Shown here: positions 1-64,000 of the stretch, piece after piece | Position numbering within the stretch: position 1 is the stretch's first letter | How the letters are laid out: every line of letters starts with the position of its first letter | Virus record (IMG/VR): IMGVR_UViG_3300042691_050360 | Span: 64,001 to 128,000 of that record | Length of the DNA stretch: 64,000 nucleotides | Direction: 5' to 3' (one strand) | Source of the DNA: a virus | Notes under the pieces: model-generated | The model's input: the letters and a program-made list of their open reading frames with translations, nothing else | Told to the model about the DNA's origin: nothing | The model's database searches: none | Made by a program: the position numbers and the translations under genes

Positions 1-1
1 G

Positions 2-2710
2 ACAAAAAATAATCTTAGTAAATTTGGCAAATTTGCTATTGCATTAAACAATTTGAGGGAAGCCTGTGGCGTTCCTGAAAAAATAAATGATGAGGTGATT
101 TTTAGCACACCTCAGAACAATAAAATACCAGCTTCGAGCGGAGATAAAAAAATTATGGATCATTTCAAGAAAATTGCATCAGACCTTAAAAAGCAAAATA
201 CAGTTGCTTTAGCAATCGACATTAAGCTCGATGACCAAAGTGGTAATCGAGTTGTGCTCTCTACAGATAAGGGTATTAAAGGCTTCCATAATGGTCGGCT
301 GACAAATTGGTCACCCAATCTTACAGATGCTCAACTCAATCAAATGGAAAATGGCGATGGCTACCGTGTCGCCGCCGATCTGCTTAAAGATTTCTCTGAC
401 GTGGTTAAAACAGCTACCAGTATTGATGCACTTATCTCTCTCGATAAGCATGTGGAAGATCACCACGAAAATACTGAAGTTGTTATTTGCGATGTTATCA
501 CAGACCAGCATTCGGGTAGCAAAGACGAAACTATGCAGCAAAGAATTGATGGTCGAAGAAAGAATAAAGAGCACGAGACAGTTATGGAAGAGATGCTTGG
601 AGAAAAGAGAACGAAAGATGAAGTTCGAATTGTGACCGAGCTGGCTAAAGATGCCAAAAAGAATCTTGGTGATACACAGCTCGAAGACATGCTTCACCCT
701 AATTTTGGTCAATCAGCTGTTCCTGGAAAGGAAATCATGAGCGGTGTTATGAATGCCGTGGTTAAGACATGTGTTGCTACAAAAGCTAAACCAGCTGATG
801 TTTTGGAATTTTTAACCAAATCTGCATCCAATAAGAACTTTGCAAAGATTCTTAAACTGGCAAGACTCGGAACCACCGCTAGAGAGTTTGATTCAATTAT
901 GAACAAATTTGCTCAAATGGAACTTCCAGATGATGTTGCAGCTCTTCCTGAAACAACTTCGCCCGATATGGATATGCCTATGGAGCAAGCTGCTATTGAA
1001 GATGTTGCCGATGTCACTTCCCCAGAAGCCACTGAAGGAGAAATCATTTCCGCACTTAATGTCATCAAGGATAACTTTTCCACTGCAGTTGAGAAACTAA
1101 CAGAGCTTCTTGATAAAATGAACCCAGAAGAAGCTACTAAAGAAGATGACATGAAAGATGCTCTGGAAGCTGATGAAGCTGACATGGACGGAGAAACCAT
1201 GAAGGGTGCAGTTACAGGATTGTCACTTGCTGGTGAAGAGCTTGGTGAAAGCCCTGAGTCAATGATTGACGCTGTAAACGATATGCCAGTAGATAAGCTT
1301 GCGTCCAAGATTAACGAAGCTAGAAAAGCATCCAAGACTGGCCGAAGAGCCGCTTCAGTTAAGAGCTTGGATAACAGTATCGCTTGCTGGCTTGCAGATG
1401 TATCAAATGAAAGAAATCTTTCTACAGATAAGATTACACTAGCAGCTAAGCTTTTCTGCTCTTATAAAGAGGCCGCTACGAAAGTATTGGAGAAATCAAT
1501 TAGAACATCTGAAGTTGAAGTGGTTGATGAAACAATTCATACCACCACAATCATGGCCACCCTTGAAGATATCGGAGCCGATGTAGAAGATGCCGCATTT
1601 AATCAAAAATTCAGAGATTTCGCGGTTGACCTCCTTTCCAACTCTGGTTACGAAGTAGACCCAGGCACATTTGCACTTACTGAAATCAATGTTTCGGCAG
1701 ATGGAATGGTTTGCGGTAAAGTTAGTACACGAGCAACAAAAACATTTAGGCCAGAGATTGCAAAGGACATGAAGCCTGATACATATGTCGATAAAGACCG
1801 AGCTATGATGGAAATCAATTCTCCAGCTTTGATGCCAGATGGCATGCCGGAGAATATGCCAGGAATGGAAGTGGTTCCGTCTTCACCTGGAATGGGTGTA
1901 GAGGCACCAGTTGAAATAGTTATGTCAGAATCTGCAAAGACCACAAGAAAACTCGCAAGATTGAAGAATATAGTAAAGGTTGCACAAGGCCTTGGTCTTC
2001 CAGGTGCACCAGCTCCAGCTGGTGGTGCAGGTGCAGGAGCACCAGGAGTAGGTGCTATGGATCCAAATCTTGGTGGAATGGCAGGCGGCCCTGCAGATCT
2101 CGGTGTGGGATCCCTTACTGGATCTACTCCAGAGCTTGGTGAGCCAACAATCGATGAGACTCCAGAGCCAGGTAATAAATCACCATGGGGTTCAATCTGT
2201 CCTCAATGCGGTTCTAAGGATGTTGATATCGCTAACGGAGAAGGCAACTGTAATGCCTGCGGAGCTAAACTAAAATACAAGTTTATTGTTGAGGTGGCAC
2301 CTCCAGAAGAAGGTGGAACAGGAGAGGCTCCAGCACCCGGACTTGATCTAGAAGCTCCAGCCGCACCGGTTGGAGGACTTGGTGCTCCAGAAGCTGGGCT
2401 TGGTGCCGCAGCACCTGCCGCTCCAGCGGCTCCAGGAATGGCTCCAATGGCGTCTTCGCTCAGAGTAATGAAGAGAATTGCATATACCACTTCTGCTGAA
2501 GTTTACGCAAAATCATTATCTGACGGATTTAATCCACATACAGCTGACAAACTCCCCGTAGGGATGTGCTGTCCAGCTTGTGGATCAAGAACAGCTTCTA
2601 AGAAGCAAAAACACACATACTGCTATGATTGCGGAACAATGTCCGTATCAGAAGTGAAAAAAGTGGCTGGGCAACCAGGTACTTTGGAAGCAAGCATTGT
2701 ATGGATATAA
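2..2710 (+). CDS. Large head-morphogenesis-region protein, 5'-truncated at window edge; acidic, Pro/Gly/Ala-rich linkers, two pairs of CxxC zinc-ribbon motifs
   Basis: Frame is open from position 2 to the stop at 2710 (track start 53 is only the first TTG); CPQCG/CNACG and CPACG/CYDCG; directly upstream of scaffold and capsid genes. Confidence 0.55.
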   Translation, partial: TKNNLSKFGKFAIALNNLREACGVPEKINDEVIFSTPQNNKIPASSGDKKIMDHFKKIASDLKKQNTVALAIDIKLDDQSGNRVVLSTDKGIKGFHNGRLTNWSPNLTDAQLNQMENGDGYRVAADLLKDFSDVVKTATSIDALISLDKHVEDHHENTEVVICDVITDQHSGSKDETMQQRIDGRRKNKEHETVMEEMLGEKRTKDEVRIVTELAKDAKKNLGDTQLEDMLHPNFGQSAVPGKEIMSGVMNAVVKTCVATKAKPADVLEFLTKSASNKNFAKILKLARLGTTAREFDSIMNKFAQMELPDDVAALPETTSPDMDMPMEQAAIEDVADVTSPEATEGEIISALNVIKDNFSTAVEKLTELLDKMNPEEATKEDDMKDALEADEADMDGETMKGAVTGLSLAGEELGESPESMIDAVNDMPVDKLASKINEARKASKTGRRAASVKSLDNSIACWLADVSNERNLSTDKITLAAKLFCSYKEAATKVLEKSIRTSEVEVVDETIHTTTIMATLEDIGADVEDAAFNQKFRDFAVDLLSNSGYEVDPGTFALTEINVSADGMVCGKVSTRATKTFRPEIAKDMKPDTYVDKDRAMMEINSPALMPDGMPENMPGMEVVPSSPGMGVEAPVEIVMSESAKTTRKLARLKNIVKVAQGLGLPGAPAPAGGAGAGAPGVGAMDPNLGGMAGGPADLGVGSLTGSTPELGEPTIDETPEPGNKSPWGSICPQCGSKDVDIANGEGNCNACGAKLKYKFIVEVAPPEEGGTGEAPAPGLDLEAPAAPVGGLGAPEAGLGAAAPAAPAAPGMAPMASSLRVMKRIAYTTSAEVYAKSLSDGFNPHTADKLPVGMCCPACGSRTASKKQKHTYCYDCGTMSVSEVKKVAGQPGTLEASIVWI

Positions 2711-2712
2711 TA

Positions 2713-2739
2713 TAGGAGATTTGTATTAGCTTATAGAAA
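2713..2739 (+). promoter_or_regulatory. Candidate late promoter AGG-N19-GAAA
   Basis: TAGG-agatttgtattagcttata-GAAA; same spacing recurs upstream of about 10 other genes. Confidence 0.5.
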
Positions 2740-2775
2740 GGTACTATATCGAACTATAAACAATAGGAAACAAAA

Positions 2776-4533
2776 ATGATAGACGGTCAAAGCGAACAAT
2801 CAAAAACTAGAAAGGCAATGAAGAGACACGAAATTGTATCTTCAGACAAAGAGTCTTTCAGAGAATGTAAAAGTGATCTTATTAAGAAAATTGCTATGGA
2901 TGAAAGCGAAGCTGAAGATGTAGCCAGTTCAATAAGAGAGCTTTTTCTCCCAAAGCTTATGAAAGCAGAGGGTCTGGAAGAGGAAGATATGCCTAAAGAT
3001 TTTATTGGTAAAATGACCGATAACGACGATAACTTCGAAACTGAAACACTAAAAATTGAAGATCATGATGAAGACGAGGAAGAAAGCGATGAATTCGGTT
3101 TTTCTTCCGAAGATGAAGATCATGAAAATGATGCCGATGCCGACGATAACGAAGTAGATGCAAATGAAATCGCCACGATCCACATCACAGTTCCTGCGGA
3201 CAAAATAAGAGAAGTTGAAAAGGCTCTCGAAACTGTTCTGGGTGATACTGATGCTATGTCCGAGGATCCAGCAATAGATCACAAAGAAAACACAATAGGA
3301 GATGAAAATATGAACAAAGAAATTGAAGCTAGAAAAGCTTTACGAAAAACAATTCTCGCAGCTATGGCTGATGACGAAGAAGTTCAACAAGTCTCTCGAA
3401 AGGATGGTTTTGAGCATGCCCCAGGCCAACAATATTTCGAGGAAGAAGAACATTCTACGTTCAAAGGCAATTTGACCGATCCCGATTTCGGGACTCTCGA
3501 TTACGCAGACAATAAGATTCCAAGCTTCCTGAAACTTGAAAAAGACAAGGGACTCAAGGAAATCGATTATACAAACTTCGATGGAACCCCAGAGGATTCA
3601 GAAGAATTCACACTTGCATTCGATGCACTTGCTGAACTCGAAATCCCCTCACAAGGTGATGAAGGACTTTATCACGAACTTGAAATTCCATCCGAAGGTA
3701 AGTTGTCACTCAAAAGAACAGTCCAATCTTCAGCACTTGGAGAATTTGACGCGAACGTCGCCGAAGAGGCACTTGCGTTTGCTCTTAAAACCGCTGGTGT
3801 AGAAGAAGAAGACCTTGGCAAATTGACATACGCTGAAGCACTTGACTTGTTCAAGGCTATTAAGACGGCAGAAAAGAGCGACTGCGATGCAGATCGTGTT
3901 ATGGAAGAAACACCTAACAATCCTAAAGAAGCCGTTACAGAAAAGGAAAATCGAAAACACACTGGCACCGAAGAAATTGATCCAGAAAAAGAGCATGAGC
4001 GAAAAGGCAAAGAGCTTTATTCCTCTGCCGATGATCAATATGCTTCTATGCTCCGCAAACTTATGAAGGGTGCGTCTGAGCAAGATGAAGATAAAGAAGC
4101 TGGAGTCATGATCGAAGATCCAAATGCAGATGTCGTTGTTTCTGGTAAAGAAGATGCTGACGAAAAGACCAAAATGGCAAAAGAAGCAGAACTCTTCAGA
4201 GCACGACTCAAAACAGCCTATGCAATGTCAACAAAGCTTGCTACAGCAGGCCTATTGCCAACAGAAGAGCTTGACACTTACGCAGACGGCATGATCAGCG
4301 ATGGTCTTACCGTTACTGCTATGATTCGACAAACAAAACTTATGCTTAATTCAGCTGCTGCTAATTCAGAGAGGCTTGCCTCCAATTCAGCACCACGAGT
4401 TGCTACTGCCGGGATTTCCTTTAATCCTACGGTCAGAGGAGCTAGTGCAGATTTAAGCGGTGTATCAGAAATCCAAAACGCTTTGAAGAATATTGGATGG
4501 ACTGCACCACAAGTTACTGAGATGGAGGATTGA
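2776..4533 (+). CDS. Putative capsid scaffolding protein (highly acidic)
   Basis: 585 aa, very E/D-rich, helical C-terminus, SD AGGA, two genes upstream of the capsid protein. Confidence 0.55.
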   Translation: MIDGQSEQSKTRKAMKRHEIVSSDKESFRECKSDLIKKIAMDESEAEDVASSIRELFLPKLMKAEGLEEEDMPKDFIGKMTDNDDNFETETLKIEDHDEDEEESDEFGFSSEDEDHENDADADDNEVDANEIATIHITVPADKIREVEKALETVLGDTDAMSEDPAIDHKENTIGDENMNKEIEARKALRKTILAAMADDEEVQQVSRKDGFEHAPGQQYFEEEEHSTFKGNLTDPDFGTLDYADNKIPSFLKLEKDKGLKEIDYTNFDGTPEDSEEFTLAFDALAELEIPSQGDEGLYHELEIPSEGKLSLKRTVQSSALGEFDANVAEEALAFALKTAGVEEEDLGKLTYAEALDLFKAIKTAEKSDCDADRVMEETPNNPKEAVTEKENRKHTGTEEIDPEKEHERKGKELYSSADDQYASMLRKLMKGASEQDEDKEAGVMIEDPNADVVVSGKEDADEKTKMAKEAELFRARLKTAYAMSTKLATAGLLPTEELDTYADGMISDGLTVTAMIRQTKLMLNSAAANSERLASNSAPRVATAGISFNPTVRGASADLSGVSEIQNALKNIGWTAPQVTEMED

Positions 4534-4593
4534 TTACGAAAGCAATTGATCTACAAAAAAGGAATAAATTAAAACTAAGGAGAAAATAATAAA

Positions 4594-5382
4594 ATGGCAT
4601 TACGAGCATTAAATTCAGTCGTGGCAGCTAACTACAGCAAGCTGTCTATCGATTCTGTTCTTGCTGGCGACATTGTAGCATTCTCGAACTCGGGGAACGG
4701 CACGGCAGTTAATCCTGCTTGTGTTTTCCGAGCTGACAGACATAATAGCAGTGCGGCAGGCTTCACAGGACCGGTTCAAACTATCACTAACCTTTTGCGA
4801 GGTTTAATCGTTGGCGTGTGTGCGGACGACGCAGTAGGTAACAACCCTGCGGGCGAAACCCCAACAATGATCAACAACGACCCAGCGGGTTCCAACTTCG
4901 TCAATGGTAGTGCTTTCCAAAGCTACACCAATGGATTCTATGTTGGAGTTAAGCGAGCAATTGCTGACTTCAAGGACGAGTCTGTTGACGTTGTTACCAA
5001 CCTCACGGCAGGTATTCCTACCTATTCTTCGAGAGGCGTTACCGTTTACACCACACCTTCGTCGCAATTCGTTACTGACCGATTCGCACTTCTTACCGCA
5101 CAAAATGCTGGTAATGACCTAGCAAACTGGACAGGCACCACTGGCAGCACTGCTCCAGCACCTGGCGACCTTCTGACTGTTGGAGCGAGTAACGGCCAGG
5201 CTACGTCTGTGGCTGCAGCTTATGCTAACACAGCTCAAGCACCAACTGTTACCGGAGCTACCTCTGGTACAAACAACCGAGGACTTCTTGTCTCAGCAGC
5301 AACAGCAACCGCTGTTCCTGTTATTGGACGAGTAGACTTCTACGACTCAGGAGCAGGATTGCTTTACTGGACGTTGATCTAA
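4594..5382 (+). CDS. Putative capsid decoration/cement or minor head protein
   Basis: 262 aa, A/G/T/N-rich, strong SD AAGGAG, immediately upstream of the capsid gene; PAPGDLLTV and VIGRV motifs resemble decoration proteins. Confidence 0.5.
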   Translation: MALRALNSVVAANYSKLSIDSVLAGDIVAFSNSGNGTAVNPACVFRADRHNSSAAGFTGPVQTITNLLRGLIVGVCADDAVGNNPAGETPTMINNDPAGSNFVNGSAFQSYTNGFYVGVKRAIADFKDESVDVVTNLTAGIPTYSSRGVTVYTTPSSQFVTDRFALLTAQNAGNDLANWTGTTGSTAPAPGDLLTVGASNGQATSVAAAYANTAQAPTVTGATSGTNNRGLLVSAATATAVPVIGRVDFYDSGAGLLYWTLI

Positions 5383-5400
5383 TAAGGAGGATATAAAGAA

Positions 5401-6255
5401 ATGGCATTTACCAAGAATAGTGTTGAAGAAACAAGAAATCAAATCGTCGCCATGGCTCTTGAGACAAACGAAGGCAAAACTGCACTCGCTCAGGCAATGG
5501 TCGAACCAATCAAGAACAGCTTGATGTATCAAGCAATCGGTCGAAAGCTTCTGCTCGTCGATGAACTCCCGCAGGGTGTTCTTCCACGATATGAAAGAGA
5601 TGTTACCGCTAAGTCTTTTGTCGTTGGCAAAAGAGGTGCAGTTCCTACCTCCGAAATCGAAGCCGAAGAGCTGTTGGTTCCTACATTCGAAATTGCTGCT
5701 AACCCAGTAATTCGATACTCGGAAGTTAAGGCTCGACGATTCTACATCGTTGACCGAGCTCAGATTCGTGCAAAGGACTCCCTGCAACGACAAGAAGACA
5801 CCGAAGTGTTCAAGGTCATCAACGCAGGTACTCCGCAGGATCAGACCATCAACGTCAACGGTACAGTTCAAATTGAGCAGATTAACCTCGCTCTAACGCT
5901 CATCGAAGAGCACGAACTGATCGGTGCAAAGATCGTCGTTCCTCCGGCACGATACAAGGACTTCAGAGGCTGGGGCCCGGACGTTTACGACCAGGCAACA
6001 CAAAGAGACATCCTGCAGACTGGTCTGTACGGTCACCTCTACACCGCTGACATCCACCTCTCGACAATGGTTCCAAAGAACTGCGTGTTCATCATGGCTC
6101 CTGCCCAATTCGTTGGTGCAATGCCAATCCGACAGGACATCACCGTTCTGCCTGCAGACGATACACGAAGACTCAGATTGGGTTGGGTTGTTTACGAAGA
6201 GCTGGGCTTTGCCGTGATCAATGACTACGCTTTGAGTAAGATTTTAGTAAGCTAG
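5401..6255 (+). CDS. Major capsid protein (HK97 fold, recalled similarity to Bxz1-type capsid proteins)
   Basis: LAQAMVEPI..LMYQAIGRKLLLVDELPQG, PTFEIAANP, QRQED, GWVVYEELGFAVIN; SD AAGGAGG; followed by a terminator. Confidence 0.85.
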   Translation: MAFTKNSVEETRNQIVAMALETNEGKTALAQAMVEPIKNSLMYQAIGRKLLLVDELPQGVLPRYERDVTAKSFVVGKRGAVPTSEIEAEELLVPTFEIAANPVIRYSEVKARRFYIVDRAQIRAKDSLQRQEDTEVFKVINAGTPQDQTINVNGTVQIEQINLALTLIEEHELIGAKIVVPPARYKDFRGWGPDVYDQATQRDILQTGLYGHLYTADIHLSTMVPKNCVFIMAPAQFVGAMPIRQDITVLPADDTRRLRLGWVVYEELGFAVINDYALSKILVS

Positions 6256-6281
6256 AAGCTTTAAAGTTATACTTATCAAGC

Positions 6282-6309
6282 AAAACCCTGGAGAAATCCA
6301 GGGTTTTTT
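6282..6309 (+). terminator. Intrinsic terminator after the capsid gene
   Basis: aaaaccctgga-gaaa-tccagggtttttt. Confidence 0.85.
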
Positions 6310-6363
6310 ATTTTATTTTTATAATAAATGTATAAAAGTATTTTAAAAAACGTATAATAAAAT

Positions 6364-7668
6364 ATGCAACAAATTACTTTAACACAATCTCAAATCGAAA
6401 CAATTACATCAAACAACTACACAAAATCTCAAATCAAAGAATATCTAGGTATTTCTTTGCCAACGGTTGATGTCGTTTGTAGTAAATATGGAATAAATCC
6501 AAGTAGAGACCAAAGAAAATACAAGCCAAATGATAATTATTTCAAAACATGGTCAATCGAGATGGCTTATTTTCTCGGCCTTATTGCGGCGGATGGTCAT
6601 GTAAGTCACAAGAAAAATTTATTGATGATTAATCTCAAACAAACAGACCACCAGATAATAGAAAATCTTAAAAATGCCCTGGAGTATGACGGCCCTATTT
6701 ACACCATTAATAAGAAGGACGGACAGCCACAATCTTGCTTGACAGTAAGCTCAAAAGAAATTGCTAAAGATTTAAATGATTTAGGATTATCAGGAAACAA
6801 AACTTATGATTTTGATTGGGTAGTGGGAATGCCCGAGGAATATGTATCTCACTTTATTCGCGGCATTTTTGATGGAGATGGATGCATTCATTTAAACACG
6901 GAAAAGCATAATTATTCTGTTAATATTGTCGGTACATACAAACTCACTGAAAATATTAAAGTTTTTTATGATAAATTATGTAATACAAAATCTGGACATC
7001 TTCAGCCCAATAAAAATGTGCAAGTTTTGTATTACAACGGCAGATATAATGCTTTGGCTTTTCTGAATTGGATCTACACAGACTCCACACAATCTACGAG
7101 GCTCAGCAGAAAGTACGAGTTATATCTTCAGCTCAAAGACACAATCTGTGCGGAAGAACAAGTTCCAAATAACTCTCACATTAATCAGGAAATTGCAAAT
7201 GAGATTAGAAGTGATAAGCACAGAGAATCTACTTCAAAAGAAATTGCTAATAAATTGGAAATTAGCGAGCATATTGTTAATGACGTGAAATTGAATAGGA
7301 CATGGATTGATGAATCTTACGCTCCCACTCCCCCTTCAAACACAATCTTGATCACGCATGACAATCAGATTAAGACGATACAGGAATGGTCCGACGAGCT
7401 TGGGATTCCATATTCAACTATTGACAGAAGATATAGGATGGGTTTGCCTTCCGACCAAATCTTAGATAATTCTGGGAAGCGATTAAGCCTAGGCAAGACA
7501 CAATCTGAAAAGGAGAAGCAGGCATATGAATTAGCTTTTAATCTCCGCACAGATTATAAAAACGGTTTAAAGGGCAAAGCTTTGTACGAGGAAAAATACG
7601 GAATTAAAAAATCGCGGTATATTGACATTATTGGAAATCGCACTTGCAAAGAGGGTGAAATTTGGTAA
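6364..7668 (+). CDS. Free-standing LAGLIDADG homing endonuclease with extra HTH-like domains
   Basis: AYFLGLIAADG and HFIRGIFDGDG motifs; C-terminal KTIQEWSDELGIPYSTIDRR HTH. Confidence 0.85.
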   Translation: MQQITLTQSQIETITSNNYTKSQIKEYLGISLPTVDVVCSKYGINPSRDQRKYKPNDNYFKTWSIEMAYFLGLIAADGHVSHKKNLLMINLKQTDHQIIENLKNALEYDGPIYTINKKDGQPQSCLTVSSKEIAKDLNDLGLSGNKTYDFDWVVGMPEEYVSHFIRGIFDGDGCIHLNTEKHNYSVNIVGTYKLTENIKVFYDKLCNTKSGHLQPNKNVQVLYYNGRYNALAFLNWIYTDSTQSTRLSRKYELYLQLKDTICAEEQVPNNSHINQEIANEIRSDKHRESTSKEIANKLEISEHIVNDVKLNRTWIDESYAPTPPSNTILITHDNQIKTIQEWSDELGIPYSTIDRRYRMGLPSDQILDNSGKRLSLGKTQSEKEKQAYELAFNLRTDYKNGLKGKALYEEKYGIKKSRYIDIIGNRTCKEGEIW

Positions 7669-7698
7669 CAGAACTAAAAAAGGCTGTAAAATGAAATT

Positions 7699-7947
7699 AT
7701 GAATGAATATGAAAAGTTTTTTCAGAGAGAGCACGAGCGAAAATCTAACATCGACACAATCGCAAATGCATTGAAATCCAATTTTGAAACTAAAAATGCT
7801 GAGACCATTTCGCCAGATGGAAGTAAGCAAATGGTAACTAAGTCGTTTAATTCATCTGGTAAAGAAGTGTATACATCCAGCAAAGATGGAAAAAATGTAA
7901 TGACTTTTTCCACTAAAAAGCAATTGCTAGATTATTTAGGGGGATAA
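7699..7947 (+). CDS. Hypothetical protein
   Basis: 82 aa ORF with TGTAAAAT 14 nt upstream of ATG. Confidence 0.6.
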   Translation: MNEYEKFFQREHERKSNIDTIANALKSNFETKNAETISPDGSKQMVTKSFNSSGKEVYTSSKDGKNVMTFSTKKQLLDYLGG

Positions 7948-7951
7948 GATT

Positions 7952-7975
7952 AGCCCCCTTTTGGGGGGCTTTTTT
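7952..7975. terminator. Terminator between convergent genes
   Basis: agccccc-tttt-ggggggctttttt. Confidence 0.7.
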
Positions 7976-7977
7976 AA

Positions 7978-8955
7978 TTACTGCCCCAATCCCCAAAGAG
8001 GATATTGAACGAAGAGATTTGGATTAGCCCCTAGACCAACCGTTCCGCCTGTAAATCCGCGAAGAGCACCATTGGTTAGATTCATTCCAAATGCCGGGGT
8101 GGCACTTACACCATACTCCACTGCAGTTGGTGTGAAGGCGAGAAACTTACCCAATTGGTAATATTTTGCCGAGCCGTCTGCGTGTCCAACAATAACTCCG
8201 CCGAATGCAGCTCTTACTTCATCCGCTGGTACAGTTTGAAGTGCAGAGTAATTGGCTGTTTGCTTGCCGAGCTCCCATGCCCAGAACTCTCTTACAGCAG
8301 GAGGGAAAACGGTGACTGAATTTGATGAAGCATCTGTGCCGTATGCAATTGGCACAACACCGATCTGGAGGTTGCCAGATTCCATGAGAATACCTGCCGC
8401 AGAAGTATTTGGTAGAGCTGTCATACTTCCACCAAGCCAGCTATTCCGGAACATGGTTGATGATCCTGGTGCTCGATTCCAGGTGTTAAGCTGACCAGTG
8501 AGAGAGGTGTTGAGGAGATAGCTTCCGGTTACCTGTCCGCATTGTGCCCAGCTTCCAGCAGGACAGCTAGGGGTAGATGCATTGGTATTTCCGCGAGATG
8601 TGTTGAAGTAGAGTTGGACATTCTTAACATAAGGCTGTGTCCACTTCTGCCAAGAGAAGTGATTAACTCTGTGTGCAAATCCTGCTGATACTCCGCAGTT
8701 TACTGTACCAACTACGTTGTTGAGGGCACCGTTAAGACTAGAGTTTGCGATGCAATCATCATTGCGTGGATACATATCGTCATTATCGGCACCATACATG
8801 ATGACGCCAAGAGAGATCTGTTTTTGATTACTGATGCCGGTGGCTTTCTTTGCTGCTGCCTTGGCTTGAGCGAAGACGGGGAAGAGGATTGCCGCGAGGA
8901 TTGCGATAATCGCAATCACGACAAGAAGTTCGATTAATGTAAAAGCTTTTTTCAT
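7978..8955 (-). CDS. Prepilin-type N-terminal cleavage/methylation protein with H-X9-DG-type C-terminal motif (DUF1559-like)
   Basis: MKKAFTLIELLVVIAIIAILAAILFPVFAQAKAAAKK...SNQKQI.LG..MY..DNDD.YP; GHADGSAK near the C-terminus. Confidence 0.9.
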   Translation of the reverse strand: MKKAFTLIELLVVIAIIAILAAILFPVFAQAKAAAKKATGISNQKQISLGVIMYGADNDDMYPRNDDCIANSSLNGALNNVVGTVNCGVSAGFAHRVNHFSWQKWTQPYVKNVQLYFNTSRGNTNASTPSCPAGSWAQCGQVTGSYLLNTSLTGQLNTWNRAPGSSTMFRNSWLGGSMTALPNTSAAGILMESGNLQIGVVPIAYGTDASSNSVTVFPPAVREFWAWELGKQTANYSALQTVPADEVRAAFGGVIVGHADGSAKYYQLGKFLAFTPTAVEYGVSATPAFGMNLTNGALRGFTGGTVGLGANPNLFVQYPLWGLGQ

Positions 8956-9034
8956 AATTTTGTTGTCATTTGATATAAATTTAATTCAACCTAAGACATG
9001 TATATTGTACAAAATTATCCTGTAAAATTTAAAT

Positions 9035-9259
9035 ATGGAAGTTTCTTTTAGAAACTTAAAAAAGAATGTTCCCGCTATAATTTCAGAATGCAGGTGTAGC
9101 CAGAGATTTCTTGAGCTAGGTTTTTTACCTGGGGCGGAGATTAAAATTATAGGTGAATGTTTGCTGGGCGGGACAGTAATAGTTGAAACAAAATATGGCA
9201 CCTTTTGTGCTCGAAGGGATGAACTAGATATTGATTTGAATGTAATTGAAGAAGGGTGA
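9035..9259 (+). CDS. feoA: FeoA-family (SH3-like) protein
   Basis: RFLELGFLPGAEIKII...LGGTVIV...GTFCARR matches the FeoA signature. Confidence 0.75.
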   Translation: MEVSFRNLKKNVPAIISECRCSQRFLELGFLPGAEIKIIGECLLGGTVIVETKYGTFCARRDELDIDLNVIEEG

Positions 9260-9285
9260 AAGTTTTTTTTATATAAAAATATAAT

Positions 9286-10614
9286 ATGAGCTTTTCTGAT
9301 ATTCTAAATAGATTCGCCGAGAAAAAAGCACTCCAGGGTGATTCTGATTTCGCCTTTAGACTAATTTCCGCTTCTGAAAAAGAAGAAGAGAAAGAAGAGA
9401 AAGAGGCTGAAATGATTAAGCGGGGCAAGGATCGCAAAAAGGTGGCCAGTAAGGAAGTTTGGATTGAGGCTTATGAGGAGCTACTTATGCGGTTGATTCC
9501 AAAATTTATGGAGCGTGGGCTGGGAGAAGACGAGGCTGAGTTTGCTGCTGAACAATATCTTGAAAAGCATTCTCATTTAGTTGACGCAAGGGCCGGGGAT
9601 TTAGAGGGGATGGCTATTGACCGTGCCATGATGATGCATGGTGACACTTATGCCTCTACTTTATCTAATATGATTAAGAAATATGCAGGTAAGGATCGCA
9701 AAAAGGTGGCCTTCAGCGACGAATCTTGGCTGGATTCCTGGCTTGAGGCTCGTGAAAATCTTTACATGGTTCTGATTCCGAAATTTATGGAGTCAGGTCT
9801 GGGAAAAGATGAGGCCGGGATTGCCGCCGAACAATATCTTGAAGAGCATCCTAATTTAGTTAATGAAAAAGCTGCAATTTTAGAGGAGCGGGATAGTGAC
9901 CGTGCTGTGATGATGGGTGGGGACGCTTACGCCTCTACTTTATCTAATATGATTAAGAAATATGCAGGCGAATCTGAAAAAGGGAGCTACGAAGACGCGA
10001 TCAAGAATCTTCCTGGTTTCACTGGTATGTTTGGCAATGGATTTTGCTTTATGAATAAAGCTCAAGCTCAAAAAGCTTTGGCTATTGGAGAGCAAGCTGC
10101 TAATTTCTTAGATTGGGCAGTTGAGAAACATGATGATGGGTTCATGGCTATTTCTAGAGGTAGAGACAAAAAATCTTCCACGCTTGATTCAATGATTAAG
10201 AAATATGCTGGCGAAGACAAGGAAGATAAAAAAAAAACATCCCAAGAGCTTGAAATAGAAAGATACAATAGAGAGAGGGACAAATGGGACAGGATGAAGA
10301 AAAGATGGGATAAGTTTAAATCAGAAAATCCCCTTCACAAAAAATCTTCCACTCTTGTTTCAATGATTAAGAAATACGCTAAGGAAGATTGGGAAATTAC
10401 TGGTGAAGAATTTTATGGCGGTGAAACTCCTGATTTGGATTTCGAGGACGATAATCAATTCTATGACGCTATGGGTCGTGGATTTGAAGATGCAAAATAC
10501 ACTCCAGAATCGCAGTCAAATCCTTATAGCGGTAATGAAGAATTATCCGCCGCATACGAAGCTGGTGTAAGACACGCCCTTGAAATGCTCCAACAGAGAG
10601 GAACTAAACTTTAA
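9286..10614 (+). CDS. Repeat-containing putative virion internal protein
   Basis: Four STL.(N/S)MIKKYA units and a duplicated ~90 aa block. Confidence 0.65.
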   Translation: MSFSDILNRFAEKKALQGDSDFAFRLISASEKEEEKEEKEAEMIKRGKDRKKVASKEVWIEAYEELLMRLIPKFMERGLGEDEAEFAAEQYLEKHSHLVDARAGDLEGMAIDRAMMMHGDTYASTLSNMIKKYAGKDRKKVAFSDESWLDSWLEARENLYMVLIPKFMESGLGKDEAGIAAEQYLEEHPNLVNEKAAILEERDSDRAVMMGGDAYASTLSNMIKKYAGESEKGSYEDAIKNLPGFTGMFGNGFCFMNKAQAQKALAIGEQAANFLDWAVEKHDDGFMAISRGRDKKSSTLDSMIKKYAGEDKEDKKKTSQELEIERYNRERDKWDRMKKRWDKFKSENPLHKKSSTLVSMIKKYAKEDWEITGEEFYGGETPDLDFEDDNQFYDAMGRGFEDAKYTPESQSNPYSGNEELSAAYEAGVRHALEMLQQRGTKL

Positions 10615-10616
10615 TC

Positions 10617-11573
10617 ATGAATAAACTAGCACACAATCTGGCTTCTTTAGGGAAAGAGCTTTATTTAAATGGCTTTGAAAAAGAAGCAAAAACTATGCTT
10701 TTTACATCTTTGAGAATTGCACATATGGATCATCCTCTTCTTGAAGTAATTGAAGAAATGGGTTTTGAGCATGCAGATGATGAAAATGTGGGAGGGGGAC
10801 TGGAGATTTTCATTAATGTTCACCCTGATGGCAAAACGGAATATGAGCTGATGAAAGATGGGGATTCTCATGAGTTTGATTCTTTCGAGGAATTAGTGTC
10901 TCATCTTGCTGAAGATGATGAATCAGATTGTGGCTGTGGGTGTGGTGGAGCTTGTAAGGAGGCATCCTCTAGCATCTTTAGAAAAGCGGATTCATTAATG
11001 GATTCGCTAAAGAAAGATAAACTATCTGACCAATACATGGATTATGTTCGTGATTTTGGATACATACCTTATGAAGATTGGCTTGCGGAAAAAGATTATG
11101 CCAATATGGATCTGAGTGAAAAAAATCAAGAAGAGTGTGAGCATGAATCTACTTATGAAGATTGGAGCACTGCGGGCAGGAGTTTTGGGCCGATGATCGT
11201 TTGCTCAGACTGTGGAAAGGTGCTCAGAGCAAAAGACATAGATGACTATGAACGAGAAGAGAGTGAAAGAGAATTTTATCGAACAAGTGCAACAAAGAAA
11301 AAGAACAAACCTCTAAATAAGCCATTTCGAACTCCAGGTGGGCCAAAGAAGTTTTCAGTTTATGTCAAGAATGAAAGCGGTAATGTTGTAAAGGTTAACT
11401 TCGGTGACCCCAATATGTCTATCCGAAGGGATGAACCAGGTCGAAGAAAGAATTTTAGAGCTAGACATAATTGTGATAATCCGGGGCCGAAGACTAAAGC
11501 TCGCTACTGGTCATGTAAAATGTGGCAAAAAGGAAAATCTGTTTCTGAGATGACAAGGAGAAAGAAAAAGTAA
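10617..11573 (+). CDS. Acidic protein with a basic C-terminal domain common in phages
   Basis: C-terminal KPFRTPGGPKKFSVYVKN..GNVVKVNFGDP..RKNFRARHNC..ARYWSCKMW. Confidence 0.65.
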   Translation: MNKLAHNLASLGKELYLNGFEKEAKTMLFTSLRIAHMDHPLLEVIEEMGFEHADDENVGGGLEIFINVHPDGKTEYELMKDGDSHEFDSFEELVSHLAEDDESDCGCGCGGACKEASSSIFRKADSLMDSLKKDKLSDQYMDYVRDFGYIPYEDWLAEKDYANMDLSEKNQEECEHESTYEDWSTAGRSFGPMIVCSDCGKVLRAKDIDDYEREESEREFYRTSATKKKNKPLNKPFRTPGGPKKFSVYVKNESGNVVKVNFGDPNMSIRRDEPGRRKNFRARHNCDNPGPKTKARYWSCKMWQKGKSVSEMTRRKKK

Positions 11574-11574
11574 A

Positions 11575-11919
11575 ATGGGTATCTTTAAATCACCTAAATC
11601 GCGGTTTGTTTTTAGTCAGAACGCTGACGTAATTCAGGAAGAAGATGATTTTCTTGATAGGTACAAATTGATTAAGGTTGAAGAGGATTTTCTTAATAAA
11701 TACAAATTCGAAAAAGAGAGATTTTACAGACTTTTAGAAGAAGACTTAATAGCCCCTTACGAAAAAGATATTACTGAAAAAATTTTTCATGAGCTAGAAA
11801 ACCCAGGTTCGTTTCCAGAAATTGTACCCAGGATAGGCGACCCAAAAAAGAAAATGCTGGAAAAAATACATTTTACGAATCTTGTAGCCCTAAGCAAAAG
11901 ACAACATATTAAAGATTAA
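11575..11919 (+). CDS. Hypothetical protein
   Basis: 114 aa, start abuts the upstream stop. Confidence 0.55.
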   Translation: MGIFKSPKSRFVFSQNADVIQEEDDFLDRYKLIKVEEDFLNKYKFEKERFYRLLEEDLIAPYEKDITEKIFHELENPGSFPEIVPRIGDPKKKMLEKIHFTNLVALSKRQHIKD

Positions 11920-11974
11920 AAACAAGGATAAAATCGTAAACAGCAATTTTAATTGCCATGCCCCCAGGAAACAT

Positions 11975-13105
11975 ATGATTAAATTAAATGCAAACATCGG
12001 CGGTTTACGCCCCAATTTTACTGATAAAGAATACGCTGAATTTATCTCGAAGCTGGAAAACCTAGTACCCGGAAGCTCTGTTCGATTTGGCTCGATCTTT
12101 CACGAGATTTTCTGGAACCCAGAAGATCTGGGTAATTTTAAAGGGCTTGACAAGGTTCTAGAAATCTGCAGAGATAGACAGCTTCAACCTTTGATTTTAG
12201 TGATGCCTACGCCTCATCCAACATCTGGCTGGTACAAAACTGCTAAAAACAGAGACGGCTGGTGGTTGCCTAATGAAGAGTTGATTCCTAAACTAGCTGA
12301 GAAGACTGATGTTTTGGTTAAGCGAGTTCTCGCTAAGTGTAAAGAATTTAAGCTTGAGCCAACTTGGCAGCTGTGGAATGAGCCAGCGGGCAAAGCTTTT
12401 AGCACAGTTACAGGTCACAATCTTGGTAATAAACCAGGGGGGAGTTCTACATCGAAATATGGTGAATGGACGTTAACCCTGCATAAGCTTCTTTGGGAAA
12501 CAAGCCAAGTGTTAAGAAATAATAAGATACCCACCAGTAAAATAATGTCACCGGCTTTCTCTTGTATAGGGGATGGTAACATCCAAGAAGTAAGTGAGGT
12601 TCTCACCTGGATACCACCTAGCGAATATAATTGGCAAAAGAATTGTGGCGTGATAGCCTGCCATCTTTTTTTCAGAGCAGGTTGGGCACAGGATCCAAAA
12701 ACAAGAACAACGGAAGTAACAAATGGGTTTAACGCATCAATGAATTACTTTAAATATTTTGTTGCTAATTTAAGACTTCCTAAGTCTAAGAAAATTGTTA
12801 TTACAGAGTTTTATGTGACACCAGGGATGTGCGGCGTGTTAACTACAGCTAACCCTGAACAGCTTGATCCTTTTAGAACAATTGCATTCGATTTGCTGGC
12901 TAAAGAAAAAATCACCAGTTTTGTTTATGGAATTGGCGACGAAAATGATTCTCCTGGCACTTATTGGCTTGCATACGGCGGATGGAGTCAATGGTTGAAG
13001 AAGAAGAATGCGGCTATTTCGGGCGGATTTAATTCATCTCCTGCTACTGGTGGATTTAATTCATCTCCCGCCACTGGTGGTATCAGCACTTCGCCTGTTA
13101 AGTGA
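11975..13105 (+). CDS. Putative clan GH-A glycoside hydrolase (TIM barrel)
   Basis: WQLWNEP (acid/base) and IVITEF (nucleophile) motifs; C-terminal GGFNSSPAT repeat. Confidence 0.65.
   Translation: MIKLNANIGGLRPNFTDKEYAEFISKLENLVPGSSVRFGSIFHEIFWNPEDLGNFKGLDKVLEICRDRQLQPLILVMPTPHPTSGWYKTAKNRDGWWLPNEELIPKLAEKTDVLVKRVLAKCKEFKLEPTWQLWNEPAGKAFSTVTGHNLGNKPGGSSTSKYGEWTLTLHKLLWETSQVLRNNKIPTSKIMSPAFSCIGDGNIQEVSEVLTWIPPSEYNWQKNCGVIACHLFFRAGWAQDPKTRTTEVTNGFNASMNYFKYFVANLRLPKSKKIVITEFYVTPGMCGVLTTANPEQLDPFRTIAFDLLAKEKITSFVYGIGDENDSPGTYWLAYGGWSQWLKKKNAAISGGFNSSPATGGFNSSPATGGISTSPVK
13022..13080 (+). repeat. 27-bp tandem repeat (about 2 copies) encoding GGFNSSPAT
   Basis: ggcggatttaattcatctcctgctact / ggtggatttaattcatctcccgccact. 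Confidence 0.85.
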
Positions 13106-13107
13106 AC

Positions 13108-13150
13108 TTTCCAATCATGAATTAATGTACAATTAATTCATGATTGGAAA
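13108..13150. promoter_or_regulatory. Perfect 19-bp inverted repeat covering the rmlA start codon
   Basis: tttccaatcatgaattaat-gtaca-attaattcatgattggaaa. Confidence 0.75.
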
Positions 13151-14006
13151 AGGAATTATACTTGCTGGCGGAACTGGTTCTAGATTATATCCAGCCACAC
13201 AATCTGTCAGCAAGCAACTTCTCCCCGTATACGACAAGCCGATGGTTTATTATCCTTTGTCTATTTTGATGAGGGCGGGAATTCGTGATGTTTTAATAAT
13301 CACCACACCGCATGAGCAGAGCTTGTTTCGCAATCTTCTAAAGGATGGTTCTCAATGGGGAATGAGCATTTCATATGAAGTTCAGGCTTCTCCAAATGGT
13401 TTAGCTCAGGCCTTTCTGATTGGAGAGAGATTTATCAATTCCGAGCCTGTGGCTTTGATTCTAGGCGACAATATCTTCTACGGTGGCAATCTGATGAGCG
13501 AGTGTGAGAAGGCTGTAGAAAGAGATTGTGCTACTGTGTTTGCATATCGTGTGAATGAGCCCGAGCATTATGGAGTGGTTGAGCTCGATAAAAAGAATAT
13601 TCCTTTGAGTATCGTAGAGAAGCCGAGCGATCCTAAATCAAATTATGCTGTTACGGGCTTGTACTTCTACGATTCAGATGTTGTTGAAATTGCTAAGAGC
13701 GTGAAACCATCTGAAAGAGGGGAGCTAGAGATTACATCTGTCAATAATGAATATTTAAATCGAGGGAGGTTGGCTGTAGCAAAATTGTCACGGGGATGCA
13801 CTTGGTTTGATGCGGGTACTTTCGACAATTTGCTTGAAGTAAGTAATTATATTGCATCAATTCAAAACAGGCAAGGATTAATTATTGCAAGCCCAGATGA
13901 AATTGCTTTTAGAAACAATTGGATTACACAATCTGAGCTAGATGATTTGATAAATTCTTATGGTAAAAGCTTATATTCTAAGCAATTAAGATTGAGTTTA
14001 GATTGA
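13140..14006 (+). CDS. rfbA: Glucose-1-phosphate thymidylyltransferase
   Basis: KGIILAGGTGSRLYP..SKQLLPVYDKPMVYYPLS, LGDNIFYG, RGELEIT, WFDAGT. Confidence 0.97.
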   Translation: MIGKGIILAGGTGSRLYPATQSVSKQLLPVYDKPMVYYPLSILMRAGIRDVLIITTPHEQSLFRNLLKDGSQWGMSISYEVQASPNGLAQAFLIGERFINSEPVALILGDNIFYGGNLMSECEKAVERDCATVFAYRVNEPEHYGVVELDKKNIPLSIVEKPSDPKSNYAVTGLYFYDSDVVEIAKSVKPSERGELEITSVNNEYLNRGRLAVAKLSRGCTWFDAGTFDNLLEVSNYIASIQNRQGLIIASPDEIAFRNNWITQSELDDLINSYGKSLYSKQLRLSLD

Positions 14007-14008
14007 GT

Positions 14009-14326
14009 TTAGAGAATTTTATCAGCAAGAGCGGCAGCTTTTGCAAAAGCCGCGAGCATACCCGAGCGATAATCATCTGAGTCTGAGTCGCTTAATTCAA
14101 CACTATTGCTATATTCATTCAATGCTTCGATGAATTTCTGCTTTTGAGTAATTGGTTTAAAGCTTTCACGACCTCGTTTATCAACATTAGTTTCCCACGA
14201 TCTATTTATGTCATCTCTCAATGCTGCATCTTCCATGCCTGGATCGGGGTTGTTATAATCATCAAGCCCCTGGCTGATCACCGAGCGGACGATTGGCGTA
14301 ACAGACGCTTTCTTAAAGATTGACAT
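14009..14326 (-). CDS. Small acidic protein, paralog of 14363..14638
   Basis: Shared N-terminus MSIFKKASV.PIV..VISQGL.DY. Confidence 0.7.
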   Translation of the reverse strand: MSIFKKASVTPIVRSVISQGLDDYNNPDPGMEDAALRDDINRSWETNVDKRGRESFKPITQKQKFIEALNEYSNSVELSDSDSDDYRSGMLAAFAKAAALADKIL

Positions 14327-14676
14327 AGTATTTATTTCTTTTTAGATTGTGCTGGTTCCTTGTTAAAGCCAATTTAATGCTCTGAGTTGATCTCTGATTT
14401 GTTCGTAGTCAAATCCGTCAAAATAAAACTTGGCGACTAATAGTGCCTGGCGATCATTACCCGATTTGTAAAGATTTTTAAACATCTGTGATACTTTATC
14501 TTCTCCACTATTAAATAAACCATCTCGATCTTCAATATCATCGTTTAATTGATCTTCTTCCGGCGAATAATCCTCCAAACCTTGACTAATAACAGTCTTA
14601 ACGATAGGCATAACAGACGCTTTCTTAAAGATTGACATAGTATTTATTTCTTTTTAGATTGTGCTGGTTCCTTGTT
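14299..14676. repeat. 66-bp exact direct repeat (14299-14364 and 14611-14676)
   Basis: taacagacgctttcttaaagattgacatagtatttatttctttttagattgtgctggttccttgtt occurs twice. Confidence 0.9.
14363..14638 (-). CDS. Small acidic protein, paralog of 14009..14326
   Basis: Shared N-terminus and identical upstream region. Confidence 0.7.
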   Translation of the reverse strand: MSIFKKASVMPIVKTVISQGLEDYSPEEDQLNDDIEDRDGLFNSGEDKVSQMFKNLYKSGNDRQALLVAKFYFDGFDYEQIRDQLRALNWL

Positions 14677-15090
14677 CATGCTCACAGAGATCCCAACAAC
14701 TTGGTGGTAGTTTTTTCGCCCGATCTTTACCAGTGTAAAAACACAATCTGGATAAACAATGTCAAAGCCATTATCATTGAAGAAATATTTTTGTGGATTC
14801 CCAAAGTTTTTAATTACTGATTTAAAATCAGACATAAGTCCCACATTTCTGTACTTCACAGATTTGTTTAAACCATAGGCTTGCAGTGTTACAACTTTGC
14901 TATTTTTATCACTGATTGCTGTGAGTAGATATGATTCTCTGGAATAAGTAAAGGACTGAATTCTTTTGTCATCAGATTGATCTAATGTGATTGGGTTTCC
15001 AAATCTATTAGTGACATCGAGAATGGAGATATTCGGGCCGAATCCAAGGAAGCCGGGGAATGCAGATAGTGTTAGGAGAATTGATAGCAT
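14644..15090 (-). CDS. Putative exported protein
   Basis: Hydrophobic N-terminus; two (R/N)FGNP half-repeats. Confidence 0.55.
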   Translation of the reverse strand: MLSILLTLSAFPGFLGFGPNISILDVTNRFGNPITLDQSDDKRIQSFTYSRESYLLTAISDKNSKVVTLQAYGLNKSVKYRNVGLMSDFKSVIKNFGNPQKYFFNDNGFDIVYPDCVFTLVKIGRKNYHQVVGISVSMNKEPAQSKKK

Positions 15091-15124
15091 AAATATATAT
15101 ACGAAAGATGTATAAACTAATTGT

Positions 15125-15364
15125 ATGGCACTTGATAGATGGAGTATGGCGAATATAGCTCAAGAAGAAGCGGCCAAGGCTCTTCAGCAATATAAAATTG
15201 ATGACAGAATCAAAGCGGCTATTGAAGCAGAGCTTCAAACAAAAATAAAACAGGAAATAGATTCTCAATTCGCGGACATGAAAACCGCAGTGAAGATCAT
15301 GAACGAGCAAATTATTATTTTAAAAGATGCAGTGGAAATACTCAGTAAAAAATACAATAAGTAA
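15125..15364 (+). CDS. Small coiled-coil protein
   Basis: 79 aa, A/E/K/Q-rich helical pattern. Confidence 0.55.
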   Translation: MALDRWSMANIAQEEAAKALQQYKIDDRIKAAIEAELQTKIKQEIDSQFADMKTAVKIMNEQIIILKDAVEILSKKYNK

Positions 15365-15812
15365 AATCATTTTTTCAAGCCCGATTGCATTCTTTCTTGG
15401 CGTGGGTGTGTTTGTTGCCACTGACGTTTTGCAGCCGAGCTATTTCAAGAATATCCCCGCTTATTTTCCTTATTTTATAGCCGCGATGGTAGTGGGCTAC
15501 CTGGCTGTATTCCTCGCATCTTCTTATATATCCACAACAAAATCTAAACCAAGAGCTATATTTTTTATGCTTTTATTCATGGCTATGGAAGGGTTGTTCT
15601 CTGTTTTAGCGGTTTCCACTTATTATGGAAGTCAGGAAATACCAATTTTGAGAATAGTTTCAGGGCTGTGTTTACCCTTGGTGTTTAGCTTGTTCTATTT
15701 TTTGAAAATCATAGAAGCCGAGCCGGTTGTAAAAAATGTAAAAGAATTAATAGATGAAGCAGATCTTTTTAAAAACTTTGATGAGCTTGAGCTTAGCAAG
15801 CCTGATTTCTAG
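15327..15812 (+). CDS. Membrane protein (about 4 TM helices)
   Basis: Four hydrophobic segments; start codon uncertain. Confidence 0.6.
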   Translation: MQWKYSVKNTISKIIFSSPIAFFLGVGVFVATDVLQPSYFKNIPAYFPYFIAAMVVGYLAVFLASSYISTTKSKPRAIFFMLLFMAMEGLFSVLAVSTYYGSQEIPILRIVSGLCLPLVFSLFYFLKIIEAEPVVKNVKELIDEADLFKNFDELELSKPDF

Positions 15813-16293
15813 TTGTGCGAATAAACCGATTGAAAGTAAATTAATTTTAATTGATATATCTGGCTCTAATGCGGTTAATATCACAAAAACCTTAAGTAAA
15901 GTAAATGATATTTACATGGAGAGTGGGCCAGGTGATATCTTTGAAATTTATTTCTTTTCGAGTGTGAAATACCTAGCGTACAATGGTGCTAAGTTCAATA
16001 AAGACCGCGATTTTTTACCATTCATTCAGAAGGGCTATGAAAAGACAAAAGAGATTAAAGTAAAAGAAGGCACTTCTTTTGATATTTGTAAATCAATTCT
16101 GGAAAAAACAAATGGCTATACATCAGCTTACATTCTGACAGATGGGTTTTTCGAAGATTCAAAAATCACAAAAATCAACACACCACAAAATCTGAAAATA
16201 AATATTGTTGGACTCAATATACAAAACAATGAGATTGTGTTAAATGCTTTTAAAGATCCTGGACAAGTGACGATAGATTTTCAAGGTGATTAA
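15754..16293 (+). CDS. Putative lipoprotein with vWA-like domain
   Basis: Signal with lipobox-like ISSC; LILIDISGS (DxSxS MIDAS) and YILTDG. Confidence 0.6.
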   Translation: MKQIFLKTLMSLSLASLISSCANKPIESKLILIDISGSNAVNITKTLSKVNDIYMESGPGDIFEIYFFSSVKYLAYNGAKFNKDRDFLPFIQKGYEKTKEIKVKEGTSFDICKSILEKTNGYTSAYILTDGFFEDSKITKINTPQNLKINIVGLNIQNNEIVLNAFKDPGQVTIDFQGD

Positions 16294-16317
16294 TTATAAT
16301 CTTAAGAAAATAAAGAT

Positions 16318-16851
16318 ATGATTGATCTTTATTTGTTCGAAATTAAATGTGCTGAAGAAATTGGGGATTATAGGCTGGCAGATTCTTTAGATAGCAAATT
16401 AATGCGAATCGCTTCTTCTAATCACAGAGAGATACAGAAGAAGATTACAAGAAAAGTTGAATCAGATTCAGCAATTAAAGATGTTTCATTTTCAAATTCG
16501 AGGCAGAAATTCATCGTATCAGCGGATCAATCTTTGAGTAATTTCACAAAGAGAGAAATTCAATCTTTGGCGGGGCCATATCCTGTGTCCTTCCGATACA
16601 GCAATAAAACAATCGACGAGCTTATGTCGGGTGAATCGGAAGACCCCATGCAAAGGCATTTAAATGAGCTTGAACAGCTGGGTCCAGATTATGTAGGTTT
16701 GGACTCACTTGATGACATGGAGCCGTCAGATGAGGATCTGAGGTTCACTGCGGAGCATCCTGAAAATGAGTTTAACGAAGACCCGGAAGACATAGACGCA
16801 TTCTTGCTGGAATTCGCCCGAGATAATATGCGAACACAGCCTGGATATTAG
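16318..16851 (+). CDS. Putative virion-associated protein with G.Y..AD...L.R.A N-terminal module
   Basis: AEEIGDYRLADSLDSKLMRIAS; AAGG-N19-GAAA-N8-ATG upstream. Confidence 0.55.
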   Translation: MIDLYLFEIKCAEEIGDYRLADSLDSKLMRIASSNHREIQKKITRKVESDSAIKDVSFSNSRQKFIVSADQSLSNFTKREIQSLAGPYPVSFRYSNKTIDELMSGESEDPMQRHLNELEQLGPDYVGLDSLDDMEPSDEDLRFTAEHPENEFNEDPEDIDAFLLEFARDNMRTQPGY

Positions 16852-17126
16852 ATTTCTCTATTGAAGAAATCTGCTTCAAACGGTGGGGCATCAAGATTTA
16901 ATTTTGATTCCAGTTCATGTATTTTGTAGAATTTCACTTTGTGTGTTGCGAGTAATGGAGTGTATGTTGCTAAGTTGATCAGTAACTCGTGATATTTTTC
17001 GCCTATAATTTTAACTATAAGAAGAAGCTCTTCGTTTGTGTATTTTCTATCTGTTAGCTTAGAAAGAAATTTGTCAAGAGCTGCCGCTTGAGATAAATAA
17101 AGTTTGGCTACTTCGTTTGGCTCCAT
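16848..17126 (-). CDS. Hypothetical protein
   Basis: 92 aa ORF. Confidence 0.55.
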   Translation of the reverse strand: MEPNEVAKLYLSQAAALDKFLSKLTDRKYTNEELLLIVKIIGEKYHELLINLATYTPLLATHKVKFYKIHELESKLNLDAPPFEADFFNREI

Positions 17127-17139
17127 ATTATATTGTTAT

Positions 17140-17670
17140 TCATTCATTATTGTTGACCTTTTTCCTTAAAAGACCTAAAGCAAGTTGAATTTTTTCATAT
17201 TTCTTGATTTCCATGTTTTCAAAATCTGATAAACTTAATTGAACTTCGCCATTAAAAATATGTTTTGCTAGTAGTAATTCATAAGGTAGTTTTTGATCCC
17301 CGTTTTCACTATCAAGAAAGACTTCACATTCTAGATTGAAGTTTTCTATTTCTGTTTCGCTCATGCAGAATGAACTTTTTAAAGCATCATAAACACCCTT
17401 GATTAAATTAAATGAAATTGGGTCGTTTTTTGACTTTGAGCTATAAACCACTTTATTGTTTTTCATCAATGTAAAGTTTACACAATCAATCATTTTCCGC
17501 ATCTCGACAAAAGATGAGTAACCTTCTTCATTGAATGAGCCATAGTCTAACTCTGCCGCTTTCGCCACAGATATAGGTTCATGAATTAGTTCATGATATT
17601 CGCACTGAATCTCTAGGGTCAACCGGTTTTTCTTGGGGTTTGACATATATTTCTCCTGTGGGTTCGCCAA
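17140..17670 (-). CDS. Hypothetical protein, possible tail assembly chaperone
   Basis: Follows a tube-like gene; start may be the internal MSNPKK. Confidence 0.4.
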   Translation of the reverse strand: MANPQEKYMSNPKKNRLTLEIQCEYHELIHEPISVAKAAELDYGSFNEEGYSSFVEMRKMIDCVNFTLMKNNKVVYSSKSKNDPISFNLIKGVYDALKSSFCMSETEIENFNLECEVFLDSENGDQKLPYELLLAKHIFNGEVQLSLSDFENMEIKKYEKIQLALGLLRKKVNNNE

Positions 17671-18892
17671 ATAGACCGTCTAGATGAACATTGAATTCAT
17701 TCTGTTTATAATACTCCTGGTATGCCGATTCTTGGAGAAGTGCTGTGAAATTAACTTTGTGAATATACGATGATTTTTCTGCTGAAACTTCAAGACTAAA
17801 AACTTGGAAACTCACATTCTCCATAGGGAAATAAAAAGGGCCGCCGAAGTACATCACCAAAGTTTTATTCACGCCTGTGTCAAAATATTTTTGAAGATTC
17901 TGCGAAGCAATGAATTCGATACTTCCCGATACAGATCTGCTTTTTAGGGAGATGTATCTCATCCCATCTATGATATTTTTATTAACGCCGTCGTTTGCTG
18001 TGTATTTTTCTTCAAGTTTATTATCCACGCTGAGAGACATGCTGTATATATTATTTCCTTGTACTGCTATAGATCTTGCAAGAGGGCTGTATGCGGCATA
18101 AAAAGAACTAATACCCAAACTTTCCACTGAGTTATTAGATTCACTGTTTTCCTTGAATTGAGTTTGTCCGAGGAGGAGAAGACAATCATATGTTTTCGCC
18201 ACTCTGTAAACAGATCTAAAGCTTGAAAAGCTTGAGTTAATTCCCACACTTGTGGCCGCTACGTCGCTTGTGTCGTAGTATTTTTTGAAATCTATCCAGT
18301 TTTTATTTTCGTAGAGATTTTTTGGAAAAGCATATGCTGATCCGCCTACAAAATCCAAATCTATAGAAACAGAATCCGAAGCACTAATGCTGAATTTCTT
18401 AACAAAAAGCGGAGCTCCAATATTCTGAGGGTAAACATCGGTGCTTAAAAAAAATGGAACGAACCAATATACAGCAAGCCTCCAAATTTGTTGTAAGAAT
18501 TTTGAATTTGGTTGATCGGTGCTATACGGCAAAATAACAGGCAGAGTAATTTTGCCTTCCGTTTTTAAGGCATTGTTTTGAGGGCTAGAAATAAACTTAG
18601 ACCAGGTGTATGTATCAACAGCTTCAAAAAACTTGATATCATTTATATTTAATGAATTTACTAATCCAAAATTATAACTAGACTCATCTTTGGCGATTTC
18701 TGATAAGGTGCCCTGAAGCGATTCATTAAAAAAATCAAATGAAGGTGTGAATTTTTTAACTGTATTTGCCGGAATGGTTGCTCTATAAACATTAATGAAC
18801 GGCATATACTCGAAATTTTCGTTATAAAATGTTTGATTATTGTACAGAGCGATTGCTACTCTTTTAAGAGATGATGGGTTGAACAGAATCAA
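17591..18892 (-). CDS. Tail-tube-like structural protein
   Basis: SMSLSVDNKLE...SRSVSGSIEF motif shared with 19244..20494. Confidence 0.45.
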   Translation of the reverse strand: MILFNPSSLKRVAIALYNNQTFYNENFEYMPFINVYRATIPANTVKKFTPSFDFFNESLQGTLSEIAKDESSYNFGLVNSLNINDIKFFEAVDTYTWSKFISSPQNNALKTEGKITLPVILPYSTDQPNSKFLQQIWRLAVYWFVPFFLSTDVYPQNIGAPLFVKKFSISASDSVSIDLDFVGGSAYAFPKNLYENKNWIDFKKYYDTSDVAATSVGINSSFSSFRSVYRVAKTYDCLLLLGQTQFKENSESNNSVESLGISSFYAAYSPLARSIAVQGNNIYSMSLSVDNKLEEKYTANDGVNKNIIDGMRYISLKSRSVSGSIEFIASQNLQKYFDTGVNKTLVMYFGGPFYFPMENVSFQVFSLEVSAEKSSYIHKVNFTALLQESAYQEYYKQNEFNVHLDGLFGEPTGEIYVKPQEKPVDPRDSVRIS

Positions 18893-19272
18893 AGTACACC
18901 TCTTAGCCAGTTCTTGCAGACCATTTTAGCAAGACTGTAGTTCATAGAATTTATTGAATTGCTGTCTACTACTATTGTGCTTAACCTTTCATTATCTGGG
19001 AATTCAATTTGAATAATTGCATTCAGTAAAATCTGCCTGTATAAAACTGAAGTTCTTATAAAAGGTTTCCCAGTAATGTGATTTATAAATGTGGCTTCCT
19101 CTAATGCGTTTGACACCGTGCTAAAATCTGGCCCTTTAGCTAAATATTTCAGAGTAAGTGAACTGTTGTCATTGGGCGATCTGAATTTAGTCAGACCATT
19201 GGGTAGTTCCTCAAAACTATATTTAAATTCAAAACCGTACATGTTATCCATTATTTCCTGTTTCCATTTCAA
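18889..19272 (-). CDS. Hypothetical protein, possible tail assembly chaperone
   Basis: 127 aa between two tube-like genes, overlapping start/stop. Confidence 0.4.
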   Translation of the reverse strand: MKWKQEIMDNMYGFEFKYSFEELPNGLTKFRSPNDNSSLTLKYLAKGPDFSTVSNALEEATFINHITGKPFIRTSVLYRQILLNAIIQIEFPDNERLSTIVVDSNSINSMNYSLAKMVCKNWLRGVL

Positions 19273-20494
19273 ATAAGGGCTGACCCTGTCTGTCTCTTGT
19301 TACAGCAGTCCAGTTGAATTGAAGATTGACGTAATCGCCTTGGTTAATTTCCACCCTGCCGGGATTCCAAACCGTGTAAGGAATGTTATAGATTTGGTTA
19401 TTGAAATTTAAGCTTAAACTTTTTCTAGTTGAATTATTTAACACGGGGTATCTATCGAATGTTGGTTGGGATGATCGCAAAGCCAATACAGACATTGTAC
19501 CATTTATTTTTCTTTGCTTTGAATAGTAGCCAACGGCATATGTTCTTTGCATTTTTTGAGACATGTTTGTGTGTATTACCTCAAGCCCATTATCTATATT
19601 AAGGGTAAACTCTTTAATAGGTGTGGCAGAAAAACTTTGTGTTATCAATCCGTCCATGTAATCTAGACTGTTTAAATCTGTAATATCAAACGTAGATGTT
19701 ATATCATTCACAAAATCTGATATCAAAACCCTGGATTTGTGCAGGGGGATAATTGACATTTTTGATAAATTAACTGAGCTTGCATTTATAAATTCGTAAC
19801 GAATGGAGCGGGAGTAGTTGAGCGAGACTATTTCGCATTTTAGTTTAATATAATCCTGCTCCATACTGAGCGAAATCTTATCTATCATACAAGGATAAAA
19901 ACTCCCTTCGGCACAATTTATCCTAAACATTGGTTCATATTGCACCGGGAATTCTTCTAGTGTAGTCCCATATTTAAAAACATCCACCCAGCCAGTGACT
20001 GGCATTGGGTCTGGTAATTCATTAACTTCTACGGCTAAGCCACTGTCGCTAACTTGGAAGTATTTATATGCCGACAATAAGCCTTCCGTTGTTGTAAATA
20101 AATTTTGATACATTAAATATTCATTAACTGGTGTATTGTTATTTGGGTTAGTTCCGTCGTTTTTCGTAAACTTAAATGGGGCGGATGTTCCTTGGTAAGA
20201 CCATGCTGATAAATTAAATAGCATGTCTATCGCGGGATCTAATGTTCCTGTCACACTATTTGAAAAAAGAAAATCAGCCGAAATATTTAACTTTCTGTGA
20301 TCAAGCATTGTGTAGTTAACTTGATCGAAACCTCCAAATAATAATCTGTCCTCGACCACTCCTTGATTTACGTTGACAGATATTCTATCAATAAGTGCAT
20401 TTCTCGCGGATGAAAGAGAATTTCCGAAATAATCACACTTAAAAATCTCGATGTAGCCATAATTACTTGGATAAGAAAATAAATTTAACATCAT
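19244..20494 (-). CDS. Tail-tube-like structural protein
   Basis: EFTLNIDNGLE...QRKINGTMSV motif; beta-rich. Confidence 0.45.
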   Translation of the reverse strand: MMLNLFSYPSNYGYIEIFKCDYFGNSLSSARNALIDRISVNVNQGVVEDRLLFGGFDQVNYTMLDHRKLNISADFLFSNSVTGTLDPAIDMLFNLSAWSYQGTSAPFKFTKNDGTNPNNNTPVNEYLMYQNLFTTTEGLLSAYKYFQVSDSGLAVEVNELPDPMPVTGWVDVFKYGTTLEEFPVQYEPMFRINCAEGSFYPCMIDKISLSMEQDYIKLKCEIVSLNYSRSIRYEFINASSVNLSKMSIIPLHKSRVLISDFVNDITSTFDITDLNSLDYMDGLITQSFSATPIKEFTLNIDNGLEVIHTNMSQKMQRTYAVGYYSKQRKINGTMSVLALRSSQPTFDRYPVLNNSTRKSLSLNFNNQIYNIPYTVWNPGRVEINQGDYVNLQFNWTAVTRDRQGQPLFEMETGNNG

Positions 20495-23079
20495 GGCAAG
20501 GAATCTACTGTGAAAGTATCATAAATCGTCCAGTTTATAACACTGGTTCCAGTAACGAAATTAACACCAGTTTCCAAATCTGGTGCAACAAAAACATCTA
20601 TCACTGAGTCGAACAGATCAGTTTCCTCGCCAAGTAAAATGGACGTACCTCTGTTTGTGCCTCTCGGCAGGCTTCCAGATAGTGTGGTCTGGAAGCCAGT
20701 GACGGAATTAGCGGCGAGCACTGAAATCAACATCGAATTCTGGATAGGTGCAGTTGAAATGATTGCTCCGCCTACTACAGATACGCTTGCACCAACATCG
20801 TCATAACTCAATGTGTCTAGGTTTAAATTTGGAACATAAATTTGAATTCTAGCTGGATAAGCTGATTTATCATTTGTCAAATTAACGCCTCTGGAAGAAG
20901 TTACATTACCCGTGGAGCCTTGATCTACAAAACCCAGCTTAATAATCTGAGACGGGGAACTAACAGTTGAATTCCATGTAGGTAAAGAGTTTGATGTTGC
21001 GAAGTTAGTTGAAAAGCCACTTGACACCCTGAATTTAATCTGCTGGTTGGCGTTTATAGCATAAGGAACATTCATTGAGAATACAGCCCAATAATTAGTG
21101 TTGCTGTTTAGCCCGATAAAGTTTTCTTTTTCTGTTGGCATATTCATCAAATAAGACGACGATATTGATGCTATGGGTATGGACTGAAGCAACTCAATAG
21201 TGGTACCAGTTGGGGCTGAGGATGTCCCTGTGTATATTCCGCAATTTAATTGAGATAGTATTGGTAGTAGCTGTGCCCCCGAACCGCCAGAATTTGTTTC
21301 ATTATCAAATATTGTCAGAGTAGGCGTGTAAGTATAGCCGCTGCCAAAAGATGTGACAACCACCGACCCAATGCCTCCACCGGCTGTCGTTGATATAGAT
21401 ATTGATGCACCTGTTCCTCCGCCGGTTATAAGAACATATGGAGATATATAATTAGAACCAGAAGAAACTATTAAGCAACTTTGTATTCCCGTGAGAGGGC
21501 CGGGGTCGGTAATGAAAGCGTTGAATCCCAATCCCCCAATTATACCCCGCCTGCCGTCAGAATCTTTTATCTTAAAGGCAAAATACGACGAGCTAATACC
21601 AAGCGGGGGCGATGATGTATTTGCAAGAACTGCATCGTTCAGTGATGAATATTCAACTTCAAATGGACTGGTCAATCTTTGCTGTTGGAATCCGTTTAAC
21701 TGTCTTACATTTTTATAAACGTGAAAGAAGAGAGGGCTTGAAACCGTTGGTGCTGTCCAGCTCAGATAGTTATTAATTTTTTTATCAAAGAAGAAATTAG
21801 AATCAGCATTAAATGTTGGTGCGTACTCTCCAGATGGTGTTACTGCTGAAATTCCATAAGAATATGTTCCGTTATTGATCGTAGAATTCCCTGTGAAATC
21901 AACATAACTGTTAAGTGTTGACGATCCTGGGAAAAGCCCTAAAGATTGTCCTATATATACATTACCGCCGTAGATGTCGCCCCTGAATATTGCATATGTT
22001 CTGATTAAATCTACGCCTTTATAAAAAAACCAAAAGTCTTTAAAGCGAGGGTCAAAATCAACTTTTTGTAGTCCATCAAATCCCAAGCCATATTGAAAAA
22101 TTCCAGTTGGAGTTAGCGGTTGAGAATGCCAATACTGATCAAATCCTACGGCATTTGATGATATACCATTTGTGTACGAAATAAAACTATTTACCAGCTT
22201 AGATTCTATGTCATAATTTTGAACGGTTGCGTATGCTTTTATTGAGTTATTAACAGAAATTACAAAAGCGTTATATGATGCCTGATTTGGAAAGAAATCA
22301 GAAGGCGAACTATATACTGGGTATGATTCAAAAAGCTTTTCAACACCCAGTGGGCAGGTGTATGACAAGGATCCTACACTTCCTGTGATATTTACTATTG
22401 CTGATGCGAGTATAATACCAGACCTCGGGATGCTCACGTCAGGCGGGGAACCAGTGACAGCAAATGTAGTAATGTATTTCACTACCGGCTGAAAAATTAA
22501 AGTAAGAGTTGATCCAGCAAAAGCATAATTTGATGGATCTTGCGTAAGATAAATTGCATTTACGCTGGAATCTATAGATGCCACACCGAATAAATAATTG
22601 TTAACATTAACTGATTTAAAATTGTTTAGATAATTAACATTAGGCAGTTGATTGACATAGATTATGGATCCAGATACAGAGGTGATCGTGCAATTAAAAA
22701 CAGTTGATGATAAGTTGAAGTCATTATAGTCCAGGTAGAATTTGAATAATTTTGTGCCCGCAGTATCCTGGTCGGATTTCACTGGAATTGACTGAGACGG
22801 CATATTGATCAAGTTTGTTCTGAAAAAAACAATTCCAGGGCTAAATTGGAAAGTGACATCGGTGCCTGTGTCTGAAAAAGAAATGGTTGCAAATGATGAA
22901 GCGTTGTCGTAAACTCCAAAAATTGGCCTTCCCGTTGTTATGATTGATCCGATTTGGGATATGTTAAATAATGCGGAATTCGGAGTAGATGTTGAGCCCA
23001 GAACATTACTTTTTAAATCATATGAAATCCCGATAGACTGTGATAAATCAACCAAAAAAGAATTATTTACATTTGCCAC
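20491..23079 (-). CDS. Large virion structural protein (baseplate/tail)
   Basis: S/T/N/G-rich; SGSNY..GGGTGA and GSGY motifs; GTG 23079 preferred over TTG 23097 because of CAGG-N19-GAAA upstream. Confidence 0.55.
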   Translation of the reverse strand: MANVNNSFLVDLSQSIGISYDLKSNVLGSTSTPNSALFNISQIGSIITTGRPIFGVYDNASSFATISFSDTGTDVTFQFSPGIVFFRTNLINMPSQSIPVKSDQDTAGTKLFKFYLDYNDFNLSSTVFNCTITSVSGSIIYVNQLPNVNYLNNFKSVNVNNYLFGVASIDSSVNAIYLTQDPSNYAFAGSTLTLIFQPVVKYITTFAVTGSPPDVSIPRSGIILASAIVNITGSVGSLSYTCPLGVEKLFESYPVYSSPSDFFPNQASYNAFVISVNNSIKAYATVQNYDIESKLVNSFISYTNGISSNAVGFDQYWHSQPLTPTGIFQYGLGFDGLQKVDFDPRFKDFWFFYKGVDLIRTYAIFRGDIYGGNVYIGQSLGLFPGSSTLNSYVDFTGNSTINNGTYSYGISAVTPSGEYAPTFNADSNFFFDKKINNYLSWTAPTVSSPLFFHVYKNVRQLNGFQQQRLTSPFEVEYSSLNDAVLANTSSPPLGISSSYFAFKIKDSDGRRGIIGGLGFNAFITDPGPLTGIQSCLIVSSGSNYISPYVLITGGGTGASISISTTAGGGIGSVVVTSFGSGYTYTPTLTIFDNETNSGGSGAQLLPILSQLNCGIYTGTSSAPTGTTIELLQSIPIASISSSYLMNMPTEKENFIGLNSNTNYWAVFSMNVPYAINANQQIKFRVSSGFSTNFATSNSLPTWNSTVSSPSQIIKLGFVDQGSTGNVTSSRGVNLTNDKSAYPARIQIYVPNLNLDTLSYDDVGASVSVVGGAIISTAPIQNSMLISVLAANSVTGFQTTLSGSLPRGTNRGTSILLGEETDLFDSVIDVFVAPDLETGVNFVTGTSVINWTIYDTFTVDSLP

Positions 23080-23116
23080 TAATTCAATTTTCCGCAAAAA
23101 AATATGTTTCGCCTGT

Positions 23117-24415
23117 TTAACTTAATCCAAAATAATCCACGAGAAATTTATGGAGAAAGTACGGCAACGTGTCGGAATAATTGTTGTACCATGTTTCGAA
23201 ATCTGGCTCCCAAGATAATGTATTAGCCCAATTATAAACATTCATGTATGTAGAATTATAGAGACTTGTGGAAATTGCAGTGCTTAAATACTGTGTTGGG
23301 CGGATAAAAGAGTTGTTTGCATTAAAGGAATAAAATTGCCCAAAGCCATTGTCAAATCTGTAACTTTGAATATTTGCTCTATAAAGAGCTGAAGGAGCTA
23401 CACTCCAATTGTATTGATTTCCCGTAAAAGTGGCATCTTCCAGATTAAGCAAAATAAGTATTGCTAATTCTGGATCTGTCACTAAACTTGATTCAAAGTT
23501 TCGAATTATTGGCTCGTTTAAATCAAACGTGTTTCCGTAAGGAATTCCATCTGTTTCATAAGCAGATGCGATACCAATAATACTGTTAGAATTTTGTTTT
23601 ATTGAAATCTTGATAGGCAAAGTTTGATCGACATAATTAACTGTGCCCACTCCAGAAGTGGGAAGATCTTGTAGCTTGATTATATTCTGAACATCTATTG
23701 TTGTTTCTATTGCTAGATTTGGGGCCGTGTAATATGAATTATTGTATGTGAAAACCCCTGGCTGTAATTTTATATTATTTAGATCAAACGGCTCAAAAAG
23801 TTCAAAGCCTGAATTAAGTGCAAAGGATGTGGAGAATCCATAATTCCTTACTGTGTTTATATTTGCACTTTGAACACTCAGGGCTTTTTGATACTTATAA
23901 TAAATCTCACAGATCGGCTCTAGCATATTAGTTAGAATAGGATTGGCGGACGGTAGATCGGTGTAGTCCACCGATACATAAAGCGTAGTAAGCCATATCT
24001 GGCCGGGGTCGTTTGCCTGAATTTGAATCTGGAGTGAATCTAACGAATCAACGGTCCACGCACCGCCTGACGGCTTCGTGGTAGAACTGTAGTTGTTTTC
24101 TGTTACGAAATTAATCCCACTTGGATATGTCGCGTAAGCTTGATTCAAAAAATTATCATCAGAAACGGAGAGGTTGACGGGGTCACCACTAATCTTCGTT
24201 CTTGCAAATACTGTTACTGAATTAATAACCACAAACGACAGTCCTGAATTAGTTACATTATAGATAATCAGGTCACCTACAGGGGCACTTAAAACATAAC
24301 TAGCCAGATCATCATCAGGTAAAGCCACCGATGCCGTGGCATTTGCCCCGCCAACATTAGTCCAGTTCATTTCAGTTGAAGGATCAACTACGCAAGGAAG
24401 GATTAATGTTGGCAT
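23117..24415 (-). CDS. Virion structural protein
   Basis: 432 aa, beta-rich composition, within the structural operon. Confidence 0.5.
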   Translation of the reverse strand: MPTLILPCVVDPSTEMNWTNVGGANATASVALPDDDLASYVLSAPVGDLIIYNVTNSGLSFVVINSVTVFARTKISGDPVNLSVSDDNFLNQAYATYPSGINFVTENNYSSTTKPSGGAWTVDSLDSLQIQIQANDPGQIWLTTLYVSVDYTDLPSANPILTNMLEPICEIYYKYQKALSVQSANINTVRNYGFSTSFALNSGFELFEPFDLNNIKLQPGVFTYNNSYYTAPNLAIETTIDVQNIIKLQDLPTSGVGTVNYVDQTLPIKISIKQNSNSIIGIASAYETDGIPYGNTFDLNEPIIRNFESSLVTDPELAILILLNLEDATFTGNQYNWSVAPSALYRANIQSYRFDNGFGQFYSFNANNSFIRPTQYLSTAISTSLYNSTYMNVYNWANTLSWEPDFETWYNNYSDTLPYFLHKFLVDYFGLS

Positions 24416-24506
24416 TATTGTGTCACCTCGGGTGAAATCATCATTTTTTTAATATCAATGTCCTCTGTATTATGTAATATTTCTATGTATTCAATTAATG
24501 CCCTCA

Positions 24507-27500
24507 TCATGATGATCTTATTACAAATGAATCTCCTGGAGGGTATCCGAAATTAACCGAGGTGGCTGAATCTAAAGTTTGACTTACATTCAGGAACGTG
24601 ATATTATCGATTGGTGCTCCTGAATTCAAACTGTAAGGAGCAGGAGACACAATCTGAGTGCCAGTGCCAATCCCTATGAGAGTATTGCCGAATCCAACAT
24701 TCCAATTAATGTCTATTACTGCGGTTGATAGAGTGAACATAAATACCTTGAGGAACACGGGGCTATTTCTTTGAGATGTTGTAAGCGTCCCAGTAGCCAC
24801 TGTGTAGTTAGAAGAAAGTACACTAAACGTGTCTATCAGGGGCTGGCTATTGTTATTGATATACACTTGTATGCCAGATGAAGTTCCGAATCCGACAGAG
24901 AACGGAACATTAAGAGAGAGGTTACCAGAGGGCTGGAATGTGCCTTCGAAAATTGCACTCTTAGGATTTGTTCCTGTTCCAATAAATGTATTGGCTAAGC
25001 CTATTCTGTAGTAAATAGAGTTAGAATATGTTTGCTGGGCTATATTGAAAATATTGAAATTCTTGAAGTTAGATAAGGTTCTGTTCATCCATGTGATTTT
25101 CCATTTGGGGTCAGCAAACAGCGAAATCGGGCCTTCTTCTACAGCTACCCCGTTTGAGTTATATCCAATATTAACGAAAATATCGTGCGTATATCCCACA
25201 TATTCGTATTCAGGAATAGATGTGCCGATGAATGAGTTGTTGTTTAAAAAGGCTCGCGGATAAATTGAAACTGGTTTATTTATCAATTCTGATTTATATG
25301 ACCAATATCCATCAATTTGACGAATGGGGGCAGATTCTCTCAATCTATTTGGCTTTGCTAGTCCAAATTGTGATGGGTCTGTGTAGTTAAAAGCCCCGTA
25401 TATTTCATTGCTCACTTGGTTAAATATCTTATTAAACAAGAAATTAAAATTAACGATGGTATTCCCAAACCCAATCTGGCTTGAAGTGGCCATCCCAATC
25501 TGAACGCCATCATACTGACTGAGAGATCTGCATAAATAAACTTGATCGGTATCTAGCTTTCTTGAAAAAGTAAGATATGCTGAATTTATAAATGTTGAAA
25601 CTTGCAAACTCGTGGAGAACGTGAATGCGGCTCCGACAAAAGTAGAAGATAGAGAAGTGGCCCTTATAGGGTTGCTGATAATAATATCCGTGGTCGAATT
25701 ATAAGTGGTGCTGATATTTAAGAATACGTCATTAATAGACGTGGTGAAATTCGGATTTCTTCTAAGATTGATGATAACCGTGTTGGTGTCAGCCGAAACC
25801 ACATTTGACGCAAAGATACTTGAAATACCTATTGTGGACTTTCCTAAATCTAAATCATAGCCCGTGGTTGAAAGTCCACCAGCAACAGTTATGACGTTGT
25901 TATCATTATAAATCAAAGATGATGAGATACTGAAGTTAGATGTTGTTACGCCCGTGAATGCACCCTTAAGCCCCAAGAAGCACCCTGTTAGATTCTGCTT
26001 GATTGAAACCCAATAATCTGCATTGTCCACGCCTCCTAGGGCTTGAGCCGTGTCTGTAAATCTGAAACTCAATGGTATGTTCAAGTCTGAATATGAAACT
26101 CTATTTATTTGAGTTGTAAAAATCTTATCAGAGCTTGCCACCTCTGTTTTATCAGTTCCATTTTCAGCATAAACATGTGCAGTGATATAGCCACTTGGAT
26201 TTGCATTAGCTAACTCAATCAATTTACAATTCACTGTTAAGTAGCTTATGTCTTGATTTCCATAAGATGACGGTACTGTGATTTTGTTAAACACCTCATC
26301 TTCATACATTATGTAGTTTTGAGTACCTGATGAAAAATTCAAAACAACAAGTGCTGTTGATGGGTTTTGAAAATTATTGTAATTCTCTAATGCACCAGGA
26401 TTTAAATTATCGCTGGCGATGAAGAATGAATCAACTGTTGGATAGTTATTTATTAAAATGTCAACGTCTGCGGTAGACGAGTATCCTAGCCCGACAAAAG
26501 CTTTGTTATTAAATTTAAATCCAGCATTGTAACCCTCAGATGGAGGGGAGGTTTGTGTGAAGCTTACCAGATTGTAACTGGAGTCTGTGACGGCGGTGAA
26601 ATTGCTGACATTATTCATAATGAGCGAAATATTTGCATTTGTTTCGCCCATTCCTACGTCAGTAAAGGGGACATCGGTCAAGAATGTGTTGAAGTTAAAA
26701 TAGAAATTACTCCCGGAATTTAATATTTGAATTGTAGCTGGATTAATAATCCCGCTTGAAAGTATTTCATACCTAACCTGAGCTGGCTGTTCATCTGTTC
26801 TCATATTAGTTGGTGGGAGAATCCAAGATGTGTATGTGCCTGGAGATTGAAGTGAGCCGAGAGAATTTACATAAATAGAATTTACATAACAATTACTGCC
26901 CACTTGAACATTTTGTATTGAATATGGCGGAGTCAATGCCGCACTCGTGACAATACCCGAGTTGATCCTTGAGGATAACTGCGTAAATCCACCTTCATTA
27001 TCCACTTTCGAAGTTGACACATAGAATGGGTTAGACAACTCGTCGTTCCAGTATTTTTCAGAATTTATAATATAATTTGCCGCACAGAGAGACATTCCCT
27101 GGAAATAAACGTACTCACTTGGATGTGTATCTACGTTAACCACATAAAATGAGTTTCCGGCATCTAGATATTCCTGAATGGCATCATTGATGTCGTCGGG
27201 ATCTGTTATACCCTGGCTACGCAATAATGCAACATACTCTTCGTAAGTGTATCTTTTAGTGTCAACTGGGGAGAATGCACGATTAACTATCGGGCGAACG
27301 ACACCATCTTTCAGGTCTGGTATAATACCAGCATATCCATACAATCTGAACTCATCTATGCTAGATGCACTGTAATCATTATAGTCAGTAGTTTTTTCAT
27401 CAACTAAATAGTAATACCCCGTAACATCTTGATTGAGGTCCACCCTTGTTTGATAATCGCTTTTTGACAATACATATTTTGAAGCCATTAAATATAATAT

Positions 27501-29264
27501 TTTGTTTAGGTAATTCTGATTATTGTATTGGAATGTTAAATTTAAAGTATAATCAAAAGCAAGACCGGTTCCTTGATTATAAGGATCTACTCCGTTACAA
27601 ACTAAACTAATTGGCTTATATATTTCAAATCCTGTATTTGCTGGTAATTTGTATTCATTAGATAATCCCAGTACACCTTGATTAAACACCATATACTCTT
27701 TAGATGAAATTATATTGACAGCTTGGAATATTGATTTTTCTTCAAATTCAGAAAAGTTTAATGGAGGCGTGTTTTCAGATCCGTATGGTTGAGTGAAAGA
27801 CTTAAGGGTGTTTCTTGATACAATTAGGCTTTCACCTGAAAAATAATCCCTTACATTATTAAAATTAGAACCAAAGAAAAAGTCTGCAACAAAATTATCA
27901 AGAGTGTTTAGATATGATTCAACAATATCATTTAGGGCTAGAAAATAAACTTTCGAGCTAATTAAGCTTTCAGCAAAATATCTCCAGATATACGGATCGT
28001 TTATTACTTTAGTAAAAGCTGATGGTAGAATTTGATTATCGTAAATTACAGAGTAAACTAATGGGTTGCCATTGAGGTAAGATTTTTTTGGGTTACTTTG
28101 TAAAGTAATTAAATTCTGCGGCACGTTATTTTCATAAAGTCGTTTAATATAATTTAGATTAATAATCTCCGGAGTATTGGCCTCAAAAAGAGCTTGCACT
28201 GATAAGAAAGCGTTCAAGCCTTGATTATTTCCTGTTCCAGATGTGGTTAATTGCCCGTATAAATATCTATACTCAGCTTCGCCAGATATGAGGCTAGTCA
28301 AGGAAACATCATTTAAAATGGGATACCGCAGGGGTTGGGTTTGTTGAGACGGGGCTCCGTCAAAAATAACGGCATTTATTCTGTCAGGCGTCCAGAGATA
28401 AGCATTCCCATCAACAAATGCGTTAGATGTGTAGCCCAGACTGTAAGGAATGGTATTCGACCAAAAATTCTTTCTACCAGATGTGTTTGTTATGTTTTTT
28501 GCTGCTACGGATGTGGTCAGGGCGGCAACATTATCAATAAAGGCTGGTGTTCCAACATATTTTGTTGAACCACTAACACTATAATTTGTCGATATAAAAT
28601 TGGAATCATTTGTGCCCCAGTATATCCCGAAGGTGTATCCGCTATTGGGTTCAGTAGAATAACCAAAGTTAATCAGCAAATTCGTTACGTTTCCAGCGTA
28701 AGACCAGCAATAGTTAAACTTTGTTAAATTCACTCCTGACTGACTACCGTAAGTATTCAAGCCGTTGAAGCCAAACACAGCCATGTCTATCGGGGCGTCA
28801 ATGATATGAGAGTTAAATTGATTTCCTGTGATGCCGAGGCTGGTCAATGGCACTGATATCACAGAGTTAGTTCCTATTCCTGTTTTTGAAACAGTAAAGA
28901 GTTGACCCGATAAAAATGTGCTACTCATGCCAAAATTATAATTATTTAAAGCTGTTGATATATGAGTACAAACTTCAAAACTAGGAATGGAATTAGTATT
29001 ATAGATCCCAGGATTAACATTCTGGAGGCTTTGTTTTAAAAAATCTGTATCATCCGATGCTACTTGATCTCTGTAAAAACCGAATATACTAGCTAGGTCA
29101 TAGTTCTCTGTTATCGTTGAACCAATTACCTGGCTAGACGCCTCGAAGAAATCTGCTGCAAGGCCGGAGTTTTTGTCCATGTCTCCTATGATCTCCTCTA
29201 GTGCTTGATAAGTTGTAGCATTAGAGTGTAGGATATTTTGGAAAAATTTTTGTTCTGTTGTCAT
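24507..29264 (-). CDS. Very large virion structural protein (baseplate/tail)
   Basis: 1585 aa, N/S/T/Y-rich, repeated GIGT/GVTT/GLST-like motifs. Confidence 0.55.
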   Translation of the reverse strand: MTTEQKFFQNILHSNATTYQALEEIIGDMDKNSGLAADFFEASSQVIGSTITENYDLASIFGFYRDQVASDDTDFLKQSLQNVNPGIYNTNSIPSFEVCTHISTALNNYNFGMSSTFLSGQLFTVSKTGIGTNSVISVPLTSLGITGNQFNSHIIDAPIDMAVFGFNGLNTYGSQSGVNLTKFNYCWSYAGNVTNLLINFGYSTEPNSGYTFGIYWGTNDSNFISTNYSVSGSTKYVGTPAFIDNVAALTTSVAAKNITNTSGRKNFWSNTIPYSLGYTSNAFVDGNAYLWTPDRINAVIFDGAPSQQTQPLRYPILNDVSLTSLISGEAEYRYLYGQLTTSGTGNNQGLNAFLSVQALFEANTPEIINLNYIKRLYENNVPQNLITLQSNPKKSYLNGNPLVYSVIYDNQILPSAFTKVINDPYIWRYFAESLISSKVYFLALNDIVESYLNTLDNFVADFFFGSNFNNVRDYFSGESLIVSRNTLKSFTQPYGSENTPPLNFSEFEEKSIFQAVNIISSKEYMVFNQGVLGLSNEYKLPANTGFEIYKPISLVCNGVDPYNQGTGLAFDYTLNLTFQYNNQNYLNKILYLMASKYVLSKSDYQTRVDLNQDVTGYYYLVDEKTTDYNDYSASSIDEFRLYGYAGIIPDLKDGVVRPIVNRAFSPVDTKRYTYEEYVALLRSQGITDPDDINDAIQEYLDAGNSFYVVNVDTHPSEYVYFQGMSLCAANYIINSEKYWNDELSNPFYVSTSKVDNEGGFTQLSSRINSGIVTSAALTPPYSIQNVQVGSNCYVNSIYVNSLGSLQSPGTYTSWILPPTNMRTDEQPAQVRYEILSSGIINPATIQILNSGSNFYFNFNTFLTDVPFTDVGMGETNANISLIMNNVSNFTAVTDSSYNLVSFTQTSPPSEGYNAGFKFNNKAFVGLGYSSTADVDILINNYPTVDSFFIASDNLNPGALENYNNFQNPSTALVVLNFSSGTQNYIMYEDEVFNKITVPSSYGNQDISYLTVNCKLIELANANPSGYITAHVYAENGTDKTEVASSDKIFTTQINRVSYSDLNIPLSFRFTDTAQALGGVDNADYWVSIKQNLTGCFLGLKGAFTGVTTSNFSISSSLIYNDNNVITVAGGLSTTGYDLDLGKSTIGISSIFASNVVSADTNTVIINLRRNPNFTTSINDVFLNISTTYNSTTDIIISNPIRATSLSSTFVGAAFTFSTSLQVSTFINSAYLTFSRKLDTDQVYLCRSLSQYDGVQIGMATSSQIGFGNTIVNFNFLFNKIFNQVSNEIYGAFNYTDPSQFGLAKPNRLRESAPIRQIDGYWSYKSELINKPVSIYPRAFLNNNSFIGTSIPEYEYVGYTHDIFVNIGYNSNGVAVEEGPISLFADPKWKITWMNRTLSNFKNFNIFNIAQQTYSNSIYYRIGLANTFIGTGTNPKSAIFEGTFQPSGNLSLNVPFSVGFGTSSGIQVYINNNSQPLIDTFSVLSSNYTVATGTLTTSQRNSPVFLKVFMFTLSTAVIDINWNVGFGNTLIGIGTGTQIVSPAPYSLNSGAPIDNITFLNVSQTLDSATSVNFGYPPGDSFVIRSS

Positions 29265-30295
29265 TACACCGCATTAACATCCACATTGTTCGGGCCAAAC
29301 TGGTCTACACTTACAATTTCTTTAGCTTTCATGGTAAATTCAGCTGTATGGAGGAGGGCCTTATCCATTCCATCATCAGAGGGCTTTATTGACCCTACCT
29401 GAATATCTTGCAAAAGCCTAACAAGTTGAACATCGTTGTTCACAACATTGTTTAGGTTTGTGTTCCAGCTTGTGTTTGAGGAGATTTGAATGGGCTGAAT
29501 TCCAGCCTCCCAATCTGAAACAAGCATCTGAACAGCTTGATAACTCACCCCCGCCCAATCATAATAAGGAGGGGTTGGGGATGCGTGAGTTTCTTGCCAG
29601 AAACTATTCACATTGCTTAAAACAATTCCAGCATAATTATACATCAGGGTTGTTGAGTAGCCAACATGTCCAGAACCTTCAGATCGTGTAAATGATAGAT
29701 TTGCATTGCCGTTAACAAAAGATGTAGCGAGAATACCAATCCCTGAAGATAAAATTGAGTAATTTGTTATTTGCCCTGAAATACTAGGTGAGAGTTTTAT
29801 TAAAGCGGTGCCAGCGAGCCCTATATTAGATCCTGGAATGGCTACGTTATAGCTTGAGGTGTTAGCCGGTAAAGTTGCAGTGTTAATGCCAACCGCTGTG
29901 ATGGTGCCATTATCAATATAGTGTATCGGACTTAAAGGAAGCTTGCCGCAAAATGGGCATAGGTCACAAACCCACATCGTTCTGTGGTTCTTAAGTATCT
30001 GATGAGCAAGACGAGCAGCTTCCTGGATAACTCTTTCAGATGTCTCAACATCATCGCTGCTGGAGTAAAACATTATGTTTATTGAATATTCAAGCTCTCT
30101 TAGTCCGAAACCAATATCCTTTACATCAATGTTTGTGTTTCTGAGCACTACGCCAAGAGGGGCTGGCAGAACTTGTCGATCACCGAAAAACCACTCTTGG
30201 ATAATTCTATCATAAATCTCAGGATAGCCTTGTTGGTTTCTCGGGAATTGTGACCACAAAATAGCCCGAAGGGTGTCGTAGATCTTTTCTACCAT
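29264..30295 (-). CDS. Putative tail-completion/neck protein
   Basis: Next to the head-tail adaptor; CDLCPFCG insertion. Confidence 0.4.
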   Translation of the reverse strand: MVEKIYDTLRAILWSQFPRNQQGYPEIYDRIIQEWFFGDRQVLPAPLGVVLRNTNIDVKDIGFGLRELEYSINIMFYSSSDDVETSERVIQEAARLAHQILKNHRTMWVCDLCPFCGKLPLSPIHYIDNGTITAVGINTATLPANTSSYNVAIPGSNIGLAGTALIKLSPSISGQITNYSILSSGIGILATSFVNGNANLSFTRSEGSGHVGYSTTLMYNYAGIVLSNVNSFWQETHASPTPPYYDWAGVSYQAVQMLVSDWEAGIQPIQISSNTSWNTNLNNVVNNDVQLVRLLQDIQVGSIKPSDDGMDKALLHTAEFTMKAKEIVSVDQFGPNNVDVNAV

Positions 30296-30313
30296 TTATC
30301 TAGCACCCCTGTA

Positions 30314-30802
30314 TTATTGTCCCCCACTCTTACCCCCTTGTGTGGGGTTTTTCGGAACACCCTGGAGCGGCGACCTTACAAACCTACTCCCCCTTGTGTT
30401 GCGATTGCCGTATATTCTCAATTCACCATTCTGTAGCTTAAACAACTGATCATAAGCCCACTTATTTCTCTCCTTTATGGCATCAGACATCTGCCTGTCT
30501 GCACCCTGTAATTTTTGCTCGTATATTCTCGCTGCCGCAAAAATAGCAACGATCTCTGGAACAGGCTTCGGGTAATTCACTTCCCCATCAAAATTCACTT
30601 TCTTTAATGGCACGTCATATTGAGTGGCTAAGGCTCCATCCACTTCATCAGAGGCTGCCTCTACAAAATAGTCCAGGTCAATATTGAAAACAGATTGTGG
30701 CGTAGGATTCCTATAGTCCGGCGAAGGATTGTCACCTTCAACAACAATATTCGGCGGCAAATATTTTTTAACGTCTTCTTTTGAGCAGTATAATCTAGCC
30801 AT
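30314..30802 (-). CDS. Head-tail adaptor, Mu gp36/DUF1320-like
   Basis: YCSKEDV...AASDEVDGALATQYDVPL...AAARIY...AYDQLFKLQNGEL. Confidence 0.7.
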   Translation of the reverse strand: MARLYCSKEDVKKYLPPNIVVEGDNPSPDYRNPTPQSVFNIDLDYFVEAASDEVDGALATQYDVPLKKVNFDGEVNYPKPVPEIVAIFAAARIYEQKLQGADRQMSDAIKERNKWAYDQLFKLQNGELRIYGNRNTRGSRFVRSPLQGVPKNPTQGGKSGGQ

Positions 30803-31469
30803 TCATTTCCCCTTCTACATTCTGTAAATATCCAGGGGTGTAATTTTCACCCTCTTCTTCTTCTAATAATCCATAGCTTGACAACTTATTCCTTGGGATT
30901 TCTGTGTAAACAGGAATATCTTCAAGCTCAGATCCGCTTCTTGCCGCTGAAGATAAAACCCTTGGATAGTCTATGTCCAAGTCCTTATAAGCCTTTGAGT
31001 GTGCATTATAAATCTCCACAAAATCTGGCTCATATGGTGTACTTTGCCAATTCGAAATAGCTCTTGCAGTAGATCTCGAAAGATCATAAAGCATGACTTT
31101 GCCACCCTGAGTTTTAGCTTGTTTGATTGCATCTTGTATGCCCAGCCCTTGAGGTATGTTCTTTTGGATGTTATAAAAAACAGCTTTGATTTTCTCACTA
31201 CTAACATAATCTTGACCAGGAATAACCTTTAAGTCAATTTTATTATTGATAGCCTGCTGTCGAGCAACCATTCCTGGTTCAATGCCGAACCTGGAAACCA
31301 ACCCAATAACATCAAGCCCTTTAATTATCGCGGAAGACAAAATGGATTTAATCTTAGCTTCAATATCTTGCTGCGTGGAGGGCTCTAATTCATCACCAAT
31401 GTAAACACGCATATCTACTCTTAGATTGTGTTTCCTTAGTGCTGTTTTTAGAAATCCTGAATACCACAC
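30795..31469 (-). CDS. PHP-fold protein lacking metal-binding histidines
   Basis: VDMRVY, KGLDVIGLVSR, LKVIPGQD, AKTQGG, FVEIYNA, SSAAR follow PHP motif order with the His residues replaced. Confidence 0.55.
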   Translation of the reverse strand: MWYSGFLKTALRKHNLRVDMRVYIGDELEPSTQQDIEAKIKSILSSAIIKGLDVIGLVSRFGIEPGMVARQQAINNKIDLKVIPGQDYVSSEKIKAVFYNIQKNIPQGLGIQDAIKQAKTQGGKVMLYDLSRSTARAISNWQSTPYEPDFVEIYNAHSKAYKDLDIDYPRVLSSAARSGSELEDIPVYTEIPRNKLSSYGLLEEEEGENYTPGYLQNVEGEMNG

Positions 31470-31503
31470 ACAGATTATTTAGTTAAAAAACAGGCTAATT
31501 CCT

Positions 31504-32058
31504 TTAAGCTCTTTTATATCCACATCCGCCGCAGAAATTGTCTGTAGCCAAATATTTCCCGCCGCATGAGCGACAAAATACATCTTTCCCAGATTGCTGT
31601 GGAGTTGGTATGGGTGCAAGCTTTCCTGGTGGTGCCTGGAATCCCTGTGCCCTTCCATTAACTGGCACGGGAGTTGTCGGACGGCCCCAGGAAGCCTCTG
31701 GGGAACCATTATAGCCGAGATGCTGATCAAGGTTGGCGATAACATCCTCCTCTGAAAGATTTTCAAGCATATCAGCCCCCCATTTTTCTGAACATTCTTC
31801 GTCAATCGGTTCTTCGACAATCTCTGTTTTTTCTTCAGGGTTCAGATTGAGTTTTGAGCCCAGTGCATCAAGATTCTTAAACAATAGCTCTGAAGCATTA
31901 TAGTTTATACTTCCAGACTCACATATGTCAGCATCTATTTCGCTCGTTGGCTCCACCATTCTCTTTGATGTTCCCGTGATGCCGCTCGCACCCTTGAGGT
32001 GATTTTCAACCCTGTCTTTTGAAAATGAAATACGCGGTGGATCTTTTGATTCAGACAT
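31504..32058 (-). CDS. Protein with C-terminal zinc ribbon
   Basis: FCRSCG...NFCGGCG. Confidence 0.65.
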   Translation of the reverse strand: MSESKDPPRISFSKDRVENHLKGASGITGTSKRMVEPTSEIDADICESGSINYNASELLFKNLDALGSKLNLNPEEKTEIVEEPIDEECSEKWGADMLENLSEEDVIANLDQHLGYNGSPEASWGRPTTPVPVNGRAQGFQAPPGKLAPIPTPQQSGKDVFCRSCGGKYLATDNFCGGCGYKRA

Positions 32059-32072
32059 ATAATGTTTATACG

Positions 32073-32414
32073 TTAAGATTGCGAGAATTGATATCCCTTT
32101 AACTCAATTCCTTTTTGCCCCTTGATCTGATTAATAACAGGAAGCACTTCATTCATAACCTCAAGCTCACCAAGGCTGCGTGGGGCAGAAAGAGTGAGAG
32201 TGATCTTGTGTGTGACTTTCTCCTCACCGGCAGTGGGGGTGGCAAAATTCTTAATATCTGGATTAAGGTCTGACTGGCTGGGCTCCACCGATGGAACCGC
32301 AAGATCAGGGTTAAATCCAGAAATATCTTGTGCAATTCTATTGAGCTCATCTGAAAGCTGTGGCTTAGAGCCTGCGATAATTTTTGCCGCATTAAATAAT
32401 TTTTGAGCGTCCAT
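32073..32414 (-). CDS. Hypothetical protein with LNRIAQ motif
   Basis: 113 aa; both promoter motifs upstream. Confidence 0.6.
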   Translation of the reverse strand: MDAQKLFNAAKIIAGSKPQLSDELNRIAQDISGFNPDLAVPSVEPSQSDLNPDIKNFATPTAGEEKVTHKITLTLSAPRSLGELEVMNEVLPVINQIKGQKGIELKGYQFSQS

Positions 32415-32626
32415 ATTTTCATTTTACATTTTTTTAGAAAAAAACCTTGAAAAATATGACCTTTACTAAGTTAGGGAAAATATACATTATAATTTCAGAT
32501 TGAATTAGATGAAAGCTTTTACTTCAAAGTTGAAACTATCTTAATTCATTTTATGTATAATAACAATGAAGCAGAGTTCCGTCATGTTATGGGAAAAAGG
32601 CGTACTTACTCAGCTTCAAACACAAA

Positions 32627-33343
32627 ATGAATCAGATTGTAGCTAATTATCTTTTTGAGCAAGAGAGTTGCTTAATCGTTCCTTCAAAACCTAAAAGGAA
32701 ATGGATGGACGATACAGTTGACAAGTTTGCTTATAGATGCTTACCTATGAGTATAGTTAATCAAGCTTCATGGGATGTTCTATGCCCAGCCACTGTTAAA
32801 GCTAAATGGAATGGAGGTAATAGCCTGCCTGATATGACAATCGAATACCCCAACGGAACAAATTTTCAATTTGCTAAAAGCGAATTTGGTTATGGAGTTC
32901 TGACTTTTCATACTGATTTTGTAATCACCACTGAAAACTCAGATTGTGTATATTGCAAAGGCCCTGCAAACTTTCATAAGAAGAATATCCAGCCACTAGA
33001 AGGAATCATAGAAACATTCTGGCTACCCTTCACATTCACAATGAACTGGAAATTTGAAGAACCTGGAGAGGTGATTTTTGAAAAAGATGAGATTATGTTC
33101 TCGTTCTTCCCTGTAGATCTAAACTATATAGAATCTTTTGATATCATAAAAAGACCGATGCGGCTAGACCCAACACTCAGCACGAAATACGAGACATACT
33201 CAAGTTCAAGAACTGAGCACATTCAAACAGGATCTACAGACGGTGAAAATTGGCAGAAATACTACATGAAGGGTGTATGCCCTCACTCGAATAAAAAGAA
33301 CAAGCTTCACAAATCTAAAGTCAATGTGAGCAAGATTGAGTAG
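32627..33343 (+). CDS. Conserved protein, DUF6065-like
   Basis: RKWMD...FAYRCLPM...WDVLCP, GPAN, LEGIIET.WLPFTFTMNW; family assignment from memory. Confidence 0.65.
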   Translation: MNQIVANYLFEQESCLIVPSKPKRKWMDDTVDKFAYRCLPMSIVNQASWDVLCPATVKAKWNGGNSLPDMTIEYPNGTNFQFAKSEFGYGVLTFHTDFVITTENSDCVYCKGPANFHKKNIQPLEGIIETFWLPFTFTMNWKFEEPGEVIFEKDEIMFSFFPVDLNYIESFDIIKRPMRLDPTLSTKYETYSSSRTEHIQTGSTDGENWQKYYMKGVCPHSNKKNKLHKSKVNVSKIE

Positions 33344-33579
33344 GATAAACTACCAAAAAACGCCAATGTAATATAAGATGAATCAAGCTTATATTGAAAT
33401 AGTAAAGGTTATCAATGAAGATTGTGTCCATCAAGATAGCAAATACACTAGATCTAACCACGAGTCTAAATTGCATCAAATATTGAGAATTCTCACAGAG
33501 TATGGATATGTTGACGAAAGCCACATAATATTTCCTGAATTCACATCCTAATTTCGCCCGTTTATTGTAAAAATAAATT

Positions 33580-33981
33580 ATCAAGCGAACTCAGATAACA
33601 ATCGGACCGCCAATCTCGAAAAATAAAATGTATACGCCATCTAAAAAATATGGCATGGTAAAGTCAAAGCACTACCGAGCATGGCTTGAATTGAATATTC
33701 CGCTTATCCGTAATGGCTTAGATAAAGCAGAAAGATTTCCAATAGAAGTGGAAATCAAAGTGGTTCAAGGAAGAGGATTCACCAGAAAGTCCGACATTGA
33801 TAATGTAAATAAGGCAATTATAGATTGTCTCGTCAAAGCAGAAATAATACCAGATGATAATGCAAATTACATTATAAGAACGGAAGAAAGATTCTTTCCT
33901 ATGTTCACTAACAAATCAGAAGCTATTACTGTAATAGCTTATTTTGAGCCGGAACAAGAAATTATTCATCAAACTGATTAG
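33580..33981 (+). CDS. rusA: RusA-family Holliday junction resolvase
   Basis: PPISKN.MY N-terminal motif upstream of the track ATG 33628; SDIDNVNKAIIDCL...IIPDD catalytic motif. Confidence 0.8.
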   Translation: MKRTQITIGPPISKNKMYTPSKKYGMVKSKHYRAWLELNIPLIRNGLDKAERFPIEVEIKVVQGRGFTRKSDIDNVNKAIIDCLVKAEIIPDDNANYIIRTEERFFPMFTNKSEAITVIAYFEPEQEIIHQTD

Positions 33982-34669
33982 TCATCAATTCTTGAATTGC
34001 CTCATTTATTGTTTTTCCAGCAACTTTGGCTCGCACAAGATTCTCCATAAAATTAACGGGGGCGAAGGATGCTGATGGGTATTCTTCATAAAACTTATTG
34101 TCAAAAAATTTATCAAAAGAACTATACACCGCCCTGTAAAGTTTGAAATCCATATTAGGGTTTTTTTGCTTAAAATATCTACTTGTTTTATATTTATAGA
34201 AATTGATAAGCTCCTTCGAATTCCACAAGGCCTGAAACAAATCTGTCTTTATCACTTCGTTAAACAATCTTTTCTGGATCTTAGGCTTATCTTCTTCAAA
34301 CTTTCTACGCCATTCTTTTAATCTATTATGAATTGGCTCTTCAACATATTCTCTGGCACTATCTGAATATTGTCTTGGTTGCTCCGCAACGCTCGGGCGA
34401 TCCTTCAAAAAACTATAAGCCATATTTAAGAGCTTGAATTTCTCCTCAGCTCCATCTTCCTTGTTTACATCGGGGTGCATCTTGAGTGCCTTTGATCTAA
34501 ATGCTGATTTGATCTCATCAGTAGAGGCTGTTGGACTCACTCCAAGCAAATCAAATGCTTGTGCCGCTGTCATAGCGAATCTTTTTAAAACTTCAGCATA
34601 TCTCGTATCCGCTTCGCGGTACTCACCAAGTTTGTCTAAGCAGTCTAAATAAGCAATATCATCAAGCAC
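33962..34669 (-). CDS. J-domain (DnaJ-like) protein with N-terminal extension
   Basis: AFDLLGV...EIKSAFRSKALKMHPDVN...AEEKFKLLNMAYSFL (HPD intact). Confidence 0.85.
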   Translation of the reverse strand: MLDDIAYLDCLDKLGEYREADTRYAEVLKRFAMTAAQAFDLLGVSPTASTDEIKSAFRSKALKMHPDVNKEDGAEEKFKLLNMAYSFLKDRPSVAEQPRQYSDSAREYVEEPIHNRLKEWRRKFEEDKPKIQKRLFNEVIKTDLFQALWNSKELINFYKYKTSRYFKQKNPNMDFKLYRAVYSSFDKFFDNKFYEEYPSASFAPVNFMENLVRAKVAGKTINEAIQELMTNQFDE

Positions 34670-34747
34670 ACTTTATAATTCTTAAAGATTTTTGCTTCAG
34701 CCTTCTCAAAACAGGTGAGTCAGATTGTGTATGTGGAATTAAACAAT

Positions 34748-35593
34748 ATGGGTAAAATTCCTTACGTCGGCCAAAGAATGTCAATAAGTGAATTAAAGAA
34801 ATATCTGGAGGCTTTAACATTTAGCAGCTTCCAGCCGAAGTTTGTTGTCGTGCATCATACTGCCGCCCCCAATCTTAAACAAAGACCTAATGGTTTTACC
34901 GATCAACATCTAATTAATCTTAAACATTATTACGAAAATGTAATGAACTGGAACGGAGCCCCGCACTTTTTCGTAGATGATAAAGGCATTATTGTATTCC
35001 AGGCACTCAATAAAGCCGGTGTTCATGCGAAAAGCTACAACTCTAGTTCATGGGGAATTGAAATGCTTGGTAATTACGACACCGTATCTGATTTTAATAA
35101 TCCAAGGGCAAAAGAAATTTTCGACACCACACAAGAGCTTGTTGGATTTCTTTGTGACTTCCTTAAAGTTCAACCGAATACATTGAAGTTTCATAGAGAC
35201 GATCCGCTTACTAATAAAACTTGCCCAGGCAAACTCGTTGATAAATCTAAGTTTATTGAAGCTGTAAACAAACACTATCTTGTTTTTAGCGGCGAAGGAG
35301 CCGAGCCATGGACTAATCCGGTATTTGAAGTGACATTGGGAGCCAATGTTTTCATTTATAGCAAGACGAGAGTGGTAAATAGCAGAACAATCGTGCCAGC
35401 AAGAGAATTCATAAATAAACTTCAGCCGAAGAATTATGCACTAACTAAAATAGGCAATAATATCGTTTGGATGAATGGAATTAAAAAATACTCCACTGCT
35501 GTGGCTGAAATTGACGAGAATGGAAGCTCATGGATATTTTTGAGAGATGTTTGCGACAAAACCGGGGCCATTTTTTTGCTCTTGAAAAGCTAA
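34748..35593 (+). CDS. N-acetylmuramoyl-L-alanine amidase (Amidase_2 type), probable endolysin
   Basis: VVVHHT, PHFFV, GVHA..YN..SWGIEMLGN, FHRD...KTCPG; ATG 34748 preferred over GTG 34715. Confidence 0.85.
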   Translation: MGKIPYVGQRMSISELKKYLEALTFSSFQPKFVVVHHTAAPNLKQRPNGFTDQHLINLKHYYENVMNWNGAPHFFVDDKGIIVFQALNKAGVHAKSYNSSSWGIEMLGNYDTVSDFNNPRAKEIFDTTQELVGFLCDFLKVQPNTLKFHRDDPLTNKTCPGKLVDKSKFIEAVNKHYLVFSGEGAEPWTNPVFEVTLGANVFIYSKTRVVNSRTIVPAREFINKLQPKNYALTKIGNNIVWMNGIKKYSTAVAEIDENGSSWIFLRDVCDKTGAIFLLLKS

Positions 35594-35616
35594 TTAAGAT
35601 TGTGTAAAATATATAT

Positions 35617-36267
35617 GTGAACATCTGGCAAGACTTCAAAAATAACAACCAGAAAGAAATAGATAAATGGCTGCATTATTTTCCTGTTTACGAAAGGCAT
35701 TTTTCTGATTGGAGAAATAAAACTTTAGTTTTCTGGGAAATCGGAGTTCAATCTGGAGGATCCTTGCAGATGTGGCAAAGATTTTTCGGACCATCTGCAA
35801 TTATAATTGGTATTGATATTGATCCCGAATGTGCAAAGCACTCAGAGGATAATATAGTTGTCAGAATCGGTAATCAAACTGATAAAGCCTTTCTGCAATC
35901 AATTGTTGACGATTTTGGCCCGCCTGATATCATTCTGGATGATGGAAGTCATGTAATGTCTGATATCCTCGAAACTTTCATGTATATGTATCCTTTACTA
36001 TCAAAGAACGGTGTGTATATGGTTGAAGACCTTCACACAGCCTATGACGAAAGATTTGGAGGAAACATGAATGACCCTAATACATTCATAAATGTAAGCA
36101 AAAGCATAATTGATGATTTGAATGCAGAACACACATATGGCAAGATTGAGCCCAATTTTATGACTAGATTTACGCTAGGAATTCATTTCTACGATAGTGT
36201 AGTAGTTTATCAAAGAGGAATCATACCTATAAGAAAAGCCCTCCGTACAGGCAATGCGGATATGTGA
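35617..36267 (+). CDS. Class I SAM-dependent methyltransferase (sugar O-methyltransferase-like)
   Basis: WEIGVQSGGS, IGIDID, DIILDDGSH, GVYMVEDLHTAY. Confidence 0.85.
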   Translation: MNIWQDFKNNNQKEIDKWLHYFPVYERHFSDWRNKTLVFWEIGVQSGGSLQMWQRFFGPSAIIIGIDIDPECAKHSEDNIVVRIGNQTDKAFLQSIVDDFGPPDIILDDGSHVMSDILETFMYMYPLLSKNGVYMVEDLHTAYDERFGGNMNDPNTFINVSKSIIDDLNAEHTYGKIEPNFMTRFTLGIHFYDSVVVYQRGIIPIRKALRTGNADM

Positions 36268-36281
36268 TCTATACGAAAATC

Positions 36282-36356
36282 TGGCACCGGAGTTGGGGTT
36301 CAAACCCAAGCGATAAGGTTTTGGAGACCTTTCGGAAGCAATCTACTCTCTCCGGT
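36282..36356 (-). tRNA. trnW: tRNA-Trp(CCA)
   Basis: Anticodon arm aaggt-CTCCAAA-acctt; encoded CCA; atypical D arm. Confidence 0.75.
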
Positions 36357-36359
36357 GTA

Positions 36360-36434
36360 TGGAGCTCATGGCTAGAATCGAACTAGCTACATTCCTTTTG
36401 CAGAGGAAGCCGTTTGCCAATTGGGTACATGAGC
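36360..36434 (-). tRNA. trnC: tRNA-Cys(GCA)
   Basis: ttcct-CTGCAAA-aggaa; U discriminator; CCA. Confidence 0.9.
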
Positions 36435-36441
36435 TTAAATC

Positions 36442-36515
36442 TGGGAGGAAATGAAAGAATCGAACTTTCATCAGAGGCGTATGATACCTCCGCTTTACCA
36501 TTAAGCTAATTTCCC
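36442..36515 (-). tRNA. tRNA-Met/Ile(CAT)
   Basis: gaggt-ATCATAC-gcctc; cloverleaf with CCA. Confidence 0.8.
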
Positions 36516-36521
36516 GTAAAA

Positions 36522-36596
36522 TGGTATCCACGCTTGGATTTGAACCAAGAACCTCAATCTTGTAAGGATTTTGCTCTACCGTTGAGCTACGCGGAT
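36522..36596 (-). tRNA. trnV: tRNA-Val(TAC)
   Basis: aatc-CTTACAA-gatt; CCA. Confidence 0.85.
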
Positions 36597-36600
36597 GGAC

Positions 36601-36698
36601 TGGCACCCATTCATGGATTCGAACCACAATTAACTCTTCCTTACTGGGCACCTTGATGCACAGAAAAGAGAGTTGTCCTGCCTTTAGACGAAATGGGT
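36601..36698 (-). tRNA. tRNA with 24-nt anticodon-loop insertion, most likely Gln(TTG); Glu or Lys alternatives
   Basis: Intact acceptor, D and T arms; stem actct/agagt encloses 31 nt; removing 24 nt can give CTTTGGA. Confidence 0.65.
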
Positions 36699-36704
36699 GT
36701 GAAA

Positions 36705-36776
36705 TGGTGTTGCCCGAGGAATTGAACCCCGCCTTCTCCCGCGAAGAGACGCTCTACCAACTGAGCTAGAAGCAAC
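36705..36776 (-). tRNA. Degenerate tRNA-like gene with shortened anticodon arm, identity undetermined
   Basis: tagctcagttggtagagc D arm, ggttcaattcc T arm, CCA; arm tctc-TTCGCGG-gaga. Confidence 0.5.
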
Positions 36777-36784
36777 ACAAGAAA

Positions 36785-36811
36785 TGGAGGAGGGAAGAGG
36801 TTTCGAAACTT
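36785..36811 (-). pseudogene. 3' fragment of a tRNA (T loop to CCA)
   Basis: ttcgaaa-cctct-tccctcc-t-cca without a 5' half; abuts the endonuclease ORF. Confidence 0.55.
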
Positions 36812-37508
36812 GGTATATGTAAATATGCTGTCAAACAACATTACTAGAGAGTTCCTACAAAAGTTCAAGTCCCGTGAAAGAGTGCCTTTAGTGTGTTTCG
36901 TATGTGGCGGAGATTTTTTACGCCCTAAAAACGATCTACTAAATTCTTTATCCTTGGGACGTAATATAGTTTGTCAAAGATTATGTGGATATAACCACTG
37001 GTTGCTGGCAACCAACCGAGGTAAGGATCATTGTGTTTGCCAGGTATGTGGCACTGAATACGTCAGATCACGATCTCAAGTGGCGAGAACTCCAAATAAG
37101 TTTTGCTCTAAATCTTGCTCAGTAACGTGGCAAAACAAACACAAAACCACCGGTTACCGACGTTCCAAACTTGAGAAGTATCTTGAAGAAAAGATTCGCA
37201 AAGAGTTTCCAGCTTTACAGTTTGAAGCTAATTGCCGGTCTGTCATTGATTACGAACTTGATTTCTATTTTCCGACTTTGAAGTTCGCAATAGAAGTAAA
37301 CGGGATTACGCACTATCGTCCTGTTTACAGCGAAGCCCGGTTCAAGCGTACAAAGGAGATTGACGCTGAAAAGAAATTACGTTGCAGTGAACTAGGTATC
37401 ACCTTGTATGTGATACCTAATACCATTCATGCCTTTACAGCTGAATTCGGGGATATAACATGGAGTGAGATGCTGGATTCAGCTGTAAGCCCGCTACGGC
37501 CTACTTAG
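36810..37508 (+). CDS. Zinc-finger plus PD-(D/E)xK (Vsr/DUF559-like) endonuclease, probable homing endonuclease in the tRNA array
   Basis: CFVCG, CQVCG, FCSKSC; SKLE...ELDFYFP.LKFAIEVNG..HY; antisense to the tRNAs. Confidence 0.75.
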   Translation: MVYVNMLSNNITREFLQKFKSRERVPLVCFVCGGDFLRPKNDLLNSLSLGRNIVCQRLCGYNHWLLATNRGKDHCVCQVCGTEYVRSRSQVARTPNKFCSKSCSVTWQNKHKTTGYRRSKLEKYLEEKIRKEFPALQFEANCRSVIDYELDFYFPTLKFAIEVNGITHYRPVYSEARFKRTKEIDAEKKLRCSELGITLYVIPNTIHAFTAEFGDITWSEMLDSAVSPLRPT

Positions 37509-37540
37509 ATTAGCAATATAGCTCAGCACACCCAATATCC
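37450..37540 (-). pseudogene. Degenerate copy of tRNA-Ser(GCT) overlapping the endonuclease 3' end
   Basis: Shares ggata..tggagt..gat, acttagattagcaat and aatatcc with 37640..37730. Confidence 0.55.
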
Positions 37541-37548
37541 TCAAAATA

Positions 37549-37636
37549 TGGTGGGGAATGTAGGATTTGAACCCACGGAACCTTTCAGTCCTGCTGTTTT
37601 CAAGACAGCTGCAATCGGCCTCTATGCGAATTCCCC
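37549..37636 (-). tRNA. trnS: tRNA-Ser(TGA)
   Basis: gctgt-CTTGAAA-acagc; long variable arm; CCA. Confidence 0.9.
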
Positions 37637-37639
37637 GTA

Positions 37640-37730
37640 TGGCGGATACACTGGAGTACGATTCCAAAGCCTTTTACAGCCCACTTAGATTAGCAATCTA
37701 GTCCGGCAAACCTGTCCGGTTGTAATATCC
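37640..37730 (-). tRNA. trnS: tRNA-Ser(GCT)
   Basis: taga-TTGCTAA-tcta; long variable arm; atypical D and T loops; CCA. Confidence 0.8.
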
Positions 37731-37737
37731 TTAAATC

Positions 37738-37813
37738 TGGTGCTCCCCTCCGAGTACGATCCGGAAACCTTCCCATCTTCAGCGGGACGCTCTACCAATT
37801 GAGCTAGAGAAGC
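37738..37813 (-). tRNA. trnF: tRNA-Phe(GAA)
   Basis: tcccg-CTGAAGA-tggga; CCA. Confidence 0.9.
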
Positions 37814-37821
37814 ACATAATC

Positions 37822-37913
37822 TGGAGCGAGATGAGAGATTCGAACTCTCAAAATCTGCTTCCTGTAATGAGATCACAGGAAGGCAGGCGTTTTACCATTA
37901 AAACTAATCCCGC
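37822..37913 (-). tRNA. trnG: tRNA-Gly(TCC) with 17-nt anticodon-loop insertion
   Basis: GCGGGAT acceptor, U discriminator; cctgc-CTTCC[tgtgatctcattacagg]AA-gcaga. Confidence 0.8.
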
Positions 37914-37918
37914 TCACT

Positions 37919-37938
37919 TATTTAATTGTCAAAGAACA
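37919..37938 (-). promoter_or_regulatory. boxA-like element between terminator and first tRNA of array 1
   Basis: tgttctttgacaattaaata; ttgacaattaaata is identical at 40051..40064. Confidence 0.5.
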
Positions 37939-37942
37939 TAAT

Positions 37943-37976
37943 AAAAAAACCCCGAAGATCTTGCCTTCGGGGTTTT
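37943..37976 (-). terminator. Attenuator terminator upstream of tRNA array 1
   Basis: aaaaccccgaag-gcaagat-cttcggggttttttt. Confidence 0.9.
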
Positions 37977-38002
37977 GGTGAAATTTTTGTTAAAGAAAAA
38001 TT

Positions 38003-38065
38003 CTAGCCATTACCCTGAAGGGTTGACCACATAAAGCATCCTTGACTAAATTGCGAATTTCTCAT
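38003..38065 (-). CDS. Leader peptide 1 (MRNSQFSQGCFMWSTLQGNG) of tRNA array 1 attenuator
   Basis: SD AGGA 9 nt upstream; codons 4-14 match downstream tRNAs; its ccttcagggt is complementary to the terminator 5' arm. Confidence 0.8.
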   Translation of the reverse strand: MRNSQFSQGCFMWSTLQGNG

Positions 38066-38084
38066 TGTTATATTTCCTATGTTA

Positions 38085-38117
38085 ATGTTATACGCATTAA
38101 CTACCTTCTTTGTTCCG
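38085..38117 (-). promoter_or_regulatory. Candidate promoter for tRNA array 1 (GGAAC-N17-CGTATAA, ECF-like)
   Basis: ggaac-aaagaaggtagttaatg-cgtataac. Confidence 0.5.
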
Positions 38118-38142
38118 TGTTTTTTTAAAATTTATTTAAAAA

Positions 38143-38580
38143 TCACAATTCCAACAAATCCATTTTGACTCCAGCTTCTTCGAACATGATCTCGGTGAGC
38201 TTAAAAGCATCCTTCCATCTTTCATATCTTTCACCGGCGACAGGAACGGATACGCATCTGGAAATGCCACTTTGGATAATCATCCCTGCACATGCAGAAC
38301 AAGGCATGAACGGATATGTATAGATTGTGTGATTGGTGAGATCTTTATGTGCCATTAAAATAGCATTCACTTCCGCATGCACTATCATTTTCAGTTTAGT
38401 GTCACGGTCATTATATCTTTCTTCTGTGTCTTCCACCCCTCTAGGGAAGCCATTATAGCCCACAGACACAATCCTATTTCTATCATCGACAATTACGCCT
38501 CCAACTTGGGACGAGGGGTCTTTCGAGTATGTTGACACTTGTTTCGCTAATTCTAGAAATCTTCTATCCCACTTGTTCAT
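38143..38580 (-). CDS. dCMP deaminase
   Basis: KWDRRFL...SKDPS.QVG, GYNGFPRG, HAEVNAI, PCSAC; ATG 38580 overlaps the upstream stop. Confidence 0.92.
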   Translation of the reverse strand: MNKWDRRFLELAKQVSTYSKDPSSQVGGVIVDDRNRIVSVGYNGFPRGVEDTEERYNDRDTKLKMIVHAEVNAILMAHKDLTNHTIYTYPFMPCSACAGMIIQSGISRCVSVPVAGERYERWKDAFKLTEIMFEEAGVKMDLLEL

Positions 38581-38765
38581 AACTTTACTCCAATTTTCAC
38601 CCCAATTAAAGCAGGTGACCATGAATCATCAGGGTATTGTGTTTTTTCTTGGAAATCATACACTTCTGTGATTGAATATCTTTCATTATCAAATTCGACA
38701 AAAATTTCATCTTCATCAAGCCAATCTAAATCATTTAATTTTTCACGCATTTCCTTAACTGTCAT
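38577..38765 (-). CDS. Small hypothetical protein
   Basis: MTVKEMREKL start; CGTATAA 13 nt upstream. Confidence 0.65.
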   Translation of the reverse strand: MTVKEMREKLNDLDWLDEDEIFVEFDNERYSITEVYDFQEKTQYPDDSWSPALIGVKIGVKL

Positions 38766-38821
38766 AACTTTTTATACGCTTTAGATGGAGGTTTTTCGGG
38801 CAAAAATAGGAAATTCAGATT

Positions 38822-39154
38822 GTGTGGTATAGGTATTCACAACAGCAAATTCTACCTCCAGTCCATGAAGGTTGCCATTGCTATATAGAAACCCTTCCCA
38901 GCGGAAACACAATCTGGCAATTTTCTGGAAATACTTGTGACACCTGCAAGGCACTAGCTAGAGAATATAACAGCAAGCAAAACTCAATAATTAATGAGCC
39001 AGCCCAAATAGATCCAGTTATTCCTGAGCCACCAGCTGTCATGGAAGATCCTGTGGAGCAACCTGAAGAAGAACCAGTAGCAGAAGATCCCACCACCCAG
39101 CCTATGCTATTTAGAAATCTCAGATATACACCTAAAAAGTTTTACAATCTATAG
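38822..39154 (+). CDS. Small Cys-containing protein (PPVHEGCHC)
   Basis: PP.H..C.C motif recalls MuF/minor head proteins; WYRYSQ N-terminus. Confidence 0.55.
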   Translation: MWYRYSQQQILPPVHEGCHCYIETLPSGNTIWQFSGNTCDTCKALAREYNSKQNSIINEPAQIDPVIPEPPAVMEDPVEQPEEEPVAEDPTTQPMLFRNLRYTPKKFYNL

Positions 39155-39165
39155 TTTGTCAAATT

Positions 39166-39426
39166 TTAATTCTTTTCGCCGCCAAAAAGTTCTATATACT
39201 CCGGGTATTCGTCGAGCTTAGACCTTAAAATATGCAATCTCGCCCGCGACTCTTCAATTGTCTTCACATTCAGAACTTCTTGCAAGGCAGCCCTGAGCCT
39301 TTGATCATTCACGATTAGCCTCCAATTATCTTTGTATTGCGGAAATAAGAGTTGCTCAAGGATCTTAGTGACACTTTCATCCTCAGATAGTGTTCTTTTT
39401 CTGTCGTAAAATTCTTCTCTTGTCAT
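39166..39426 (-). CDS. Hypothetical protein
   Basis: Start moved to ATG 39426 (CGTATAT 13 nt upstream); the longer track version overlaps tRNA-Ala. Confidence 0.6.
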   Translation of the reverse strand: MTREEFYDRKRTLSEDESVTKILEQLLFPQYKDNWRLIVNDQRLRAALQEVLNVKTIEESRARLHILRSKLDEYPEYIELFGGEKN

Positions 39427-39454
39427 ATTTTTATATACGAATCCAGATTGTGTT

Positions 39455-39531
39455 TGGTGGAGCCGACGGGGTTCGAACCCGCAAGACTTCTGATTGCAAA
39501 TCAGACGCTTTCCCAAATAAGCTTCGGCCCC
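39455..39531 (-). tRNA. trnA: tRNA-Ala(TGC)
   Basis: tctga-TTTGCAA-tcaga; G3-U70 pair; CCA. Confidence 0.92.
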
Positions 39532-39537
39532 GAAAAC

Positions 39538-39614
39538 TGGTCAGTTAGGTGAGATTTGAACTCACACACCTTTGAGTCACAATCAAAGGGCTCTACCATT
39601 TAAGCTACTAACTT
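39538..39614 (-). tRNA. trnH: tRNA-His(GTG)
   Basis: tttga-TTGTGAC-tcaaa; CCA. Confidence 0.85.
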
Positions 39615-39617
39615 GTG

Positions 39618-39694
39618 TGGTGTCGTGTGAAAGACTCGAACTTTCAAATTTCAGGTTCTCAACCTGTTGCCTCTACCAATTTGGCTAACACGAC
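39618..39694 (-). tRNA. trnL: tRNA-Leu(GAG), short variable loop
   Basis: cagg-TTGAGAA-cctg; CCA. Confidence 0.85.
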
Positions 39695-39697
39695 GTT

Positions 39698-39777
39698 TGG
39701 TACCAGCGGCGAGATTCGAACTCGCAAAAGCTACGGTTCTAAACCGTATTGTTGTACCATTCACTTGCCACGCTGGT
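39698..39777 (-). tRNA. trnL: tRNA-Leu(TAG), short variable loop
   Basis: tacgg-TTTAGAA-ccgta; CCA. Confidence 0.85.
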
Positions 39778-39785
39778 AGAAATCT

Positions 39786-39870
39786 TGGTGGAGACAGTAG
39801 GACTCGAACCTACGAACCGATTAAAGCACTGGGTTACAGCCAGTTGTAATTGCCGCTATACGATGTCTCC
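39786..39870 (-). tRNA. trnY: tRNA-Tyr(GTA)
   Basis: actgg-CTGTAAC-ccagt; long variable region; CCA. Confidence 0.9.
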
Positions 39871-39879
39871 AGAAAAACT

Positions 39880-39958
39880 TGGTCTGCGTGACAAGATTCG
39901 AACTTGTGTGCTTGACCTCCCAAGGGCCACGAGGTAGACCAGACTCCTCAACACGCAG
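39880..39958 (-). tRNA. trnP: tRNA-Pro(TGG)
   Basis: tggcc-CTTGGGA-ggtca; C1-G72; CCA. Confidence 0.88.
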
Positions 39959-39967
39959 ATAAATTTT

Positions 39968-40049
39968 TGGCTGGATGAAGGTCGTCCTTAGTCATCCACT
40001 TACGGGTCACCACTTTGGAGAGTTTGATTTCAACCCTGGCACCACCCCG
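39968..40049 (-). ncRNA. Unclassified structured RNA ending in CCA at the head of tRNA array 2
   Basis: Hairpin tggatga..aagg-acga-ccttcatcca followed by GCCA; not a cloverleaf. Confidence 0.35.
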
Positions 40050-40071
40050 ATATTTAATTGTCAATGTTCGT

Positions 40072-40112
40072 AAAAGAAAAACCCCCGAAAGATTTTAGTC
40101 CTTCGGGGGTTT
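40072..40112 (-). terminator. Attenuator terminator upstream of tRNA array 2
   Basis: aaacccccgaagga-ctaaaa-tctttcgggggtttttctttt. Confidence 0.9.
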
Positions 40113-40138
40113 GCAGCTTGTCGATACGCAACGAGCCA

Positions 40139-40192
40139 CTACCCCGAAGAGGGGGCGAGTGCTGGATATAGATGGCTGAGCGTATTGATCAT
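40139..40192 (-). CDS. Leader peptide 2 (MINTLSHLYPALAPSSG) of tRNA array 2 attenuator
   Basis: SD AGGA upstream; codons 7-12 CAT CTA TAT CCA GCA CTC match the six downstream tRNAs; cttcggggt pairs with the terminator 5' arm. Confidence 0.88.
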   Translation of the reverse strand: MINTLSHLYPALAPSSG

Positions 40193-40258
40193 TTTTGTGT
40201 TCCTAAATTGTTTTACAAGAGTTAAGACGATTATTCCTCTAAGAAAGTTTCATCTTTT

Positions 40259-41182
40259 TTATTTTTTTCTAATTTTTTTCACAAGTTCGATAGGTTTTTT
40301 TTTAATTAGTTTACTTACTCTCGCGTCATTGTCAGAAACCTGCGGGTTGTTAGCATTTAAAAATTGTGAAAATGGAAGTTTTTTAATTTGTGCAAGATTG
40401 TGAATTTTGATTTCTCTTTGTGCCTTTTTTTGAATTTTTTTCAAAAAATTAAAAACAGGTTTAGTGTGCGAAATTTTTTGAAAAATCACTTCTTTGTACT
40501 GGGTTGGAAAAATGATTGTTTCCCTGTATGAATAAATTCCCCCGACATTTATTTTAAAATTGCCTTTAATATCTTCAAAAATCCAATCTTTATCAATGAA
40601 TGATCGAGCATTTTTTTCTAATTTACTCCACTCTTTTTCACCTTTCATTATAAAAGGATACTTGAATCTGCCAAAAGTTAAAAAATTGAGTTCATCTTCA
40701 CTGATTTTATTATTTTTCATCAACTTTTTTCGACTGAATTTACTTAAATTCGATACTTTTTCTTGAAAATATTCATCAGTTATGAAATTTGCCTCCTCAC
40801 CCCCAATCCTCGTGAAAAAAGGTCCTTCAATGGCATATAGTTTACTAACCCAATTATTTACTTTGATCAAAGTTGCAATTTTTTTATCATATAAGTATTC
40901 TTGTAAAGTTTTTTTATTTTTGGTTTCAGGTATGCGTGAATCTAAAAATGAATTAAATTCGCCGCTGACTTCTATACTATGACTGAAATTTGCTAATGCA
41001 AGCATTTCTTCTTTATATAATTCACCACTGAAGCCATCTATTATTTCTGGTATTCCAGACAGTTCAGATTCTAAGTAAATAATTCTTTTTTCTGTTTCAG
41101 CAAGCACTTCAGATTTTGTTGAAATATTTTTTTTGCTTTGTCTTTTTTTTGCTGCTTTTTCCTCAAACACAATTTCGCTCAT
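40259..41182 (-). CDS. Hypothetical basic protein
   Basis: 307 aa, K-rich; TGTATAA 14 nt upstream. Confidence 0.6.
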   Translation of the reverse strand: MSEIVFEEKAAKKRQSKKNISTKSEVLAETEKRIIYLESELSGIPEIIDGFSGELYKEEMLALANFSHSIEVSGEFNSFLDSRIPETKNKKTLQEYLYDKKIATLIKVNNWVSKLYAIEGPFFTRIGGEEANFITDEYFQEKVSNLSKFSRKKLMKNNKISEDELNFLTFGRFKYPFIMKGEKEWSKLEKNARSFIDKDWIFEDIKGNFKINVGGIYSYRETIIFPTQYKEVIFQKISHTKPVFNFLKKIQKKAQREIKIHNLAQIKKLPFSQFLNANNPQVSDNDARVSKLIKKKPIELVKKIRKK

Positions 41183-41232
41183 ATGTTATTTATACACAAT
41201 TGCAAAAATGCATGGAAAAAAGTTTCATCTTT

Positions 41233-42738
41233 TTAAATATTTTTTAAAAACTTTTTCCAACCAGGCCATTCTGATTTATAGATTGAGTGAGGATTGGCTG
41301 GAATATAAGATGGTTTGCCTTTTCTTTTGACTAGCCAATCTTCGCCAGAAGCCACCCCATTTTCTATCATCCATTTCTTGCAATCTTCATAGCTGACAAA
41401 AACAGCCTTCTTAGATTGCACCTTATTCGTACCAAGAAAATCTCCCCAAGAAACCCATCCGTTGTTTTTGTAAGATATATTTGGCTCAAAAGGAACTCCT
41501 AGCGGCCTCTTATCCTTCAATCCTTTAAAATCTTTGACAGATTGTAAACCTAAATCTCTAATAATAGCTCTTGCCTCTTCGAAGCTTAGAAAGTTTCTGT
41601 TGACTGCCGCCTTTCTTTCAAGTAGTAAATCTACAGCGATTCCATAATATGCTAAAGCGTTCACGAGCTCTATTTCAAGATTGTGTTTGTAGGTGATTTC
41701 AACCAATGGAATATTGTTTTGCTCACAATAATCCTTTTTGATTTTGTCTCTTTTCTGTGTTTGTTTCATGGCCTCTTCTCCGCCATAAAACTCCACAGGC
41801 ACGAAATGCTGAATTCCATGAAACTCAATAAGCAATCTAACTTTTTGGTCTTCATCCATAATTGCAATATCAAACGGCAATGGCCTTAAATCAACACAAT
41901 CTGAAAATGTGTATTGATGCAGATGCTTGATATCGTTTGACGCCAGGATGCTACTGATCGTTTTCTCGCCCACACTAACATTTCTCTGATACCCAAGAAA
42001 CTCGGGCCATCCCTCAAATTCTGGGTAGATCTCCCAAGGGTGCGACGGTACAGGTGTTGTTTTTTTATTTTGCGTGATCCATTTTTGAAATTCCATAATG
42101 GAATTTAATTTCAAGGAGTGGACAAACTTTATGCATTCTTCAAAAGATAAGTATTCTTTAAAATGGTAATTTCCATTACCTAGGAAATCACCCATAGAAA
42201 CGAAATCCACACCGTAAGTCTTTCTAGGAGACGCAGGTATATTATCCGGCCTTTCACTGGTTTTCACCCAGTCGTAGAATTCCCCCTCGTTGGTAAAGTT
42301 AAATTGAGATAGATACTCCTTGGCTTCTGAGTAATTCAGGAAGTTTTGATGCTTAGTGATATCCGCCACCCTATCTGTCCTGAAGAAAGCTCCCCATGAT
42401 TTCCACTCTTCCATATAGGTCTTATCAGGCCTCGTTGGAACCAAGCTGTTTAGCTTAAGTTTCCGCCAAGATTCAAATTTTTCTTTTGAGTTTATTCCTT
42501 CCCTGAGTAAATAATCACTGCACTCCGCATATGTCAAGAATTGCTTATCTTTTGCCGCTATATTTCCATTTCCTAGAAAATCGGGCCAGTTCAGGAACTC
42601 AACATAATCCCTATTTGGATTCCTCGGGATGCCAGATGGGATCTTCCCGTCTTTGAACAAAGAATAATACTCTTTGACCGATTTTATTTTCAGATTGTGT
42701 ATGATGGATTTTGCTTTTTCAAATTCTAAATACTGCAT
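41233..42738 (-). CDS. Six-repeat protein with central PD-(D/E)xK nuclease domain
   Basis: Six ~55-60 aa repeats (F.s.eEak...iP..P...Y...w.dFLG); SVGE...LPFD...IEFHGIQH...RDKIK..YC..NNIPLVEI. Confidence 0.75.
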   Translation of the reverse strand: MQYLEFEKAKSIIHNLKIKSVKEYYSLFKDGKIPSGIPRNPNRDYVEFLNWPDFLGNGNIAAKDKQFLTYAECSDYLLREGINSKEKFESWRKLKLNSLVPTRPDKTYMEEWKSWGAFFRTDRVADITKHQNFLNYSEAKEYLSQFNFTNEGEFYDWVKTSERPDNIPASPRKTYGVDFVSMGDFLGNGNYHFKEYLSFEECIKFVHSLKLNSIMEFQKWITQNKKTTPVPSHPWEIYPEFEGWPEFLGYQRNVSVGEKTISSILASNDIKHLHQYTFSDCVDLRPLPFDIAIMDEDQKVRLLIEFHGIQHFVPVEFYGGEEAMKQTQKRDKIKKDYCEQNNIPLVEITYKHNLEIELVNALAYYGIAVDLLLERKAAVNRNFLSFEEARAIIRDLGLQSVKDFKGLKDKRPLGVPFEPNISYKNNGWVSWGDFLGTNKVQSKKAVFVSYEDCKKWMIENGVASGEDWLVKRKGKPSYIPANPHSIYKSEWPGWKKFLKNI

Positions 42739-42836
42739 ATTTATATATACGCTTTAAAATCTAAAAACACTTTTCCATGAATGTGTTTTTTAAAAAAAAA
42801 TATGAAAAAAGTTTTTTATTTCAAATTTGAACCTGA

Positions 42837-44900
42837 TTACGAGGCTCCTCCCTTCCACAGCATTCTGAACATCCTGCTACGTCCGCCCGGCATAGCATAC
42901 TCTGGAACTGTGATCGATCCCATAATCGGTCTGACCGCAATCGGAAGCTTCTTGAGAAGCTCGTTAAATTCTTCCTTATACATATCTGCCGTGGTCTTGA
43001 GATTAGCTACAGCATCATACGAACCACTATCTGGATCCATAACTAATAATCTTCGCTCTCTCTGGTTCAGTCCAACAATAAGCTGTCTTAAGAGGTAGTA
43101 TGTCGCTCCAGATACCAGTGCTTGATCATACCAGAATGGCACACCGGCCACGGAGCTCATTTTATTTGTGCCAGGTTGAGAATTGATTGCTTGAAGGGCT
43201 AGATACAGTGCATTATTGATTTGCGTGTTCGTGAACATCTTGACATAATATGTCACTAAGATTGTGTCATATTCTTGTAGGCTCACAGGTTCGCCTAGTG
43301 AGTTGAAGAACATTAGTACACCTTGGTTATTGAATCTGTAGAATAGGCCACTAGGGTAGTTATCTAGTAATGAGCTTGGTGCACTAAAAGGGTCGCTAAG
43401 CGATTGGTCTAGGCTATTATAGAACCCTGTGTATGGATTGAGGACAAACATTGGTGATCTTTGCCCGTTGTTTGTCGAGCATGTTATTCTAACTTGCGGT
43501 GCTGGGTCTGTAACAATATCGCCGTAGGCAAGTTGAGCACTTGTTCTGTTATATCCAAATAATGGTTCTTCGTCATAAATCGGAACTCTAAGTAGTGCAT
43601 TGAGTTCATATAGAACTGACGACTTAAGCAAAAGCTCATCTCCGATTGTTGGCGGAATGGGGATAACGCTTGAGTAGTCAAGATTGGTTTGGACTATATA
43701 ATAGACATCTGCTGGATTACCTTGACCATCTATGTATTCATTTAGCGGAGCTTGCACTGATGCAAGGAATGTCAATGCCGTAGGTATGTATGTTATTCGA
43801 TTATTTCGGTCAATGACCATGATATTGAATTCATTGTCTTCCGCCACACCAATCGGTGTATCAAATTGTTGATATCCCACTCCTTGAGAGCCTACGCGGT
43901 TTGTCACTTGTCCTGAGATGGAGCTAGATTGATCCGTAGACACAATCTGGTAACCCACGCCATTAAATCCGTATGTGTCTGTATTCACTGTTAGATTGGC
44001 ACTAGCGATCACGCTTACATTACTATTGTATGTATCCGTGGCTACAATGATACCGAAGTGATTATAGATAATATTAGACCAAACAGAATCTTGCGTAGGT
44101 GCCATCACATAATTGTTTGACCATTGCGATGAGTTATTTCCGAGCGAAATATCACCATCATAAGCCCATTCGTAGACATTGTTCAGATTATCATATGCGG
44201 CAATTTTGGAGCTATCGTAGCAAGCAATTCCAATTAGTGTGGCTCCGCCTTCCACTCCATTGGTTGTGTTGATAATTTGCCCTCTGTTGCTTGTATTGAG
44301 AATGAAATTGCCGGTATATCCGCATCCATAAACTCCACCACCATATGTCAGGTAGACATTGTTATCATCCACTTCGATATATGAATTTGTGTAAATCCCA
44401 ACGCTCAGTCCAGTGATATCGTTGTAATTTATTGTCTTGACATAATTTAGTGTAGACACTCCGTAGTTATATATTCTTGCTTGATTGGCTTGATCGTATC
44501 CGAGAAGTAGATACTCTGTAGACCCTATTCCATATACTTTCAGGGTGTTGGGGAGAAATGCGGGCAAAGTTCCACCGGTGCTATTTGTGCTAAATATGGT
44601 GTTGAAATTCTCTTGTTGCTTTCTATAAACTACAAACTGGCTTTGAGTCATTAGGTAGTTGTATGTAGATCCTGCACCGATAGCAACTGGTCTTGTTAGT
44701 CTTTGTGTGGTTCCGCTCGTGGAGAGTGATGATACAACCAGGGGAAATCTGTAACCCGAGTTATCTATGCCTTTGAATATTAAAGATTGTGTAGTTGCAT
44801 AGTTTATATTTGGATCCCACGATACATACACGCCGGGGTTCCCGTGCGAATTATTGTATAGCCCAATTAGACCCTGTTGATATGGAACTGCACTTGGCAT
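42837..44900 (-). CDS. Putative virion protein with NHL-like repeat and neck/adaptor-like C-terminus
   Basis: GSQGVG..QFDTPIGVA.D...IMVIDRNNRI; helical C-terminal domain. Confidence 0.5.
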   Translation of the reverse strand: MPSAVPYQQGLIGLYNNSHGNPGVYVSWDPNINYATTQSLIFKGIDNSGYRFPLVVSSLSTSGTTQRLTRPVAIGAGSTYNYLMTQSQFVVYRKQQENFNTIFSTNSTGGTLPAFLPNTLKVYGIGSTEYLLLGYDQANQARIYNYGVSTLNYVKTINYNDITGLSVGIYTNSYIEVDDNNVYLTYGGGVYGCGYTGNFILNTSNRGQIINTTNGVEGGATLIGIACYDSSKIAAYDNLNNVYEWAYDGDISLGNNSSQWSNNYVMAPTQDSVWSNIIYNHFGIIVATDTYNSNVSVIASANLTVNTDTYGFNGVGYQIVSTDQSSSISGQVTNRVGSQGVGYQQFDTPIGVAEDNEFNIMVIDRNNRITYIPTALTFLASVQAPLNEYIDGQGNPADVYYIVQTNLDYSSVIPIPPTIGDELLLKSSVLYELNALLRVPIYDEEPLFGYNRTSAQLAYGDIVTDPAPQVRITCSTNNGQRSPMFVLNPYTGFYNSLDQSLSDPFSAPSSLLDNYPSGLFYRFNNQGVLMFFNSLGEPVSLQEYDTILVTYYVKMFTNTQINNALYLALQAINSQPGTNKMSSVAGVPFWYDQALVSGATYYLLRQLIVGLNQRERRLLVMDPDSGSYDAVANLKTTADMYKEEFNELLKKLPIAVRPIMGSITVPEYAMPGGRSRMFRMLWKGGAS

Positions 44901-44926
44901 AATATAACTTTACGGGATCAACAAAG

Positions 44927-44956
44927 AAACCCCTGTCCTTATGGGAGCAGGGGTTT
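44927..44956 (-). terminator. Intrinsic terminator
   Basis: aaacccctg..caggggttt followed by ctttgtt on the minus strand. Confidence 0.7.
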
Positions 44957-44980
44957 ATGGATCTTCGGGATTAACTTTAA

Positions 44981-45799
44981 TTACTCTTCTTCGCTGATGA
45001 TGATTTCTTCAGCAAAATCAGAATCATCGTCAGAGATATCAAGGTCTAGATCAACTGAGTCTCTTTTGTAAACATGATCTGATTCGTCGTATCCAATAGA
45101 GTCCATGATATAGCTCGTCTTCATTTCGATTTCGCCCTCGTCGGGTAGCATCATGGCGTCTCTGTTGAGCGTCTTCATGCTTGTTCTTACAACACCAGAT
45201 GAAGTATTGTTGCCGTCTCCCGTAGGTGTGGCGTAGTATGCTGGCTTCGATTGTTTTTCAGCGGCGGCTTGTCTTGTGCTAGAAAGTAAAGCGGGCACAA
45301 TATTTGGGTTGGATTCAACCATCGTCGAGAACTCTTCAGCAGTGAGTAAATCGCCTCTTTCTGTGGCAATGTTTTGTGCAATTTCAAAAGCCGTAACATA
45401 TGACATCGGGTGACTGGCTGTTCCAGTGATATCGATTGGGTCTTGCTTTTTCCTTCCCGTGAGCAAGTCAAAAGTATCCGCCGCGAACTCCTTGTCATCA
45501 ACCTTCATGTTTTTGTATTCGCTCTTGGTTTTCTGTTCGCGTAGAAGTTGCTTTCTTTCCTTCTCGTATTGAAGCTTGACAGTCTTTTCGTACTCAGCTT
45601 CATTAAGTTGACGAAGTGTTCCCTCCCGAAGCGAGTTCTTTAAGTTAGACGATCTTTTTATAATTATTGGGTCTTCCCAAGTAAGATCCTTAACTTCTCT
45701 CGGCCCCCATGTCATATTGATGTCACTGCACACATGATAGAATGGTGTAATGTTTTGAACAATAAATGACGGCCTTTCATCCACGGCTGAATTATCCAT
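44981..45799 (-). CDS. Hypothetical protein with acidic tail
   Basis: 272 aa; TGTATAAT 14 nt upstream. Confidence 0.65.
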   Translation of the reverse strand: MDNSAVDERPSFIVQNITPFYHVCSDINMTWGPREVKDLTWEDPIIIKRSSNLKNSLREGTLRQLNEAEYEKTVKLQYEKERKQLLREQKTKSEYKNMKVDDKEFAADTFDLLTGRKKQDPIDITGTASHPMSYVTAFEIAQNIATERGDLLTAEEFSTMVESNPNIVPALLSSTRQAAAEKQSKPAYYATPTGDGNNTSSGVVRTSMKTLNRDAMMLPDEGEIEMKTSYIMDSIGYDESDHVYKRDSVDLDLDISDDDSDFAEEIIISEEE

Positions 45800-45825
45800 A
45801 ATTCAATTATACATTAAAAATATAA

Positions 45826-46143
45826 CTAGCTGTCTCCGAAGAATCTTCCACCTGAATCAATGTCGAAGCAATGATAGTCATAATCGTCCTCTATGTAGTC
45901 ATTAGGTATTATGTGAGCTATTTCACCAATATCTATTTCGTCTTTCATCTTTTGCACAAGTTCTTTTTTTGCTTTCACTTCGCTACGAATTGCGGAATCG
46001 AGAGAGAAATTTTTAACATTCTCATAAGCCCACAGTATGTAACTCGGATCAAATATGATTACTTCTGACCATGCTTTTCCCTTGTGTTTTCCGAAGGCTA
46101 CGATGCTTCTGTCTATAGCCCCCTTTCGATTAGCTGGCTGCAT
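45826..46143 (-). CDS. Small protein with FGKHKG motif (ExoX C-terminal/DUF3820-like)
   Basis: FGKHKGKAWSEV...DPSYILW. Confidence 0.65.
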   Translation of the reverse strand: MQPANRKGAIDRSIVAFGKHKGKAWSEVIIFDPSYILWAYENVKNFSLDSAIRSEVKAKKELVQKMKDEIDIGEIAHIIPNDYIEDDYDYHCFDIDSGGRFFGDS

Positions 46144-46312
46144 TTATTCTTCTCACTACATCTTTAAATCTTTCTTCGTGTGCTTCTCGCCTAGCTTTAG
46201 TTGATTCATCTGAAAGATATTGGGCGATGAAAGATTGTCTATTTTCCCGGCTTTCTTTAATTTCCTCGGGGGTTCTTTCTGGCTCATCTAAAAACTCAGT
46301 GAACATACACAT
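46130..46312 (-). CDS. Small hypothetical protein
   Basis: CGTATAAT 14 nt upstream. Confidence 0.55.
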   Translation of the reverse strand: MCMFTEFLDEPERTPEEIKESRENRQSFIAQYLSDESTKARREAHEERFKDVVRRINAAS

Positions 46313-46327
46313 AATCTTATTATACGA

Positions 46328-46657
46328 TCAAAAATCTGAGAGTTTTCTGTCACCATTCTTAAATTCATTTCCTAGCCAGAATTCATTGGATTTAGCCTCT
46401 CTGGAGTCTGGCGGAGCATCTTTCTTTCTTTTATTTGTCTCGTCTTTCATCCATTTTCCGCTGTCCAGTCTTTTCTCTGTAGCACCTTGTGATTTCTGGT
46501 TTCTGCTTCTTCCCTCTTTGGTTGCGAACGAGTCGAAAATTCTTTTCATTGTTCCTTTTCCACAAGGGCAAACGATCTCAGGTTTATAATCATTAGTAGA
46601 TAGGTGAACTTCATGGATAGAATTATCGCAACTGCATCTGAATCTAAACAAGGGCAT
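46328..46657 (-). CDS. FmdB-like zinc-ribbon protein
   Basis: MPLFRFRCSC...CPCG..MKRIF; start at ATG 46657. Confidence 0.7.
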   Translation of the reverse strand: MPLFRFRCSCDNSIHEVHLSTNDYKPEIVCPCGKGTMKRIFDSFATKEGRSRNQKSQGATEKRLDSGKWMKDETNKRKKDAPPDSREAKSNEFWLGNEFKNGDRKLSDF

Positions 46658-46813
46658 GACAAAAAATTTGTACACTTTTATTGTGTTAAGGCCCGAGATT
46701 TTTTTAAAACCAATATATACGAAGAAATTACTTTCAAGAATGGCAAGAAGGCTTTGAAGGCTGTCAATCCCACAAACAGTGTTGTTTCTTATCTAATCAT
46801 TAAGCAGAAATAA
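46604..46813 (+). CDS. Small hypothetical protein, start uncertain
   Basis: FYCVK...KNGKKALKA resembles small phage zinc-ribbon-like proteins; ends just before 46816. Confidence 0.35.
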   Translation: MNFMDRIIATASESKQGHDKKFVHFYCVKARDFFKTNIYEEITFKNGKKALKAVNPTNSVVSYLIIKQK

Positions 46814-46815
46814 AG

Positions 46816-47748
46816 ATGAAAAAAATAGTTGTATCACAGCCCTTGCCTGCAGCTGCCCCAGGTGGTATGGGAGAAGCTGTAGACGCCGTAGTGGATATCG
46901 CCGGGGGCTCTGTTAAGCCAATCGTTGATAAAGTGCGTAAGATAGATTTTAACAAAGATACACCTGGAAGCAATGCGTTAACAAACTACACGGAATTTAA
47001 TGAATTAGCTAATACTTTTAAGAATGTTTTTCATGTAACTGATCCTAAATTTACTGATGCCGAAAAGCTAAGGGAGTATTTTTTAGATGCTGGTTTATTT
47101 AACGATCTTAAAGGCCTTGTTCCTTTCGCCACCAATCTTAAAGATACGCTATTTGCTATCTCTGGGTATTCCAGGTTTGAGCCGAATATTGCCCAATTAC
47201 TGGCAAATTTCGCCCTTAACCTCTTAGATAGAACAAGAAGTTTTGACCAGGTTAACCGAAAACTCCAAGACATCAAAGACAAAGCATCTGACACCGAGCG
47301 ACCAAAAGACGCTTATATTATTGCTTTATTAAAAGGTGATTATCAAACCGCAAGCTTACTCCTATTACTATCTGATATTGGCAAGATGGTTTCTACAACA
47401 ACCCTAAAAGATATTCAAGAGACACAGCAGCTTGCAAATAAATTATTGGGACCAAAATCCCAGGAACTTCTCGACGCACAATATCTTGACAATCAGCAGG
47501 CTGCAGCAAATGCTGCAGTTCTAAAAAATTCTCTAGCAAAGTTCCGTGCCATGATACCCATGGGTGTTCAGCAAGCTCAATGGCGTAAACAAATTAATCA
47601 GTTCGGTGAATCTTTTTTCAAAAGTGATGCGGGTAAAGGTATCTTAGCCTCTCCCATCGTGACTCAACTTGGTGCGGCTGCCGCTGGCTTTGAGTCACTC
47701 AAAGATGTTTATAAGTTTCCTTTAAAGGAAACATTTGGGGGTAAATAA
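46816..47748 (+). CDS. Helical hypothetical protein, possibly virion-associated
   Basis: 310 aa; IVVSQ N-terminal motif; first of a coupled operon. Confidence 0.6.
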   Translation: MKKIVVSQPLPAAAPGGMGEAVDAVVDIAGGSVKPIVDKVRKIDFNKDTPGSNALTNYTEFNELANTFKNVFHVTDPKFTDAEKLREYFLDAGLFNDLKGLVPFATNLKDTLFAISGYSRFEPNIAQLLANFALNLLDRTRSFDQVNRKLQDIKDKASDTERPKDAYIIALLKGDYQTASLLLLLSDIGKMVSTTTLKDIQETQQLANKLLGPKSQELLDAQYLDNQQAAANAAVLKNSLAKFRAMIPMGVQQAQWRKQINQFGESFFKSDAGKGILASPIVTQLGAAAAGFESLKDVYKFPLKETFGGK

Positions 47749-48728
47749 TGTTTAATTATAAGAAGTTTGTTTTCAAGAAGTTCTCCCAGGCCCAACCCGC
47801 TCAGACACAATCTGGAAAAATTTTAAATGAATTAGACCCAAATAAGTCCACTGGCAAGATCTTAGATGAATTAGATACAAATAAGTCCGTTGATAAAAAA
47901 GTTGAAGAGCAAGTTAGTGCTAGAGCACAAGAAAAAGCAAGGTCGGTTAATAATGCCAAGCGTCAGCTGGGTGTTTTTGAAGATACTTTTGAAAAGCTTG
48001 GTGAAGCCCTCCAAGAAGTCTCTAAGGACTCTCCTTTTGCATCGGTAGAGCCTGGCAACCTAGTTAAGGCATGCGATTCAGTCGCCAAGACTCTTAATAA
48101 AGAAAATGTCATTACTCCTGATGAAATTCAGGATATATATCAACAATATATAGAAGCTTTCCAAAATATGCTATCAGCTTCGCAATCGCTTTTTACTGAA
48201 TATGATGAAGTTAAAAACGACGATGAAGTATTAAAGCTCCTTAATCTTGGCGGCGAGATCAGAAGCGATTCAGGGGCCCCGGCATCTCCTCAGACAAAAG
48301 TGAATGAACCAGATCGGTTAGAAATGAAATCGTTTCTTGATGCCGAGATTCAAAAAATACAAAACAAGATTAAGTTGAATGAGCTTAAGATCACAAAGCA
48401 ACAACGCCAATTTATGCAGTTTGATATTCTGTATCAAGATATGTTTAACTATTATTCTTTACTTTCTAGAATTTGCGAGACAAAAACCCGATATGATGCA
48501 CAGGTTGAGCAGTTTAAATTTGGGAGTCCTGAAGATTATCAGGCTTTGCTGAGCTATTATGAATATGGTATGTCTTTGCTTCAAATTATGGCACCGAAGG
48601 CAGCTAGTATCTTTCCCACGAATGCAAAAAATATACAATCTTACTATTCGATGTTAATAGAACAGGCTCGGGCTGAAATTAGTAAGCTTTCCATTGATCC
48701 GCTTAAGGCACTGTACGGAAGGAAGTAA
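47748..48728 (+). CDS. Coiled-coil hypothetical protein
   Basis: 326 aa; FKKFSQ motif; 13-aa tandem repeat GKIL.ELD.NKS. Confidence 0.6.
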   Translation: MFNYKKFVFKKFSQAQPAQTQSGKILNELDPNKSTGKILDELDTNKSVDKKVEEQVSARAQEKARSVNNAKRQLGVFEDTFEKLGEALQEVSKDSPFASVEPGNLVKACDSVAKTLNKENVITPDEIQDIYQQYIEAFQNMLSASQSLFTEYDEVKNDDEVLKLLNLGGEIRSDSGAPASPQTKVNEPDRLEMKSFLDAEIQKIQNKIKLNELKITKQQRQFMQFDILYQDMFNYYSLLSRICETKTRYDAQVEQFKFGSPEDYQALLSYYEYGMSLLQIMAPKAASIFPTNAKNIQSYYSMLIEQARAEISKLSIDPLKALYGRK

Positions 48729-48729
48729 T

Positions 48730-49368
48730 GTGGATTTCGAAGCTTTTGTTGAATTTTCAGATTTAGGGCTAGATGATTACATTATAGATCTTGATTGGGA
48801 TATTGAAGCCAAGCGTTTCTTGCCATCTCATCATACCGCCGGGGACTTAAGAGCTATAAATGTCGGCCAAAAACAATCAAAGAAGCAAAAAGTTTTTAAG
48901 ACTCTTGGGGCACTCAAGCGGGAAAACTCCGAGCCAGTAAATATTCACGACTCTGGCTATAACCTTGATGCCCCTGCTGTTGAGGGTAATCAAACACAAT
49001 CTGATTCAGAAAGAAATGTTATTCTGAACACCGCTGAAAAGATAACAGAAATCCTTGGCGACAAGATTGTAAATGAAGTGATTAACAACAGCTCTTTCAG
49101 TGAAAATGTAAATGTAAAAATAGAAGAGAGTGTAACAAACATATCTGATGTTCTTAATCAAAAAATAGAACAATCAAATTCATTTACCACTGAACAAATT
49201 ACTGAATTAGAATCAAATATGAATATGATCAATAATACTCATATTCATCCGCGTGAATTAAAAATAATAGAGGAGAGGGTCACCGAGCAAAATGAAAAAA
49301 TCAAACAAGAAATTGATCGAAAGATTGAAAAGCAAAAAGATTTTTTCACGAAGTTCTTAAACTCATAA
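48730..49368 (+). CDS. Hypothetical protein
   Basis: In-frame GTG just after the upstream stop preferred over TTG 48694. Confidence 0.55.
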   Translation: MDFEAFVEFSDLGLDDYIIDLDWDIEAKRFLPSHHTAGDLRAINVGQKQSKKQKVFKTLGALKRENSEPVNIHDSGYNLDAPAVEGNQTQSDSERNVILNTAEKITEILGDKIVNEVINNSSFSENVNVKIEESVTNISDVLNQKIEQSNSFTTEQITELESNMNMINNTHIHPRELKIIEERVTEQNEKIKQEIDRKIEKQKDFFTKFLNS

Positions 49369-49369
49369 C

Positions 49370-52300
49370 ATGCCAGATCCATATGAAAATCCAGATGTCA
49401 CACCGTGTTTAGGCACTTACACATGGGTTCCCACCACGCCACCAAATTTTGGTGGATTTAACTTCACCAGGGGGTTTTCAAGTCTTATAATAGACAGGGG
49501 GTCTTTCAGGAACTATTGGTATAAAAATCTTTTAGAGAAAAACATTCTAGTCAGAACCTTTTCAGATAATACCTCATCGGGATCTCCATATAATCCGATA
49601 AAAAACTCTACCAGGTCACTAGCATTAGGCTTTCCTGTAAAGATAGGAAATGGAGACAATGTTGCAATATCTGAAGTGAAAAGTGAAAGTTTAATAGAGT
49701 TTGATTTTCTCACTGACAGTCAGAAGAGGCTTTCTTGTATTCAAATTAATTATGATTTATCTGTTTTTGCTAATGATGAGAATTATAATTTTGATCTAAA
49801 TCCCCCGGTTCCAGCTGTTTTGGTTTATGGCAAAACCTCTTCTGGTGCTGAAGAATTAATAACAACAGATGTTTTTAAGGGCTTGAATTTAACCAGAACC
49901 AGGAGCACCTTAAATGAATCAAATTTAGTATCCGCAAATAATTCAGGCTCGCCAGATTCCGGCCCATATTTTGTTAATTTCAAAATAAAGATAAAAGAGG
50001 AGATCCTTGACAGATCTAAATTCCCTCAGTACAAAAGCGTAATTTTTAAGATAAATCCAGCTATTGTATCATTGCCCTCAAGCTTGGTTTTTGTTATAAA
50101 AAACATAATGTTCTTTACTGCAGATCGTGTTAATTTTAGGTTTGCGGCGGAGTCAGATCAATTGCCATGTAAGGCCCTTGGTTACTCGATGGCGATTGAC
50201 GGAACTTTTTTTCCAGCACTTGCACTAGGGGCTTCATTGGCTTCAGCCGCTGGAGGAGTTCTTTCAGGAGTTTCAGTGGGCACAATGGGTTTATTTATTT
50301 GGCCATCGATCTTACCTGATAATTGCAACATAGATGTGAAATTATTCAATCCCGATTTCATATCTAATTCACCAGGATTTGCTCATTCATTGAACCTTCA
50401 TTTGTATATTTTCACTATGCCCGTTTTTGGGCCACTAGGTGATTTTTTACTTCCGGGAGTTTTACAGCCTCATTTTGGCGTAATATTGGGTCCAAAAAGC
50501 TTTACCCAGCAATGGATTTTTTATGGAAATAGCAATAATAACAATCTTCAACTGGCGGTAATGAACTCCGCATTGTTCAAGAAAAATTCGGGCTTGGTGA
50601 CATTGCTACAAGGAGAACAAGCCGTTGGAGAGGTAAAACAAATTCGACCCTTGGTCAGTGGTTTTTCTTCAATTGTAAAAAATCAACCTTACTATGAACA
50701 GCTCGGGGTTTCAACTACCGGCGGATTTAAAAATGATTATGTAGATGAATTTGGTATTCAGAGTCAATCTGAAACATATAATGGATCAGTTCCCCGCCTC
50801 ACTCCATTCACGGCACTGGAACCAGTGGCAAATTTCCCGAGAACCTCAAAACAACAATTCGCTTATTCAACATTTTTGTTTGAAACTGAGCCCGATTTAT
50901 TTAATTTGTTTACAGAATCTGCACCCTGTCTTTTGTTTAAGTGCTCAAGTTCATCAGGGTTTTCTGATAGCATATTTATAGAGCCAGGATTTTTATATGC
51001 ATCTTTAAATTGTTTCTCAACAGATGCCTCAGGCATGTTTGACACTAAATTAGTTTACAGATTCTTTTTAGTATCTAAAGACGCCACTCCAACACCCACC
51101 GATCCATTAACTAAAACAATAAAGATACAAGAATCTGGAACTAATGATTCTTCTATAATAATTGAGCCAGTGGATCGCTCGTGGGATTTTTCAAACACAC
51201 TGGTTACAGGAAATATAGTTGGTGATCTTAATACGGTAGAGACAGCTGAGATTATAAACCAGTCTCTAAGAACATTCAGTCCATTTGATGGCAAGCCTTA
51301 TGATCTTTATTGCGGCGTTTATGCTATGTCAAGCTTGAATGACAGCTTTTCTGGCTATGATTTAACAAAATATTCAACATTAGACTTGCCAACTGTTACT
51401 TTTTCAATCAATAATGATTTTATCATCCAACTTCCAATTTATTACAGAAAATCTTATGCCAATGGCGGAACGCTGCAAGCACAAAGAGATTTTGGATTAA
51501 AAGGGCGATATACTTCGGATAAATTAAGCTACACAATTATAACAGAAAAATACAACGGAAGTCCTTTTTCCGGGGGTACTTACAGCGGTAGCATAGACTC
51601 ATTCGACGGTGTAAGCGGTTTGCTCACTTTTGTTGAAAGCTCCACTGCACCTTCTGATAAAACAAAATTTTCAATACAAGCCGGCGAGAATATTACCGAA
51701 ACAGATTATGTCTTATTGGTTGAATCCACCTCCAATGCAAGAATTAATTCAGGGGAGTGGGTTTTAAGTTTTAGTGCGGACGTTAGTGCGGGCGGTTCTA
51801 ACATTGAAGCTAAATTTGAAATTGATTTGGTTGACAGAAGGAGTTCCAATTTAATATTGAAGGTTTTAAGCAGTGAGTTTCAGCCAATTTTTGCGTCAGT
51901 TGGTGACTCGCCTGCTTCAAAGACTTGCACCGCCAATATCACAGTTCCCTTCTTTCTTCCGCAGAGCGAGGGTTTGTTGGTTGTAAGAATACTATTCAGA
52001 AATAAAACAGCTTCCTTAGCCACTGTTTCTGTTGATAAAATCACCTTAGAAGAGAATACTCTTGAACAATTTAGTTTTATACCTCAGCAAATAAGAAATT
52101 ATTTAATAGGATTTTATGAAGACTTGCCAATTCAGCCCGATTCTTTTGTTTCAGGTTGTCAATCATTCATACTAAAGCTTGATATGGGCTCTGGAACGAT
52201 CATATATGATCCGCAGAAGGGCCTCAGTATTACAGGCGTGATCTATAGCCCCACTTGGGCAGTGGATTTGCCGGAGAATATGGAGATTCAATACAATGCC

Positions 52301-53686
52301 ACTCAAATCAACAAGAGCAGAACTGGTAGTATTGTGAACGGAGTGGAACCATATAAAATATTCTTCAGAACTGGCCAATCTAATGATGTGAAAGTTATAG
52401 ATACAAAGCGGCACCAAAATGGCTTGATTGTAACAATGGCTAATACTAAAACTAATACATCTGATAATGCTATACAACAGATTGTGTCTGAGAGTTTCTT
52501 TAGATTAACCACCTACACTGATAAAGTCACCACGCCTTTAAGCAACTTAAATCTCGTTGAATTAGATTTAAAAAACCCAATCTTGTCAAAAAGTGATAAC
52601 AACAACATTCAACTCGCCCTTTCCGGCCAGAATCTAAACAATGCAAATATAACAACTTTGCTCTTTAACAATGAAGCACCTGGATATTACTCCACTCAGC
52701 CAAGCGACGGCGGTACATTTATGCCGATTAACGACCCCGGTTCTGTTGTAAGTAAGTCGGCTAATTGTGCTATAACCACTTTTGATTTCAAGGATGATAA
52801 ATCCAATAATATAGGCGTAACTGCAGGTGGTAATTTAATATACTCCCTGAATCAATCTTCCTCTACATCTCAAGCTACTAATTTTACTTTAGTTGAGGGG
52901 GATCCAGCAAACAATAGCACCAACGAAGAGCTTGGCAACTTTGATAACCTATATATTTCCTCAGGTGTTGATAACCAATATGTTTTTTGCGGCCCCGCTC
53001 AAGTCACTTTTCCTGGAATATTGCTTACGAGCCAGAATTGTGTTGTGTTTTATGTGTTTGCTAAAACCAACTCTTTATCCTCTCAGGCGAAATCAAACAG
53101 AGATTTTTTCAACATTAAACCCGGAACTGCCATTTATGGAAGATTTTTAAGTGGTGCCAGGATTTCCACTGTATTTTTAGTTTTTGATTTTGAGGGCTAT
53201 TGCGAGCAAAACGGTGGAGTAAATTTTGGCACAAACGAATTTCCAATTATTAATCAGATCACTGTTTGCAAGAATGATATTTATTCTTATGGTGAAAGCT
53301 TTAATTTAGTTTTTGATTGTGCTGGAAAAATATTTGTTGCAAGATCTGTGTTTACCCAAAACAACGCATTTACGTCCGGCCTTGGGATTGTTTATGGCAA
53401 TCTTGAAACATCATCTGATGCCGCTGGTTCAAAATTTTTAAATTGTTTAAATAATATGGTTTCCAATTCTTCGCTTTATAAATTCAGATATAAAGACCGA
53501 AGTGGTATTCCTAAAGCTTTTTATAATAAAGACTTAGATTTTTCACAAAAAATAGGATTTGTTGATTTTGACGGCGTTTACATGGGTGTACAATTTTACA
53601 TAGGCTCAGATATTTATGAGATTGTGATTGATAAATCTTATGTACTCGAAGGCGAGTACAGGAAAATCGGAGAAATTAATGAATAG
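49370..53686 (+). CDS. Very large virion structural protein
   Basis: 1438 aa, beta-rich, in the tail operon. Confidence 0.55.
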   Translation: MPDPYENPDVTPCLGTYTWVPTTPPNFGGFNFTRGFSSLIIDRGSFRNYWYKNLLEKNILVRTFSDNTSSGSPYNPIKNSTRSLALGFPVKIGNGDNVAISEVKSESLIEFDFLTDSQKRLSCIQINYDLSVFANDENYNFDLNPPVPAVLVYGKTSSGAEELITTDVFKGLNLTRTRSTLNESNLVSANNSGSPDSGPYFVNFKIKIKEEILDRSKFPQYKSVIFKINPAIVSLPSSLVFVIKNIMFFTADRVNFRFAAESDQLPCKALGYSMAIDGTFFPALALGASLASAAGGVLSGVSVGTMGLFIWPSILPDNCNIDVKLFNPDFISNSPGFAHSLNLHLYIFTMPVFGPLGDFLLPGVLQPHFGVILGPKSFTQQWIFYGNSNNNNLQLAVMNSALFKKNSGLVTLLQGEQAVGEVKQIRPLVSGFSSIVKNQPYYEQLGVSTTGGFKNDYVDEFGIQSQSETYNGSVPRLTPFTALEPVANFPRTSKQQFAYSTFLFETEPDLFNLFTESAPCLLFKCSSSSGFSDSIFIEPGFLYASLNCFSTDASGMFDTKLVYRFFLVSKDATPTPTDPLTKTIKIQESGTNDSSIIIEPVDRSWDFSNTLVTGNIVGDLNTVETAEIINQSLRTFSPFDGKPYDLYCGVYAMSSLNDSFSGYDLTKYSTLDLPTVTFSINNDFIIQLPIYYRKSYANGGTLQAQRDFGLKGRYTSDKLSYTIITEKYNGSPFSGGTYSGSIDSFDGVSGLLTFVESSTAPSDKTKFSIQAGENITETDYVLLVESTSNARINSGEWVLSFSADVSAGGSNIEAKFEIDLVDRRSSNLILKVLSSEFQPIFASVGDSPASKTCTANITVPFFLPQSEGLLVVRILFRNKTASLATVSVDKITLEENTLEQFSFIPQQIRNYLIGFYEDLPIQPDSFVSGCQSFILKLDMGSGTIIYDPQKGLSITGVIYSPTWAVDLPENMEIQYNATQINKSRTGSIVNGVEPYKIFFRTGQSNDVKVIDTKRHQNGLIVTMANTKTNTSDNAIQQIVSESFFRLTTYTDKVTTPLSNLNLVELDLKNPILSKSDNNNIQLALSGQNLNNANITTLLFNNEAPGYYSTQPSDGGTFMPINDPGSVVSKSANCAITTFDFKDDKSNNIGVTAGGNLIYSLNQSSSTSQATNFTLVEGDPANNSTNEELGNFDNLYISSGVDNQYVFCGPAQVTFPGILLTSQNCVVFYVFAKTNSLSSQAKSNRDFFNIKPGTAIYGRFLSGARISTVFLVFDFEGYCEQNGGVNFGTNEFPIINQITVCKNDIYSYGESFNLVFDCAGKIFVARSVFTQNNAFTSGLGIVYGNLETSSDAAGSKFLNCLNNMVSNSSLYKFRYKDRSGIPKAFYNKDLDFSQKIGFVDFDGVYMGVQFYIGSDIYEIVIDKSYVLEGEYRKIGEINE

Positions 53687-53692
53687 GAAGAA

Positions 53693-56600
53693 ATGGCAGT
53701 AGGCACTCAAATTCAAGAATCAAATTATTCAAATTTTGACTTCTCAGATAGTATTAATCTCAAAAAATCTCAATTGAACATTAAGATTGAGTTAGGTGTG
53801 CTGAATATTAAATCAAGATCTGGATTTCAGCAGTCCTACGCTGAAAATATTTCTGAAAATCAATTTTTTCCCTTAGCAGGTGGCAAACAGGCACAATCTT
53901 TTGTTTCCACTCCTACCTTGAACCCAAATAAGTCTCAAACGCTGGTCTCCACAGTAAACGGGATTATGAATCAGCATTTTACTGTCACCGGTGCACCATA
54001 TTGTACGTTTGTCGAGGGTACTCTTGAGGCTGGTGCCGAACACCCATATTATAATTTAATTAAGGGGCCGCCAACTGCTCCATTTTATGAATCTTCATCC
54101 ACTCTGTCTTATGCCCCATCTAACCCTGCGATATTAACTCAATTTTTTCAACAAAGTTATAATTCAGAGTCCTTGGTTTTTAATAAGGTGGGTAGCCCAT
54201 TCATTCCTGGCACTACAAAAACATCTAACGCCGTGGACGAGAAAAAAAAAGCTGGGGCGATAAGCACAATAACTAGTTATAACATTTGGGAAGTAGAGAA
54301 CCTTGGTGGAATAGACCCCAGGGATCCTAAGCAAAGAGAAAACAAAACTCAATTTTTTAATTTTCAAAGATATCTTGGCTTTCTTCCTAAGCCAGGTGCC
54401 ACACTAGACAAGATTCAGCCATACGCACAAACGGTTTCCTTTAGTGACACCGCAGAGATACAAGTTTTTGCTTCTAACTCACAGGTTTCTCTTCGCAGAT
54501 ATTATCCCATGTCAAAAGATTACGCTCATGAAAGTGGTTGTAAATATTTGATATATGACAGTGCTACTGGTTCCGCCCCTGAGCTAAAAGCTGAACCTCT
54601 CAAATTAGACAAGGTTTATTATACCCCAGACCCAAAAAAGCCAAATATAACCAAGAAGGTTCCAGCCGTGGGTTTTGTTTTGAAACTTTCCTCTGTTGTT
54701 CTGAATAATATACCGCCAACAGCAGCTCAGAATAACCCAACGATCCTCGCTGCACCTCAAATACTGGTTTCGTGGGGGAGAATTAATGCAAGTGAAGAAG
54801 AGCTTAAACAGGCTACTAAATTAGGCGAAATTTGCAAATACACGCTGAAGCTTTCTGCAAATGAAACCCCCACAGTGTATTTTAATATCACGGACAGGGA
54901 GCTGACTAACGATGTTGTCAGTGCTAATAATAAGTCTGTTAGCCTAACAGCACTTAAGGGTCTTGCATCTCAAGATGGTAATACCGGGGCGAAATCCCCT
55001 AATGATTTACAGATATTCGTTTATTACACGGGGCCCTATATGCAAATCGGAAACACGCCAAACCCAGGCGAATGGCAGACTGTTGCCGCACCAGACGAAA
55101 TTCCGCTCGATAACTATCCTGGTGAACCAGCTTCTCAACCTACAAAGAAATTGAGACACATGCTAGATGACACATCTGAAATAAGAATTTCAGCCCAATT
55201 TGTTAATTTTACGTTCTCTTATGGCCCGCCATTATTTTCACCTTATGACCCGAACAATATTAATAAATTTTCAGCCAATCTTGCCAATACTTTGAATTTT
55301 ATTTCAGGCGATGAGCCAGAATCTGCAGAGGAAGCTCAATCTGAGCCGTCCGTTTTTAACGGTTTTTCCGTGTCGGCAACAGCTCGGACATCAATTGCAG
55401 AGAACATACTCAATAACTCTATTCTAACCTTCGGCTCAGCAGAAGATTTAGATGTTAATGTGAAGCCAGATGACATTAATAATGAAATTACAGAGATAAA
55501 CTCCGCCGCATTTATTGATGCAAGGGCTGATATTTCAGCCGCAGATTTTAGCTATGATACCGTGGCGTCAGGAACAAAATTTAAACTCACTTTTCCGAAA
55601 AACGCGGGAGGTTTTACCTTTAACAATTTTAAGCCCGTTTTCGCCCCTGAGCCTGATATAAAAGAATCATACACCAACTATGAATTTAAGATTAGAAACT
55701 CAAAAGATACTATTTCTGAGATATTGTCAAATTCAGTTAAAAGTCTATCTTTAACAAAGAGGCTGGATGAGGACAAAAATGCTAGAATTTCTTCTGAGCT
55801 AGATATTCAATTTCTTAATCTTAACAAATCAGAGAGTGGCTTGAAAATCCTCCAATTTATGAGGCAAAATATCACTACCATTAGAGTTTCGGCTGGCTAT
55901 GAGACTTTATATCCGTTCTTCGAGGGAATGGTTGAGGACATTAAAGTCACTGAGGGATTAAGTGAAACCATAGTCAAAGTTCAATCGAAAGATTTATTGC
56001 AAAAAATATTTGTTGATGATGAAACCATAATTGTTTCAACAGTTTACATGAACTTCCAGGGAATGAGATACAATAAGGTCATCAACCAAATGGTTTATTA
56101 CTCGGAGCTCCACAATCACTTTAAATATGCTCTTGGTGATCCTACCGCAGCCGGGAAAGATGGACAAACGCTGGGGTATGCCTTCAATTTTAATGAATTT
56201 TATAGACTTCCACCTATTGATGTTTCTAGTTTAAGCCCGAAAGCCGCCTCTCTTAAAATTGTTCCGTATGATGACAAAGTTAATACATATTATAATTTAC
56301 TCGCATATATAAAGAATCTATCTATCCAAATAAGTGACGGCAGATCTCAAAACAGTGTGAGGTTTGATGTGCCCATTTATTATTGGTACACTAGCGGTTC
56401 CGGTGAAGATAAAGATTTCCAAGGAACAAAAGAGGTGATCAGAGGAAATGGCATAGTAATGTCGTCCAGAACCATGAGTAAAGATACTGACACATTTTAT
56501 CTTTCCAAGAAAAATATATCCAAAGAGATGACTACAGATATTTCTTCACTCCATGGCATGCTTTCTGGGAGCGAAGCTTTTACCTCCACCTCTAAATCTA

Positions 56601-57160
56601 CTAATTTGTTTAGACAAGGGAAGTACAGATATATAGACAGCCAGCAAAAAGTCCACACCATTGATGTTTACAATGAAAAAGATATCGCCTTTTATGAAAA
56701 ACTAATACAAAATCCAGAAGAGGCTTATATTGATAATATTGAGTCTTACATAGGCTATCAAAAGTTAATTATGTTTGATAACGCACCGCAAGAATTCGGG
56801 GAAAGCCAAATCCCCAATACTTTGATACCATCAAATAAATATGCCAAATCTTGGGTTGAGAGAATTTTTAAATCTGCATACACTGATGTTTATGAAACCA
56901 TCAGTCTTAAAGCCTTCGTAACAAAGCCCCTGAAGGAATGGGGTAGTTTTTATGTTGCTTTTGAAGAAGATGGGAGGCTATTTACTTTTGAGCAGGGCTC
57001 CGGGAGAATAATCGAATTACAAGATGATAAGAAATCCGGAGATGTCAGAATGCCCGATAGATACTTGTATCAATCGGTAACATACAATTTTGACATAGAT
57101 AAAAATCTGATAACTGCTGAAATTCAAGCTTCCAAGAAGGCTATTCAAGCACTTGATTAA
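53693..57160 (+). CDS. Large tail protein, possibly baseplate-hub-like
   Basis: LDIQFLN...IRVSAGY....FFEGMVEDI......VKVQSKD resembles hub/Tal N-terminal strands. Confidence 0.45.
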   Translation: MAVGTQIQESNYSNFDFSDSINLKKSQLNIKIELGVLNIKSRSGFQQSYAENISENQFFPLAGGKQAQSFVSTPTLNPNKSQTLVSTVNGIMNQHFTVTGAPYCTFVEGTLEAGAEHPYYNLIKGPPTAPFYESSSTLSYAPSNPAILTQFFQQSYNSESLVFNKVGSPFIPGTTKTSNAVDEKKKAGAISTITSYNIWEVENLGGIDPRDPKQRENKTQFFNFQRYLGFLPKPGATLDKIQPYAQTVSFSDTAEIQVFASNSQVSLRRYYPMSKDYAHESGCKYLIYDSATGSAPELKAEPLKLDKVYYTPDPKKPNITKKVPAVGFVLKLSSVVLNNIPPTAAQNNPTILAAPQILVSWGRINASEEELKQATKLGEICKYTLKLSANETPTVYFNITDRELTNDVVSANNKSVSLTALKGLASQDGNTGAKSPNDLQIFVYYTGPYMQIGNTPNPGEWQTVAAPDEIPLDNYPGEPASQPTKKLRHMLDDTSEIRISAQFVNFTFSYGPPLFSPYDPNNINKFSANLANTLNFISGDEPESAEEAQSEPSVFNGFSVSATARTSIAENILNNSILTFGSAEDLDVNVKPDDINNEITEINSAAFIDARADISAADFSYDTVASGTKFKLTFPKNAGGFTFNNFKPVFAPEPDIKESYTNYEFKIRNSKDTISEILSNSVKSLSLTKRLDEDKNARISSELDIQFLNLNKSESGLKILQFMRQNITTIRVSAGYETLYPFFEGMVEDIKVTEGLSETIVKVQSKDLLQKIFVDDETIIVSTVYMNFQGMRYNKVINQMVYYSELHNHFKYALGDPTAAGKDGQTLGYAFNFNEFYRLPPIDVSSLSPKAASLKIVPYDDKVNTYYNLLAYIKNLSIQISDGRSQNSVRFDVPIYYWYTSGSGEDKDFQGTKEVIRGNGIVMSSRTMSKDTDTFYLSKKNISKEMTTDISSLHGMLSGSEAFTSTSKSTNLFRQGKYRYIDSQQKVHTIDVYNEKDIAFYEKLIQNPEEAYIDNIESYIGYQKLIMFDNAPQEFGESQIPNTLIPSNKYAKSWVERIFKSAYTDVYETISLKAFVTKPLKEWGSFYVAFEEDGRLFTFEQGSGRIIELQDDKKSGDVRMPDRYLYQSVTYNFDIDKNLITAEIQASKKAIQALD

Positions 57161-57275
57161 TCTAGCTAAGCTACTCAGTATATTCTGTAATTCACCCCGC
57201 TCGCACAGGTATTTTGGTAGAAAAGATTAAATATTAACTTAGGGTGCTTGTGATTAGTCATGGGCTGAAAACTAT

Positions 57276-57488
57276 ATGAGATTCACAAGTTTGTCAGAAG
57301 CTATTAGATTTTACTCAAGAGAGGAGAATATTATGAATAATTTACCGCCATATTCATCCCTCGCGGCGGAGTTAAAAATAATTCCTCAAAACACTCATTC
57401 CGTGCCCCCTCCCCCAAATGTGCTTACCTACGGTCAATCCATTTGGGGGATTGGAAAGATTATAGAAATTTCTGAGCCTCAAGTATGA
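57276..57488 (+). CDS. Small hypothetical protein
   Basis: 70 aa; ATGA overlap with the next gene. Confidence 0.5.
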   Translation: MRFTSLSEAIRFYSREENIMNNLPPYSSLAAELKIIPQNTHSVPPPPNVLTYGQSIWGIGKIIEISEPQV

Positions 57489-60400
57489 ACGAAACTCCAA
57501 TTTATCAATTAGGTTATTTTGTCCCCAATATGACAATGGGTAATAATCTCGATATGGACAAAAATCGCTTCACCACGATTGAAAATCAACTCTACAATGT
57601 TTATAATATTTTTGGAAACGGAATTCTGTCTGTTTACGATTCTTCCGGTCAGCAAGTTTCATCTTGGGTTTTGTCGTCCGTTCCAAATGAAAGAAGTGTT
57701 CAGATTTCTTCAGGCAAGGGACATATAGCCTACAAGTACACTGAAACTACATCTGCTGAGAATATTGACTTAATTCTCCCAGGTGGCACCACTTCGGGAA
57801 GTTTTTGGTATTATTTATACGCCACACCCAATCTGCTCACTCCCACGGAAAAATCTGTAACATTTCTAGCCTCTTTAACGCAGATATCAGATCCTGTGAA
57901 TTATATTGGCCTTGGAGCCGCGTTTTTATATATCAACCCATCCGATGGATCTTTCACAGTAACAGTTTACAATACATCAGATTACGGCCGACAGGAAATT
58001 TCATTATTTGCCTCCTTAACAAGTTTGGTTAAAAACCACGTTCATATAGGTGGGCCAAATAATCCATCCCCTATTGACCTTGGCAAACATGTCACTGGAT
58101 TTCTTTCTTCAGAAAATATAAGCAACATTGATTTAAATAAGGTTACATCTGGAACATTAGATCCTAACCGACTCCCCTTAATAAATCATAATTCTTTAAC
58201 GGACATTGGAACTCTTACGCACGATCAGATTGATTCGTTGCTCGCGGCTTTGCAATATCCAGGGGCTAATTACAATCTTTCTGATTATGGAATTGTTAAT
58301 CGCCTTCAAATAATCTTGGCATTAAAAAAGCAATCTGGTTTTTTCAACATTGACGGTGAGCAGCTGAATTCTATTTTTTACCTACCATACCCTCAGTTGG
58401 AAAATTTTGTAGATAGAGCTAATACCACTGCAGTTGTCAATAATGAAATTCACAGAGTTTACGGCGTTACGGGGCTTGCTAGACAATCAAACATTATTAA
58501 GATCAACACCACTCAGGATTTCAATACCGCATTATTTTACGCGGAAGACTCTGTTATAAATCCTCCTGTTTCTAACATCCAAGTTACAGGTGTTACTACC
58601 ACATCATTGGCGGGGACGATCAATATGCCTTACGGCTTAACTGGTTCAGCAAGCACAATTTATGTCTCAAGCTCTCAAGATTCCTATGTTTCCTCTTTCA
58701 GCACTTCTGGCACATTTATAAACAGGAGAATAGATTTTGATCCCAATTTGAATCTTAACTCACCGCTTGGACTTTGGTACGACAAAGTTTCTGGTTATCT
58801 TTATATTGCAGACACATTTAATCACCGAATTATCGTCACCGATTCAACCTTAACCAATCTGATAGCGAAGATAGGTGCCAATGACGCTTCTGGCATGCCA
58901 GGGCCTGGTTCAGGCAATGGCTTCAATTTTCCAAAGGGGGTTTATGGAATGGGAAATACTTTTTATGTTTCTGATTCCGGCAATAATCAAATTCAAAAAT
59001 ACATATGGCAATCTGGTAATGCAAATTGGCAACGAACATATCAATACTCTGATGGTACAATTTTCGGTCTTAACCAATCATTGAGTGATCCTCGTGGATT
59101 GTTTGCCACATCTGTGGGAACTCAGAATTTTCTTTTTGTTGCAGACTATAATAATCACAGAGTTTTATGCGGAATTGAGACTAACAATAGCTATAGCGTT
59201 TATCAGGTATTGGGGCAAAATTCAGCTGGCTTTGGGATCTTCAACACTAACCTCATCACATATGATGAGTCTCTTAATGTTGTTGGAACGGGCGTGGCGT
59301 TCACATTTAATAACACCATTGTTGGAACCATATCTACCATTGGGGTGGCAAATTCGGGCGTTAACTATTCAGATTTTGATACTTTTATTGTTTATTATAA
59401 CGGAAACAACAATGGACTAATTAATGTTCTTACTGACGGTGCTGGGCATATCACCACAGCTTTTGTTTCATATGGATTTTCAACAACAAACAATCTTGGC
59501 TTTGATCACCCACAGGGTATAGCTTTCACCCAAATGGGCACAAATCTTAATCTTCTAATCACAGACACTGACAACAATCGAGTGGTTAGCTATAATGCAT
59601 CTTCTGTGGGCGTAGGCACCACTAATAATCAATTTAATTTTGGCTATACGTTCGGCACCGCAGGAAGTTTAAACGACACACCATCTCTTATTTACTTTAA
59701 CAGACCAACTGGTATATATGCACAACAGGGCTTCGGCACGGTTTTTGTTGCTGATAGCTTGAACAACAGGGTTCATGGACTAACTACAACTTTTACTACA
59801 TTCTCAACATCGTCAATTTCTTCGCTATCTACATCTATTTTTGGAGTAGGAGATACTTCGCTCACTAGCGGAGGAATAACACTAACTCAACCTATTGGTT
59901 ATGTTGGCATAGCCACTCCATCTACTGGCTTTGTTACTCCTCCCAATTGGTTTGTCGGCGAGCAAATATCTCAGGGTACACAGGTTCAGGCTGATATAAT
60001 CGCCAGATATTCATATGTAACATTTAGCACGAAAACATTTGACATCCAAGACACAATCGCTGTGGCAATCGGCACAATAAATGAATCAGCTAACCAGAAC
60101 TTAGGTCAGATTGGGTGTTATTTAGTTTTTGATGACAATTTTAGCGATGGAACAAAAATAACATTTTCGCTAACTAATAATTCCGCAAAACCAAGCATCA
60201 GAATATCAAGCATATTTACTTTGCGACAGCAAGGCTTAACAAACAATCAGCTATTTAATTTCGTAGCTCTGTCTAATTTCACAACTCAGCCAAATCCATC
60301 CGTGATTGGATTCGGGTTTAAGTGGAGTACAGAAACTGGATGGGCAAATAGTGACATCCTTCAATTAGGTTGGTATCTGCCGGAATTTGATTCAAATCTT

Positions 60401-62524
60401 CTTAGGGTATCATATCCCAAAGTTCTGAACTACAGACAAAAATATGGATTTAAAAATAGCATCTTTGCATTCAATGCAAATCGTTACTCACCAACTGGAG
60501 TATTTGTTTTCAGGTTTGATTCCGGACTAAGCGGGGGAACTACATTTGATTATGGAAGTTTTATCTTTGCAAATCCTGTTTCCGCTGGTGGTGCATCTTC
60601 GATTCAATTTTATTACAGAACCGCTAATACACTCCAGGAGCTGAACACTTCTGGACAAAAAAATCAGATATTTCCAGTTTCGGGCGGAAGTGCTTCCATA
60701 AATGCCTCTGGTAGATTCATAGATTTACTCTTCTATTTTAACGCATCTAATATTGATTCATTAGCAGCACCTGTATTGAGTAGCATTTCGCTTTACTATA
60801 CGGTTTTTGGATCGGCAACAGGCATTATTTATGACACAAATGTTAACAATGCACCAGCTGGATCTTACCCTAGATTTAAATGGTCTCAGGGATCTCTTTC
60901 AAATATAGATATACTTCCCGTTCCAGGTGGCAATACACAATCTTATCAAATTGAGATATCTAATACTGAAAATCTCAATAAATACACATTCTTGTCTGCA
61001 AATAATTTGCAATTTGCTTCAGGTGATAATTCAAGTGGATTCGTTGATATCAATAATAATTTCTATCTTTCACCATACCAGGCTTTTGCCGGCCTTGAAA
61101 GTGGTCTTCTTAGCCCCCAGCATTACGTTGCAAACAGCTCCAACGGATATTTCATAGCAGACACGGGCAATGATCGAGTGATAGAGGTGGATTCTGATGG
61201 TTCTATAGCAAGGGCGATCCAAGGCAATATTACTCTTCCAAGATGTGATCGGGCTTTTGCGGTTCTGGGGGCTTTCTATAACCAGAACACCAAGCAGCTC
61301 TATGTTCCATTTAGCCAGTACCTCTTTTTGCCCAATAGCTATCTTCAACAGCTGGCTATTTATATAAACGGCGTATCATATAATCTTTCAAATTCCGCGT
61401 TCTTTGTGCAGACTGACACCGGGCTTTTTGCTATCAATTCGAATAATCAATCTTCTACTTTTTACGCCACAGCAACCACCGCTATGGATGCGATAATCGG
61501 TGAGTATCCTGATGATATTAAATTCCAGATACAAAATCCCCAACAAAACCCTCCATTCCAGGTTCCAACCACGGGCAGAAGTGATGGAAATGAGCCAGAA
61601 AATGAATCAATAATTTATGACAACATTACATTCTCTGAGTTTGTTTCAAATAGAAATCAGGGAATTGGAACTGTATTGAATTTTGAAAATAACATTACAG
61701 AGGTTGTAATTGATCCAACCACATTTGGCACGGCTGATGCAACAACAACCGTTCTGTGGAGCTACTGGCAGGGTAATAATCAATTCCCTAACTATTCCAC
61801 ATTCTACTCAATTCCTGTAAATGTATTCCCAATTTATTTTGACAATATTTTCAAGCCCTTACATCTGGATTACACAGAAAGCGAGACACTTGTCGTCTCA
61901 ACTGTTGGCAACACTGCAGTCAGGGCGTATAATAACTTGTTCGAACTTGATTATAAAATTAGCATTGGTAATTTCAATTTTAATGAGAAGCTTGGCGGAT
62001 CAACTGTTATTCTCGACAGGGGTGCTTTGGAGCCAGGTAATATTCTTCTAGTTGCAAATCCAGGAATAGGGACTACTACTATTATTGGAAATGTTTTTGT
62101 TTACAATAGAAACACCGCGTCTTTAATAAATAGATATCAGTATGAAAATCTTGATGCAGTTAAGGCCTATCCAAATAATGATAACTACCTTGTTCTATTA
62201 AATGACAGAATTGGTAGAATTAGATCTAAGCTTATAGAAATTAGCCAAGACGGAACAAATACATATTCTCTGTCTAACATTTTCACAAGACCTGTTTCTT
62301 TGGATATTCAAGAAAATGGCCTTTTTTATGTAACTGATATTACTGGGCAATATGGAAATATTTATTTCCGGACGTTTGTCGGTGATGGTTCAGGAAATTC
62401 AACAGGTCAATCAGGTGGCCCTTCTGGCGGTGGATCGGGCGGAAATACGGGTTCGCCTCCTGGAGGCAATGCAGGTGGATCTCTCATCGGTGGTGGTGGC
62501 GACGGAAGGGCATTATCGCCTTAA
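57485..62524 (+). CDS. Giant tail fibre/receptor-binding-like protein with NHL beta-propeller repeats
   Basis: Repeated P.G...(YI/FV)AD..N(H/N)R(I/V) blades; Gly-rich C-terminus. Confidence 0.7.
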   Translation: MNETPIYQLGYFVPNMTMGNNLDMDKNRFTTIENQLYNVYNIFGNGILSVYDSSGQQVSSWVLSSVPNERSVQISSGKGHIAYKYTETTSAENIDLILPGGTTSGSFWYYLYATPNLLTPTEKSVTFLASLTQISDPVNYIGLGAAFLYINPSDGSFTVTVYNTSDYGRQEISLFASLTSLVKNHVHIGGPNNPSPIDLGKHVTGFLSSENISNIDLNKVTSGTLDPNRLPLINHNSLTDIGTLTHDQIDSLLAALQYPGANYNLSDYGIVNRLQIILALKKQSGFFNIDGEQLNSIFYLPYPQLENFVDRANTTAVVNNEIHRVYGVTGLARQSNIIKINTTQDFNTALFYAEDSVINPPVSNIQVTGVTTTSLAGTINMPYGLTGSASTIYVSSSQDSYVSSFSTSGTFINRRIDFDPNLNLNSPLGLWYDKVSGYLYIADTFNHRIIVTDSTLTNLIAKIGANDASGMPGPGSGNGFNFPKGVYGMGNTFYVSDSGNNQIQKYIWQSGNANWQRTYQYSDGTIFGLNQSLSDPRGLFATSVGTQNFLFVADYNNHRVLCGIETNNSYSVYQVLGQNSAGFGIFNTNLITYDESLNVVGTGVAFTFNNTIVGTISTIGVANSGVNYSDFDTFIVYYNGNNNGLINVLTDGAGHITTAFVSYGFSTTNNLGFDHPQGIAFTQMGTNLNLLITDTDNNRVVSYNASSVGVGTTNNQFNFGYTFGTAGSLNDTPSLIYFNRPTGIYAQQGFGTVFVADSLNNRVHGLTTTFTTFSTSSISSLSTSIFGVGDTSLTSGGITLTQPIGYVGIATPSTGFVTPPNWFVGEQISQGTQVQADIIARYSYVTFSTKTFDIQDTIAVAIGTINESANQNLGQIGCYLVFDDNFSDGTKITFSLTNNSAKPSIRISSIFTLRQQGLTNNQLFNFVALSNFTTQPNPSVIGFGFKWSTETGWANSDILQLGWYLPEFDSNLLRVSYPKVLNYRQKYGFKNSIFAFNANRYSPTGVFVFRFDSGLSGGTTFDYGSFIFANPVSAGGASSIQFYYRTANTLQELNTSGQKNQIFPVSGGSASINASGRFIDLLFYFNASNIDSLAAPVLSSISLYYTVFGSATGIIYDTNVNNAPAGSYPRFKWSQGSLSNIDILPVPGGNTQSYQIEISNTENLNKYTFLSANNLQFASGDNSSGFVDINNNFYLSPYQAFAGLESGLLSPQHYVANSSNGYFIADTGNDRVIEVDSDGSIARAIQGNITLPRCDRAFAVLGAFYNQNTKQLYVPFSQYLFLPNSYLQQLAIYINGVSYNLSNSAFFVQTDTGLFAINSNNQSSTFYATATTAMDAIIGEYPDDIKFQIQNPQQNPPFQVPTTGRSDGNEPENESIIYDNITFSEFVSNRNQGIGTVLNFENNITEVVIDPTTFGTADATTTVLWSYWQGNNQFPNYSTFYSIPVNVFPIYFDNIFKPLHLDYTESETLVVSTVGNTAVRAYNNLFELDYKISIGNFNFNEKLGGSTVILDRGALEPGNILLVANPGIGTTTIIGNVFVYNRNTASLINRYQYENLDAVKAYPNNDNYLVLLNDRIGRIRSKLIEISQDGTNTYSLSNIFTRPVSLDIQENGLFYVTDITGQYGNIYFRTFVGDGSGNSTGQSGGPSGGGSGGNTGSPPGGNAGGSLIGGGGDGRALSP

Positions 62525-62534
62525 GGAGAGTAAA

Positions 62535-64000
62535 TTGGCAGTTAACTTCAAATATGCTAAAAACGCTTTTCAAGCTTACAGTTTTACACCCAGTGAACAA
62601 TCTGTTTTTAATGAATTCCCTCGTTATTCAATAACTTTCTACGACGATCAGGATTTTAAGTTTAAGAGACAATCTGTAAATGGTAAATCAGTTTTATCAA
62701 AAATCATCTCAGATGATTTTTATCCTTTCAATCTATCTTATGAAGATAGAACAAATTACATATCTGGAAAAAGTAATGTATTAAAAGTATTTTTTGCTAA
62801 GATACTTGTTTACAAAACAATTACACAAGATACTGTTGGCCAAACATCTAATGTTTTTTACCTGACTAGAACACAAACACTAGGCAACTCGACAACCCTG
62901 TATTATTCCGTGAGATGCATTGAGAAAAATTCTCAGTACACCGTGTATTCTTCTCGGATTTCTTTAAATAATTCAGATTTTGTGAATCAGTTTGACGGAG
63001 AAGCCTTTTTCACACTCGTTGGTGACTTTTCGGTAAACCTTGAGTATCCAATTAGTTTAACCTTACTGGACGCATCCACAACAAGCATTTTCATGACAAC
63101 TACAACGCCCATCCTTAACACAATAGATGCTAGTGTTAATAGTTTGAATTTTTACGAGAATGTCGTGGTGAATTTTGATTATTATCAATATTCAGATTCT
63201 TTTGATTATAATTTTGAGCCCCTTAACCTTACCCTAACTACTGAAGTTTTTTCGTCCAGCCCAAACTTGTACACCACTAACACAAGCGGAGGCACATCTA
63301 TTAGATTTAACTTCTTTGAAGGATATCCTGTATCTAACTTAACAAACTTTGCCCTTACCTTGACAAATGCTTCTGTGGGATATAATCCAAATACCGACAC
63401 ACTATTTACATTAACTTTTAAATTCAGCAATGGAGATTTTATTTCAGTAAACGCATGCGAAATATTTAATAACTTCCAGAATAATTATTACAATATAGTT
63501 TTTAACTTCAGTGATGTTATTTGGCCCGATAATTTTATAAATTACTTTATACTTGAGATTAAGACGCTCGCTATATCTGTAACCGAGCCATACACGATTA
63601 CTTATTTGAATTTTGTAAAAGAACAGAGCAGTGTTAGTAGCTTTTCTTTTAAAAGCTTCTCAACACAATCTGAAGCTTCAATATACACATACAGCCCTGT
63701 AAAAACAAAAATAGATATAGACAGCCTTGAGAATCAATCTTTAGTCCTTGGTAGTGATATTTTTTCTATAGTGGACACAGTATTTAAGATTAAAGATGAT
63801 TCGAATTTTCAAATAACCACCCAATCTGGATCTGTTATTCTTCCAGAGTCTGCGTTGCTGAAGTCAGAGAATATATATATTCCTGTATTCAATCTGCAAA
63901 AGGGCACTAAAATAAGAACATTAGATTCTTTTGAGAGCATTACATCCATTAAAGTTCTTTCACCAAGCTTCATTGAAATGATAGACACTTATGCAGAAGA
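62535..64000 (+). CDS. Structural-type protein, 3'-truncated at window edge
   Basis: SD AAGGAG then TTG GCA GTT AAC; frame is open at both ends checked and is absent from the track, consistent with no stop in the window. Confidence 0.65.
   Translation, partial: MAVNFKYAKNAFQAYSFTPSEQSVFNEFPRYSITFYDDQDFKFKRQSVNGKSVLSKIISDDFYPFNLSYEDRTNYISGKSNVLKVFFAKILVYKTITQDTVGQTSNVFYLTRTQTLGNSTTLYYSVRCIEKNSQYTVYSSRISLNNSDFVNQFDGEAFFTLVGDFSVNLEYPISLTLLDASTTSIFMTTTTPILNTIDASVNSLNFYENVVVNFDYYQYSDSFDYNFEPLNLTLTTEVFSSSPNLYTTNTSGGTSIRFNFFEGYPVSNLTNFALTLTNASVGYNPNTDTLFTLTFKFSNGDFISVNACEIFNNFQNNYYNIVFNFSDVIWPDNFINYFILEIKTLAISVTEPYTITYLNFVKEQSSVSSFSFKSFSTQSEASIYTYSPVKTKIDIDSLENQSLVLGSDIFSIVDTVFKIKDDSNFQITTQSGSVILPESALLKSENIYIPVFNLQKGTKIRTLDSFESITSIKVLSPSFIEMIDTYAE

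Follow-up and report, generated by a model that had tools for sequence, protein, structure and literature searches.

A probable codon-dependent transcription attenuator gating tRNA genes in a jumbo phage

Among known attenuators, the thrL and ilvGMEDA leaders are multivalent. In attenuation, a leader containing control codons is translated, its RNA can form 1:2, 2:3 and 3:4 helices, and stalling of the ribosome leads to read-through, as described for pheL (PMC3082878). Aminoacyl-tRNA synthetase genes also have attenuators, including pheST in gammaproteobacteria and the trpS and leuS candidates in Streptomyces (PMC1262725). The reason for tRNA genes in phages has been debated for decades, codon compensation being set against replacement of tRNAs destroyed by the host (PMC10264068), and one proposal is that phage tRNAs compensate for depletion of host tRNAs (PMC10264068, PMC7824862). 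The systems in these two papers resemble the one described here in having jumbo-phage tRNA clusters with divergent tRNA bodies, but neither paper mentions a leader or an attenuator for phage tRNA arrays. A full-text literature search, whose coverage was thin for subscription papers, returned no description of an attenuator of tRNA genes. To our knowledge, attenuation has so far been known for biosynthetic and synthetase genes.

The DNA analyzed here (the window) is a 64,000-nt stretch of the 166.5 kb partial virus record IMGVR_UViG_3300042691_050360, and the loci studied in it are on the minus strand. A short ORF, leader 2 (40139..40192, minus strand; 17 codons and TAG), defined by its sequence and by comparison of orthologues, precedes tRNA array 2 (39455..39958, minus strand), in which genes for Pro(TGG), Tyr(GTA), Leu(TAG), Leu(GAG), His(GTG) and Ala(TGC) were identified with ARAGORN and Rfam RF00005. 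Sequence and structure modeling indicate that leader 2 is likely a trp-type multivalent, ribosome-driven transcription attenuator which gates a phage tRNA operon in a codon-dependent manner. As such, it would be a variant of the known attenuation mechanism with a new kind of target, tRNA genes. With trpL, hisL, pheL and leuL of E. coli and Salmonella it has in common a short (here putatively) translated leader, control codons, a set of three helices and a terminator. In contrast to these amino-acid operon leaders, leader 2 would control tRNA genes only and not enzymes, is located in a phage, and would sample five unrelated amino acids without a tandem run, and the phage codon set is rewritten for each tRNA block; tandem codon runs do occur in single-amino-acid units of related phages. 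None of the leaders reached the cut-off of any Rfam family; His_leader (RF00514), the best, scored 30.3 bits and Phe_leader (RF01859) 21.1 bits, below the gathering cut-offs of 49 and 55 bits. Synthetase attenuators are alike in that part of the translation machinery is regulated by ribosomes that sense charged tRNA, whereas the phage leader would target tRNA itself, with many tRNA species regulated together. T-box riboswitches, too, use a terminator/antiterminator switch that reports tRNA state by codon-anticodon match. However, no translation is involved in T-boxes, where uncharged tRNA is bound directly by a specifier loop, whereas leader 2 is an ORF with a Shine-Dalgarno sequence, and the T-box Rfam model had no match in the window or related loci.

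This Shine-Dalgarno sequence, AGGA (40201..40204, minus strand), is located 8 nt before the ATG, is kept in orthologues and gives an anti-SD duplex of -4.2 kcal/mol. Farther upstream, a two-box promoter-like element, GAAAC-N17-CGTC (40226..40251, minus strand), was identified by pattern match and conservation; it resembles ECF-sigma promoters and is a putative promoter, from which transcription would start ~25-30 nt before the leader 2 ATG. It has only this match in the 166 kb genome, and in 8 orthologues both boxes are invariant at the 17 nt spacing while the spacer sequence varies. Two sigma-70-family proteins are encoded by the phage (G000:C1:44794-45522 and 47470-48024), and one of them had an ECF hit; they are candidates for recognizing the leader promoter. 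The first-pass annotation had claimed that six consecutive codons correspond to the six tRNAs of array 2, one each, and both the sequence and the ARAGORN calls bore this out: codons 7-12 (the sensor block; 40157..40174, minus strand) are His CAT, Leu CTA, Tyr TAT, Pro CCA, Ala GCA and Leu CTC. Four of these match the anticodons by Watson-Crick pairing, while His and Tyr are read by wobble, and codons 5, 13 and 14 (Leu, Ala and Pro) also specify amino acids served by array 2. The chance figures for this match are after-the-fact statistics for one locus, with independent support coming from the comparative test given below. Under genome codon usage with wobble allowed, as that annotation had suggested calculating, the probability of a one-each run was 1.4e-7 per six-codon window and about 1.5e-6 per 17-codon ORF; among 48,208 windows of six codons taken from 101 long ORFs of the phage, none had such a run, and it appeared at a frequency of 3.7e-5 when the bases of leader 2 itself were shuffled.

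Downstream of the sensor block, an intrinsic terminator (3:4; 40071..40112, minus strand) has a 14 bp stem of -22 kcal/mol and a U tract. In the predicted antiterminator (2:3; 40101..40150, minus strand; -24.6 kcal/mol), the end of the ORF (40150-40142) pairs with the terminator 5' arm (40108-40100) around an inner hairpin; the sensor block ends 7 nt before the antiterminator strand (40149-40141, complementary to 40108-40101), a geometry that held as first described. A predicted protector hairpin (1:2; 40137..40161, minus strand) pairs codons 11-14 with the ORF end and, if leader 2 is untranslated, would be extended by pairing of codons 1-7 with the post-stop region. In four haplotypes it was predicted to be the fold of lowest energy for the growing transcript until the terminator arm emerges, and the full-length fold containing it had a z of -5.5. 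The predicted helices thus follow the classical 1:2, 2:3, 3:4 order of attenuators. The terminator is far more stable, and therefore switching must be kinetic. In one relative, the segment inside the leader 2 terminator hairpin (L096:3290-3325) has the opposite orientation to that in the window; this hairpin micro-inversion leaves the stem intact.

We modeled the ribosome as a 12 nt mask from the A site in equilibrium structure predictions, with assumed footprints of 9-15 nt. The terminator 5' arm was sequestered with a probability of 0.83-0.89 when the ribosome was at codons 2-11, 0.65 at codon 12, 0.33 at codon 13 and about 0 from codon 14 on; a 9 or 15 nt footprint moved the switch point by one codon. 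Codon 12, which ends the sensor block, was therefore the last modeled ribosome position that keeps the antiterminator. The annotation had assigned masking of the antiterminator to a terminating ribosome; masking was reproduced in the model, but its restriction to termination was not, because any ribosome past codon 13-14 would mask the strand. Taken alone, the leader 2 antiterminator was not significant against base shuffles (32/200), and in shuffled leader 2 sequence the arm was sequestered at a mean probability of 0.55.

The promoter-like element, Shine-Dalgarno sequence, leader ORF, three mutually exclusive helices, terminator and tRNA genes are seen in the sequence, and from them we infer translation of leader 2, its coupling to transcription, the direction of control and the trigger. 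RNA polymerase would start ~25 nt upstream of the leader 2 ATG with a ribosome behind it. With fast decoding of the His, Leu, Tyr, Pro and Ala codons, the ribosome would move past codon 13-14 and cover the antiterminator strand, the terminator would fold, and the array 2 tRNAs would not be transcribed. If charged, functional tRNA is scarce for any of these codons, slow reading would make the ribosome linger at codons 5-12, allowing the ORF end to pair with the terminator 5' arm and polymerase to read through into the tRNA genes. Without translation, the protector hairpin would form first and termination would be favored. Array tRNAs are thus probably made only when ribosomes decode the matching codons slowly, and newly made tRNAs would relieve the decoding delay in a negative feedback loop, leader 2 acting as an OR gate over the tRNA set of array 2. 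Its likely purpose would be to supply substitutes for tRNAs destroyed or withheld by the host in the course of infection.

A paralogous putative attenuator, leader 1 (38003..38065, minus strand), has 20 codons with a Ser, Gln, Gly, Cys, Phe, Met, Trp, Ser run and is followed by a predicted terminator (37946..37976, minus strand). Its predicted switch is at codon 12-13, and its antiterminator was better than 200 of 200 shuffles. Downstream, tRNA array 1 (36280..37913, minus strand) starts with Gly(TCC, with an insert), Phe, Ser(GCT), Ser(TGA) and Ala(CGC) and continues with a second insert-bearing tRNA, Val, Met, Cys and Trp, the Trp(CCA) gene being read by eye and by homology to L001. In lineages with a different leader 1, Val/Ile codons were gained alongside tRNA-Ile. 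Several tRNA genes of the window are unusual. The tRNA-Gly(TCC) gene (37822-37913, minus strand) carries a 17-nt insert right 3' of the anticodon that pairs back with the anticodon and is also found in L094 and L096 but not in L098; a group I intron was rejected, 17 nt being too short. The second tRNA (36601-36698, minus strand) has a similar ~24 nt hairpin insert in the anticodon loop, and its anticodon reading is ambiguous; the insert is kept in L098 with compensating changes, and relatives have Gln(TTG) at that place. Both tRNA-Leu genes of array 2 (39618-39777, minus strand) are without the long variable arm of the L094, L096 and L001 Leu tRNAs, and its tRNA-Pro has a low score and an odd D arm. 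A 232-aa zinc-finger/endonuclease-like ORF without a Pfam hit is inserted antisense in array 1 (36810-37508, plus strand), adjoining a second, degenerate Ser(GCT) copy (37460-37540, minus strand). Similar insertions interrupt the arrays of L091 and L093.

For the comparative test, we used 14 leader-terminator units from the window and from the jumbo phages G023, G025, G027 and G030, whose capsid proteins were 66-74% identical. Units were picked by position and Shine-Dalgarno strength and not by codon content, with hand-set boundaries, and they are not fully independent because the phages are related. Each of the 14 leaders sits 20-34 nt before a terminator, and the leaders are unrelated in sequence among relatives. 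Their codons followed the tRNAs downstream. For example, Leu-rich leaders precede Leu tRNAs, a Met/Val/Ile/Ala leader precedes the same tRNA set, an Asn run precedes Asn tRNAs, and a leader with Tyr-Pro-His repeats precedes His/Tyr/Pro tRNAs. The true leader-array pairing scored 35.7, compared with a permutation mean of 9.3 and a maximum of 28.6; no permutation out of 200,000 was as good, either for the 14 units or for the ten units of distinct type, and a leader's own array ranked first in 10 of 14 cases. In all 14 units, the predicted antiterminator was lost once the ribosome was at the stop codon. Besides, matched codons were concentrated before the predicted switch (106/140 in the ten positions before it, 20/84 after it; p 3e-14), and antiterminators exceeded shuffles with a family combined p of 4e-8. 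The attenuator reading of leader 2 is supported because its predicted helices are in the classical order, the predicted switch coincides with the last of the matched codons, and related phages repeat the design with other codons and tRNA sets.

Except for these units, several tRNA clusters differed. Five further leaders, chosen by eye and kept apart from the 14 automatic units, are codon-matched mini-ORFs before Gln/Arg/Cys and Lys units (L062:1200-1534, L066, L063:2000-2316, L071 and L072), and a scan of these units found no U-tract terminator; they may use another output, such as Rho-dependent or processing control. A leader was absent from G004, G014, G020, two small G003 clusters and the Met-Glu pair of the window's genome. 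This Met(CAT)-Glu(TTC) pair (G000:C1:427-616) lies directly behind GGAAC-N17-CGTATAA, an element like that of leader 1, has no terminator and is ungated. L005, L079, L082, L085, L087 and L088 were discarded as leader units, being chance pattern hits with no tRNAs. CUA-anticodon tRNAs (amber readers) and tmRNA were found next to the Lys units of G023, G030 and G027 (L063:1066-1856, L072:1629 and L068:11229); TAG recoding or suppression is possible. A group I intron was present in the tRNA region of L061.

Pattern and protein searches identified leader 2 orthologues in 22 further contigs, representing six haplotypes in which length, start and stop are fixed and third codon positions account for 8 of 16 variable sites. 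Five codons (5, 10, 11, 13 and 15) vary only synonymously, whereas codon 12 alternates between Leu and Tyr, both of which are in the array. Every haplotype has one GCA and one CCA, at shifting positions. The CTC codon also occurs in lineages without tRNA-Leu(GAG), and one lineage with Leu(TAG) has no CTA/CTG codon and only CTT. An exact isoacceptor match was confined to the tRNA-Leu(GAG) lineage, in which codon 12 is CTC, and represents one event. The isoacceptor-level match proposed in the first-pass annotation consequently stands for the leader of the window but not as a general rule, as orthologous leaders vary synonymously; judging from the haplotypes, one-each exact matching is specific to the window's lineage, and the conserved match is mainly at the amino-acid level. 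The tRNA genes themselves turn over. Where relatives agree at 97-99% of positions in the leader region, their Pro, Leu, Tyr or Ala tRNA genes can be only 57-69% identical, compared with a background of 62% for unrelated tRNAs, and in three relatives with near-identical leader regions (L094, L096 and L098) tRNA order differs while the six anticodons are the same. From these alignments, the anticodon set and not the tRNA genes is conserved, and turnover is cassette-like, unrelated copies with the same anticodon being swapped in. In one lineage, a ribonuclease-family gene (PF00545; L100:4556-4981) is located just upstream of a conserved 307-350 aa protein, which precedes leader 2 and had no Pfam match.

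What the switch responds to is a separate matter, and one possible account retains the attenuator but assigns it a general signal, amino-acid starvation or a global slowdown of translation late in infection; this sub-case denies an anti-defense purpose. The codon match would then be a feedback outcome, since only codons served by the downstream tRNAs self-limit, and the leader would be blind to isoacceptors and to cleaved versus uncharged tRNA. Both the synonymous variation of sensor codons across haplotypes and the predominance of the match at the amino-acid level agree with this, as does the established mechanism, in which a stalled ribosome cannot distinguish why a tRNA is missing (PMC3082878). 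However, no biosynthetic route is common to His, Leu, Tyr, Pro and Ala, and tRNA output would not cure starvation. Codons decodable by a unit's own anticodons were also in excess, 207 against 190 expected, although this z of 3.6 is modest, the units are not independent, and the synonymous expectation applied the codon usage of the window's genome to all units. In addition, GCA and CCA are retained as they shift position, and an arms race is suggested by how quickly tRNA bodies are exchanged while the anticodon set stays fixed. Isoacceptor-level sensing of a host attack on tRNAs is conceivable, and we put it forward tentatively. Equally speculative is a wider idea, that jumbo phages have a programmable surveillance layer in which each tRNA block has a leader that checks, at isoacceptor resolution, how the codons of its own tRNAs are read. 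A block would perhaps be turned on when the host cleaves, de-modifies or withholds tRNAs, and the leader codons might then list the targets of defense. Turnover of tRNA bodies fits an arms race; starvation or loss of modification would trip the same switch.

Some observations count against codon-dependent attenuation itself. Leader 2 has one to three codons per amino acid, unlike the tandem runs of trp, his and phe; leader 1 has no codon for the Val and Ala tRNAs of array 1; and three contigs that lost Leu, His and Ala tRNAs to an insertion retain a full leader 2. A real caution is that the ilvB and leuA leaders of Streptomyces are attenuator-like, yet codon changes had little effect (PMC1262725).

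These codon-insensitive leaders are also a precedent for an unlikely alternative, that a phage or host antitermination factor (Nus-type, acting via a boxA-like motif) or a downstream promoter sets read-through, with the leader modulating it or being vestigial. Just past the terminator, a motif that presumably resembles the rRNA boxA (40057..40069, minus strand; repeat D10) is conserved in orthologues and also occurs after terminator 1, and conservation would favor the antitermination account. But the motif lies 3' of the terminator, hence it could not act on it, and it is missing from most other units. It had no clear copy beside the rRNA genes of two genomes of the candidate host family, Fimbriimonadaceae. 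In two lineages tRNA-Pro begins 11 nt past the motif, therefore there is no room for a second promoter; TTGACA after the terminator was rejected as a -35 box, as it has no properly spaced -10 and the start would fall within tRNA-Pro in these two lineages. In the window, an 82-nt structured RNA (39968..40049, minus strand) lies between the terminator and tRNA-Pro and would be the first product of the gated unit. It contains a promoter-like AAAC-N17-CGTA match at 40025, downstream of the terminator, which could let transcription bypass the terminator in the window's lineage. Neither factor nor promoter explains why codons track tRNA content in the 14 units and stop doing so at the predicted switch. 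The 82-nt RNA finishes with a 7 bp stem and NCCA, resembling the acceptor end of a tRNA. Compensatory pairs occur at 5 of 24 positions, with compensatory changes in L098, and the RNA is present in two lineages and cleanly absent from two others. It had no Rfam match, and the motif was not found in IMG/VR contigs.

Even less probable is nascent-peptide stalling of the ermC or tnaC type, in which the ribosome is arrested by a peptide and a small ligand, leaving the codon match a secondary role. Pro-rich peptides can slow ribosomes, and a His-x-Tyr-Pro-Ala-x-Ala-Pro-Ser-Ser-Gly tail is conserved among leader 2 orthologues; however, this tail overlaps the RNA helices, which explains its conservation, and the leaders of other units have no common peptide motif, each following its own tRNA set. 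Finally, chance, i.e., a short intergenic ORF before an ordinary terminator, would be compatible with the frequency of short ORFs and G/C complementarity near terminators and with the sequestration seen in shuffled sequence, but it is effectively refuted by the permutation test and by conservation of the ORF.

With regard to its source, the window's virus encodes a capsid-like protein whose relatives (58-98% identical) are on contigs of up to 479 kb, and it is therefore a jumbo phage. The leader region had no DNA match in the GenBank phage collection, thus there is no cultured relative. One phage gene was 69-71% identical over its full length to Armatimonadota genomes, which suggests Armatimonadota as the host phylum. 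A protein with a prepilin-type N-terminal motif (7978-8955, minus strand), 70% identical to Armatimonadota proteins, gives a clue to the host. Inheritance of the design from the host was considered and rejected: none of 20 tRNA loci on a Fimbriimonadaceae chromosome is preceded by a leader-terminator unit. Promoter-like boxes stand immediately before these loci, and one of the 20 has an upstream terminator followed by a -10-like box.

Leader ORFs of 12-46 codons escape gene callers, and they are useful to confirm anticodon calls and the boundaries of phage tRNA units. If the proposed mechanism is true, attenuation would extend to tRNA genes, with the product feeding back directly on its own sensor, and each leader would be a ready-made reporter of functional tRNA levels. 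Phage tRNAs would then be an on-demand repair supply, and the debate on their role would become directly testable.
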